Source: Rhizodiscina lignyota
Lineage: Eukaryota
Length of the DNA stretch: 64,000 nt
Direction: 5' to 3'
NCBI GenBank assembly: GCA_010015805.1
Contig: ML978129.1
Coordinates: forward strand, 806,001-870,000
Part shown: positions 1-64,000 of the stretch, one piece after another
How positions within the stretch are numbered: position 1 is the first letter of the stretch
How the letters are laid out: every line of letters starts with the position of its first letter
Translations under genes and position numbers: made by a program
Notes under the pieces: model-generated
The model's input: the letters and a program-made list of their open reading frames with translations, nothing else
Told to the model about the DNA's origin: nothing
The model's database searches: none

Positions 1-1680
1 CTCAGAACTGACCAATGCACTGAATGGAACTGGCCTTGAGTCGCCAGTGCCAGCTTTCGGGAAATATGGGGATTCTAGTGATTTTGATATTTCCTCAACC
101 GGAATCGTCTTTGTTGCGAAAGATCCGAAACTTCAACCAGCAACCAACACCAAGTCAAACGTCTATCTGATGACCCTTCACGGGTTTGACGGAACACAAA
201 GTTTGCCCAAGCCATACAAGGTCTCAGTCAACGGCTATGAAGGGGCCAGCTCATCGCCAGTGTTCTCTGGAGATGGCGGCAAGGTAGCCTTCCTGCAGAT
301 GACACAGAATGGCTACGAATCCGATCGAAGGGAGATCTTCACCATCCCGGATGTACGTCGACCGGCTTTTATCAATCACCTTATTGGCTTTCCGGAGCTG
401 AAGATGATATGGGACGTCAACCCGGCAAGTCTGTCGTGGAGCTTGGATGGGAAGAAATTGTTCGTCCTTGGAGAACAGAAGGGAATTAATTGTCTCTGGA
501 CAATGTCCGCGGATTACCTACATCTCAGCTCCGTACCAGCGAAGATCTTCGATGTGGACGGTGTACTCGGTATGTACTGTGAGCCTCGGGACTATGGAAT
601 TTAAATCAGCCTGAGTAGTAAGTCATCAGGTTTATATAGAGGCTAATCAGGTTCTCAGGATTTCAACAACTGGATTCTGGTGAAGTTTTCGTTTCCGGGA
701 GCAACTTCGTCGACAATTCAACCTATTATCGACTGGTTCCGAAAACGGCTTCATCATACTCTCATCACCTCATTTCCTCCAATGCAAGAGAGGGCTCCTT
801 GTTTGGTCTATCTCGCAGTCAAGTTGAGGAGATCTGGTTCGATGGTGCGGAGCAAGAAGTGCACGCGTGGGTTCTAAAACCGTCGACGTTCCGCAAAGGC
901 CAGAGATATCCACTTGCCTACTGCATCCATGGTGGACCTCAAGGAGCTTGGGGCGATGAATGGGGTACACGCTGGAATGCTGCCGTCTTTGCTGAGCAGG
1001 GTTATGTCGTCGTCATGCCCAATCCAACCGGCAGTACAGGATACGGCCAGCGTTTCTGTGACGCCATTCAGAATCAGTGGGGCGGGTTGCCGTACGAAGA
1101 TCTCGTCAAAGGATTCGAGTATATCGAGCAGAATCTGGACTATGTCGACACATCCAGATCGGTGGCTCTCGGCGCTTCCTACGGTGGCTACATGATAAAC
1201 TGGATCCAAGGCCAGCCACTCGGTCGCAAGTTCAAGGCGCTTGTTTGCCACGACGGCGTCTTCAGTATGGCAGGGCAGATGGCATCGGAAGAACTGTACT
1301 TCCCCGAACACGAGTTCGGTGGCAAATTCTGGGACAATCCAAAGGGCTGGCTCAAGTGGGATCCTTCAAGGTATACGCGCAACTGGGACACTCCGCAGTT
1401 GGTCATCCACAGCGCGAACGACTATCGTTTGACGATATCGGAGGGACTTGCGGCGTTCAATGTCTTGCAGGATCGGGGGATTGAGAGCCGGTTTTTAACG
1501 TTTTCGAACGAAGATCACTGGGTTATCCAGCCGGAGAGTTCCTTGCTGTGGCATACCGTCGTTCTTGATTTCATCAACAAGCACGTTGGATTACCCCTCT
1601 ACAGCGAGCAGAGCAAGCGAGCTAAGCGGACATTGGAGGAGGCACAAATCTTAGACCCTTCTGTGTCCCAAGAAGAGTAG
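1..1680 (+). CDS. dpp5: Dipeptidyl peptidase V / S9 prolyl oligopeptidase family, 5'-truncated by the window edge
   Basis: ORFs 47-604 and 799-1680 join through an intron at 570-658 (GTATGT..GCTAAT..CAG). Motifs IHGGPQG, nucleophile GASYGG, D in NDYRL, H in NEDHW. Confidence 0.9.
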
Positions 1681-3714
1681 GATCTTTCCTTGGTTATGTT
1701 TCGCATTGAGCTCTCTTCCGTCTCTAGCAAGCAGGAATTAATCACGGAGTCTTCGGCAGCCGACAAAAAGCACAATCTCCATTGTTGTATTAGTCTTTCG
1801 GTATTCTGTATATATGAGGTAGTCCAATTCCAGTACGAAGAACATCGTTTCTGGCGAACGAAAATCTACAGGGCCACGATAATGCAGTTACCTTCAGCAC
1901 TTCTAAGAAGCTTCAGTGCATCGGTAAGTAGCTTGTCAAGCCCCGCGTTAGAAGGTTTGCTTCTCATTATCGCGGAAAAGAGACGCCGTTGCAGATCTCA
2001 TACGCTCACAAGAAACTAGCTCTTTCCTACTTCTAATCCTTGATTTTGTTTGATCCGTGGCTCTTCCCAACATGCTCCATAACTTCATCGGGAAGACGGA
2101 GAACCGACAACACCGTGCACCGATCCATCATCGAATCATCTGCAGCATCTTTTTGAGTTTGATGTTTTCGGTTCATGTATGATGGATCCAGGCCACGAAG
2201 AGGCTTCATCTTCTCATTGCTTCCATAGCAAAGGTGTCGCGATATTCACGCAGCAAACGCTCCGTAGTGACCTCAGCTTACCAATGCTAAGTGCATTTTT
2301 ATAGGTGCAAGGAATTGCTCGGCTCGGCGCGCTCGTCAGCATTTCCCCATTTCCAGCGATTTCGCTCGCCATTCTTTCCAATTTCTGACGTGCGTCCAAT
2401 CTTTGAAATCTGCAGTCTGCATGTCTCTGAACAAGCGATGAAGGCTGATAGGTACGATGGTACGTCCGACTTGGAACAAAGCAAAGTCCATTCCTTCTGC
2501 ACGACTGACGTGTGGCGGCTCGATGTCTTATGCAACGGTCGCTCTTTGTGCAGCGGAGCCTTCTGCTGCAGCTCGCTAAATCACGTTTTCAGCCAATGTG
2601 TGCGACAAACGGACACACCATCTGAGAGGCTGAATAACGCTTCCACGTTGCCTATTGCTCGACTCAAGCGAACCCCCACAGTACCAGACCCTAGGCAACG
2701 GGTCGAGCTCAGCCTTACCTTGTCACATTGAGCTGGCCGGATCTGCCTATTGGATGTCTCACACGAAATGCAACGTCCTCGCGGCCGCTGGGTCCCGCCT
2801 CTCGTCGATCCGACAGCTGAAGCGAAGGCGTGCAGACCGCCCTCTAGCCTTTTCTCGCAGTCGCTGGTGGCTAAAATCAATCACATATGTACCGTGTACT
2901 TCGTCCTTCGACTTTGGACCCCAAGACTCTTGGAAGCTCCCGTTCTCAAATTGATTCCGCATTCTGACTACATAGCAGCGACTAACTACTACCGAAGGGC
3001 CGTCTGACATGAAGCCTGCAACTAGCAACAAAGGACACCCTTTCTGGAAACAAGCTCGATATCAAGCATATCTTACCACTTGCCGCGTTGGTGCCCTTAA
3101 AATACCCGTAACGAGCTCCATGGACATATCAACGTGCTTACGTGTGTGGTCCTAGCGCCCTTCCATGTATCCAGTACACAGTGGTGAAGAAAGGGACCCT
3201 TTCCCATGTCCATGTGATTTGCGAATCAGATTCGATCGCATTCCAAGAACACAGCCACGCGATTGGCCTGGGCCTGCTAAGTTCGAGGGATCAGTGGTGA
3301 CTCGACCTGCTTTCTCACAGCGTCAGTTTCACAGGGTGTCAGCAGCCGTAATTGGTTTTTCTCTGAAGGCAGCCAGTGAACCCCGTCGAGCATTTGTATG
3401 CGCATGTCTACAGCTAGCTGATGGAGCTCTGGTCCAGCCCCTCATTGAACAGCAAGCTTTAAAGGCCAGGTCACGCTCGTCCCGTGAACGCCTAAACACG
3501 GAAATCCTCTCTTCAGTGTCGGTGTGTCGGCGGCCCGTGGGTGCGATTTGGAAACAGCACACTTTCCATATCTGTGCTATATCACCACTTTCGCTGTCGC
3601 TCGCCGTTGTCGCTGCTGTCGTAGGTGTTGAGCGTGTGACTTCTTCTTTTTGTTTGTTCTCGATCCGCGACGCATCTTCCTCTTTTCGAAATCTCAACGC
3701 GCATCGGTGACAGG

Positions 3715-5814
3715 ATGTCAGCCCCAGCAACTCTCACCAGGAAGGGTTCCAACCCAATGCGGCGTGCCATCAACATGCCGCAAAATTTCCTGAATTTCCT
3801 CGCGTCTCTAGTATCCTCGTCGCCCACTTCGCCAGTGGATCAGAAGCTCGCCAAAATAAACACCGAGCTGGAAAAGCCGAATTACCAGCGCACACCTGCG
3901 TTTCCGATCCATAAATTGCCCGGTGGCCTGCCAAAAGCAAACGTCCCTGAAGATGTCGATGTCAATGCTGTCGCACAAATTGCATTGGACTTAGTGAAGT
4001 CGATGAAGCCGGATGATCTGATCGAAGATGCTCTCTGGAGAGATCTTTGGGCCATGACTGGCACGTCGAGGACGTTCCACTCCAACAAATCAATATCCGC
4101 TGCCTGGACGGAAACCGCTCGTGAACATCAACCTCACGACTTCAAGGTCCCTCCTGGTGGCGCGATGGTAATGCGTCCCGGTCCTGGGGTCTCGTGGGTC
4201 CAGGTCAAATATGCCTATCGCACGTCGGGTCGTCCAATGTTCACTGGCAAAGGCATTATCCGTGTGGTGCCAGACAGTGAAGGGAAATGGAGGATATGGC
4301 TCCTCATCTCGATGCTCGATCAGATACCTGGATTCCCATCCCCAGACATCATGGCCGCTCGCGTACTTCCCGGCCACAACTCGCGTCCCTCCACTCCTCC
4401 CAGTGCTTCTCCTACAGGCTCCGGACCTCTCTTCACTTCACACTCCAGCGTTGAAGCCCCGCCCACGCCGACATCCATGAAATCCTTCAGTGATGTTGAT
4501 TATGACTGCGTCATTATCGGCGGCGGAATGTCCGGTCTTTGTTTGGCAGGCCATCTGCAAGCGCTGAAAGTCCGCTACGTCATCCTGGACAAAACAAGCA
4601 AGGTTGGAGGAAACTGGACCGAGCGCTACGACTCCGTCCAAATTCACACCAGTAGAGGGTACGGCCAGTTCCCGTTCGGTACGATCTGGGGTCCGGAGTA
4701 CCCATACCACCTGAAAACATCCCATCTTGCGGATGGCTACAATCGATACGTCAAGGAGAACGATATCAATATGATGCTGAGTACCACAGCAGAGAAGACG
4801 TGGTTCGATGAGATCAACAAGGTCTGGACGCTACAGCTTTCGACAGGCGGAAACGTGATCTACATGCGTTCGCGACATATTGTGATGGCGCTTGGAGCTG
4901 GTGGCCAGATCCCCAAAATGCCAAATTACCCAGGTAAAGACTCGTTCAAGGGTACTATCCTGCATTCCAAGGACTACAGGAGTGCGAAGGTCTGGGAAGG
5001 AAAGCGCGGCATCGTCATCGGCTCCGCGAACACTGCCCACGACATCACGAATGACATGCTTGAGGCTGGTTGTTCGTCCGTGACGATGATCCAGAGAGGT
5101 GCGACGCCCGTGCTGCCGGTGGAGTGCTGGAGCGGTATCTACGACAAAGTGTATAAAGATGATGTCCCTGTTTCAGTTAGCGATTCCATGATGATTCCGA
5201 TGCCGACGGTCCTGCAGAGGGCAATGAGTATGATGGCTATCACGAAGTATGCCAATGAGCACAAGGACTTCTATGATGGACTCGAGAAGCAGGGCTTCAA
5301 GGTGGACCGTTATATGGATCTCTACCACTGTTTATATGAGAGATTTGGCGGCCACTATATCGAAGTCGGTACCAGCAAGAAGATCATCGAGGGCAAGATA
5401 AAGGTGAAGAGCGACTCTTCCATCTCCAGCTTCACAGAAAATGGATTGTTATTCGCAGATGGGACGACGCTGGATGCAGATGTCATTGTCTTCGCTACTG
5501 GCTTCGAAGGTAATATGCGTGAGGCAGCTGAGGAGATCGTCGGAAAGGAGATTGGCGAGAAGCTGGACGACTGGTGGGGCGTCGACAAGGAGGGAGAGCT
5601 GAGAGGAGCATGGAGACCTATGGCTCGTAAGTCTTGAAACATCCCCATGAATGCGTCACACCTGGATTTCGTTAACAGTTAGTTTCCAGAGCCGAATATT
5701 TGGTTCACCGGTGGCAATCTGGGCCTTGCGAGGTTCTATGCGCGCTATCTTGCCATGCAGATCAAGGCTGATGTTGAGGGCATTCCGCTCAAGGTGTACA
5801 AAGGTGATCCATGA
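3715..5814 (+). CDS. Flavin-containing monooxygenase (type II FMO-like, with N-terminal extension)
   Basis: FAD motif IIGGGMSG, FMO motif FKGTILHSKDY, NADPH motif VIGSANTAHD, FATG. Terminal intron ~5628-5688, then exon PNIWFTGGNLGLARFYARYLAMQIKA...DP*. Confidence 0.9.
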
Positions 5815-7911
5815 TCCAATCCCTGGGTCTTGTCTATATCTGGGTCCGCAGAGTTTTTGGAGTTTGAATGGTCCTTCCGAAGAATCCAAGCTGAAATCCG
5901 CCTTCAATGGCGCGGGTGGTGTTCATCTTGTCGGGTGTTTTGGGATATCCGTGAGCGTGGGCGTACAAGCGAGTTGGACTTCCTGGGTTTCGAATGTCTA
6001 TAACGCTGGATATGAAAATGAATGAAAACGCATATGAGCTCCACGACTGTTCGAAGAATTGCTCTTCTAGAAAGCAATGAAAAAGCGAAGGTGAATGCTG
6101 ATTTGAGTGGAACGACAAATAGATGACTGCTGCTTGGCCGGAATTAGTGAGAGTTCAGATGAAAGAATATTGACTGAGATTCCCATAACACCAATGCCTT
6201 GGACGTCCCCAATGGATCCAGAACATTAGTTTAGGAGAAAGAGCGTGAGGGACAGAGGTTTGCCGTGCGACTGATTTTGCGGTTCTTGTGTACTCCGTAT
6301 ATATGCACGTCCACGGCTCCCCACACGTTCACCGCCGCTATTTCTCTCTTCCCTTGCGGTCGCCGACGATGGCAGTGCCAGCAACGTTGCACTGCAGTTC
6401 CAGGAACTTCAAGAGGAATAGTCACGTTCGGTCATTCTTACGCTTTGCACGACATCGAGGGAACTGTCATTGCGATGAGAGATTTGTCGCGATCCTGAAC
6501 TACATGCTTCATTGCTTCGGCTTGAAGAGACAAAGGACTAAGAGGAACCGGACGCAGCGAACCCTCAAGACAATCAATTCTTTCTTTACAAAAGACATCG
6601 AGGATATGCGATACTTCATATCATCTTCTTCGTTCAATAGAATCTTTCAATGTATCCATATGCTGACTGCGGAGCCGGCCGGACTAGATACAGATGTCGC
6701 ATTCTTCTGCGACCACCGACACAGGATCTTCGACCCTTTACGGAGTAGAACCAGGGTAAAGATGTATCTCTTAGTCATTTCTCCTCTTCTAAGCCTCTTC
6801 CCATATGATATGGTGTCGCGTTCATGATCCTTCTAAAGTATCGATTTCACCGTTCCTTCCATCGCGCAGTTGAACAGAACTTGAACTGGTGGCTGCGATT
6901 GTTCTCACATTCCCTTCGCATGGACCAGAGCAATCGCCTCCGTGGGGATGATATACCTGATAATACTTACTGTCGTGTCTGGCGCTGTAATACTTCGCCG
7001 GCTACAGTGCCACTCGACTCTGCAGATCCGACCGGAACTCTTCCACTCGAGGATGACGAGAACGTTGCCTACAACTTCGAAGCTAATGAATAGCGTTAAT
7101 GTATAGCCTCTTCGTATAACCGAACAGAGGCTCCCTGGGCAAGCGGCCTACGTAGGCATTCAACTCGCACAAGCTCAGCGTCCGTTTCATTGCTCTGAAC
7201 ATAACACAGCGATGGGTTTTGTGACTAAAGGTAGACTTTTTATTACTGTCAAAATATGGGAATTCTCGAGCGACACCAACTTTGCGGATTCAACCTCCTG
7301 TCGTACGTGGGGTTTTGTAGCAGATGATACGAGATCCCGTTGCTGTGACTAGCGGGTATGCAAATTGGGCTAATGCTTGTGAGCGATCATCTCAAAAGCA
7401 CTTCAATTCTTTCCAAGCAGATTATTAACAACTAAATAGGTACTGCGTGTTCTTCAAGAAAAAGTTCGATCGCAAATCCCCTGGACGCAACTACTCGGTC
7501 TCCGGATTTGCTCTCGTGTGCCCACCAACCGCGGAAATACCCTGGCTTTCCAGGCTATCATCGGCGTTGAACTCGTTGCTTCTTTCGTTATGGGCGAAGT
7601 ATACATCTACCCTAAATGGAGACGCTGGAAGGAACGGCCACTGCCACCTGCGTAACAGTCTGCCGACTGTACGAGAAAACTTCGATACTACTTGGACATC
7701 TTCGACGTCCGGTAGCGCTCCAGCTCCCAGACCACGCTTGCCAGAGCTATAGCCTCAGCGTCGTCTAACAGCTGCCGAGCATCGAGTCAACACATCGCAT
7801 ATTCGGCTGAGCTGGCTGGTTAACAAGGAGATCCATTCGGACACTTCAGCGAGCAGCCTGCAGATCATTTGCAGGGATCAAACTATAACGCCAGAGTAAC
7901 GAGTGTCGATT

Positions 7912-8249
7912 CTGGAGACGATGCGGGGATATGCATTTACATGAGTAGGATACAGCTGTACATGTGCGGGGAAATCCTCCGGCTAAAAGGCCTCAACCCC
8001 GAATGATAATGGCGAATTGAATATCCAGCTGCTGGTGAATACTGACTGGCGAAGCCCTGGAATACCGGGGCTTTACATACCGTACCAAGCTTTTGTTTAT
8101 GCAGCTAGCTCCCCAGTCGACCTCACGCCCTGTTAAAACGAAGCAAGCTGCAGCAATATCTCGAAAGCGAAAGTTGACTGACTCTTGCTTGCTCATGAGT
8201 GTCTATCAAAATGAACGCCCGGTTAATTCGAAATGGTTCTCCGGATAAT
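7912..8249 (+). promoter_or_regulatory. Candidate XlnR/AraR sites (CGGNTAAW x3) and CreA sites (SYGGRG) upstream of the sugar porter
   Basis: CGGCTAAA 7980-7987, CGGTTAAT 8220-8227, CGGATAAT 8242-8249. SYGGRG matches CTGGAG ~7912, GCGGGG ~7923 and ~7966, CCGGGG ~8065. Confidence 0.55.
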
Positions 8250-8344
8250 TTCGGCGGATTCAAAGATCCCTTGATATTTCTATATCACATCCACGCACGC
8301 GCAAAGGAGAGAAGAGCGTATCAGAACTACGCCATCCAGTCAAT

Positions 8345-10382
8345 ATGGCACCAAACGTCCTGAAGTCGAACCCGCCGGAACAGGTCCAGGTTGCTCAGGA
8401 AGAAGCGCCAAAGCTTCGCCATGTGACTTGGTACAAGGATCCGGGGTTGCGAAAGTTGTATGCATGCTGCATTGTGGTGTGCATGTCTTCTGCGACAACG
8501 GGCTATGATGGTGATTGAATACTATCTTCCTTGAGAATAGAGAAGCTGAGAAAACGCTTAGGTTCCATGTTGAATGGTCTGCAAATCCTTCCTGTCTGGC
8601 AGGACTACTTTCAGCACCCACACGGTTCCTTGCTGGGTCTCTTTGGTTCGATTTATAGTATTGGCAATCTCGCTGGCCTGCCATTTGCGTAAGGACTGCT
8701 GGCATATCTTCTCCTAGACACTGCTGAACTTCTCCGTAGACCGTATATTGCAGATCGTTACGGTCGAAAGCTGGCGATTGCCATCGGATGCTGTATTCTG
8801 TTTGTTGGCTGTGCTGTGCAGGGTGCTTCCCATAACTTCAAAAGTATATCATCTTCCTTTGTCATATATGACCTTGCTGACCTTCGTCCGACAGTGTTTA
8901 TCGCCGCTCGCTTCTTCGTCGGACTTGGTTGCAGTATCTCTCAGGGCGCTGCTCCCTTGCTTATCACGGAAATCTGCCATCCACAACATAGAGGTCGAGT
9001 GACAGCAGCGTACAATACCCTTTGGTACTTTGGCGCCATCATCGCTACGTGGACAACGTTTGGCACGTTCAAGATCAACAACAACTGGTGCTGGCGCATT
9101 CCTTCTATCCTCCAGGCCGCGCCGTCGCTTTTCCAGATCATCTTCCTGTACTTCGTTCCGGAGTCTCCCCGCTGGCTCCTCTCAAAGGACCGAGATCAGG
9201 ATGCTTTAAACATGCTAGCAAAATATCATGCCAGCGGAGACATGAATGACGCGACAGTTCAGTTCGAATTCCACGAGATTCGAGAGACTCTTCACTTAGA
9301 AAAGAGACATAAGAAACAGAGCTCCTACCTCGACTTCTTACGCACCAAAGGCAACCGACGTCGTCTCCTCACACTTCTCAGTTTAGGCCTGTTCTCACAG
9401 TGGAGCGGAAACGGTCTGACAGGATATTACTTCGCGATTGTGATGGATGGCATTGGAATAACGGACAAGGACACTCAGTTCATCCTCAGTGGCTGCCTCA
9501 ATATCAAGAGCGTGAGTATACGATACATCTGTACTGTACGGAGTATTTCCGAAGCCCACTGGCTAAAAACGATCCAGTTGATTGTAGCACTCCTGGTCGC
9601 TACACTCGTCGACAGAGTCGGTCGTCGTCCACTATTCATCACTGCGACTGCTGGTTCGTACCTCTCATTAAACGATCTATGTGGTAGAGCAGTCTGTTAA
9701 CAGTTCATCAAGGCATGTTCGTTATATTCGTTCTCTGGACAGCTTGTTCCGGACTCTACGATACCGAGGGAAATAAAGCTGCGGGGAAAGCCGTGGTCGC
9801 CTTCGTCTTCCTGTTCGGCGTGATGTACAACTTCGCATGGAACGGACTCATGATGGCATATGCTGTTGAGATATTGCCATACAAGATTCGTGCTAAAGGC
9901 ATAATGCTTCTGAATCTCTTCGTTCAAGCAGCCTTGGTCTTTAATCAGTACGTTTTACTCCTCTCGCACGCACTGGGAGCCGACCGCTTACTCTTACACA
10001 ACAGGTATATCAATCCGATTGGACTAGCCAGCTTGCTACCTCATTGGCGGTTTTACGCCATATATTGCGTACGTCGATCGCCCCAATCCCGTGGATGAGC
10101 ACGAAAGTTAACATTGAGCAGGGATGGCTAGTATTTGAGCTCATTTTCGTTTATTTCTTTTATCTCGAGACACGGTCAGTGAAAAAGCCCAGATCCTCGG
10201 AATGGCGTTTGCACTAACATGTACGAAGTGGACCGACGCTCGAGGAGATAGCCAAGATCTTTGATGGCGATGAGGCGGAGGTGGCGCATATTGATCAAGA
10301 CATGGTGGACGAGAAAATCGGGGCCGTGCACGTGGAAGAGCTTCCTGCAGATGAAGCTCAGGTTCACGTTAAGCAGGCCTGA
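8345..10382 (+). CDS. MFS sugar porter, lactose permease / cellodextrin transporter-like, about 8 introns
   Basis: Exons read GYD-GSMLNGLQ, DRYGRK, EICHPQHRG, PESPRWL, SQWSGN, DRVGRR, EILPYKIRAKG, ET-GPTLEEI. Introns start near 8511, 8689, 8843, 9512, 9653, 9948, 10068 and 10175. Confidence 0.9.
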
Positions 10383-10610
10383 GGCGCAGGTTTACATGGA
10401 ATGAAGCTTCGAGGATGATCGATGAACGATTCGATGCATATCCGATAGAGCTGAGCAACTTCCGCACTACAGGAGTTAGATTAGCGAGGCTAGAGTTCGT
10501 GAGCGGCGATAGATACCCGGGTTCTCCTCGATGTTGAGTACTATTAAGTGGTTTGGCCACAAGGAAATCATAGATCGTAGATCTGTTACAGCACCATATA
10601 TTCCTTTTCC

Positions 10611-12139
10611 TTATAGCTTAAACCACGGCCAAGTTTCGGGACATTCAAAGGCTTGGATCCCTGATAGTCTCCCAGCGGCGGCAATCTGCGTTCTAAACCA
10701 GGACCTCTGCCTCGCATCCAATGGTTCGAGGTTCGAAGCAATGGCCAGCGGGAATATTGCAAGACTCACTACATCTAATCGGACCTGCTCGTTGGTGTGG
10801 AGAGTAATCGATTCTGCAGGGATCCACGGAGTAGAGTTTCTAACGTCACATGCTTTGAACTGTCGAATCAAGAAAGGAACAGTAGCTGTTAGCCCGTCGG
10901 CCATAGCCTTTATGTTGTGCATTAGGACCGGTTCCTCCAGCTCGTTTGCGATGTCGAGATGAGCAGATTCGTTTATCCTTAGTCGGGTTGTGTTGAGCAG
11001 TAACCTTGCGGCAAAGTATTGGCACCAAATTCCTGCGTATACCGGATGCTCATATATATAAACCACTGGGGAATACAAATGAGCTCCAGAGAAGAGCTGG
11101 GAATCCGTGATCGTATGTCGCCGGTAGGACCACGCGTTGGGGAATTCAGCTACCCAACCTTGCAAGGCCTCATCAATGTCTCTTGCATCACCGTTCAATT
11201 TCTCTATTCTCAAAGCCAGTTCATCAGATGAGACATTCCCGCTGTGCTCCTTCCGAAGGGCCACGGATACCTCACGGCGGAGGTTGGCAAGCCGCACGAT
11301 GATTGAATCATACTCAAGTTCCAGGCCTCGCTCGCCGAAATCAGCGCCATCCATCATCCATTCCGGAACTCCGGTGGTTCTTAAAAGAGCAGACCTGATC
11401 AAGCCTCGCCTAGTGTGCTTGATGATCTCCGTTGCAGGTCGACAATAGCTCAGACGTTCTTTCCAGATCTTCAACACCGCCGTTGCACCTTCATGATGCC
11501 GAAAGCTTTGCGTGGGCCGGTGCATCATGATCTCGTACCGGCTCAGGAAGAAAATAACAAGTAGGCACGTCTCGACATTTGCCTCGGCCAAAGTGGGAAT
11601 GGTGTCCTGCAAAGTACGTAATAGTTGGTGATATTTCGTAGAGGCTTCCGCGGCTGCCGGTGGGTACCTCTGCGTTCGAGAAAAGGTGGCCAGCGCCATG
11701 GACGACAGCGCAAGCTCCACGATTGGATCCGTGGCATTGTAGAGAACGGGTGAAGCACAGCCTGGAAGTGGCTTCGAGACGTTTGGTACGTCTGTCCGCG
11801 CATGCACGTGGCAACTTAGGTAGTAGGCAACAGCTCGTGCTTGGAGGTCGAAATGCAAACTCCGAATTAACCTCGCTGCTGTGGAAGACGAACGGGGCCC
11901 CCTTGGGCGTTTAGCTTTACCGCTTGCATAGCCGTTTTCGCTATGAATTTGGAAGTGCGGTTTGGTATTGGCGCGCTGTTCGTAGCAGATCCGTCCGGAC
12001 TTCGTACATCTCTTGCATATCGGTTTTGATTCATCGCACTGCGCTTGGGTCAGCCATCGTCAAACAAACGTGGGAAACTGGCTACTTTGATTCGTCGCGC
12101 CTTGCAAGTCTGGCATCCAGCACTTCGTGGATATGTCAT
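10611..12139 (-). CDS. Zn2Cys6 transcription factor
   Basis: MTYPRSAGCQTCKARRIK | intron | CDESKPICKRCTKSGRIC, which runs in frame into ORF 10611-11858. Confidence 0.85.
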
Positions 12140-12709
12140 AGCTCTGCGTAGAGGATGTCGCGGAACGGGAAAGGTCTCGACGTTGTCGATTGCGGTCAAC
12201 GACTCTGAGCGGAAGGGTGGGAAGCTGCACAATCGTCCTCTAGCATGGCTGCTGGTTTTAACCTCTCGCGAGGATTTCTCCCAACGTGGACTAGTAGTAG
12301 CTTTAAACTAATTCGCCGAGGCACCCATAGTCTGTCTATTGGATCTTAACTCCGATCTCCGTTCAGCCCTTCAGAAGGGACGGAACGATGGCTCCAGTCA
12401 ACCTTCATGTTCCGACAGACTCGGTCTGATGATGCAGCCGATTCCATCCCAGATGCAAATGGCTCTGAAGAGTCAATGCGTTGAAACTCGAGGCGGTGGC
12501 ATCCGCGTACGTCTCGCGAGAGTTTCGCCCAAAGCGGAAAACAATCTTTCCCACCGAAATATGCACCGTTGTGGAATGTGAAGGTAGGAGTAGTATATAA
12601 ATTCAATATCTTTCTTTCTTGGGATTCAAATTCATCAGATTCAGCTCATATCACACTCTATATTTCTACAGTCACATCATTCAAGTGTTGATCCTCTCCC
12701 ATCGGCGCC

Positions 12710-13519
12710 ATGTCTCCAAAAGTCATCCTCATTACAGGTGAGAAGGTGACAACTGAGCCTATATCAATTTTTGCTAATGCAATTCACATAGGAGCCAACT
12801 CCGGCGTAGGCTTTGCAACGTCGAAAGTGGTAGCCGGCGCATCACCAGACTTCCATGTCATCATGTCCGGCCGCAATCTTGAGAAAGTCGAAGCCGCAAA
12901 GACCGAAATTGAGGCTGCGGGAGGCGTGAAAGGCCAGCTCTCGACGCTCCATCTTGACATTACCGATGATGCATCGATTGAGAGTGCAGTAACCTACATC
13001 GGCGAGCACTTCGGCCAGCTTGACGCTCTTGTCAACAATGCCGCGGTTGGAGGCATTACTCCGAATCATCGCGAACGGCTTCGGTACTGTATGGAGACGA
13101 ATGTCGTTTCTACGAGGACCCTCTCGCTGGCTATGCAACCACTGCTGCTCAAGTCCGACAATCCGTATTCTATCTACGTGAGCAGCGGCGTCGGCTCGTT
13201 GAAGATGGCTGCCGATGCGCCTGCGGGGGCCACGGGATACCTTGTCGTTGGAGATGCATACCGCTCGAGCAAGGCTGCCGTCAATATGATTATGATTCTC
13301 GAGCACAAAGATACTTACGACACGCAGTTGAAGGTATTCGCGGTGTGCCCTGGATTTGTGGTATCGAACCTCCGCGGGACGAGCGAGGAAGCCAGGACTG
13401 GTGGAGGCAAGGCTGGAGATCCGATGGTTTCTGGACAGACCATCCTGAGCATCGTCGAAGGGAAGCGGGATGCAGATGTCGGCAAGCTTGTTCACAAGGA
13501 TGGCGTGTATCCATGGTAA
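12710..13519 (+). CDS. Short-chain dehydrogenase/reductase
   Basis: VILITG | intron ~12738-12791 | ANSGVG; VNNAA; catalytic YRSSK; VCPGFV. Confidence 0.9.
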   Translation: MSPKVILITGEKVTTEPISIFANAIHIGANSGVGFATSKVVAGASPDFHVIMSGRNLEKVEAAKTEIEAAGGVKGQLSTLHLDITDDASIESAVTYIGEHFGQLDALVNNAAVGGITPNHRERLRYCMETNVVSTRTLSLAMQPLLLKSDNPYSIYVSSGVGSLKMAADAPAGATGYLVVGDAYRSSKAAVNMIMILEHKDTYDTQLKVFAVCPGFVVSNLRGTSEEARTGGGKAGDPMVSGQTILSIVEGKRDADVGKLVHKDGVYPW

Positions 13520-14551
13520 CGCGCTGCGGCTATGGAGTATGTAGACAAGAGCACCTTTTCAAAAACGCTTGTACCTCTTCTGTCAATCTCTTTCTCAATA
13601 CCGTCTGGCTATGCAGCTCGTTACTCTTGACGACGACAGCGTGACGGAAGTCGGTGATGTATCGGAAGTGCTATTTCGAGCGGGCATTGCGCAAGATTTT
13701 CTTCACATGGTCGTACAATGGTGGCGATATCGAGTCAATGGTACCGCCTCTGTTGCACAGCTTTCCTGGACAATGCGATGACAATCTCGGAGAAATGCCC
13801 TGCAGCTCAATGCACCCCGGAGATGAGTTTAGACGAGGATGAGATGCGAGGAAGTACGTTTCATTTCTCAACGCTTTTCGCAGTCTGCCTCGTTGCTGTG
13901 GCACGCAATGACGGCCATCGAGATCAGATCGGCGGGAACAAGGACAGCGTGCGCCCAACCACCGCCACATCAGCGCGCGTGTGAACTGGCAAAAGCGCTC
14001 GCCGAATCCTGTTCCAGGCAGAGGCACTCGCAGGCGGCCTTGGAAGCGGGCGTGTTTGAGGCGCTGGGCCAGCTGTGGTGCCAACTTTTCTTGGTTGCCG
14101 TGCTGCAGCGACGCCACCCGGGAGCGCACATCGCGAATGACAGGCCTGTACCGCTGTTTCAGCAGCCGGCCAATGGGCTTCGAGTGCCGGGGCCAGCGCA
14201 CCCGTGATTGGCGGTGGGTGTGGGGAAAGCGGCTAGGATCGACGCGCAAATGCTCCTCTCCTTGATTGCACAAACGACTCTTTAAAAACAGGAGAGCATC
14301 CCTTCTTCTTGCATTCCTCGCCTTTGCCTCCTCTTCGAACCTCAGCCACCTTCAATTCTCTCAAGAGAAGCCTCTGCTCTTTTCTTCTGCGCAGCTGTCG
14401 CTCGCTCGCTCGCTCATCTGGAAGCGTTTTACTCTCGCTTTTGCAAAGCCTCCAATTCACTTCGTTGTTCGACAAAACACCTCTTCCACCTCCCAACTTC
14501 AAATTTTCTCAACCGACCTCCATTCGCACAGTCTCTAGCAAACTCGACAAA

Positions 14552-15365
14552 ATGCGCGCCTCTACCACCTTCGTTCTCTTTGCCAGCGCCGCTCTCGCGG
14601 TCGCTGTTGCTCAAAACAACCCGGAGGACTTCAACGCCGACACCATCCCTCGTGCCTACACTTCGATGGAGCCGGTGCAGCAAATCTGTAAGTTGAAATT
14701 CTCATCCTTATCGCAATCTCGCGTAGATAATGCAAGCACTTAACGCGTCGCTCCTCCCTTGCTATCTTCCACCCACACATCTCAAACACGGATCTTGAAA
14801 ATCTATTAACACAAAGGCAGCCGACGGTCAAGTCCAGAATCCTGGAGGCACTCCAACGCCATACGAGTCGACCACTCCGTCTTCTCCAGAGACCACCCCA
14901 ACTCCCGTCGTCTCTGTCTCTGTCTCTACCGCGCCACCAGCACCACCAGTCTACTCTAGCGTCAAGACTAGCGTCGTGGTCTCCGTGTCCGTGTCTGTTC
15001 CGTCCTCTGCTCCGGCTGCTCCACCATCTTCCGCGCCACCAGCTCCTCCAGCTCCTCCGGCGCCGGCTGTCAACAGCAGCACCCCGGCAGCACCTGTCCC
15101 GGTCACCAGCACTGCAACCCCCGTCGCGCCCAGCGTCCCCCAGACCTATCCGGCTGGCAACTCGACCACTAGTGTTGTCGCGACGCTGAGCAGCACCGCA
15201 ACGGCAACGATCTCGGGCTCGACTGGCAGCGGCGGCAGCAGCACCCCTGCTGGTGGTGAGTCGGCTACGAGCAGCGCCCCGAGTGAAGTTAGTACTGCTG
15301 GAGCCGCCATGGTGACGGCTATGGGCTACGGCGTCGTTGGTCTCGTCGGCCTTTTGGTCGTCTAA
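14552..15365 (+). CDS. Secreted Ser/Thr/Pro-rich cell-wall protein with one PIR repeat and a GPI-type C-terminal signal
   Basis: Signal peptide MRASTTFVLFASAALAVAVA; intron 14688-14820; spliced QQISDGQVQ; hydrophobic tail AGAAMVTAMGYGVVGLVGLLVV*. Confidence 0.85.
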
Positions 15366-15905
15366 GTTCCCTATCATGGCTTCGGCGTTTCATGTGAATG
15401 GGTGCATTGACGTAATGGTGCTGAGAGAAAGATTGACTTCATGGGGGAATTTGACTTGGGGGAGAATTCGTAATCTTGCCGGCGAGACACCATTTTCAAT
15501 TTTGGAGGCATGGCTCACCTTGGATGGCTGAAGTTTAGTGAATGGGGACGAGGAGAAGTAGTCTGTCAAGGTGAACAGAAAGCAAAACTCATAACTCAAC
15601 TGCCTCAATGTCCTTCAATGTAAACAATAAGCATTAAGGTCGATTGGCGGCAGCCTAGATAGCGTAAATGACGAAACATACACGCTAAATCAATTCCGCA
15701 CCCTCATTCGATGCACTCGTGCCTGCCCATGGAGGTGACAAAATAATTGAGTCCGAGTATTTATCCAAAACATACAGCTTCGGTGTGTACAAACTGCATT
15801 AACTCCCGAAGACAAACATCCCCGCAGTTCAATATTGCGCGGCCATGACTCAACTATCTTGTCACCAGACGTCCTTGCCGCCTTCATCTGCCCTTCGCTC
15901 ATACT

Positions 15906-17645
15906 TCAAGGGAATCTCGGAACCTCCACCTTAACCTCAGTCGCCGTTCTCCAGCGTGCCCCCGTACGCCGAATTTCTCTTCCGCTCAGTGTCCAGAGCA
16001 CTAAATACATATGCATAATCACCTCGCCAGCGCAGAAAACACGAACAGTTCCCAAGGTTGTCCACTCGTTTCCAGATGGATCTAAGGGTCGTTGAATGCC
16101 CTTGTCGGTATCCACGTTTCGTCCACAGCGGACTGACCAGCCGAGTGATCCTTCGCCGATTGTCTTGCACAGGGATTCCCAGAATGCAATTTGCTTATCT
16201 AATGGCCAACTGGTAGTATCGAATTCCCAAGAGCCTCGAGTGTGCTTGCCGATGGGGCCATGTTCGATTGGTTTGTAGCGTTTCACGAGATTCTGAATGT
16301 TCGCGAGATTGGCGAGCGCCATGGTTATGTAGGACGATTCTGCGAAGGACTTGTTCGAAACTGGTGGATCTGGAGCATGTACTTCGAACGGGAGCGTAGA
16401 TAGTGACATAGCGGAGCTCACTGGGACTGTTGTACGATCACCTGCTGTTAAAGGTCGAATGGGCTTGTTTACAGCTTCTTCCTGGAACCGCTGTGAGCGG
16501 GGGCGACTGCCGATTATATGTTTCTTGTCGTTGTAAGGTTTGCTGGGCGAATAGTTTGCCTTTGCTGCCATAATATCGTTTGTGCACTCTGGCACAAGAC
16601 CCGTGATCGCAATTGGAGCAAACGAGGTATCCGGCACGTCGCCTCCGACAGGAAACAAAGGCCGCTGGGGACTCGCAAGTACCTGAATATCACTTGTCTG
16701 TGGCGCGCCTGGTACTTCAGTGCGCGCGTGTGAGACACGCTCTGCTTCATCATCACACTCAGCCTGGATCTGACTGCTAGAGCCACGATATATTTGCGTA
16801 GCAGGAGACAAACGCGGTTGTAGTGGTGACCCGGGCGCAAGGACTTCCACGGGAATCGGCTGTGACTGCTGAGTGGTGACTTGGGACGTGTCGGTACTTG
16901 TGGCGCTAAGCCCATAGTCTGACGGGAGCAACGAGTTCAAGCTATCTGGCTGCGGCGTTCGGGGTCGTGCGCTATGACGGCCATGTCCGTTCTCATGATC
17001 CGAAAGGTTGTGGTCCTGTTGTGGCATGGCATTTGGCACCGCGAGTTCGAGGCTCGCGGTTTCGGCAGTATAATGTTGGCTATCATTCTCCTCGTCACTT
17101 GAAAGACGAATCCGCTTAGGCGGTGGTAGTCGAGACTCGTCGGAAATATGAAGGCCACTAATTGGAAAGTTTTTATTCTCCAACTGAGAGATCAACTGGC
17201 TCTCCAGCGCGGAGAATGCGAATTGAGTGTCGAATATGATGTTACTATCCGTCTGATCATAGTTTATCGGTCTTTTTCGATTGAGGCTCCTAGAGCTACG
17301 CTGCCAGATCTCCTGTATCTGCTCGAGCCTTTCCATAGGCGAGCTCCGAGGTCGCTGATGCCCATCTTGGTGAATGCTCAGCATCTGAGACAGCTCTGGA
17401 GCCGTTGTTCCCCGGTTGCTCATATCGGTAACATGTCCAATCTGGCTCCGCGTACCGCCAGGGTAGGTTGGCTGCAGTTGTTCAGAAGGTGCAGGCGTCT
17501 GATTGGCAGAGGCCCTCTCACCCGACTCGCGCGAGAGATGGAGTGAAGTGCTCGGTTTGTACTTGAGATAGGCAGCGGCTTGCGCGAGGTATCGATCGTC
17601 TTCTTTGCGAGATGTAGACGCGCTGATGTGTACCAACAGCTCCAT
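15906..17645 (-). CDS. Hypothetical fungal protein: short ordered N-terminus, disordered middle, Trp-rich globular C-terminus
   Basis: Uninterrupted 579-aa ORF. N-terminus ELLVHISASTSRKEDDRY; C-terminus RGSWEFD...VRVFCAGEVIMHMYLVLW. Confidence 0.75.
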   Translation of the reverse strand: MELLVHISASTSRKEDDRYLAQAAAYLKYKPSTSLHLSRESGERASANQTPAPSEQLQPTYPGGTRSQIGHVTDMSNRGTTAPELSQMLSIHQDGHQRPRSSPMERLEQIQEIWQRSSRSLNRKRPINYDQTDSNIIFDTQFAFSALESQLISQLENKNFPISGLHISDESRLPPPKRIRLSSDEENDSQHYTAETASLELAVPNAMPQQDHNLSDHENGHGRHSARPRTPQPDSLNSLLPSDYGLSATSTDTSQVTTQQSQPIPVEVLAPGSPLQPRLSPATQIYRGSSSQIQAECDDEAERVSHARTEVPGAPQTSDIQVLASPQRPLFPVGGDVPDTSFAPIAITGLVPECTNDIMAAKANYSPSKPYNDKKHIIGSRPRSQRFQEEAVNKPIRPLTAGDRTTVPVSSAMSLSTLPFEVHAPDPPVSNKSFAESSYITMALANLANIQNLVKRYKPIEHGPIGKHTRGSWEFDTTSWPLDKQIAFWESLCKTIGEGSLGWSVRCGRNVDTDKGIQRPLDPSGNEWTTLGTVRVFCAGEVIMHMYLVLWTLSGREIRRTGARWRTATEVKVEVPRFP

Positions 17646-19047
17646 GCTCTTTTAGCGTACTCGATAATCTTTGAGTTATGGAACTGGCGATTCACACACC
17701 GTGTAGGCGTCTTCGGGCAGCAGGGTGCTGTGATGGGTTATAGACCGATAGAGCACCCCAATTGAAGATGTTGTACTACTCATCTTTGCGATTCTTCCTC
17801 CGTATGCTTCACACAACCCGGCTGGTCAAACAATTGGTCAGTGTCTTGTTTCGCTTTGCGTTCTTCACGATGCTGACAGGGTGGTTCTTCGGGAATTCTC
17901 GATGCAAGTTCTGTAAAGCAGAAGGGAATGACCTCGGGAAAGCGATCTGATTGACGTGTCTTAGGGCTGGGGCTTTCACCCGACGCGTGACGCGCTAGCA
18001 CGTGCACTTCATTTACCCGACGTCCTGACGTCCCGACGCGACATAAGCACCTCAGGCAAAGACCTCACTTCGTGAAATTGAGGAGAAATTTGTATTGATC
18101 TAAACTCCTTCCTACAAGGCGTATGCGACGCAGACATTCTCCTAATCGACGGCAAGATTGAACGAATCACAGACTTGGGAACCATTCACGGATAGACGAC
18201 GTTTACAACTTCAACCTTATCCTCATTAAGGGATTGCTGCCACAATCCGCCGTGCGCTCCGCGCTGATCGGACGAGACTGCATTGGCTGTGACCAGAGGA
18301 CATACATATCCTCCGATAGCTGTAGGCAACGTTTTCGCCCCGTATCCGATGGGATAGTTGAAAGAAGCATATTAGTACCAACCGCTTTTGAGCGATATGG
18401 GAAATATACGAGCATGCCCATGCGCACTAGTACCTTGGCAAAGGAGGGGAGAACTGGTGGGCTGCTTACACTTTCTCTTCAGCTCCTCTGCAGCTCATCT
18501 CTCGTTCTTCCTTCTTATGGCTTAGGTGCTTCAAATGTTATCCCATGCTTCTCGCTTCTTTGGAGCAGCCCTACTTGTAATCCGCCGACGTCCTTAGTGA
18601 CATGCTTAGGTACCGATGCAACGATCAGGGTCTGCCTGCAGTCGTCAGATTATCTAACAGTTCATTCGCTGTGTACATTGATAAGTCATCCTTGGCAATG
18701 CTTAGCGCCGAGATGCGATTGATGCCCCAGGTCGATTCCCCACGAATCACTGATTCGTGCCACCAACAACAGCGAAGAAGCTATCCAATCGGACAATATC
18801 GTGGATTAATCGCGAGCTGAAGCTTCTTCTCCAGCATCATGAGCGTTGTTACTATAAAGTGAAAGGATGTTTGCCCATATTCGCTTAGGGTAGACATCTA
18901 CCTTACTGGGTTCTTCCATTCGATCTATATCAATCTGCGTTTCTGAATTGAGCTTCTCATTTAGTCCCGCTCTCAGCTTGTCTTGTTCATTTTCCAATTC
19001 TCAGCTTCTTTTGATTCGACTTCCTTCACTGACGCTGCGGCCTTGCC

Positions 19048-20156
19048 ATGGCGGTGAGCGGCACCGATCTTGCAATTCCAAAGGGCTCCCTGGTAGTTGT
19101 TACAGGTGCCAACGGATATATTGGCAGCAATGTTGTTGACCAACTTCTTCTTACTGGTTACCGTGTAAGAGGGACTGTTCGCAACATGAAGCATGCAGAG
19201 TGGATGCAGCCTCTTCTCGACGAGAAATACGGCAAGGGGAAGTTTGAGCTCGCTGAGGTAAAGGACATGGCAGCGAAGGGTGCCTTCAATGAGGTTGTGA
19301 AGGGAGCATCCGGCTTCTGCCATGTTGCAACACCAGTGATGGTATCATTTGACCCGAACGAAGGCGTCCCAATCGTCGTCAATGGTATTCTTCACGCACT
19401 GGAAGCTGCCGCCAGCGAGCCCTCTGTTAAGCGAGTGGTCATGACTTCGTCCTCCACCGCAGCTGCCAGTCCACAACCGAACAAGGTATTCACCATGGAC
19501 GAGAATACGTGGAACGAGGACGCCGTCAAAGCAGCATGGGCTCCACCACCATACGAAGGCCTTCAGCGCCGGCTCGACGTCTACTCGGCCAGCAAAACAC
19601 AAGCTGAACAGGCTGCATGGAAGTTCATGAAGGAGAAGAATCCGGGCTTTGTTCTAAATTGTGTACTGCCGAATATGAATATTGGGCATATCCTCTCCGT
19701 CAAGGACCAAGGCTATCCGAGCACCTCTGGCTGGGTTAGAGCACTCTGGGACGGCTTTAAAGGCCACGAAGATCTCGAGTACAAGTGAGTCTCATATACT
19801 CTTGCGCGAGCATGCAAAATTCAACCGCCGGACTAATTGATTTCTGCAGTCCTCCGCAATACTATATCAATGTCCAGGACAATGCTCGAGTACATATAGC
19901 GGGTCTCATTTATTCTGATGTGAAAGGAGAAAGATTGTACTCATTCGCCCACCCGTACAATTGGAATGATATGCTTGCCGTACTCAGGAAACTGTATCCG
20001 GACAGGAAATTTCACGAAGACTATTCTGACATTGGGCATGACCTCAGTAAGGTGGCGAACGAGCGCGCCGAGGAGCTCGTGAAGCGTTTTGGACAACCAG
20101 GATGGACAAGCTTGGAGGACTCTATCAAGGCAGTCACAGATACGATCGTGTCATGA
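19048..20156 (+). CDS. NAD(P)-dependent epimerase/dehydratase family, aldehyde reductase II-like
   Basis: VTGANGYIG, VMTSSS, YSASK; intron ~19785-19849; INVQDNARVH. Confidence 0.9.
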
Positions 20157-20456
20157 CTCGATGCAAGGGCGCAGGAAGCTTTCGCTTGATTTTAGGTTCA
20201 CTTTGACTATGGAAGCCTATTAGTCTTTAAGCTAGTTCCTCAGTGAGTATGTAGCACTCAAACCAGAGTAACAAATTCCCACCAACCATTATCACGATTA
20301 CTCTCTGAACACATCCATCGTCGTTGCTAACGTCACGTGATGTGTATTTTTAGCGCGGGGCGAGCGCCAAGATTTCCGCTCCCACAAGAATTCCACACTT
20401 TTAAACATCGTGAACTTGCGCTTCTTCCTGCGTCAACTCAAATTATCATCACCAAC

Positions 20457-22304
20457 ATGGCGCCGATTTCACTTGTTGATGTTGTTGGGGCAATGCCCGA
20501 AACAACAGATAAATGGGGCCCCTCCGAAACGAAAGACACGATGATAAATGGCGTGCCATATGCGCCATACTCAAAATCGGACAAACTTGGACGCATGGCC
20601 GACTGGACAGAAGGGAAGGACAGAGACCGGGGAGGAAGACAGCAGTATGGCGGCAGAAACTACAGAGGTGCGACTCTGCGAACTAAGTGTAATCGATTCC
20701 ACGTCATTACTAACTTCTAGAAGACCAGCAAACGTACGGCGCGAATCAACAGAATCCATTTGCGATCCAAGCAGCGGAAGAAGAAGCTACTTTCTCAGTT
20801 GTCGACAACACCCGCACATCAGCAAGAACTCGAGGCTTCGGTCGAGGAGGTGGGACTATCTTCCGAGGTCGGGGACAACGTGGTGGCCAAACACAACGTG
20901 GAGGACGAGGTACATTCCAGCGTGTTGGAGGAAGAGGTGGGCAACAGGGATACGATTCGCGCGGCGGCCGAGGTGGCAGGCGCGGAGGCCGTTATGGATG
21001 GAGAGACGACAAGCCACAGCGCAATCGGGATGCCTCGGTCAACGTCAAGCCAGACTGGACGCTTCTGGAAGAAATTGACTTTGTCAGACTGGCGAAGCTC
21101 AATCTGGAGACAAATGAGGGCGAGGAGATTGATAGCTATGGCTTTCTCTACTACTACGATAAGGCCTACGACCGGAACCCGGGAGCGAAGACCTCAGAGA
21201 GGAAACTCAACGTTCTTGAACGAGCTGCGTACAATGTCACAACCTCAAGCGACCCTATCATCCAAGATCTCGCAGATAAGGACGAAGCAACCGTTTTTGC
21301 TACCGACAATATTCTCAGCATGCTCATGTGTGCCCCTCGCTCCGTCCATTCCTGGGACCTTGTCATCACTCATCAGGGCAACAAGATCTTCATTGACAAG
21401 AGAGAAGGTTCAAACCTGGACATGGTCACTGTGAATGAGAACGCGGCTGACGCGCCTCTTGAGGCTTCTGAGGGCAACAAGGACACCATCAACAGCCCTA
21501 GTGCGCTAATGATGGAGGCGACGCATATCAACAACGTCTTCCCCATCCAAGTTGTTATTGAGTCCGACACTCAAAGAAAAGACATGGCAAACGAGCATCC
21601 ATTCTACAATCCGAATGTTGAGACCGACCCTCCAGCTTCGAAAGCGTACAAGTACCGCCGATTCGATCTCTCTCTGGAGCGCGATGAGGAGCCGCTGCAC
21701 CTGATCGTCCGAACAGAGCTCGATGCGATAATGAAGAATAACATCAGCGGAGACGACCAATATCTCGTCATCAAGGCCCTGAACGAATTTGATAGCAAGG
21801 CGCCAGGAAGCGGCGGTGCTCTTGACTGGCGGTCCAACCTCTCCAGCAGACGCGGTGCTGTCGTTGCTACTGAGATGAAGAATAACAGCTGCAAGCTTGC
21901 CAGATGGACTGTACAGTCGGTGCTTGCCAACGCAGATGTCATGAGGCTTGGGTAAGTCTATTTTCCGAATCGCTGTGGGTGCACTTTTCTGACATGAGCA
22001 TAGATTTGTCTCCCGCGCAAACCCCCGAACGCCGAACGACCACGTCATTCTCGGCGTGCTGCCCTACAAGCCTCGTGATTTCGCGGCTCAGATGAATCTG
22101 AACCTTGCGAATGGCTGGGGTATTGTGAGGACGATTGTCGACATGTGTCTCAAGATGTCAGAGGGCAAGTACGTGCTCATCAAGGATCCCAACAAGAGCG
22201 TGCTGCGCCTGTACCAGGTGCCTAATGATACCTTTGAGGAAGAGGGTAGCATTGCAGGAACTCAGACGATAGAGGAGGCTGATGGTGAGGAAGGTGGTTC
22301 GTAA
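20457..22304 (+). CDS. moe1: Eukaryotic translation initiation factor 3 subunit D
   Basis: [20 protein letters not shown]-rich tract, [40 protein letters not shown]. Introns at ~20668-20723 and ~21952-22003. Confidence 0.93.
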
Positions 22305-22865
22305 GAATATGGATTGGCCCGGGAATGACTGGATGGTTGAATCGAGCAGTTCATTCGAATAATGCGATACGAAAAACGGCGTGACGCATTAAAATCAGTG
22401 CAAGAAGCCTTTATCTCAGCCGGACAGTCTTCATTATGAGCCACGAACAATTTATGTTCTGTGTGTGTAAATTGATACGGATTCATAAGCACTCACTGGG
22501 TGAATTAGCTACCAAGTTGTGTTATGGCGTCTGCTCCTCTTCGACAATTTCAACTTAAACTTGAATAGTAGTTTGCTTTTGTCATCTGGAGAAAGGGTAA
22601 TCATCCGTACTGTGCATTATCGAACCGGTGATGTGTTCTGAATTCAAATAGAGCGGTTAGTTAACGTGGACGGTAAATTCGGTTGGGAGTAGAACAGACC
22701 GGACGGAGTTATTGGATGTGATCTAAATGTAGATCGATCAGTGCCCCTGAAAGCTTAACATTTGTAAAGAATCATCTAAATAAAGTCTGCAGGGGAGAAA
22801 ATACAAGGGGCGAATCTTGAAGCAGTGATAGAATCCATAGAAACACAACTTTTTTTAGATTGAAA

Positions 22866-22881
22866 TACTATATATATAGTA
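22866..22881 (+). promoter_or_regulatory. Palindromic TATA element about 30-40 bp upstream of the tRNA gene
   Basis: TACTATATATATAGTA, a perfect palindrome, at the position expected for TBP/TFIIIB binding. Confidence 0.6.
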
Positions 22882-22908
22882 CACAATTTCAAATCTCAGA
22901 AATTTTAC

Positions 22909-23048
22909 TCCGTTATGGTGTATCGGCTAGCATCGCCCGCGTCAGTTTACCTCTCCCGTCTTTTACTCCAACAATTGACTAACGTCCAATCAGTTTCATT
23001 CAGAAAGCTCGTGCCGGGCAGAGCCGGGTTCGACTCCCGGTAACGGAA
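22909..23048 (+). tRNA. tRNA-Glu(TTC) interrupted by a 53-nt spliceosomal-type intron (22941-22993) and a 15-nt canonical tRNA intron (22999-23013)
   Basis: Acceptor stem TCCGTTA/TAACGGA; D arm GTGT-ATCGGCTA-GCAT; anticodon stem GCCCG/CGGGC; T arm CCGGG-TTCGACT-CCCGG. After both excisions the anticodon loop is C-T-TTC-A-C. The body resembles fungal tRNA-Glu. Confidence 0.9.
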
Positions 23049-23053
23049 ATATC

Positions 23054-23058
23054 TTTTT
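23054..23058 (+). terminator. RNA polymerase III terminator (T5)
   Basis: TTTTT begins 6 nt after the tRNA 3' end; longer T runs follow at ~23081-23100. Confidence 0.65.
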
Positions 23059-23889
23059 GGCCTTCTCGACTCAGTATTTATTTTTTGGGGTTTATTTTTT
23101 GATGAATTGAAATTCTAGACTCCGAAGGCAAGCTAAATGTCGGAAACGCTTCTTCGGCGCAGCTTGTACGGTGGAAAAGCGGGACGTACGAGGGTCGACG
23201 AAGCCTCTTCAACCCAAGGCACCCACTTCGAACAGCACGCATAGTTCGCGCGGAGATGGTTCTTCGGTGACAACCGAACACGTTAAACAACGACATATGT
23301 ACTGAGCAGAGAAGACTCATTCAGATAAGCGCATGACTAGAGAGCGGCACATTTATTCTGTGAGGTATGTCCTTCACGAGGCCGGGCCAATTATTCATAT
23401 GCATCTTCGGTGAACCATCTTCAATTATTGGTCTACGGGAGTCATAACACGTGTGTACTGCGACACGAATCCTCTTCCACAGGGAACGTACGATGTAAAT
23501 AACAGTAGGCCGGCTACGAAGAAGCGCTGTCGAGACCAGCTGTACGGTCAAAGCAGGACCCTATCGCGCATTCGTTTGATTTTGCGATGTGTGAGCGCCT
23601 GATGCTTAATATCGCTCGGTCACTGGACAATTTTCTCGTTATATACCTCGGGTGGGAGCTTCTGTCGAGGCTCGAGCTTTGTAGAGCCCCTAGAGGGGAG
23701 CGAGGTTGACGCGGGCACCATGCTTGTCTCACAGTTAGCACATGAGATTGAGCTTCCAACATTTCGGAGGCACCGATTGCATGTATTGGCCTGAATTTGG
23801 CCGTCGCACTGGCGCCGCTGGGATCGCATTGTGGTTTGATAGTGCTGTTTGGTTTCACAGTTCTCTTATCCTGTATGCTCATTGCATCG

Positions 23890-25515
23890 CTAAAATGCCT
23901 CCTTAGCCGTCCCATCTCGCCCTAATCTTTGAACAAGCTGTGCGGCTCTTTCCACTGTCTGAGGATCACCCTTCTTGCCATCATCCGCAACTCGCTCGAG
24001 GATGTGCCGTGCTCGTGCTCGCTGGGCCGGAGTAGCACCACAGTATGCAACGACTGTCGTTGGAAGCGAAACTTGGAGTTTCGCATGATGATTGGGTTGG
24101 TCGGCAATGAAAGAAGCACATGATAAGACCCGCTCGGAATGCTGCCAGTGCTTCTCCTTCAAAGGATCAGAATTCTCGGGCGAAATGAAACCGAGAATTC
24201 CAATGAGCTTCACGAGCGCACCGTTGTAGAGCGTGACTATCACAGCTCCGATCCGGTACACTTCTTTGTAGGAAGACCCATAGTCCATAAAATCGCGCGG
24301 CGGGCAATATTCCATATCGTATTGGCTGCGGTGTTGACACCACCATTCGTCGAGCGCAGTGATCCCAGATTGAACAATTGAAATTCGCTCTTCAAGGGTG
24401 GCTGAATCATCTCCTCGGGCAGTACTCGGTTCTATTTCCGCCCATGGCACTTCAATCAAGATGCCCATTAGTTTGTCGAAAGATGTCTTTCGTGATTTCT
24501 CGAATGGTATATCAACCCAATCTCCAGAGCTTAGAAATGTCGGCTTTGGAGCCACGAAACATGTTAAGGCCTAGTATATGTTATTCGATCAGAATCCAGA
24601 TTTAGAGATGATTATACGTACCACCCCAAAGCGCACAATCTGGAATATCTGGTGTATAAAGCCTTCTTGGCAAGCTTCGGGCCCAAGGCCATTAAGCAAG
24701 CTGGCCGCTCCAGCGATGTGAAGAAACCATGAGTTTGTATCAGACGGTAGTACCAATTCGTACGAGCAGAGCAGCATCGCCGCCGAAATCAGAACCCTGA
24801 TGTATTCAAGTCGACGTTGCTCATTCCAGTGCTTGGCTTTGCTTTGCAAACGAAGAAGTTGCCGGCCTTGATACGAGAGTCCGCGTCCATAACATCGCCG
24901 TGCTTCTTCTTGGATAGCATTGTCTGCGGTGATCATGCCAAAGAAGGCCAGCGTCGCACTAGATGCAGCAGTCCTCACCAATGGTTCGAGTTCGGGAGGA
25001 CATGACTGATGGGGCAGCTCGAGCAACCAAGGCGTGGGCTGTGATGGATCCACATGGAGGTTCGAGAAGTCTTCAATAAATAGGGAGAGGAGCTGCGCTT
25101 GGTTACTCTTCGCCAGGTCAATTTGTACGCTCGGCATACCCCTCCGGTTGTTTATCACGTCGCTCAATGAGGCACGAGGAGGTAAAAATGCCGAAGAAGT
25201 GTCATACGGGCCGGCGATCTGTCTTCCTCCGTAGGATTTTCCGTATGATGCTCCGTCGGGCTGTACTTGGGGAAGTGCTGCTGCATTGATAAAGATGAGG
25301 TCCGTAATGGCACCTGGACATTTTCTTTTCGCGCGAGTACACTGTCCGCATTCCGGAAGTTGCTCATCGCACTACGCCGAGAAGTTAATGGCCGCAGCGA
25401 GGATAATGCAAGCTTATAAAGTAAATGCATTACGGGGAGTACTCTCATAGGCTCTCACCTTGATCTTCCGACTTTTGCAGGTAGCACAACCCCTACGGCT
25501 CAACTCTCTGGGCAT
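23890..25515 (-). CDS. Zn2Cys6 transcription factor
   Basis: MPRELSRRGCATCKSRKIK | intron | CDEQLPECGQCTRAKRKC; middle region AAMLLCSYE...WFLHIAGA..L...GPE; intron ~24571-24620; final exon KPTFLSSGDWVDIPF. Confidence 0.85.
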
Positions 25516-26395
25516 CTCGATCTAGCGACCCCTCTCATATCGAAACGGTGTCAAGAGGCGATAGTTATGAAGTTATCTGAAGCAAAAGCCTCAAAGCTTC
25601 ACAGTCGCCACAATTTCAGTAAGACTTCCAGTGGCGTTTTCGTCCATGAGTTGATGACATGCCAGACGATCAGGCTGCTTACATAATGAGCGGGTTAAAC
25701 CCACGAGCTGTCAAAAACTTATATGAAAGTGGATATGAGGAAGCGCATAATGTATTGTCGTGGCTTAAAAGTTATTCTTCTAAAGGGAGAACGGAATTCT
25801 ATCTCGCATCTACCAATATTTGGATTGTGATGGTTCAACCCATTTCATTTGATACCGTCCAAACAATAGCATACAACGAAACTGTGATAAACACTTGCCG
25901 GAGATAAATTACATTTCATGAAACATGTACAGACCAACCGCAGCATTCTCTGGGGAAAGCACAATGCTCTTCTCCATTACTGCGATCTCAATCTGGAGCA
26001 AATAGAGCACTTTTAGGCAAAGGCGCTATCCAAGCTGAAACAATCCCGCTTGCTTCATCGGAGGAGAAGTACACTGCATAAGCAGACAAAACCAGTTATC
26101 AGCCTCGAACGCCGAGCGTGTTCTCAGAGCCATTTGGTTTGCTGCCTTCGTGGGGTGGATAGCGCAGGCCACTCAGATTCTCTACCGGTCCAAGGGCTCC
26201 ATCTTGCACTCGGGACTGTCGGGAAGTTAACCAATCGCATCTGTTCCATGGGACGCTTCTGTGTTTTTGGCACTTAAGTCTTGTTCTCATGCCATGGCAG
26301 AGAACGCGTAGTCCGATCGGATTGCTCCTTGCCCCTGTGTGGAAGTTTTCATATCATATGATGATCCACAGATACTATGCTCTACAACGAGAAGA

Positions 26396-28385
26396 TCATG
26401 TAGGCAGTATTGGCAGATCCTTTACGGGCGATGCATTGTCAACATCTATATGAGCCTTTTGCATTTGTGCAGCGACTCGCTCCAGTCCACGGCCTACGAC
26501 ACTAAGATGGCTCCAAGGCCGCAGGGAATTGAAGGCTTTCCGAATATGCGTCTCGTTTCGAGTCGCCGGGATGAACCCAAGACCTGGAGCTCGGTATGTG
26601 ATGAGCAACATACACATTGTCGCATAGGATCTATGAGGAGGTATGTTAGCTCGTGATCAATGAACCACATGTTTAGATGACGGGGAAGGCGTACGCCCAT
26701 ATCGCAAAATTAAATCCCAAATGCCGTTGCATAAGGAGCTCCTCAACAGCTTCACAGCACAAGACGCAGTTATCAATGCAGTCTTGTGCTTCTTGTTGTA
26801 CGCTGCGTAAATGTTCGCCAACTTGCAGATGCTCATGTGCCCTAGTCGCCTTCGTCTCGAGGAACTGCAAAACAGATGGCCAGTAGATGACTGTGTGCAT
26901 AGCCAGATACTGAAAGCGCAAAAATGATTTGCGGAGGTCGAAAAGTGGAGATGCGTTGACGGGAAAGCGAACCGGCACCGGAAGGTGCTCATACCACTCG
27001 AGGGCTTGTTTTTTCAGCTCTGCGGCGACAACTGGAGCATAGATTACTTGCCCAACACGGTACCCAACGACGTCCAGCACATCTGCGAGGAGTTTCCGTA
27101 GACTCGCTTGTGCAAAGAAGTAGAAGAAGCCATCTTCTTCCTCCACATCTGTAAATGGCAGTGGAACAACTTCGTGAAACTGCCTTAGGCCGATCGGATG
27201 CGTCTTCAGGACTGCCTCGAGCTCGTGCAGCAAGACGCTACACGTCCAGAAAACGCGATGAAAGCCTTCTTTTTGCTTGGTGGGCATATGATCAAGCCAC
27301 CCAGAGCTTAAAAGATGCATGAGATCCCTCGCTAACTCTGACACAGCGTCGAAGGCTAGGACTGGTCTTGGACATAGCAAAAAATAGCATGCGCGGAGGA
27401 ACCGACATTGCATGACAATGATGCTGCGCCTGGTCTTAGGCTTGATTTGTTCCAGAATTTGACACCCTCGCCGGAAGTAATGAAGACCCAGATACTGATC
27501 AATGCTTGGATCCAAGGGAGGACTGGAATTTTGCGCATCTGACATTTCTGCAATAGCAAAAGCGAGCATTGTCAGGCACGTCGAAGCATCGTCATTATTG
27601 TAATCTGACGCCTGGGCGGCTTTGCAGTGTTCTACAAAGACATCGACGTCGAGGACAGGATGCCAGTGAAGAAAGTTCAGAACAAATGCTTGTTGCAGAT
27701 GCCAGGCTGTCCTCGCACTTGGATGAACTGGCTGCGACATGTATGACTCCATCACATCGTTGAGATGTTCTTCAGCAGTGAGCTCTTCATTATAGAACCA
27801 GCTTGTATCATCCCAGCTCTCGTAGCTGATGTAGTACGGACTATGGAAGCTGATGATGGAGGGCCGCGCCGTGACTGCCTCGCCTGCTGTTTGCCGGAAA
27901 GAGAATTCGTGACTCGGGACGGCGACTACTTGTTGATAATAGTTGCGCCATGCCGAATATGATCGAGAGCGAGCGGCATATGGTACTGAGACATCGTTTG
28001 ATGCTGCCTTGTGAGAACCCGGCGTATTCGCTGACTCGGAGCGGGCCACATGCAAAGAATCCTCCAGCCTTGCTAGTCTTTCTTCGATTCGCGTCAAGAT
28101 ATCGGTAGCAGCGGATTGCCTGAGACCTGCATTAGCCATAAAGGTTTCACACTTTACCATATCATGTGACGTATACCGTTCTGTTGGATTCTGCTGCCGG
28201 TAGACGCATTCGATCCCAGCTTCCGTGCAAAAGCCACATGGTCTCTTCGCATCACATCGCGTCTTGCGAAGCCTACAAACCTCACAGGCGACCGCAACTC
28301 GTTTTCGAGGATACGACCGCGCGGGATTCAATGCAAGCTCCAGCTCTTCTCCTTCGCCCTCGCCGTTGCTCCTTTTTTCCGGCAT
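26396..28385 (-). CDS. Zn2Cys6 transcription factor with fungal-specific TF domain
   Basis: ACEVCRLRKTRCDAKRPCGFCTEAGIEC; HRVFWTC. Terminal intron ~26631-26693 joins the exon SYATMCMLLITYR...LPT*. Confidence 0.9.
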
Positions 28386-29524
28386 CGCTCCTTGATATCA
28401 TACGTTCATCCCTGGCGATGTGGCTGTCGCAAGGTTGAATCACTCCAGTCGTAGAACTGTTCACCATAACCGACCAGACTGCGTGCAACATTCATCTTCA
28501 GGGATGAGTTAAAGTCGCATGGCCAAGGCAAAGGTAATATTCTAGCCCGCACTCTACTCACTCCGTAGGTCATTGACCAAGTCCCCTCCCCGGACTGGGG
28601 AAGCACTAGCCCAAAACGGGCAAGCGTGAACGGAAACATCGCGGCAGACGGAAGAACGAGGCCTCATTTCCGCAGACCTTCAGGTTTCAGTCGATCTTTA
28701 TAGCTACAGTTAAATCATGTAAGCGGTTTACATTATTTCCTCTCTTCTTTCAGCGACTCTCGACTTCAGCCGATACTCTGAGCCATGCAGGCGGTACATA
28801 GTATGGTCACACACGGTTGCGGGCGTCCCTCCTGCTCCGCGTCTTTATTCTACTAAAGAATCGAATATTCTCATAAGCATTCGCGCGGACTCAGTTTCGT
28901 CTTGCGTTATCATAGGATGAGTAAACTCCATTTAGCACGCTATCATGACCTTCAATCCCATCCTTGACGCACTTCTAGCCCTCCGGCTCATTTTGTAGTT
29001 TTCGCTCTGGAAATTACCAGTGGCTGTTGTTACTCTCTTGTACTCCCATACATCTCTATCAGTCAGTTTCACAAGCGGTTAAGCACCGCAACTCCCAGCC
29101 CCTTGTAATTTGAGGGAAATATCCACGGGAGGACTGGCTTTGAGCAACACAGGCCCTAGAGGCGACAAAAGTGGTGAATGGGTGGCACGGGGTTACGAAG
29201 GCGAGCACTAGGACTGCAAAGTCATCAATATCGAGAGCGATCATTCGACATAGAAGTCTGAATTTAGGACTTTCTAAAGGACATAATCATATCGTCAACT
29301 TCGTTGCTTGCTAGGTTTCACTTTGCCAGTTGTATTCCAAACGCCCCAGAAAATGAAGCTCAGATCGAAGTTCGCCGCCTTTCAATCGTATCCTTCCACT
29401 CTTGAAATGTCGAACGTCTTGAATCAAGCGTGAGCAGGTTGAAGTCTGCGGTCTCGCCGTCATCGTTGCCGTCCACTATTCTCACCCGTGAGCATGAAGC
29501 CTTATAAGTCAAGTCGGCAAGGCT

Positions 29525-29889
29525 CTAGCGGCCAGTGAAGTCTCGAGTAGCATCGTCCGCGGTATCGCCAGCGAGCTTGCCAAGTGGGTTTTGAAGAGCA
29601 CCACCGCCAGCATTGGAGATACCTTTCTTGAGATCCTTGAGCTCCTGCTGATCGCCTTCGGGGATCTTGGAGATTTGATCTGCAGCAAGGGTTAAATGGA
29701 TGATCGTTGAAGGTAATTATACAACATACCTTTCATGAGGTACGAAGCTTTGTTCTCGCCCATTGTCTTGAGTGCCTTTTCTTCCATCTCGCGCTTGAGT
29801 TCCGGTGGGATGCCGAAGAAGTAGACATAGGCCGCAACCAAGGCTATGATCCCAGCAAGGACCGAGACGACGATGGTGGTGGTGTTCAT
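29525..29889 (-). CDS. Small hypothetical protein with a single N-terminal transmembrane segment
   Basis: MNTTTIVVSVLAGIIALVAAYVYFFGIPPELKREMEEKALKTMGENKASYLMK | intron ~29680-29729 | DQISKIPEGDQQELKDLKKG...DFTGR*. Confidence 0.8.
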
Positions 29890-30705
29890 CTTGAAGTTGA
29901 GGTCGAATTGAATGCTTTCCGAGGTGAATGTATCGAGGTACACGAATAATTGAGAGGTTTGCAGGTTTTCGACTGAGTATTCCAGGGAAGCGGGAGGTTT
30001 TATTGTGGACGGCAAACTTGATATTGGCGTTTGCATGTGCCTTTGAGCCATGACATCAGCGCTGCGAAAGCGCGACGGGCTGGTGGAGCACGAACCATTC
30101 CAAACACGCACTGGCTCCTGGCCTAAGGAGCCGTTTTCTGGAGCTCAAACGTGCCAATAATGTGTCAAATGTGGGGGCCACAACTCAGGGTCTCCCTCGC
30201 TACGTAGCTGTCGAAAGACGACGCGGCCGCGGGTGCGATTCAGCTGCCAGCGAACTTTACCATACTCGCATGCGCTGTCGGGCTGCCTTGGAGCACAAGG
30301 CAATTCCTTCGAATCTTCTTCTGCCTTCCAACCCCTTTTCGCGCCTCGCTGCTGTGGAGAGTCGCAGCCATAGTGTTCGTGGAAAGCACAGCCTTGCCAT
30401 GCTCAGCCGCATCGCAACTTCGCCCAAACCGACGTAGCCCAATCTCCGTCGCCTGCGACCTTCAATCCTCTCAGCCTCACAGCCAAAGCTACCTGACCAC
30501 TATAACTTTGAACACATTTCCCTCTTGCTCTTCCATTCTGCATTCCCTACCAATCTCGACATTGTCCGCTTCTTGCGGGTATATCTCGCGTCCGTCCTAC
30601 CAGGCAACCCCTCAGTGCCTCGCGCCCTACTGTTACGACGTTACAGGTGCTTCTACGTGTAACTTAACCGCACCACTTCTTTAAAGCTCCGGATCCGCTG
30701 CCAAG

Positions 30706-32227
30706 ATGAGTTGTAAGTTGGGACGTCCTACTTGCATGACGCACAATCAATCTAACTTCCGGACAGTGGCAAGCATGATGAATCGGCTGCACGGCCAACC
30801 CGACAGCTATGATAAGAAGTGCGCTTCCCTCATCTCCAACCCTCAATTGACATCCTCCAACCAAGCTATAGGTCTAAATATCGGTTCGGAAAGACCTTGG
30901 GCGCAGGCACATACGGCATAGTTCGGGAAGCAGATTGTCCTGATGGAAAGGTTGCTGTCAAAATAATCCTCAAGAAGAATGTCAAGGGGAACGAGCAGAT
31001 GGTGTACGACGAGATGGAGATGCTACAGAAGATGAAGCATCCTCACATCGTCAAGTTCCACGAGTGGTTCGAGTCAAAGGTATGGGAGTTGGCTGCGTTG
31101 AAAGTAGCCACGGCTAATTGGCGAAATTCAGGACAAGTATTACATTGTCACCGAACTTGCGACGGGCGGAGAACTGTTCGATCGTATTTGCGAGCGTGGC
31201 AAGTTCACAGAGAAGGATGCGGCCGAGACGATTCGACAAGTACTAGATGCCGTCAACTACCTCCACTCCAAGAACGTCGTCCATCGAGGTATGACACTCA
31301 ATTGTCGGTCATTGTACAAAAGCAGCACTGATATTTGACAGATCTCAAGCCAGAAAACCTTCTCTACGTTACACCTGACCCAGATTCCCCACTTGTTCTC
31401 GCCGACTTTGGTATCGCGAAGATGCTCGACTCCAATGAGGTCCTCACAACAATGGCGGGATCGTTTGGTTATGCTGCCCCAGAAGTCATGCTCAAGCGTG
31501 GGCATGGTAAACCTGTTGATATATGGTCTCTAGGCGTCATCACATACACCTTACTATGTGGCTACTCTCCCTTCCGCAGCGAAAATCTCCAAGACCTCAT
31601 TGAGGAATGCAAGGACCCCCGCAACCCAGTCTTCCACCCACGATACTGGAACGACGTGAGCGATGATGCTAAAGACTTCATCCGCAAACTGCTCCAAGTC
31701 GACCCGAAGAAGCGACCAACTAGCGACGTTCGTAACTATATTGATTCTCTCGGGGTCCATATCAGAGGCTAACGCATACACCATAGGAAGCTCTGCAGCA
31801 CATCTGGTTGACAGGAACAACCGCCTCCAACCACGATCTCCTTCCAGAGATTCGTGCATACGCAGCGAAGCAACGCCTCAAGCGCGGTATCGAGCTTGTC
31901 AAGCTCGCAAACCGCATCGAGGCGCTGAAGATGCAAGAGGATGAAGAGGAAGTCGTCCCAGGAGAGGCCGATGTGCCGGCAAGTGCCCTTGAAGCCGCCG
32001 GCGAGTCCCTGGCCGCTCACCGACAACCCCAGTCAAGTCATGGTCTGGAAGTGCCTGGAGCCAGGCCAGACACCACACGTCCCAGGAGCCTCAGCAGGCT
32101 CGCGAGAGGCGCAATCTTCCGAGAAGTTGTGCTTGCGAAGGTGCGAGACATGAAGGAGCAGCAGGAGAGGGAGAAGTTTGAGCAGGCGGCCACGATGAGG
32201 AGCGAGAGCAGGAGCGGAAGTAAGTGA
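30706..32227 (+). CDS. cmkA: Ca2+/calmodulin-dependent protein kinase
   Basis: [57 protein letters not shown]-terminal calmodulin-binding helix [17 protein letters not shown]; about 5 introns. Confidence 0.93.
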
Positions 32228-32758
32228 ATGTTTCTCGAGACTGGAGAAGTAAGGCATTCAAGACGGCGAACGGCAATTTCGTGTGGCGATGGGCTTTTCA
32301 AAAGGATTCACGGGTTTTGCTTAACTCAGTCTTGTTCTTGTTTTTGCTTGCGTCGATGCGATGCGCGGAGGGTTTGATGGGTAACGGTTGCAAACGCACC
32401 GCCTGTGGAAAATACCTTTTCAGCGATACCCTGGAACATACAATACCATGAATGCGGCCAAGATAATAAATAAGCGCCTTTTCTTTCACACTATCGACGA
32501 TTTGTGTTTGTGCAACGTTTGACGCGCTTAGTTTCGGCTGGCAAGAGCCGACTTTTTCGGTGGAGTCCGTGCGCAGGCGCTCCCAGCAATTCAACACCTC
32601 ACAACAGGGTGCAGCAGCAAGGAGACGCGCATCGCATCGAAAAAGTGTCCGCGCAACAATCGAACTTCGACATCTCTACGCAAGGCGAGCCAGACGACCA
32701 CTTGCACGCGCGTGCAATTTTCGAGCGACTGCAGGTGCACTTCCCAACAACCGCCGCG

Positions 32759-35287
32759 ATGAGTGACGGCAAGCGAAAGGCCGGCGTAGCCATGTCGCCC
32801 GACGGCGATCCTCGCGCCTTAAAGAGGCAGCGCAATATGGTGAGTGTGCATTGCGTGCATCAGTGTCGTTGACTTCCTTCGCGATGGGGATGAGGAGGGG
32901 TGAAGCAGAGCGACGCGCGCGCGGACGTGATGGGTATGCTAGACCTTGCGCGCGTTAGGTTCGATGGCAACGTCCTCCGCCTCGAACAGCAGCTCGAACC
33001 CACTCTGAACCGTCTGCAGCGACGTTCGACGGCCCGAACACGCATAACTTCGGCGAAAATGTCGCGCAAAAGGCGCGATATGGCGCAGAAACACACCGCT
33101 AACTTTGCTTCTTTCACTCTCTACAGAATGGCGAGCCTGAATTCGAGAGCCCCGAGCGGACGACGCAGGCGGGACTGCAGTTCCTCACTGCCTTGAAGCA
33201 GGCCAAGGACAAAACGTACGTTGACTTCACAAACACTCACAGAGCCATTGAGATTTTCAAAGCGCAATCCAAATCTACTACCAAATCGAGCTGACATTAG
33301 TGGTCACAGTGGACGACCGATCGCAACTGACTTCCTCTCCCTACCCGACCCTGCCCAGGTCCCTCAATACTACGAGGAAGTGCGCCTTCCAATAGCCCTA
33401 GATACGATCGAGGGCAAGCTGTTACGCCATGAATATGCCACAATCACTGCACTCGAGAGCGACGTCAAACGCATGGTTGCCAATGCCAAATTCTTCAATG
33501 ACAAGCGCTCCGTCATCTACGAAGACGCAGAGCGTATTCGCAAGACGGCCAGCAACTGGATGGTCAAGAACAATCCTGCCTATCGGGACCCAAACTACGT
33601 GGCACAACCGACTCCAGTTCCAGGCGGTGTGATCAATGGAAACCAAAGTGGTGGAGCGATGAATGGTGGAAGCGGATTTGGTACACCAACGCCGCAAGCC
33701 CAAAGAGAGGCACCACCGGTGCGATTGAACATCACACACAAACGCAAGAGCATGACGCCTGCACTTCCACCGAAGACTGAAACCGAGGCCAGCAAGGACT
33801 TTGCTGGAAAGTCATTCTCGGAAGCGCAGGACATCCTAATGCAGGAGATGATGAAGTATCAAGAACCAGGGTGCGTTTATATCCATATAGTTGGCTGTTG
33901 ACAGTTACTGATGATTACCAGTGGCGACTTGGAGATTTTCTATCCCTTCGTTAACCTGCCTCCGAGGAGCCTCACCGATTACTACCAGCTGATTCAGAAG
34001 CCGGTCTCTCTCAAAAGCGTACAGAAGAGAGCGAGAGGCATCCATGGCAGGAATGAAGCGACCGGCATGTCGGACTTTACAAGCTGGGCTGCGTTTGAAG
34101 AGGAGGTCAGCTATATCTGGAAGAATGCTCGCGAGTACAACGAAGACAACAGCGACATGTACAGACTGGCTGGAGATTTCGAGAAGGTTTTCAAGAAGCG
34201 TGTCGCTGAAGCTAAAGCGGTCGTGGAGGAGCCACATCAACCCACACTGAAGATCAAGATGTCCGCTCCGTCGAATCCTTCTATCAAGCTTCGACTTGGC
34301 CCAAGTGCCAAGGACAGCCCTGGACCGCAGTCTGCTCGCGCAACTCCAGATAGTCGAGGAACTCCGGGTGTCATTGTTGACGCGGATGCTCTGCAGCGTC
34401 AGAGGGCACATGTGTCTGCTGGTGTCAATGGTACGCGCCCACCTTCTGCTGGCGCACCGGCGACGGGTGTCCGCAATCCGTTCAGCGGCTCTCGTTCTGG
34501 CTCCGCTGCAGCTATTCCGCCACTCGCACCGCGGACGTCAGAAGGTGCTAGGAGCGCTTCCGCGGGCTCGCCCCCTGTTATGACGAATGGCGTCAAGAGC
34601 GAGAGCCAACCTGGTCCCGCGGCCATGCCTCCACCCACTCTTGCTCAAAGACCACCCAGCGGAAGCCCACTTCCTCAAGCACAAGCACCACCAGTACTTA
34701 CACATAGCCAATCCTCGTACACTCAGTCGTTCTATAACCCGCCTCCTGCTCCAACAGGTATGGAAAGCAGGTATCGTCCTCCTGGCAAAGGTATGATTGA
34801 TTGCTATCACACAAACGGTTGACTGTCTGATACTAACAACGCCATAGGTGCCAAAGATGCCCTTCTGCCACAACTTACCCTTCAATCTCACCCTCAACTC
34901 AATCTTTCGAAACCAGTCGTGGTTACTGTCCCCGCTTCGAACCGCACGACTCATCAGTCTCTCACGATCTCTCTTCCCAGCGCCCACAACATGCTGCAGA
35001 TCATTCCAAACATTCCGGTCGCGTCTACCAATCGCCCATACCGCATCTTCGTGACGGTCAACGGTCTGCGCGCGTCTGAAGTCGTCCGCCCTACCAGTGT
35101 CGGAGAACGAGACAAGACGAGACCTCTTTTTGAGGGACGGCTGGAGAGGGGCATCGTGAATCGGGTGGAGGTTGAGGTCCTTGCGGCGAAGGAGGGCTAT
35201 GGCCGGTCGACTGCTGTTGGCGGCAAGGATGGCAAGGACAGCGTTGAGTGGGAGAAGTGCACGGTTTTCGTGCATTTGCAGAAATAG
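32759..35287 (+). CDS. Tandem-bromodomain chromatin protein (RSC/polybromo-like)
   Basis: Bromodomain 1: FLSLPD..YYEEVRLPIALDTI..MVANAKFFN. Bromodomain 2: FVNLPP..DYYQLIQKPVSL..IWKNAREYN. Introns at ~32840-33127, ~33216-33309, ~33871-33920 and ~34791-34847. Confidence 0.85.
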
Positions 35288-35420
35288 GGCAGTTTGTTAT
35301 TTCTTCCAACAATGGTTTATCGGATGGATCTAGAGTGGCATTCCACGCAGTGTGGAATAATCATGGCTCTCATGCGGCGTTTTATACTGGTTGTTTCACT
35401 GGGTTTCCTTTATCGATGGT

Positions 35421-35466
35421 CTGGGACTGCATTACTGGGACTGCATTACTGGGACTACACTACTGG
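35421..35466. repeat. 14-bp tandem repeat (CTGGGACTGCATTA, about 3 copies)
   Basis: ctgggactgcatta ctgggactgcatta ctgggactacacta ctgg. Confidence 0.8.
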
Positions 35467-36428
35467 CGTTAGGACATATGACTGCCAGACCTCTACCCTC
35501 TGGCTGCTCGCGGTTGATCGTCCTCTCCCCGCGGGAGGGTCGATGATCCTGCTTGAATGGCCAGTGGGTAGAAGTACGTAGATACTACATGAACAGATGC
35601 GTAAAAAGTGTTCTTTGAATTGAATGTATCATAATCACGTGCGGCAGTTGCTCCTGGCACATGAATTAACGTTTCTCACTTTAAAGAAGGTGTCTTGAGC
35701 CTCAATAATAGATGTGCTAGCGCAACGCCGGCATATGAGCCCCATTCTACTCGTCTATTGCTCTTATACTTGGTATCGGGGGTGATAACGTAGTCGCCAT
35801 GCTGCTATAACGAGTCGAGCTGTTGAAATGCACGGGTAGTACAGTAAAGGTGTATTAAGCTTATTGAAGTTGTATAGTCTCGACAAACACTGGCAGAGGT
35901 ATACTGCACTCAACTTTCAACAGTGTGCTCACCTGAGCCGAAGAATGAAACTTGGCTGTGCTGCACGCTTTCGACGTCTACGCGTATCTGGGGAGCTATT
36001 TTGTCACGTTCGATGCGGTTGAGTACAAGCCTCTTAGAGCACATGGAAATAACCGTCTCCATGACCTGCGCACTTATGAAGACTACAGTGCCATTGACAA
36101 GGCAGAAGAATGTGGTATTCGTCTGAGGTGTTAGCGAAGGCCACAAAACTCCCAACATTAAATGCATCGACAGTATGGTGCCGTGGTTTGATGAGCAGGC
36201 TATTTGAGGCCATCCCCTGGACTCCACTGTCTCCGAAGCTGAAGAAGCTGCGTATATATTCATGCCCGTGGCCCTGTATGGCGGCATACAGCCGCATAAT
36301 CGACCCGTGTAATGGAGTCCTCGACTACATCCTCTACCTGGAGAGGACTGGCCTGCCGCCTGCGTGTCGACTGGGACTTCGCGGAGCTTCGGGATAATCA
36401 ATGGGCGAGTTTCCGTCGTAGCCTTCAA

Positions 36429-36905
36429 TTCAAGATGCAGAAGAGATGTGACGTAGAGACCTCTACAAGGACAAAGTATAGAAGCTTTTAAATGGTGCAC
36501 TGTTCTGAAAGACACTCCAAAGGACGTAGAACTAAACTTCCAGAGATAATCTCACTCACCTTGAAGTGCGAGAACTGCTTGCCCTTCAGCATTACAGCTT
36601 GTCCGGCGGCGACCTATTCTGTCACTCTTCATGAAAGCTCGATATTGTTCAACGCCATAGCAGATTACCAGTCTCGAGGATGACAAAAGAGTTAACCGCA
36701 GCTTTCAAGGTGCAGAAGAGACGTGACGTAGAGATATCTTTTGAGGATAGAGTATACAAGTTTTTCAATGGCGTACTGTTCTGAAATACACTCCAAGAAA
36801 CGGAGAACTAGACTTTCAGATGTAGTCTCACTTACCTTGAAGTGCAAGAACTACTTGCCTTTAAGCATTACAGCTTGCCCGGTAGACAGCTACTCCGTCA
36901 CCCTC
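36429..36905. repeat. Diverged direct duplication of about 200 bp (36429-36628 and 36704-36905)
   Basis: Shared blocks TGCAGAAGAGAYGTGACGTAGAGA, ACTGTTCTGAAA, CACTCCAA, ACCTTGAAGTGC and AGCATTACAGCTTG occur at about 275-bp spacing. Confidence 0.85.
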
Positions 36906-38705
36906 AAGCTAGTGTAGCGAGGTCGCATATATATATGGCACTGACAAATCCAGCAACTTCCATATTCGTAGCATGTACTGGTGACCACATTTGGGAGTCT
37001 TCAGAATAACCAACACGGACTCTGTTCTGGTTCTAAATGCAAACTGACTTTCTGGGTCGAAAGACAGCTAGTAACGCAGAGTAAGACAATGGCTGTTTCC
37101 GAATTCCGATGGGGTAGGTGTCAAGGTGATCGTGGGCCAGCATGTCTATTTGAAGCACCGTGGGCGAGCAGAAAGTTCGATAACAGGGATGTGCCTTGCG
37201 TCTATGCCCATGGATGGAAGCTGGAGGATGAGAAGGTGGTCGGAGAGTTTCACACCTGATATTTTGGGACCACTCCATGCGGCCGCGTCCCCTGATTTGC
37301 AGTTCATGAACTGCACAACCAAAATTATCATAGCACAGTCATCAAGGATTGGACGTCTTGAGATGATGATGATGCGTAATGTTATCTCGAAGATTTGAAT
37401 GTGGGGTAAGGTAATTGCTGGAATACATCCGCTCTAATGCAAATAAGGACTAGTCGTACCGAAAAGAAATGCGTGATGTTAGGACATGATTAACTTACAA
37501 GATAAAGGAGATTAAATCGACGATTCGGGATCCATTATTATCGATATTGGGCATGGCAGATCACATATATCCATACCTTTCAAAGCCAAGACATACTTCT
37601 GCCGCTCGACTTGATTCATCGAAGACTTAACAATTTTAATACCCGCCCTCTGCGAATCTTTCGAAACGTGAGCCCTGTACCAAGACGGCGGAAGCCCCTC
37701 GCTTAGTTCGATCTCACTTATGCATAGGCCTGCCAGTTAGAGATAGCGGAAGACAACAACCTCCAGCGAGCCTCACACACAAGCCCTTCCGTATGCTGCG
37801 GTACGAAGAACGGGACACAATACGAGAGCCCGAGATCTTTCGATGATAACGCAACTCGCCACAAGTCGATTCTCCCAGCAGTTTGGAAGCAAATTCAATA
37901 TCGTATAGTGAGCCGATCCATGGATCCCACGGCATCACCGCAAATACTCACTTCCAACGTCTTATCTGAGCTAGCAGTTATAGTCTGCAGATCAGCCACG
38001 GTAGTTTAACCAACAACTCTGATCCCTTCCCAGCTCCCCGAGCGCCAAGGCACTCTTCTGTTCGGATTAAGATCGCGCAACGTCCCGTTAGAATGGCGTT
38101 GTTAACTGCGTCTGCTGCAATACCCGCGCCTCCGACTTCCACAATGCTTCTAGAATCTCACGAGGGATCCAATGGCAAGCATGTGTTGGTTGGGCCACAC
38201 AACGCCACCCCTGCGATAAGCTCCTAGAAGCTCGCCCGATGGAGCAGGTAGCATTGCAAGCCCTGGCTAAGCTTCGCGATGCTGTTTGATCGTGTCTGCG
38301 CTCTCTCACGGGGGCCTGGACATCGCAGCCAACTTGGGCCTCGTGCGCTTATCGGCATGAGTAGAGCTCATAGCATGGGCTGAGTGGTTCGTGACGGCCA
38401 AACTGATATGCGCCACGAGGATTCTCTCGCCTGTGAGTTGGTATCTGGATGCCAGCAGATTGTATTGAGGCGTGCGCCGCTTCGATCATCCAGGCATACC
38501 GCGGATCTGCCCTTCTCCCTTACCTTTCCTTTATTACTGGGACCTCTCCCCAGACCCTGCTGCATTTGTGACGGCTTGACGGTTTGTCGTTTCTTGGAAC
38601 CAGGCTTGTGTTGCATAATTGCGACACCATTCCAAGCAGCCTTTCTTCCTGCTCCTCTGCAATCGACTTCCATAGGTCCTAAAGCAGTGTGCTCAAGCAG
38701 GCAAG

Positions 38706-40687
38706 ATGAATTCCATGCCCGCGACAGGCAGTGGATTGCCCGACTATGGGGAGAAGGGAGTTGCGCACGATATCGAGGGAAAGCAGTCGCCAGTTGATTC
38801 TGGAAATGTTGAAGACGTCCAGGAGGGTGGACAGAAGCCGCTTGTGCGTGCATTGCACGATAGGCACATGCAGGTACGCGGTTGATATGGAAATCGAATA
38901 TATCTCCAGTTCAATAGCTGACGATGCCGATCCTAGATGATTGCCATTGGTATGAGACCATTTTCCAGATGCGCCATAACTCTAGGAACGCAACTGACAC
39001 CAGCTTGAACAGGTGGTGCTATTGGCGCTGGTCTTTTCGTCGGTTCCGGTAGCACTCTTAATACTGGTGGTCCGGCCAGCTTGGTCCTGGGCTACATCAT
39101 TGTCGGCACTATGCTTCTCCTCACGGTGCAAGCGCTCGCTGAGATGGCTGTGCTGTATCCTGTCAATGGTGCATTCTACAACTTCATTTGCCGCTTTATG
39201 GATCCGTCCTGGGGCTTTGCCTTGGGTTGGGACTATGTGAGTTTTATACCGTAAATCCAATGCGAATTCCGTGGAGCTGACAACACCTGACCAATAGGCA
39301 ATTGGTTGGCTTGTTATCCTTCCTTTCGAGATTACCGCTGCTAGTATTACGATCGACTTCTGGAGGAGTGACATAAACGTTGGCGTCTGGATCGCAGTGT
39401 TTTTGACCGTCCTCGCTGTGGTCCAGGTTTTCGGTGTCCGCGGATATGGCGAGGTCGAATTCACCCTCTCCATTATTAAGGTCATCGCCTTGATAGGCTT
39501 TATCATCTTCGCTATCATAGTCGACTGCGGCGGCGTACCGACTGACCACCGTGGATACATTGGCGCACACTACTGGCATAAACCTGGCGCGTTCAGGAAT
39601 GGCTTCAAGGGCTTCTGCTCTGTGTTCGTTACCGCTGCATTCGCCTTTGGAGGAACAGAGTTGACCGGCTTGGCCGCCGCCGAGGCTGCTGATCCACGCA
39701 AATCAATTCCCAAGGCGACTCGACAGGTGTTCTGGCGTATCGCGGTCTGCTACATCATCTCAACCTTTATGCTCGGCCTCATCGTGCCGTCAGATTCCGA
39801 TGTGTTGCTTAATTCGACTGGTGCCAATACGAAGGCATCCCCGTTCGTGCTTGCCATCACCCTCGCAGGTGTAAAGGGTCTTCCATCGGTAATGAACGCA
39901 GTCATCACCATCTCTGTCCTCAGCGTTGCTAACTCTGCAACATTCGGCTCTACCCGTACGCTCCAAGCTCTTGCTCTTCAAGGAATGGCTCCCAAGCTCT
40001 TCGCATATGTTGACAAGCATGGCCGTCCTCTCCCTGTGGTCATCCTTCAGCTTCTCTTTGGCCTACTTGCGTTCATTAACGAAGCGAACGTGGGTAGTCA
40101 AGTCTTCAACTGGCTCCTCGCATTGTCTGGCTTGTCAAACTTCTTTATTTGGGGAAGCATCTGCGTTGCGCATATTCGCTTCCGCCGTGCTTGGGCCGTC
40201 CAGGGCAGAGACTTAAAGCAGATTCCGTACAAGGCGTTCTTTGGTGTGTGGGGTAGTACCGTAGGTGCGGCCCTCAACTTTATCTGTTTGATCGCGCAAT
40301 TCTACATTGCTGTCTGGGTAAGTTTGGACCCCATCACTCCTCCTATTTGGAATGGTAAAACAGTTGGAAGTGCTGACCTCTTTGTAGCCAATTGGTGGAT
40401 CCCCTGGCGGCACTGCGGAAGCGCAAGACTTCTTCGAAGCTTTCCTCGCCGCACCTGTCATTCTCGGGTTGTACCTTGGTTGGAAGCTCTATAGTGGATT
40501 TTCGAGAGACCCCAAGGTCAATCACCGTGGCTGGAGGATGTACTGGCGCGCCGAAGAGATTGATCTTGATACTGGCATGAGGGAGGGCGTTCTGCTGGAA
40601 CTTGATGATATTGAGGACGAGCGCAGAGGGAGTGTGACAAAGCAAGCAGCCAGCATCCCATATAGGATGTTCAGGGCGCTGTTTTGA
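38706..40687 (+). CDS. Amino-acid permease (YAT/GAP1 family)
   Basis: LHDRHMQ|MIAI|GGAIGAGLF (13-nt microexon), GYGEVEF, AFAFGGTE, KASPFV, SGLSNFFIWGSI. Confidence 0.92.
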
Positions 40688-41231
40688 ATATGTCAAGCGT
40701 GCTTGTGTGTTCTTGCTATTGGGTAGTTTGAGATCACGATCATGGACGAGTGATGGAGCTTTGGCAAGGAAAACGCGTGTAATTTGACGAAGCAGAGAAT
40801 TTAAAGGTGCTCGTCTGAAAGCAGGAAAGTTTCGTGGAGCCTATATAAAGCGCTGAAATGATTTGCGAAAATGCAAAAGTTACGCCCGGCTGCTACCAAC
40901 TTAGGTGATTCTAATTGGTACTTTATGTACTCCCTGGACCATGCGCGTGGGCGTAGGGCGTGGTCGATTCACACTGTACTTGTACGTAATCGGCACAGGA
41001 ACTCCGAGTTTCTTTTACCTACTCGCTATTTCATTCGGAGACATGCGAGTAATCAAACCAAAACGGGCGACTTCTGATGCCCCACCTAGAAGTGCTAGAG
41101 GCTTTACAAAAAAGGTGTCCGGATCGAGGTCGCGCAGCTCCGTGCGACCCGCGTTCGGTCTGGGCATCAGGGCCGCGAAGTCCATGCTCTTTGAAATACG
41201 AATTGTTTGAAGAATCAATCGAAGAGTCTCG

Positions 41232-42250
41232 ATGGCGAACATGACGGCCACTTCTTCAGAAGTTGTTGCTGAGGCGCAGAGGAGCCACAGGAGCGTTCAA
41301 GTTAGCAACACGGAACCGTACCATTGGCCTTGCGAAGGGGATTTTAACTCTCGCACGACGGCTCTCGTGTTGGTCGATATGCAACGGGATTGTATGCAGC
41401 TCACTAATCATTCACATCTCTCTCATGCTTCAGTCAATTCTGCGCTTCCAGTTACTTTCGAATGCCTTTAAGATTTCGTCATGTCTATAAACGTGGCTGT
41501 CCTGTTCTCATCAACTATATGTGAATCGCTCATTTTGACTTGCTAAGATGGTCTAATTGTTTCACCCAAATAGTCTGCTGCGAGGGCGGGTATTTAGATC
41601 ACCAAGGCTACGACATCTCTGCCACAAGGGCGATCATACCAAAGCTCCGGAGCCTCTTAACAGCATTTCGAAAAGCGGGATACCAAGTATATCACACAAG
41701 GGAAGGCCACCGGGCTGACCTTGCCAGCTTGAGCAAAAGAGAAAAATGGAGAAGTCGAAACAATCCGTCAGGCATTGGTATTGGCGACGAAGGCCCGTTA
41801 GGAAGGCTTCTCATCAGGGGAGAGAATGGACATGATACAATAGCAGAATTCTATCCCATTGAAGGTGCGTCAACTAGACTTTCTCGTCTTTCGTTCGGCG
41901 ACGGGTTCGATGGTGTATTCGAGTGTTACACGCCGAGATTTGACAATTGTCCAGGCGAACCTGTGATCGACAAGCCCGGAAAGGGCGCTTTCACTTACAC
42001 TGATTTTGATCTGCTGCTGCGCAATCGCGGAATCAAGAACCTCGTCTTCGGGGGTGTCACGACGGATGTATGTGTCAGTACCATCATGCGGGAAGCTAAT
42101 GATCGAGGCTACGACTGTCTCATCTTGGAGGATGGGTGTGCAGCTGCAGAGAAAAGTGTACATGATGCCACTATCCAAGGAGTAAAAATGGAAGGTGGAG
42201 TTTTCGGGGCAGTCGGCTTCGTCGAGGATGTGAAGAATGCGGTGGCATAG
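41232..42250 (+). CDS. Isochorismatase-family cysteine hydrolase, biuret/guanylurea hydrolase-like
   Basis: EPYHWP..TALVLVDMQRD|F, HTREGHR, IDKPGKGAF, GVTTDVCV, REANDRGY, KMEGGVFG. Introns 41392-41573 and 41865-41954. Confidence 0.9.
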
Positions 42251-42922
42251 ACGGCTGAGAGCCTTTGATATCCAGTGGACTTGCTTCACTTCGAACAGTC
42301 CAAGTTATCGAAGGATTGTAACCTCTGTATGGGAATAAAGCTACTACGAGCGAGCATGAAGAGATCATGGAGATGACTGCGCACTGCGAGACCGAATATA
42401 AAAGTCGCAAAAGCAACTAAAGTTCCTTGAGGCCCTAATATGAACGTTTCTTGAAATTTGGAAATTGGAGCGGTGGTGAACGAAAGGTATGGAAATATCT
42501 AGGTACGAAGAGTCAGTATCCGGGGGTGGCAGAGGCACCTAGAGATTAGCCAATTATAGGTGCCTCAGCCACCTACAGTTCGGTACTACCCAATCCAAAC
42601 CTACCTCCTTCGCACAGCACTATTGCTCGGAAACTCTTCGGCAATTACTCGAAGCACGCCGCCGCTGATGTGATGCGTTCAGGCTGCCCAAATCTCCGCC
42701 ACCAAGTTGATACCACGCCTTCAGTATAGACCGAACACACATTCACTCACTGGTGTTCCTCGGTGTTAGGGAGCGTTCCCTGAATATAATCATTTGTTCC
42801 TTTCCATTCAGGCTGTTCTGCATCCAATCTTCTCGCGATCCATCTACGCTTGAACTTGTGCATTCTCGTACATTCACAACTCAGAACCCATAACTCCACA
42901 CAGCTCTCATCCAGCGGTCAGG

Positions 42923-43577
42923 ATGTTGAAGTTATGGTCTATGGTATGGAAAACTCGCCGGGTGGCAGGTTAAAGATGCAGCGTGCTAACTATTCTACAG
43001 AAGCAGGAGCAGCAGAAGGCTGATAACGCCACGTCAGGTCCCAAGAAGAAGAAGGTGACAGCGGCTCAACTGCGAGTGCAGAAAGGTATATTGTTGGATC
43101 TTAACGGTTATGACTTAGTCTTACTCCTCTATAGATCTATCGGAGCTGTCGTTAGGATCGACGATGAAGACCACCTTCCCCAACCCCGACGACATCCTCA
43201 ACTTCGTCCTCACGATCGAGCCCGACGAGGGCATGTATAAAGGCGGCCGTTTCAGCTTCAACTTCGCCATAAACCAGAACTTCCCTCACGACCCGCCGAA
43301 AGTCAAGTGCAAGGAGAAGATATACCACCCAAATATTGATCTTGAGGGGAACGTCTGCTTAAACATCCTGCGCGAAGACTGGAAGCCTGTATTGAACCTG
43401 AATGCGGTCATCGTCGGCCTGCAGTTCCTGTTCTTGGAGCCGAATGCTTCAGACCCGCTCAATAAGGATGCTGCTGAGGATCTTAAGTCGAACAGAGAAG
43501 GCTTCAAGCGCAACGTACGCGCAGCCATGGGGGGAGGCTCCGTCAGGGGCGAGTCATTTGAGAGGGTACTCAAATAA
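42923..43577 (+). CDS. ubc12: NEDD8-conjugating enzyme Ubc12
   Basis: [28 protein letters not shown]..; [22 protein letters not shown]. Confidence 0.95.
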
Positions 43578-43983
43578 TAAAAGAAAGAGAATTGAGAGGA
43601 CAACCCCGATGAGTCAAGACATGAATTGCATTTTCAAGCCGGCGTTTGGAATGTTGCTTTTGCGGTATACCAAGAGTGCTAAAGAGTTGAACGAGCATTA
43701 GCACGTGGATTTCACAACGTTCATCACGTAGATAACAACTGCTCACTAGAAATCTATAGCGAGGCGGTTCAATATAGGGATAATGATGGTCGCGTGCGTT
43801 ACATGTATGTCCTTGGTGTCACTCTTTCTCGAGCCGCCCGCACTTGTGAAGCAAAGTCACGGAATATTCGCATAGCTGTTGAAGACATAATCCACCGCCT
43901 TGAACTTCCCACAACTTCCTCGCCAATATCATCTCTCGAGCACGCGAGACCCCCGGGCATGAAGCCGATTACGCCAAGCGACG

Positions 43984-43993
43984 CCGACATCGG
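43984..43993. promoter_or_regulatory. Candidate Leu3/LeuB site (CCG-N4-CGG) upstream of ILV5
   Basis: CCGACATCGG about 120 bp before the ILV5 ATG. Confidence 0.55.
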
Positions 43994-44112
43994 GCGAGCT
44001 TCGAGCTTGGACGAGAAAAAAAACCTCTAGACCCTGTGCTTCCCCACAACCACTCTTACCGCATCCAAATACCACCACAAAACAGTCTCTCAATTCACTC
44101 AGATACTTCATA

Positions 44113-45494
44113 ATGGCTTCTCGACGTGCGACAAGAGCTCTGCAAAGCTCCTTTAAGCAATTGAGCGCCCCGACTGTGCAGAGGCGCACCTTTGTGTCCG
44201 CAATTAATGCTGCGAAGGCTGGGGCAGCAGCAGCTCCAAGGGCTGCTGTGACTGTACCTTTCCAGCAGAAGAGGGGCGTGAAGACAATTGATTTTGCTGG
44301 GCAAAAGGAGAAGGTCTTTGGTTCGTCGAGCTCACTCTACGTCCTTGAACAATTCTAACCCATCGTAGAGCGCGAGGACTGGCCCAGAGAAAAGCTCCTT
44401 GTGAGTCACCACCTTGGAAGAAATTCTTGGGTGAGGTGTAATACTGACGAGTTTGAACTAGGACTACTTCAAAGACGATACTCTTGCACTTATCGGCTAC
44501 GGCTCGCAAGGCCACGGTCAAGGCCTTAACCTCCGCGACAATGGTCTCAATGTCATCATCGGCGTCCGGAAGAACGGTGCATCTTGGAAAGAGGCTCAGC
44601 AAGATGGATGGATCCCAGGAACGAATTTGTTCGATATTGATGAGGCTATCTCAAAGAGTACAATCGTCATGAACTTGCTGAGTGACGCTGCTCAGAGTGA
44701 GACATGGCCTGCCATCAAACCCCAGCTTACCAAGGGAAAGGTCAGAGTGCACCAACAATCTGATGGAACTCACTTTAATTACTAACACTGTGCCTTAGAC
44801 GCTCTACTTCTCGCACGGCTTCTCCCCTGTTTTCAAGGACCTCACCAAAGTTGACGTTCCCAAGGACATCGACGTCATCCTCGTAGCACCGAAGGGATCT
44901 GGCCGCACTGTGCGCTCGCTTTTCCGCGAGGGCCGTGGTATCAACTCTTCCATTGCTGTCTTCCAGGACGTGACTGGCAAGGCAGAGGAGAAGGCTATTG
45001 CTCTGGGTGTTGCTGTCGGCTCGGGATACCTATACAAGACTACATTCGAGAAGGAAGTCTTCTCTGATCTCTACGGAGAGCGCGGCTGCCTGATGGGCGG
45101 TATTCACGGCATGTTCCTTGCCCAGTATGAAGTTCTGCGTGAGCGTGGCCACAGCCCATCTGAAGCATTCAACGAAACTGTGGAAGAGGCCACTCAGAGC
45201 TTGTACCCGCTTATCGGTGCCAATGGCATGGACTACATGTATGCCGCATGCTCTACCACTGCTAGGCGTGGTGCCATCGACTGGAGCAAGCGCTTCAAAG
45301 ACAACTTGAAGCCTCTGTTCGAGGAGCTCTACGAATCCGTTGCTACTGGAAAGGAAACACAGCGCTCATTGGAATTCAACTCTCGTCCTGACTACCGTGA
45401 GGCGTACGAGAAGGAGATGGCGGATATTCAGGGTCTTGAGATCTGGAGAGCCGGCAAGGCTGTCAGAGGTCTGCGTCCAGAGAATCAAAAATAA
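44113..45494 (+). CDS. ilv5: Mitochondrial ketol-acid reductoisomerase
   Basis: Mitochondrial-type presequence, GVKTIDF, IGYGSQGHGQGLNLRDNG, FSHGF, SDLYGERGCLMG; 3 introns. Confidence 0.96.
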
Positions 45495-47061
45495 GGCTTC
45501 GGAAGATTTCTATGTTGAGAAGTGGCCGCCCGTTGAATCAAGAGCGATCGTTCTAAGATTCACGGCTGCCCAAGGTTTTCTCAACTTGCATGGTGGAATA
45601 ACGGCCTGAATCTCGTTGCTTATCGATGTCAGTTACTTGGAGTTGCTCGATATCCAGGACAAAAGTTCTCGATGCCTCAATTGTGTGTATACCTCTCCTT
45701 TACAGCCTCTAGAAATATCATCCCGCGCTGCACACGCGGCATTTATCACGCCATCCATCTGCAATGATGTTTCCTGAACAATCTATCTTCCGAGCAGGCG
45801 AGTAGGATTCCATCATGATTTACAATTCCTGATAGTGCTGAGTACTCCCTTCACACCGGTCCTGGTTTGAGCTGAACTCCCTCCACAGAATGATGACTGA
45901 GAAATGGGATATGAGTATCACCGGATGCGGCAGAAGAGCAGTAAGACGGTCGATTGCCACGAATCAACGCAATTAGAATAGAACGTCGCAATTTCGATGC
46001 AGCTCAGCGACAAATTCTTGATGCTTCCTTCTTCCGCATGTCACCGGATTACTTGATAGGCGCCTAAAACGTGCTTCAGATCGTGATTAATGATTGTCTC
46101 TGGGGAATACGGGTTGCCATAGAATGAATAGTCGTGCTCGCCGATCATCCATCCAGTCGGTAAGCCGGGCTTACCAGGCCTTCGGAGAACCGTCTTGTGA
46201 TCCCAGCCTTGTTACGAACAACCCCAAGAAAGATTTGTTTGCCTCTACAAGATTGTATTTCGTATTATTTCCGACGGATGGATTCCTAATAGGCATACTG
46301 GAGCTGTTCCCGTGCCGTTTGGGACTAGCTGTAGAAGGGAATGCCTTTTGTTGCTCTGTCACCCTTCATCTCATCTTTAGCGGAGTCGATCACCAAAATC
46401 TTACTTTTTTGACGTCGATAGTAGACTCAGTCACGGCGCCGAAAAGTGCCAAGAAGAAGAAAGTTATGGATGCGGAGGACTTCGGTTACATGTAAGGAGT
46501 GCTCAGAGCAGGTTTACCGAGCCTTATCTGGCAATTTTCATGGCGTGCTGGAAGAAGAATTCCAGACCTGACGCCTGCGACTCGCACGCCAACCAGCGAC
46601 GGGTAGCCCTGATAGACAGTACAAGTGGTTAAAACCCATCTTCAAGAGTGCCAGCGTACTGCAACCTCAGTAGATTCAAAGATAATGCTTAGCCAAGAAA
46701 CGATCTTCGTTACGTGTGACGGGTTATTTACCGCCAAACGGTAATGGTGGCCGTGTAGTGCACGTTGAGGAGCCCCTGCTGTGACTGCATCTCGGAGAGA
46801 ATCTGGATGGATAAGACAGGCAAACGCTGGTACAGGGATGGTGGGCTGGCCCAGGGGACGGATTTGGGCGCTGGGCTACCAGCTAGCAGCTGGACGGAAG
46901 TGCAGTTTGGGCCCTGCATAAGTTGTATATATTCGGGATGCAGTCCGGAAAAGATTATCGTGGAACTTATTATTTTTTCTGGTGGTACAAGTACAAAATG
47001 TGAGACAATCTTTCCTACCTCGCATGCTTTGTTGTCGTCTATCGGTTTGCTGCCAAGCAAG

Positions 47062-48426
47062 ATGAGCTCCATCAAGCTCTCGTTCCAGTTCTCGAACACA
47101 TTTCCAACCTCGGATGAACGTGTACCACTGTTCCTCAGAAATACTGGAGTGGCGGGCGCGCTCAGCGTTCAAGATGGAAATGGACGCATCGACACCATCA
47201 AACTCGTATTGAAAGGTATGACAAGGCAGACCGTAGGACTATCCAAGCTCCGAATTACTCACAAACTACAGGGAAAGTGACAAATGCAGTCCAAAGTGGC
47301 CCCTCAGGCTTGAATGAATCGCGAAGCTTGGTGATTCAACAGACAGTAAGTTGTATATCCTCAATAAATCGCTCAAATGACTGATCAATGCAAGCTTTTA
47401 AACCTGGTTGATGTCCAAGATGCGGCATTTGGACTTCCATCAGAAGATGGAACGTGGCGACAGTATCCTTTCGACTTCTGCTTCAGTAAACGATGCCATG
47501 GTCGAAAATGCGATGGGCAACCGATCGTTTTACAGACATGCAATCCATCCCTTCCATCGTCGCTCGATGTAACAAGTGGACCTCGAGCATCTGAGTGGAA
47601 AATTGAGACGACTACATCATCGCGCGTAAGCTACGAGATCCAGGCGTGGGCTTTCCTGGACGATGTCGTCCAGGCGGCCACCTCGCAGGAAATTCGGCTT
47701 TATGATCCTCCCTGCGTTCCTCCACCACCAATGATCCTCGAGCACTTCCGCGGAGAGTTTACTCCCCGGCAAGAGAAGAAGATCATGAAAGGGATGCTGA
47801 AGTCAACAGGGAAGCTCGCTATTGCTGTCTCCGAGCCAACTCCAGCAGAAATCCAGCACGGCAACGGTCTTGTCCAAACCGATTTGCCCATCAGACTGGA
47901 GATCTGTGATCGAAAAGGTTTACCGAGTCGCTTGGAAATGAGAGTCAAGTCAACCCTTCATGGATCTACGTTCATATCTAGCGAAAAGATGAAAGAAATG
48001 CCATCTCGCTACCATGTGATCAAGTCGCCGACCATTCAAGAGGTGAAGACGAAAGCACGGACCTTCACGCAGAAATTGAACGTCGCCTGTCGCTGGCAGA
48101 AGGACGAAAGGGGTACGTGGTACCAGCAGATGACTGTTCCATTGCCTCTTGTGGCCAACCAAACACCTCCGCCTACGTTCAAGTCCGCCGTGGTGGCGCG
48201 AAGATATAGCGTATCATTACGGATCGAAGTCTCCGATGGTGTGAATGCGACCTTCGACTTAAAGGTTCCAGTCCAGATCCTGTATTCTACCGGTGAAGAG
48301 GAGGACGACCCCGATTTGCAGACGTCCTTAAATGGCACTCGGATAGAAGACTTGACAAACGCACTGGACGATTTGGTTTTGCGCTCAAGGCCACCTGCAG
48401 AACAGTTGCCTCTGTACGTCCGATGA
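47062..48426 (+). CDS. Divergent arrestin-like protein
   Basis: Beta-rich exons (VAGALSV, IKLVLK|G, YPFDF, LPSS, VSYEIQA, PPTF...RRYSVSLRI, LKVPVQI) and a C-terminal LPLY. Introns at ~47216-47270 and ~47347-47393. Confidence 0.7.
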
Positions 48427-50221
48427 GGACGATACTGTATGGATGAGCTCAGGAGAGGACTTGGAGGGAAAGACGGTGCCTTGGAGTTAAAATTGAGGCG
48501 TTGCGTTCCCAAAGCTATATGATACCCCTTAAAGAATGATTTATGGTTTCGGTAGCTCTGAATAGAATCTCCATTCGAAGAAAGCTGTATTGTTACTACT
48601 CAGATCCGTGACTGCGTAGGAATGAAATCTGTTGTCCAGTTCGAAATACCATCGGAACATGAATAATGGAGGCGTTTGGTTATGCGTTCCTGCAGGTTTA
48701 GCGTGGTGTTGTGAGTCAAAGCAGTGGCTCGTACTCGCGGCTGCCGACTGTGAAGAGCGATCCGAGACTAGAGTGCACACCGCACGGTTCTCAATGTTGC
48801 AACGCACCATTCAGGTTGAATGCTGATATGGTGTGCTTGGCCGCTGGTTGTCCTGCCCAGTTTTGAGGAGTTTGGCTGGAGAGCCCCACCGGCAGCGAGA
48901 ACTGAGAAAAAGAGGCATACTATGAAAAAGCTACCTCTCAAAATACAATAATAAATATACAGGTACCTTGTATTGCATTATTACCGTTGTTGGTCGGGAG
49001 GTGGTTTCTTAGCTCTCCTTTTCAGCGCTGAGATCCATTGTTCGGGGAAGATCAGCCGAAGCCGAAATATTCCGACCGTAAACTTGGAAAATATCGAGCC
49101 AGAAAAGGACTAGCGTCGTATCAAACTCAACTTCAAATGCGACGGCTCCCAGCCTTCCCATTTGAAAAATCAAACTCTTCAACTCCACGTATCACCTTCT
49201 TGAGCTCTGGCTTGTTCTTCATCATCACATATATTTCTTGACCTGCTGAGCTGATTCCAATGGTATTGCAATAATCTACTTATTGTGGTGAATGATGCAG
49301 GGAGGGAACATTTCACACCATACTTCCTATGAATCTGAAACGAAAAGGTATTGGCAAATTTACCTCTGTCATCACCGACTCGCTCGGGCCTATCATCTCA
49401 TTATTATGATGTTACCTTTTCAATTATGTTTCAAGACGAGGATGAGAGCATCGCTCCTTGATATAACGTTCCATTCTGATACTTTCAAGTTTCATAGAAC
49501 TTCCTCTGCTTTTTTGTTATCTCAAGGCAGACTTGCTGACAGCTTTATTTATAGTGTAGTATACCCAATACTCTATTGCCCTAGAGGACAACACTGTCCA
49601 TAGATCGACTAAGGTCTACTAAAGCGTGGAAGCGCTGTGCTTCCGAAGAAGCGATGCTCTAAGACGTGGATCCGCATTATTAATGTGTGCTGGAATGTCA
49701 GGCAAGCTTCAAATGCTGTGTCAGTGCTACGATAGCTGGCATCGCCCCGCTAGTCCATCGAGCGAACAATATGCTGAAGTTCTGCGCTTCGATCTGACTG
49801 TCTTGATAGAGCTTAGAGTTTAAGAGTTCCCAGGCCATTTTCATATCCTATATAAGCTACACAGACCGTAGAACACACCCAAAGACCAAATACACATGTA
49901 GATACACATTTGCTGCTATTCATCCTGAGAATTTGTGATGTGTCCCTTGATCTGTTGTGGCCTGACGACTAGCGTACCCCAAACGCATTCACGGCGCGTG
50001 CCGAGAAATCGACCCTCTATCCTGGGTAACTTCCCACTTCTTTGCCCGCGATCACCTTTGCCTTTTCAACTCACTCCACTCCTCCCATATCATCACACGT
50101 AACGACGCGAAAACTCACAACATTGACCCAAAAACTTTATTCCACGGCGCTATCGACTTTTGACGCGCCTCAATATCAAAAAGAGCTCGACAGGGCTCTA
50201 GGTCAGCCCTCCGCAGCCAAA

Positions 50222-53200
50222 ATGGCTCCATCGCGAACCAAAAACATGGACTCTGGCGCGTCCTCTGACGCCGACGTCGCCATGGCTGACGCGCCTGCTT
50301 TGAATGGGCGTTCGAACGCGTTTCGCGCTACCTTCCTATCAGCTGTAAGTTACCTTAAGTCCGCTCGGCTGCCTGTTTGTATTATTAGAGAACACACATT
50401 GCTCCAAGACAATGATGGAAGATGCTTTAAACAATTTGCTAACTATGCGAATGTGTAGAATAATCAAGATACCCCAGATTACACAGTTCGTGCTCTCGTA
50501 CCTACTTCAGACGATAGCACGCCTAACATGAAATATCAGGATTCGGATACCCAGCCAAATACTACAGCAAGCAGCGTAGCAGGCGATATACAGCAGGCTG
50601 ATGGACGCAAGCGGCGGTCAGAAGCTTTCCAGCTGCGCAAGGGTGTTTTGAGCAGGAAGCATGGACACCTCAACGAATCAAAGGTAAGCCACCAACACTT
50701 CCCTTCGGGAGAGAATCATGTGTTAACACCGGGTGCTATCATAGGAAGATGATTCCTTACGACGATTCCGCTACCTACTTGGCCTTACGGATCTCTTCCG
50801 CCACTTCATCGAGACCAACCCAAATCCCCAGATTCGCGACATCATGGCAGAAATCGACCGTCAGGACCAGGAAGATGAGGCAAAGGCTAGCAAGGGCCAT
50901 TCTCGAAAGGGTGGCGCGGCTGGACAGCGACGAAGACGTACAGAGCAGGAGGAGGACGCAGAGTTGATTCGCAACGAGAAGCGTGGTGGCAACGACGAGA
51001 CCATTTTTCGGGAGTCACCAGGATACATTCAGGGCGGTCAGATGCGCGACTACCAGGTTGCCGGCCTAAATTGGCTGATATCTTTGCATGAGAATGGTAT
51101 TTCTGGGATCCTGGCGGATGAGATGGGCTTGGGAAAGACCCTCCAGACAATCTCATTCATCGGCTACCTTCGCTTTGTTCGCGGCATAAACGGTCCGCAT
51201 TTGATTGCCGTACCCAAGTCTACTCTGGACAACTGGAACCGCGAGTTTTCCAGGTGGATACCGGAGATCAATGTTCTTGTGCTACAAGGAGCGAAGGAGG
51301 ATCGTCAGGTTCTGATCAACGAGCGGCTTGTCGACGAGAAGTTCGACGTCTGCATCACGAGCTATGAGATGATCCTGCGCGAAAAGTCGCATCTCAAGAA
51401 GTTCGCTTGGGAGTACATCATCATCGACGAAGCCCATCGTATCAAGAACGAAGAATCATCCCTTGCGCAAATCATTCGACTCTTCAACTCGCGCAATCGC
51501 CTTCTCATCACGGGTACACCACTGCAAAACAATCTCCATGAGCTTTGGGCGTTGCTGAATTTCTTGCTTCCGGACGTGTTTGGAGACTCCGACGCATTCG
51601 ATCAGTGGTTCTCAGGACAGGGTGAGGACCAGGACACAGTCGTGCAACAGCTGCACAAGGTCTTACGCCCATTCCTTCTGCGACGTGTAAAGAGCGATGT
51701 CGAAAAGAGCCTCTTGCCTAAGAAGGAAGTCAACTTGTACATCGGCATGTCTGAAATGCAGGTCAAGTGGTATCAAAAGATCCTCGAGAAAGATATCGAT
51801 GCCGTGAATGGGGCCGGCGGGAAGAAGGAGTCAAAGACTCGTCTGTTGAACATCGTCATGCAGCTGCGGAAGTGTGCCAATCATCCTTATCTATTCGAGG
51901 GCGCAGAACCAGGACCGCCATACACGACCGACGAGCACCTTGTCCAGAACGCCGCAAAGATGGTTATGCTCGACAAACTGCTTCTTAAGTTCCAGAAGGA
52001 GGGAAGCCGTGTCTTGATCTTCTCCCAAATGAGCCGAGTGCTCGACATCTTGGAGGACTACTCAGTACTGCGGGGCTACCAGTACTGCCGTATTGATGGT
52101 TCTACGGCACACGAGGACCGTATTGCCGCCATTGACGAGTACAACAAGGAGGGTTCTGAAAAATTCGTCTTCCTGCTTACCACTCGTGCAGGCGGTTTGG
52201 GCATCAACTTAACTTCTGCAGACATCGTCATCCTCTACGATAGCGACTGGAATCCCCAGGCCGACCTTCAGGCTATGGACCGAGCGCATCGTATTGGTCA
52301 AACCAAGCAAGTAAAGGTCTTCCGATTCGTCACTGAGAAGTCTGTGGAAGAAAAGGTGCTCGAGCGTGCTGCCCAGAAGTTGCGACTCGACCAACTGGTC
52401 ATTCAGCAAGGTCGCGCTCAGCAACAGACAAAGAATGCCTCGAAAGATGACCTCTTGAACATGATCCAGCACGGTGCAAACGACATTTTCCAAGCCCAAG
52501 GCTCTCTTGGCATTGTTGGTGGAGAATCGGGGCTCACCGATGATGACATTGATGCCATTCTTCGACATGGCGAGGAGCGCACTGCAGAGCTAAATGCCCG
52601 GTATGAGAAGCTCGGTATTGACGAGCTACAAAAGTTCCAGAGCGAGACCGGCACATACGAATGGAATGGTCAAAGCTTCGTTCCTGCCAGGAAGGAAATC
52701 GGCATCAACTGGATCAATCCCGCTAAGCGTGAGCGCAAGGAGCAGCACTATTCGATGGACAAGTACTATCGTTCAGTATTGCAGACTGGTGGTCGCACCG
52801 CGGACACGAAGCCGAAGATCCCGCGCGCTCCCAAGCAGGTTGTCATTCACGATTATCAGTTCTTCCCAGCTGGCCTCGCTGAGCTTCAAGAGAAGGAAAC
52901 AGCGTGGTATCGGAAGGAGAATAATATCAAGGCCCCACTTCAGGAGGGTGATGAGAGCGACTTGCAAGAGCGCTTGGTGGAGCAGGAGCTCATTCAAACA
53001 GAGATTGACAACGCCGAGCCTCTGACGGAGGAGGAGAAAGCCGAGAAGGAGCGTCTCACCGAGATGGGCTTTGGTGATTGGAATCGTCGTGACTTCCAGC
53101 AATTCATCAACGGTAGCGCCAAGTACGGCCGCGATAATTTCGAGGGCATCAAGGAGGAAGTCGACGGCAAGAATGTGGATGAGATCAAGGCCTACGCGAA

Positions 53201-53876
53201 GGTCTTCTGGAAGAAGTACACGTCCATTGCCAACTACGAGAAGTACCTCAACACCATCGAGGAAGGCGAGGAGCGCACCCGGAAGATCGAGCACCAGCGC
53301 AAGATGCTGCGTAAGAAGCTGAGCATGTATCGCGTGCCACTGCAGCAGATGAAGATCAACTACAGCGTTAGCACGACGAACAAGAAGGCCTACACGGAGG
53401 AGGAGGACCGCTTCTTGCTGGTTATGCTTGATCGGTTCGGCGTCGATACCGAGAACATCCACGAGAAGATTCGCGACGAGATACGTGAGAGCCCGCTCTT
53501 CCGCTTCGATTGGTTCTTCCTTAGCCGTACGCCGGTTGAGATTAGTCGTCGCTGCACAACACTTCTCACCACTGTTGCCCGCGAGTTCGACACTGGTGAT
53601 AGCAAGATGAATGGTAGAGGCAAGCGAGCTGCTGAGGAGAGCGAAGTTGAAGAGGAAGAGGTGCCCGCGAAGAAGAAGCTCAAGAATGGCGCAAAGGTTC
53701 GTAAATCCCTATCAAATCCTTATTAACGTAAACATTCTTACCCTTCTTTGCAGAACAAGCAGCTTGAGGGCGTCAAGGGTGGCAAGGGTGGTAGTGGCAA
53801 TACGTCGAGGGCACAGAGCGTGCTGTCGAATAGCCCGGCGCCTCCACAGAAGAAGGGCAAAGGCAAGAAGAAATAG
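50222..53876 (+). CDS. isw2: ISWI chromatin-remodelling ATPase
   Basis: [49 protein letters not shown]-terminus. Three short 5' introns and one at ~53696-53753. Confidence 0.95.
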
Positions 53877-54223
53877 GCGTTTGCGAAGATTAGTTCGGTT
53901 CACATATGGTTTTCAAGGGTCGGCGTCAAAACAGGCGTCAGTGAAGGAATAGGCATTGTGCTCTCACTTTGCTGGATTCGATGTCTCGGATACTCGTGGT
54001 CTATGGGGGTGTTCGGGGACCTGTGGGCACAAGTACAATCACAATCACGACGGCATCATAGATGATACACCTTCTGTACTTTAGCTGCGGTAGACTGAAT
54101 ATCCCAGCACGATCTTCTTCAAATAATTGCTCCCTTTGTATCTCGATTGGCATTGTGAATTATGTCCTTCATCAGTCATATATACATGTCTATATGCATT
54201 ATATTTCATTAGATGATACGCAG

Positions 54224-56451
54224 CTACAGATGGGGCACATCCAAGCTCGCCAGCACCAGATTGACTATGCTGAACACTCCTTCTCCTAAGATGAGACCGC
54301 TTGCGAGGACAATGACTGGAGTCTCTTGTCGCTTTTTGTAGCTACACCAGTACCAATGCAACATGCCGCCAATTGTGCGAGCCAGCGTGAATGATGGAAC
54401 ATTATACATGCCTGTGGAATCGGGTATTAGCCATGACAAGCTCGCAAAACCAAGAATAACGATTGGCACCTACCAACAGCAACAGCGATGCCTCCGGGCA
54501 CCCACGCCACCCACTTCGCGTGTCTTGAATTGCCAAATACTCTGATGATTGTAAAAACGACCCACAGTCCACCCGCACCGAGCGCCCATTCTGCCACCTT
54601 GGGCGGCAGTCCTTGTCCTGTTACAAGCCTCGCTGTGAAGACCCAAACGAAGCCTGTCGGAACTTGAAACATGCCGCCTGGTATGGTGTACACACTCGTG
54701 TATAGTCGGTAGATTAGTGCGCTTAGCAGTGCACCGACAGCGCACCCGATGATCTGGCCCCAGAACTGGGCAGCAGGTGAGGCACCGAGAAGATGACCTG
54801 TTTTCAGATCCTGCATTAGATCGCCAGCTTGTAGAGCGCCGGATTCGGAGATTGCACCGGCGATGAGGTTGATGACTACAGCGTTTGGGTTCGACCGAGG
54901 GGTGACCAGCGCGAAGAGAAGTTGGGTTAGTTTGGAGATGCCACTGACGGGGTTAAGGTCTGTTTCGCCGAGGGCGCGAACGCCCATGATTGAGAGAACT
55001 AGAGCAAGGACGAGGGCAAAAAGGGTAAGCGGAAGAGGCACGATGGAGTCGAAGGCGTATTGCGTCGTGATTGTGCAAAGAATGAGGGAGAGAATGAGAC
55101 CTATTCCTGCGGTACGGAAGGAGATGAGGTGTTCTGGAGGTGCATCGGCATCGGCTTCTTCCTCGTCTGGTGGTTGTTTACTGAACGGCGCGGAGGGTGT
55201 GTCTGGTACGGTATCATAAGAGCCTTTGGATAGATCGATCTTGAGGGTCATGATCTCCTTCCAGCTGTGAGATTTGAGGCTCTGTCGCAACTCTGGGGCA
55301 TGTGCCCAGCCGTAAAAAACGAGCGGGCGAACGATCAACCAGCCAAGGTTGATGAGCGAGTCAGCAATCATAATGGCGAGGGAGATCCAGACGATCCAGC
55401 CTTTGCTGCCCTCAGTCCAGTCGCTCACAGGGCCAGGAGCCCAACCTTTGTACTTCGCAAGCGGCGAGAGCATGCCCCACCCCACCAAGGCACCCAGAAG
55501 CATGTGCAAAGTCGTCGCAGGACCCATGATGATGCCTTGGCCAATGTATGCGGGAGAGGGATTGATGGTCCACAGCCAGTCGTACGCCAGTGTTGGTCCG
55601 AGGAATGGGATATCGCGTAGCTGAGGGATGAAGTATGTGAGGAGCGTGTAAAGTCCTGATGCAGAAAATGCTATTACCAGAAGCTTCACCTTGGCCATCC
55701 AATCGCTTCGATCATCAGGGCCGTCTGTCTCACCAGAAGCGGTCGCATCTAGTGTAGATCCTTGCATATCCTGTATAAGCGCCCTCGTCTCATCCTCATC
55801 CTCAGCATCTTGTTTGATCATGCTCCCTTTCTCTTCTCCGTGCAGAACTCCAATCATCAGCGCTGTCGCGGTGCCGCTGGGGAATTTGAGCTTCTCCCTG
55901 ATGATGACTTCTCTTCTCAGCGGGACCGCAAACAGTACACCGAAGAAAGCCACTCCTATTGCCCATATAAATAGCTTCCACGTGCTGATTCTTAGCGGTC
56001 CACCTTCCTCTGGCTTCAACAGATATTCCAACGCAGGTATCACGGCAACAAAGCCGCTTCCCAATGGCATCGTTCCAACGCTACCAGCAACCGTTTGTAC
56101 CAGTACATTCTCTACCGGCGTGAAAGGTAGTCGCAGCAGCGGCCGTAGTGCCTTGAAGAAGGCGAAGCCTATGAGAGCAGAGGGCATCGCCATGCCAGAG
56201 ACCCAGCCGGTCTGCAGGCCGAAGTACATGTTCGAGAAGCATATGAGAACGCCAATGAGCAGTCCGACGAGGAGGGCACGGATCGTGAAGTTTTGCGGCG
56301 CACTTGCGCGCTCGGCGAGCAGCCTCGCAGCTGCGGTGGTCGAGTCTTGCGGCGCATCGCGTGACGAGGATGGGGAGTCTTCGAGATGGATGGAGTCGGT
56401 GGGCGATTGGGCACGGAGGTTTGGAGTATTGCCTCCTCTGTCTGGAGCCAT
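54224..56451 (-). CDS. OPT-family oligopeptide transporter (YGL114W-like)
   Basis: NMYFGLQTGW, FTPVENV, LKFPSGTATA, GETDLNP, DLMQDLKTG, ASGLILGEG; intron ~54412-54469. The start could instead be the upstream ATG at 56601. Confidence 0.9.
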
Positions 56452-57428
56452 GGTATCGCCTCCTGTTCGCGCCCGAGACGAAGAGCTACTGCTCAGAGTT
56501 GAGAGCGGTATGCCCTGAGAAATATGGTGGCCATGATGATAAGGAATCTGTCTGACGTGCTTGGGAAGGGTGCCGCTCTTCCGCCTCCCCGCATGCTGCA
56601 TCTAGTTAGGTACGTAGGTGCCTGCCTCTGCAAAGAAAAGATGAATGATATTGTGAAGCACCGCATCGATAGGTGCATTGCCTTTCGTTGTAATGTCACT
56701 TCAGAGCCTGCCCAAGTCATACTGGCCGTTCCTGCTTCCGCTGATTTAGCGGGGCACTCTATGTATACACTGTATACGCCTCCAAACCGATGGAGGTGCG
56801 CTGCATAGACCATTGGACGCCATGAGCAAGATTGCGCACGATTCCTAATGAACGTCATCTTCATGGTGCCCACATTTATAGTGCCTTTTAATGAAGGACG
56901 AAGTTCAATGTTTCAAGCTTGTTGGGATTCGTCACCGTCCTTACAGAGAACTTTCATTCTACTCCTATGCACTCGTTGTTCGCGTAACGCGAGTCTGAAG
57001 TAAGCTGCTGGTTTGGTACAATTATGGACGATGTACCAATCATCTCGAACTTCTGTATGAGTCCATTAGGGTAATGTTTCTAAACAAGACGTGAGCCGAC
57101 GGCACGGCCGCTTCGTATCTCCAAACATGTTTCCGCCCATCCTTCGCTGCCGATGTTTTAAGCCCGCCCAACTTTCGCCCCTTTTGTCTCTGAAGCTGCT
57201 GGTTTGTTTCGAGTCCTGTCGCTCATATACAAATGGTCCTGAACCACGATCCGAGTGGGCGTGAACACCTGTTCTGGAATGCTCCGAGAGACCTGACCAA
57301 GGATAGCCAGAGCATATGGCACTGCCATGATGACACGCCTCATTGTGCATCTGTGTTAGAGTAGTTCATAGCGACAGCATATCGATCGATCAATCGTAAA
57401 AATGCAGCCGAATTCTTTCCAAACCTGC

Positions 57429-58557
57429 CTACACATCGACAATCCTGATCTCAACATTCGCCTTTCGGCCCCAGAACTTTGCTAGCTCTACGGCTGGCCA
57501 CATGCGAACCCCCTAAAGTACGTTTAAAACACGGATGCTCCTTATTTCCTTTGCTGAGGTGGATGAGTGGAGAAGAAACTGACCATTTCAGGAATATACA
57601 CTACTTTCAGGTTATTGAAGAGTTCGAATACGCGCCGCTTCACCAAAAAGTTGATGTATAGCGCTTGTATATTGGCTCTGTCATGAGCCTTCATCCGTCG
57701 CTGGTCCGAACGGCAATGTACACCGAACCATCTCTCCATGTCGTATTCGCCGGCAAAGGAGTAGATGTGGTAGTCAGTCTCCCACTCCAGCTGTCTACAG
57801 ACGCGCCGAAGAGTATCCCTATGGATAGAGCCACCAAAGGCGCATCTACAAGTGCTCATGCAGTCGAGGCTCGGTGCCCAGATATCCTTGGGAGGGTACT
57901 GCAGGCAGTTGAAGTATAACTCTTTACGAGACTTGGATATTGGAATCATGTGAAAAAGCCCACCCGAGTAAGGCTTGTACTGTATATGAGTGTGTACAGT
58001 AACCTCCTCGTTCAGTATTTGCCAGTGCAACTCGTGCGGGAGAGCGAGCAGCCTTGATTGAATTGCATTTTGTCGCGTTCTGCTTAGTAGTCAGTCTTCG
58101 AACTAGCTCGCTTTGAGTCCCATGCACTCATACATATCATTGTTCATGCTATCATCGGACTGCACTGCTCGTACTCTAGCCTTCCGAGATGTCGTCCGAG
58201 AAGCTAAGGACGTGGCTTGAGAGGACGACAGTTCCTGTAAGGGAGACACACCAGCAAGTCGGCGTTTGCGTTCATGGAACTCTTCGAGGAGGTCGTCGGC
58301 GTCGAGCCTCTCCTCCGGTACCCACTCGTCTGAGGAACCGAATCCTCGCCATCGAACCAGGTACGCGAAATACTTGTTGCCTGCGAATCGCACTCTGAAC
58401 GGCGGGCGAGGATTTCCTCTATCTCGGATGCCGTGACGGCTATCACGCGCTTCCGCCTTAGAGGATTTGAAAACACAAGTGACCTTTCCCGAGATTCATT
58501 GGTGGTGAGATCTATTACAGGAGTTGACTCCGCAGACGGTCGTTTCGGGGACTCCAT
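57429..58557 (-). pseudogene. Chromodomain + F-box-like gene with a frameshift in the chromodomain
   Basis: EIEEILARR lies in one frame and YLVRWRGFGSSDEWVPEERL..DLLEEF in another. An intron at 58080-58133 joins in frame to QSRLLALPHELHWQIL and ORF 57542-58030. The 3' end is uncertain. Confidence 0.6.
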
Positions 58558-59100
58558 CGTGGTAAGATCTATGGTGACTTTCGGTATTCAGTAAACTCCA
58601 TAGTATATTTTCAAGCGCAGCTCCAAAGGGAATTGAATAAGGTATCGCGCCCAGAGGTTCAAGCCTGTCATTTGAAACGGGAGAATCCGAAATCGCGTCG
58701 TCAATATTAGGTTAGCGCGTCGACAGGAAATTTAAAACCGACAGTGGAAAGAGTATCGTCGAGAGTACATAGTTGTGTGAGAGAATCTCTGATACATGGC
58801 AATCCAGAATTGTAACTATCTATACGCGTATAAGGAGCCACAAAATTCCTGGCATGCGACCATTATGTAGAGTGCAGACTGGCTCGCAGTTGACTACCTT
58901 ATGTCCGTCCACCCTCGCCCTCGGCGCTCAGTTTCTCCGCACTTCAACTTCACTTCAAGTTGCTGATTGAGAACTGTAATGCCAATCTCAAGTATCGTTA
59001 TTTCCCCATAAAGAGTAATACAGTTGCATATCCGCCTTTCGCACAGTAGCCATATCAACCAATGTCATGGAAAACTCGCCAGTTGTTCGCAATCATTTCT

Positions 59101-60200
59101 CTTCGTCAGGCTCCCGCACAAGGCGGAAGGCAAAATGAAAAAAAAATGTTTGCTCTGTCGGACTCACAAAGGCCACTGCCGCACATGTCAGCGAAAGGAG
59201 GAAGGAGTTAAACTTACCAATTGGTCCTGGCTCCGTCGAGCATGACTCCGAAGAGTTGACTCCGAAGAGTTGAGGTTTTTTTTATCTGAAACCTCGAACA
59301 GTTTATTATTATTATTAATTCTTCTGATGTGACTCCGAAAAATGGAGTGTTTTTTTCTGTGGCCCCGTCGAGCATGTGTGTGTGAGGAGTGGCCAAGGCT
59401 CCGAAGAGCCGGGGCAGGGGAATTGCTCTGACGAGCAAGGTGGCCGAGACTCCGAAGAACCAGGGCAAGTGAGCGATGCTCTGACGAGCATGTGTGTGGG
59501 GAGAGGGGAAATGCTCTGACGAGCAAGGTGGCCAAGGCTCCGATGAGCCAGGGCAGGTCGAGAGAGGCTCCGATGAGCGCTCTCAAGGGCGGGTCGAGAG
59601 AGGCTCCGATGAGCGCTCTCAAGGGCGAGTCGAGAAAGGCTCTGATGAGCGCTCTCAAGGGCGAGTCGAAAAAGGCTCCGATGAGCCAGGGCGGGTTCGA
59701 GAGAGGCTCTGATGAGCGCTCAAGGGCGAGTGGGAGGACCTGATGGTGCAAGAGTTAGAGAATGTTCTGGAGACCGAAACACAATGCAACAAAAGAGTCG
59801 CATGTGGTCAGTGGCCAGTGTGAGTGAGCAGAGCAGAGCGAGGATGAGAGTGTGTTCCCTGTTAAGGAAAGAAAGTTAGCAAAAGTCTTCAAATGAAGAG
59901 GGAAAGGAAGGGAAGGAAGGAGTGGGATGTGTGTTGAAAAACCTTGGATGGACAGTCTTGGTTTCATCTTTCTTCAGAAGAAGAAAGACTACTCACACCC
60001 AGAACCACGAGAAGGTGCTGTCCAAACTCTGAGCGCCTATGGGTTAGCAGACGGGTAGAGCGGACTGCCGGCTCAAACGCACTGTTCGCGGTTAACCGTA
60101 TCTGTTCTTTTCAGGCAATCTCTGAAACATACACGAAGGCCTCAAGTGAGGGTGCTGAAGAAAGAAAGAGGAAGAGGAGCGAAGAGCGAAGTATTTATAC
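59101..60200 (-). ncRNA. Putative spliced non-coding (or decayed) Pol II transcription unit
   Basis: TATAAATA at ~60192-60199 on the minus strand, a CT-rich leader, and about 5 intron-like segments with donor, branch and acceptor. No long ATG-led ORF after splicing. Confidence 0.4.
59230..59730. repeat. Array of RCTC-N4-GAGY palindromes, including a 36-bp tandem repeat at about 59560-59730
   Basis: Unit GAGAGGCTCYGATGAGCGCTCTCAAGGGCGRGTCGA, about 4-5 copies; about 13 further-spaced or included CTC-N4-GAG cores overall. Confidence 0.85.
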
Positions 60201-61076
60201 TTGGAGGCAAGACTCAGATCACTCAATCAGACAGGGATTGGCCGGATGTGGCGTAAACAACACTTCCGCGCATGGACTCATTTCTAGCCGCTTAATCTTA
60301 CCACGAGCACGACAACCACCGGTGGAAGGCCGAACCGAGTCACGAGTCTATTTAGACTTTTTTGAAACTCAACACCGAGCACGCTCCCTCGCCACGAGCC
60401 AATGGCAAAACAACAATCTTATCAGGTGTCGTAAGAACACCTGTAGGCTGTGACATGAGTACACATAAGTGGAGACTGGAGTTGAAAGCACAGCCACAGA
60501 TCCATAAAGAGGACCATTCTGTATGCACCACGAGAGAAGGGCTACGAGACTTCGGGAGCCTGATTTTGCACAATTTGGACCAAGAGTTGGCTTCAATTTC
60601 AATTGGCATTTTGCTATAGACGTTGGGCCGGATGTTTACTCCAATCTCTTCACCGGGTGTTGAAGCCCACGGACCACTATCGTGAAGTCAATGAGTCAGG
60701 GGATCAACATCTTATCTCAATTGGACTTCACGAATTAAGGTTTTGGCCCCTAGGAATCTTATTGACAGTTTGCCACCCAGCCACAGGCCACGAACGAGCC
60801 TAACTAAAACGAGCACTACACATACCCCTTGTGACACAGAGGAGATTACCTAATTTACTTTATAGGGCAGGGAAGCCACCTGATATGGATCAGGTGTAGA
60901 CAGAACAGAGTGCACTACAGTCTTTTGTTTACGTTATACCTCGATTTTGCTGTGCGTGCTCATGGGGCTTCAGTACTGAGGGGATTATAACCCGGGTGAG
61001 GACTTTATGGAGGTGCTAGTATCTAGGGAATTAGGAACCTTTGCGTCCGCATGGAGAGCACATGTCAAGATCACTT

Positions 61077-62321
61077 TCATGGCAATGCAGCGTTCAAGTT
61101 ATCGAGGAGAGGTGAGAGCAGAGCAGTCTCGCTGGACGGCTTAAGTCTATTTTCCCAGTACCAAAATAGGAATTGAACCAATCGTGTGCTCTTTCTCCAC
61201 CCATTACAAAAACTCATAAAGAACAGCTTTGAGAAGCTGCTAGCCGCAAAGAACCAGAACCCATCGGGAGAAATTAAAGGCATTGTGCTCCACCTCCGTC
61301 CGCCTATTCAGAAATTCCATCAAGTCCTATCCGTAACCGTTTTGACACGCTCTGATGCCCTATTGTGTAGGCCCACCAAGACTGGTTGCGCAGTTGGATG
61401 TATGATACGAACGACGGCGACAACAACCTCTAAAACTGGTTCCTCATCAGTATCGACATCGCTCAAAGCTGTCGGGGAGTCCAGCTTTACCCCTATAGGC
61501 TCCTCATTCTGTTGTCGCAAAGGAGATGTCACTTCCGTATCAGTAGCAGAAGTCGTAGTGACCGTGTCTTTGCTTGCAGCGCCTTCTGTTTGCTCGCTCT
61601 GTTTTCCTCGTGATCCTTTGCCTCAGTTGTGTAGACTCGTTAAGACAGAGTCGTCTGCAATCCAACCGATAAACGTCGTCGGCTCATTGACTATGCGAGA
61701 GAGCATAATACCGCTTGTTTTCGGAGACACAGGAGCCTTTTGTCTTCGCATCTTCTCTTTAAGCCTTCTCCGCTTACGGCGATCGTTTTTCTCGGCCGCT
61801 GTGTACGCGTCAGAGGGAGCTCCACTTGTCGATGAGCACTGTAAGTCGGCAGGGTCGGTGGCGTGGACGCAGGAAGAGGAGGATTTAGTTGATTTGCAAG
61901 TTTCATTGACAGACGTGCTGCGGTTCTGATCCCTGGCGGATTGGTCTGTGTTGACATCAATGTCTGTAGAGCGCGAAAAATCGGGTTTGACAAAATACCT
62001 TCCGAGTTCTCGTGCACTCTTTTATTCCTGTGGACCTTGTTGGTGTCGGCTTCATGCTGCGACGCGACGACAACGTTCTCTTCTGGTTCTGACCCCACAG
62101 GGGAGTCCAAAGGGGAAGGGGCGGTCTTCTCTTGCGTCAAGACACCCATGGCGAAGAATGAGGAGATAAAAGCAGAAGATATGACAGCGGTGAAGTATTG
62201 ATCATATGTGTGAAACGATAAACAGTCAAGTTGAAGGTATGGCCTGATTGACCGATCACTTGGGTATCTCTTTCCAGTAGTGGACGAGGTCTCCCTGCCA
62301 CATGAATGTTGTGTTCGCCAT
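61077..62321 (-). pseudogene. Degenerate protein-like reading frames
   Basis: Protein-like segments (TM-like FTAVISSAFISSFFAMGV, basic KNDRRKRRRLKEKMRRQK, acidic DVDTDEE) spread over different frames with stops. Confidence 0.3.
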
Positions 62322-62577
62322 TTCCAAAATCAGATTCGCCAAAATAATGTAGCAAGAAGACATCTCATGCAAGCAACCTTTAGTTGACAATACAAAGGGA
62401 GTGAAAGGACGTTGAGTCATTGTTCTATTCCTTCAGTCGTTTTGTGCAGCAGAAGTGACGCGCGAGAAAGTCCGATCCAGGTTGTTAGTGCAGCAACCGA
62501 ACATCCTAAAGCGCTGATGCATACTCATTGGGAGAGCCTCCGTGGAGTACGCCATGGGATCCCGCCCCTAGAAAAGT

Positions 62578-63885
62578 TTAAGCAGCGCCCAGTGATTGAA
62601 GCGCGATTCGTAGCTCATCCACTGCAGTATTCACGTCCTCGAAATTTAGCGCCGAAATTGCCCACTTTGCGTGCTTCTGGGCATTCAGGACAGCCTCATC
62701 ATCCGTACGATATGGGCCTTGATGTGTTGGTGCGACAGGAGCCGCATATGTTGATGGGACTTGGGGCATTGCAATAGGGGGCTGAGGAAGAACAGGCGGT
62801 TGCAGCTGTGGCGTGTGAGCGGAAGGTTGCGGCAGAATCGGTGGTTGGGCTTGAGGTGTAGGAGCAGTTGGAGTGTGGTTGGATGGCGATGGCACATTGT
62901 AGAAATTAGTCGGATCGATATTTTGATCGGTGTTCCCCATTTCGATTTCTGGCGCTGTCGGTAATCGCGGAGCGCTTTGCTCTGACGTGAAAGTTGGCAC
63001 CTGAGGGAAATACCCTCCGCCTACAGAGTTTGTGCGACTGTTTCCATTTGGAGAAGGTTCTAGGGGTGAAACCTCTACATTTGTCGGTGGCGCTGGTGGG
63101 CCTGATGGAGGTTGAATGGATGGTACTTCTGGAGGAGCGGTGGGAGTGAAGTGAGGCGATGCCATTATTGAATCTGGAGCATCTTCAACTGATGGCTGAA
63201 GCGACGCTGCATTATTGATGTCCTGCACCTCTGGATCTGATGGGTCCAGAGGAGGTGCCTCCTGCTCAGGCGATGGCTCTCTTGCGGGATTGGAAAGGTT
63301 CGGATCCTCCCCGGCTTTGATTGCTTTGGCGATGCGAACCGCATGGTATTTGGCGTACTTTGACTTGGCCTGAAACTCTGCTTCTATTGGGCCAAAAACG
63401 CTAAGGAGGTCGAGAAAAGTTGCAGAGGCTCTGAACGTATCGGCCGTTTGCCTGTTCGAAATATAAGCATGTGCTCGTAATATAGCATATAGGATCGTCA
63501 CGAACGCAGAAACCTTGTTCGCACGAACAGCATTGTCGGCGCGCTGAAAGGTATCCATTGCGAACTGCTCGACATATGCCTTGGCAGCCATATCATCGTG
63601 GATGGCGGCCTCGTCTGGATGCTCGGCTTTGGTGCGCTCCAGCTTGTCCATCAAGCCGGTGGTATAGGCCATGCATTCATCATCGTTTGTGTGCAAGCCT
63701 TTATCGAGAATCTGATTCACCATACAGTATTCCACTTCACGCTATCAGCTAGAGTTTGATCTGAAACAGGCAGACGACCTACACCAGTACGAGATAACTG
63801 GCTTGAATTTCTCCAGCTGGGCGGCCCGCATCGCAAACTGCGAGATCTCCGGGGCCTTCAGGCCTGCTGGGACGTGCGCTGCCAT
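62578..63885 (-). CDS. vta1: Vta1 (Vps4 cofactor, ESCRT/MVB sorting)
   Basis: KPVISYWC|EY MIT region, TADTFRASATFLDLL, KSKYAKYHA, VSL domain AQKHAKWAISALNFEDVNTA; two introns. Confidence 0.95.
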
Positions 63886-64000
63886 ACTGATTTACGATGC
63901 ACTTGAAAAGCGGATTTTGAGGTGTCCCAAAGAGAGATGACATGTGGTCGAGACGGGTTTGTGGCTAGAGCCCGCCCGTGCGTTAGCGGGGAAAGCTATG

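Follow-up and report, generated by a model that had tools for sequence, protein, structure and literature searches.

A putative tRNA-Glu(UUC) gene in an ascomycete nuclear region with a spliceosome-type and a TSEN-type intron in its anticodon loop

We analyzed a 64-kb stretch of DNA (the window) that reads as an ascomycete nuclear region and found in it a putative nuclear tRNA-Glu(UUC) gene at 22909–23048. Its anticodon loop appears to carry two unrelated introns, one of the mRNA type (53 nt) and one of the TSEN type (15 nt). As an mRNA-style intron is followed by an ordinary tRNA intron only five bases on, the RNA of this gene probably needs both splicing systems. We consider it probable that this is a Pol III-type tRNA-Glu(UUC) gene with a spliceosomal and a TSEN intron, whose transcript would be matured by the spliceosome first. 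The evidence comes from the anatomy of the gene, its splice signals, nine further distinct tRNA-Glu genes with the same architecture, and selection on their exons.

The gene and its parts lie on the + strand. The tRNA body, which is of the Glu type, starts at T22909. Exon 1 (nt 1–32, 22909–22940) comprises the 5′ strand of the acceptor, the D arm, the 5′ strand of the anticodon stem, and C32. Directly after C32, at the 32/33 site, is the 53-nt spliceosome-type intron (22941–22993), with a 5′ splice site GTCAGT (22941–22946), a branch motif ACTAAC (22978–22983; branch A at 22982, 11 nt from the 3′ end), and a 3′ CAG (22991–22993). A 5-nt micro-exon, TTTCA (U33–A37, 22994–22998), separates the two introns and contains the anticodon TTC (22995–22997). 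The canonical 37/38 tRNA intron, TTCAGAAAGCTCGTG, occupies the 15 nt of 22999–23013 at the A37/C38 boundary. Within it, GAAAG (23003–23007) is complementary to C32–C36 (CUUUC), and G23011 is the antepenultimate (–3) base. The 3′ exon runs from C38 to the discriminator A (23014–23048). This arrangement of two introns of different kinds around an anticodon-bearing micro-exon had been proposed in a first-pass annotation of the sequence, and every coordinate proved correct; the GAAAG complementarity was likewise confirmed by direct reading. The same stretch reads identically in a second assembly (run X1), which is possibly the window's own source. X1, a set of contigs, was the one sequencing run recovered with 22600–23300, and at 80% similarity it contributed a single identical contig, with neither joints nor paralogues.

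Standard tools do not recover this gene. ARAGORN with default settings found no tRNA across the window, and Rfam returned no family at its gathering score in the window; at E values up to 10, its sole match was a 17-nt T-arm similarity to mascRNA. When introns were allowed, ARAGORN reported a tRNA-Thr(CGU) with a 68-nt intron at 31/32, i(32,68). With 22941–22993 excised, the same program reports tRNA-Glu(ttc) with a canonical 15-nt intron, i(38,15), at the nt 37/38 boundary. The product spliced in silico has flawless exons and a high-scoring cloverleaf; the pairs U5-A67 and G27-C43 are diagnostic of this gene. We deleted each 35–90 nt GT..AG segment of the gene singly and ran ARAGORN on each result; 22941–22993 was the only excision giving a tRNA-Glu.

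The 53-nt intron begins with a GTNNGY-type 5′ splice site and ends in AG exactly at the borders set by the tRNA exons. By simple arithmetic assuming equal base frequencies, a random 53-mer would have a chance of about 3 in 100,000 of fitting GTNNGY...CTRAY with the latter 4–18 nt ahead of a terminal AG. With these signals, the intron is predicted to be spliced. Its length and style resemble those of local introns. The neighboring eIF3d gene has a 52-nt candidate intron between two open frames (GTAAGT..CTGAC..TAG, 21952–22003), and pattern-matched intron candidates in the window have a median of 64 nt, many of them being chance matches. A 7-bp helix (GUCAGUU/AAUUGAC) can be drawn within the 53-nt intron. 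However, 35 of 200 shuffled sequences fold as well or better (z of –0.89), so a fold of the intron's own was rejected. There is no second copy of the 53-nt intron in the 64-kb window. An introner or introner-like mobile family was rejected on this ground, together with the dissimilarity of the intron cores in the ten genes compared below, beyond one pair (L002 and L013).

Related genes were sought with a single pattern scan of metagenome contigs for tRNA-Glu-like ends 85–115 nt apart, which gave 19 loci. Only inserts that fall within mature nt 14–51 and total 49–79 nt are detectable with this pattern. Fifteen of the 19 loci are tRNA-Glu genes (TTC or CTC) with a 49–55-nt GT..AG insert as well as a 7–25-nt 37/38 intron. 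Three others (L003, L006, and L018) were dropped as tandem pairs of ordinary tRNA genes, and L014 was dropped when no tRNA-Glu was obtained from it. Merging identical and near-identical copies left nine distinct genes, or ten including the window gene, and among these ten the insert occupies seven sites. It follows mature nt 20 in L001 (CTC), the L002 group, the L013 group, and L007; nt 24 in the L008 group; nt 26 in L004/L012/L017; nt 32 in the window gene; nt 48 in L019; nt 49 in L005; and nt 50 in L011 (CTC). The 32/33 site is used in none of the 15 related loci. All ten distinct inserts start with GTNNGY, have a single CTAAY 10–13 nt before the terminal AG, and are 49–55 nt long. Only L002 and L013, whose inserts occupy one site, have similar intron interiors (z of 7.9; next best 2.2); therefore, as far as the data go, the inserts are not copies of one mobile element. 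L004 and L008 have identical mature tRNAs with different introns two bases apart. We did not take confinement of the introns between the A and B boxes as evidence, since the scan was limited to mature nt 14–51; because of these limits, both the apparent confinement and the presence of two introns in all matches are partly ascertainment.

A blind version of the excision test was run on all GTNNGY..CTRAY..AG candidates on both strands of the whole window and in all fetched loci (n = 224). Sixteen of these gave a tRNA spanning the junction, all of them the tRNA-Glu genes studied here, and the other 208 gave none. Within the window, only one candidate of 174 (22941–22993) yields a tRNA across the junction. 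At several loci ARAGORN accepted two to four alternative excisions a few nucleotides apart, as well as one unrelated excision in L008/L015; in each case we retained the excision that starts with GTNNGY and puts the anticodon at position 34.

The flanks and exons contain the elements expected for transcription by Pol III. An 11-nt stretch of exon 1, TGGTGTATCGG (22916–22926), we take to be A-box-like from its resemblance to the consensus, and the 3′ exon holds a B box, GGTTCGACTCC (23027–23037). A TATA-like element lies 31–40 nt 5′ of the tRNA start (22869–22878; offsets –40 and –36), a terminator-like T5 begins 6 nt past the tRNA 3′ end (23054–23058), and additional T6 runs are found downstream (23081–23086 and 23095–23100). 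Intact A and B boxes in the DNA with T5 just downstream are what a Pol III type-2 gene looks like in sequence, and, judging by this architecture, Pol III probably makes the precursor. Among the ten distinct genes, eight have a TATA within ~60 nt upstream and all ten have a run of at least four T starting 6–20 nt downstream. No run of five or more T occurs inside any of the ten introns; the longest is the T4 of the window gene (22961–22964), and the others are of three or fewer. Avoidance of T runs was rejected as a Pol III signature, as it is not significant against shuffles (P ~0.10, summed longest runs). The earlier claim that T4 is the longest T run of the outer intron held on reading, and the suggestion that it is compatible with read-through is reasonable and fits in vitro data. 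With S. cerevisiae Pol III in vitro, the cited sections of PMC9278858 give no detectable release at T4, intermediate release at T5, and efficient release at T6, and T4 terminates only with adjacent RNA structure or Sen1. The window gene is alone in the set in having an internal T4, which could cost some transcripts.

The rival that survives best, though we think it unlikely, is a Pol II precursor, either by read-through from eIF3d or from a start at the TATA-like element, such that the tRNA would be cut from a longer capped transcript. The spliceosome normally acts on Pol II transcripts, and to our knowledge U6 is the sole case in which uncapped Pol III transcripts have been documented to be spliced in vivo. 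Either polymerase could use the TATA-like element. Furthermore, the eIF3d gene lies 5′ of the tRNA on the + strand (open frames 20331–22304; Atlas score of 0.98 against Ascomycota eIF3d clusters), and its last open frame ends at 22304, ~600 nt before the tRNA on the same strand. A Zn2Cys6-type regulator is encoded on the – strand, placing the tRNA gene in the gap between these two convergent genes. Against a Pol II precursor, an AATAAA (22781–22786) is present upstream of the tRNA, and the intact A and B boxes and downstream T runs of all ten genes are Pol III hallmarks. Nor do the 600-nt flanks of the related loci have a consistent same-strand upstream open frame, so an upstream gene on the same strand was rejected as a general feature.

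We return to the Pol III-type gene and to how its transcript would be matured. Transcription of the precursor, probably by Pol III, would continue past the internal T4. In the nucleus, the spliceosome would then take out the 53 nt and join C32 to U33, which would give a standard bulge-helix-loop pre-tRNA for export, and TSEN and tRNA ligase would finally excise the 15 nt. The spliceosome-first order is the most likely one, because TSEN needs an intact substrate and yeast TSEN is cytoplasmic. In the primary transcript, 53 nt separate C32 from the TSEN 5′ site, which is then not at the proper distance from the mature domain; in the folds, that distance is found only in the form lacking the 53 nt. 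Applied to the unspliced RNA, a ruler model predicts 5′ cleavage within GUCAG|U, six bases beyond the anticodon stem. Such a cut would leave a useless loop, CGUCAGC, with the anticodon lost and the 5′ splice site destroyed. None of the nine relatives would have a mature domain prior to the first splicing step, since the outer intron disrupts their D loop, D stem, 26/27 junction, or T stem.

Compartmentation points the same way. The spliceosome is nuclear, and the lineages of budding and fission yeast bracket the Pezizomycotina. In both yeasts TSEN is found on the cytoplasmic face of mitochondria, according to the cited part of PMC10275265. A nuclear spliceosome and a cytoplasmic yeast TSEN would by themselves put the spliceosome first. 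The first-pass annotation had held that the spliceosome must act first to create a correct TSEN 5′ site. A canonical substrate does exist only after the 53 nt are removed, but support for the order does not come from the matching between intron and loop on which that claim was built. Removal of both introns as one piece by TSEN, an outcome that the annotation had listed as contrary to its claim, cannot yield tRNA-Glu, as the anticodon sits between the introns.

A second rival, which strikes us as rather improbable, is that both introns are removed without a fixed order, TSEN perhaps cutting the 15-nt intron or its 3′ site on the unspliced precursor and the spliceosome acting later. In the minimum-energy fold of the full 140-nt precursor, the acceptor, D, anticodon, and T stems and a 4-bp UUUC/GAAA helix all still form, and on the 3′ strand the spacing between the body and the 3′ splice site is the normal one. 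However, the predicted ruler cut would ruin both the anticodon and the 5′ splice site, by the substrate rules given in the cited portions of PMC10275265 and PMC4090602. The product of a TSEN-first pathway would have to re-enter the nucleus if TSEN is cytoplasmic as in yeast, and the disruption of the D arm, T arm, or 26/27 junction in the nine relatives leaves TSEN no prior domain to measure from.

The first-pass annotation had argued for ordered splicing from a match between the inner intron and the anticodon loop that is contiguous only once the spliceosome has acted. Without the 53 nt, the arm folds into the anticodon stem and a 5-bp CUUUC/GAAAG helix; a 5-nt loop then holds the 5′ site and a 7-nt bulge holds the 3′ site. 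It is true that the full five pairs require removal of the 53 nt, but four of the five (UUUC/GAAA) already form in the unspliced precursor on folding, and all that removal contributes is the C32 pair plus stacking onto the anticodon stem. When the intron is shuffled with its composition preserved, 1.7% of the sequences attain a 5-bp Watson-Crick loop duplex, or 9% once G-U pairing is permitted, so the complementarity exceeds chance only modestly. G23011 is at the antepenultimate position and could form the proposed pair with C32, but the minimum-energy fold instead pairs C32 with G23007 of the GAAAG helix, and C32 can have one partner or the other, never both. The predicted form thus has a 7-nt bulge with C32-G23007, where the textbook form has a 3-nt bulge with the anticodon-intron (A-I) pair. 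The –3 base of the 37/38 intron is G in eight of the ten distinct genes, C in L005, and U in L008.

The background invoked for these claims, namely that the A-I pair and a fixed distance define the TSEN cuts, agrees with the cited passages of PMC10275265 and PMC4090602. Eukaryotic pre-tRNA introns adopt a bulge-helix-loop form in the former, and both passages describe introns that pair with N33–N35 or nearby loop bases, with the A-I pair of C32 or U32 and the antepenultimate purine extending the helix. What is not borne out is that the match implies an order of splicing. L007, with an outer intron distant from the anticodon loop, shows the textbook form, GAAAG and then a 3-nt bulge, and in L008 and L019 loop pairing likewise starts from C32; in L001, L004, and L005, loop-intron pairing is weak. 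Because relatives with a distant outer intron show the match too, it would have been inherited from a gene with a contiguous loop. The match is best read as a generic bulge-helix-loop feature of eukaryotic tRNA introns, not an ordering device. The 37/38 introns of the window gene and L008 share TTCAG at their start, and just two base pairs distinguish the mature tRNAs of these genes. On the simplest reading of the sequences, the tRNA intron would be older and the spliceosome-type introns would have been added later at various places. In the window gene, the spliceosome-type intron most likely joined later, inserted into the 5′ strand of the loop-intron helix. An obligatory order of splicing would then be a reasonable consequence of the anatomy, and the intron-loop match something ordinary and inherited.

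Another possibility, in our judgment quite improbable, is that the gene is dead, a tRNA-Glu gene that already had its 15-nt intron and was inactivated by a 53-nt inserted sequence that only looks like an intron. The 32/33 site without counterpart among the 15 related loci and the internal T4 would fit this idea. However, excision yields flawless exons and a high-scoring cloverleaf, complete splice signals sit at the exact borders despite the low chance calculated above, the TATA and the T5 and T6 runs are kept in the flanks, and the architecture recurs in nine distinct genes. Among seven 72-nt in silico products, all 147 helix cells are standard pairs, and compensatory double changes are seen at 6 of the 21 base pairs. 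Exons remain constant while flanks diverge. L004 and L017 are identical at 247 of 280 flanking positions, 72 of 72 exon positions, and 51 of 52 intron positions, and L002 and L013, whose flanks align only partly, are identical at 72 of 72 exon and 42 of 48 intron positions, with unchanged splice signals. The exons are under tRNA-type constraint. Since pairs stay standard, changes compensate, and exons hold constant as flanks diverge, the sequences speak strongly against the class being made up of decaying pseudogenes. The genome may contain tRNA-Glu(UUC) paralogues without introns, and the window copy could then be dispensable.

U33 is near-universal in tRNAs, and a tRNA with G33 in its place would be a poor one. 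A lone intervening sequence of 68 nt, giving either tRNA-Thr(CGU) by cleavage at 31/32 or a CGUCAGC loop (UCA, G33) by a ruler cut at 37/38, is highly implausible: ARAGORN's tRNA-Thr(cgt) call and a ruler model that would set the 5′ cut six nt past the anticodon stem speak for it, but the body is Glu-type like the 15 tRNA-Glu genes with TTC or CTC anticodons, the 31/32 site has no bulge-helix-bulge support (0 of 10 inserts), and TTTCA between a GT..AG insert and a canonical intron is left unexplained. Bulge-helix-bulge introns of the archaeal or Cyanidioschyzon merolae kind were rejected for the whole set in a test with relaxed geometry (a 4-bp helix and two 3-nt bulges). A central plus outer helix was found in 0 of 10 inserts and a bare 4-bp helix in 1 of 10, and random junction pairs reached 41 of 2,000.

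A Pol III-type tRNA gene with a spliceosomal intron would have its closest parallel in fungal U6 genes. According to the cited part of PMC5855946, the sole U6 gene of S. pombe, which is transcribed by Pol III, has an mRNA-type intron; U6 introns also occur in Rhodotorula hasegawae and many yeasts at varied positions; and spliceosomal introns are known in U1, U2, and U5 snRNA genes. The window gene resembles fungal U6, as described there, in being a small, structured Pol III-type non-coding RNA gene with a short intron and canonical 5′, branch, and 3′ sites, and it resembles the fungal snRNA genes covered in that part in that the introns are otherwise unconserved, vary in position, and are often lineage-specific. 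Unlike U6, the host here is a tRNA and not a component of the spliceosome, so proximity to the catalytic center cannot explain the gain of the intron. The window RNA additionally carries a TSEN-type intron, so that a single 72-nt product would require the action of two unrelated splicing systems. Ascomycete rRNA genes with spliceosomal introns (Bhattacharya et al. 2000, as cited in the same part of PMC5855946) are likewise cases of a spliceosome-type intron in a gene not transcribed by Pol II, but there the polymerase is Pol I, the RNA is long, and the account given includes no adjoining enzyme-cut intron.

Canonical fungal tRNA introns are removed by TSEN plus Trl1 in the cited passages of PMC10275265 and PMC4090602. 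The 15-nt intron resembles them in its 37/38 position, its pairing with C32–C36, its –3 purine, and the single-stranded state of both sites once the 53 nt are gone. It differs in two respects: in the primary transcript another intron interrupts the 5′ strand of its helix, and its 3′ bulge is predicted to measure 7 nt, not 3. Ectopic and multiple tRNA introns that are endonuclease substrates are described for C. merolae and archaea in the cited parts of PMC3728597 and PMC4090602; these genes, too, have more than one intron per tRNA, some at non-canonical positions. Those introns, as described there, are bulge-helix-bulge, in contrast to the GT..CTAAY..AG inserts here. A literature search, conducted largely outside subscription journals, returned no description of a spliceosomal intron in a tRNA gene. 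Spliceosomal introns in small non-coding RNA genes are thus known; what sets the present gene apart is a tRNA as host, with a TSEN intron of its own as well.

Taken more broadly, we incline, with some caution, to the reading that ascomycetes have repeatedly gained spliceosomal introns in tRNAs (at least seven tRNA-Glu sites), and that these tRNAs would be matured by the spliceosome and then TSEN in series. An uncapped Pol III transcript would be spliced in the nucleus and then handled by cytoplasmic TSEN and ligase, and the window gene would be the extreme case, with both introns in the anticodon loop. Because a 5-nt anticodon micro-exon separates its introns, the order there would be obligatory, a TSEN-first error destroying the tRNA. 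If this is true, tRNAs would naturally attract new introns, for instance through reverse splicing into RNAs that are abundant, and standard tRNA finders would systematically miss or misname such genes. If the reading is borne out in RNA, fungal tRNA gene sets and apparent missing isoacceptors may be wrong wherever such genes occur, since ARAGORN and Rfam miss or misname the present gene. This would also be the first case found in our literature search of a tRNA needing both the spliceosome and the tRNA endonuclease, and, with U6 as the first, such genes would form a second class of Pol III genes that naturally carry spliceosomal introns. They would offer a natural system for the splicing of uncapped Pol III transcripts, for the ordering of nuclear and cytoplasmic steps, and for intron gain in structured RNAs.

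In-silico splicing, the computed excision of introns, of two loci from the metagenome pattern scan, L004 (L004:601-740, minus strand) and L008 (L008:601-747, plus strand), yields the identical 72-nt tRNA-Glu(UUC). The spliceosome-type introns of the two loci are unlike in sequence, and their insertion sites lie 2 bases apart, after nt 26 in L004 and after nt 24 in L008. Differing introns 2 bases apart in the same tRNA point to introns that were gained independently or to sliding of an intron. We also compared L004 with a further scan locus, L017, both read along the tRNA strand. Of the positions in the spliceosome-type intron 51/52 agree, and of those in the upstream flank 247/280. The intron is thus better conserved than the flank, which suggests that its interior is under constraint or that gene conversion has acted on the copies. 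Three other loci from the scan, L003, L006, and L018, are ordinary intron-less tRNA genes with Glu-type ends, in tandem pairs spaced by only 0-8 nt; they matched the scan pattern because each match spanned two genes.

Within the window, we used a candidate 52-nt intron (GTAAGT..CTGAC..TAG; 21952-22003, plus strand), which joins two open frames of the upstream gene eIF3d, as a local reference against which the length and signals of an intron could be judged. Several short direct repeats surround the tRNA gene. TCAGTTT, read by eye, lies at the beginning of the 53-nt intron (22942-22948) and across its 3' border (22990-22996), TTTTACTCC across the tRNA 5' end (22903-22911) and inside the 53-nt intron (22961-22969), and TCAGAAA in the leader (22896-22902) and the 15-nt intron (23000-23006). 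These repeats are probably due to chance; they could have a bearing on the origin of the 53-nt intron. Around a second B-box-like match, GGTTCAATTCC (61169-61179, minus strand), no tRNA was found by the tRNA finder ARAGORN or by our excise-and-scan test.

Neither ARAGORN in default mode nor Rfam calls a tRNA at 22909-23048. With introns allowed, ARAGORN mis-names the gene as tRNA-Thr(CGU) and places a 68-nt intron at 31/32. Automatically made tRNA sets for fungi of this kind are likely to contain gaps or errors.
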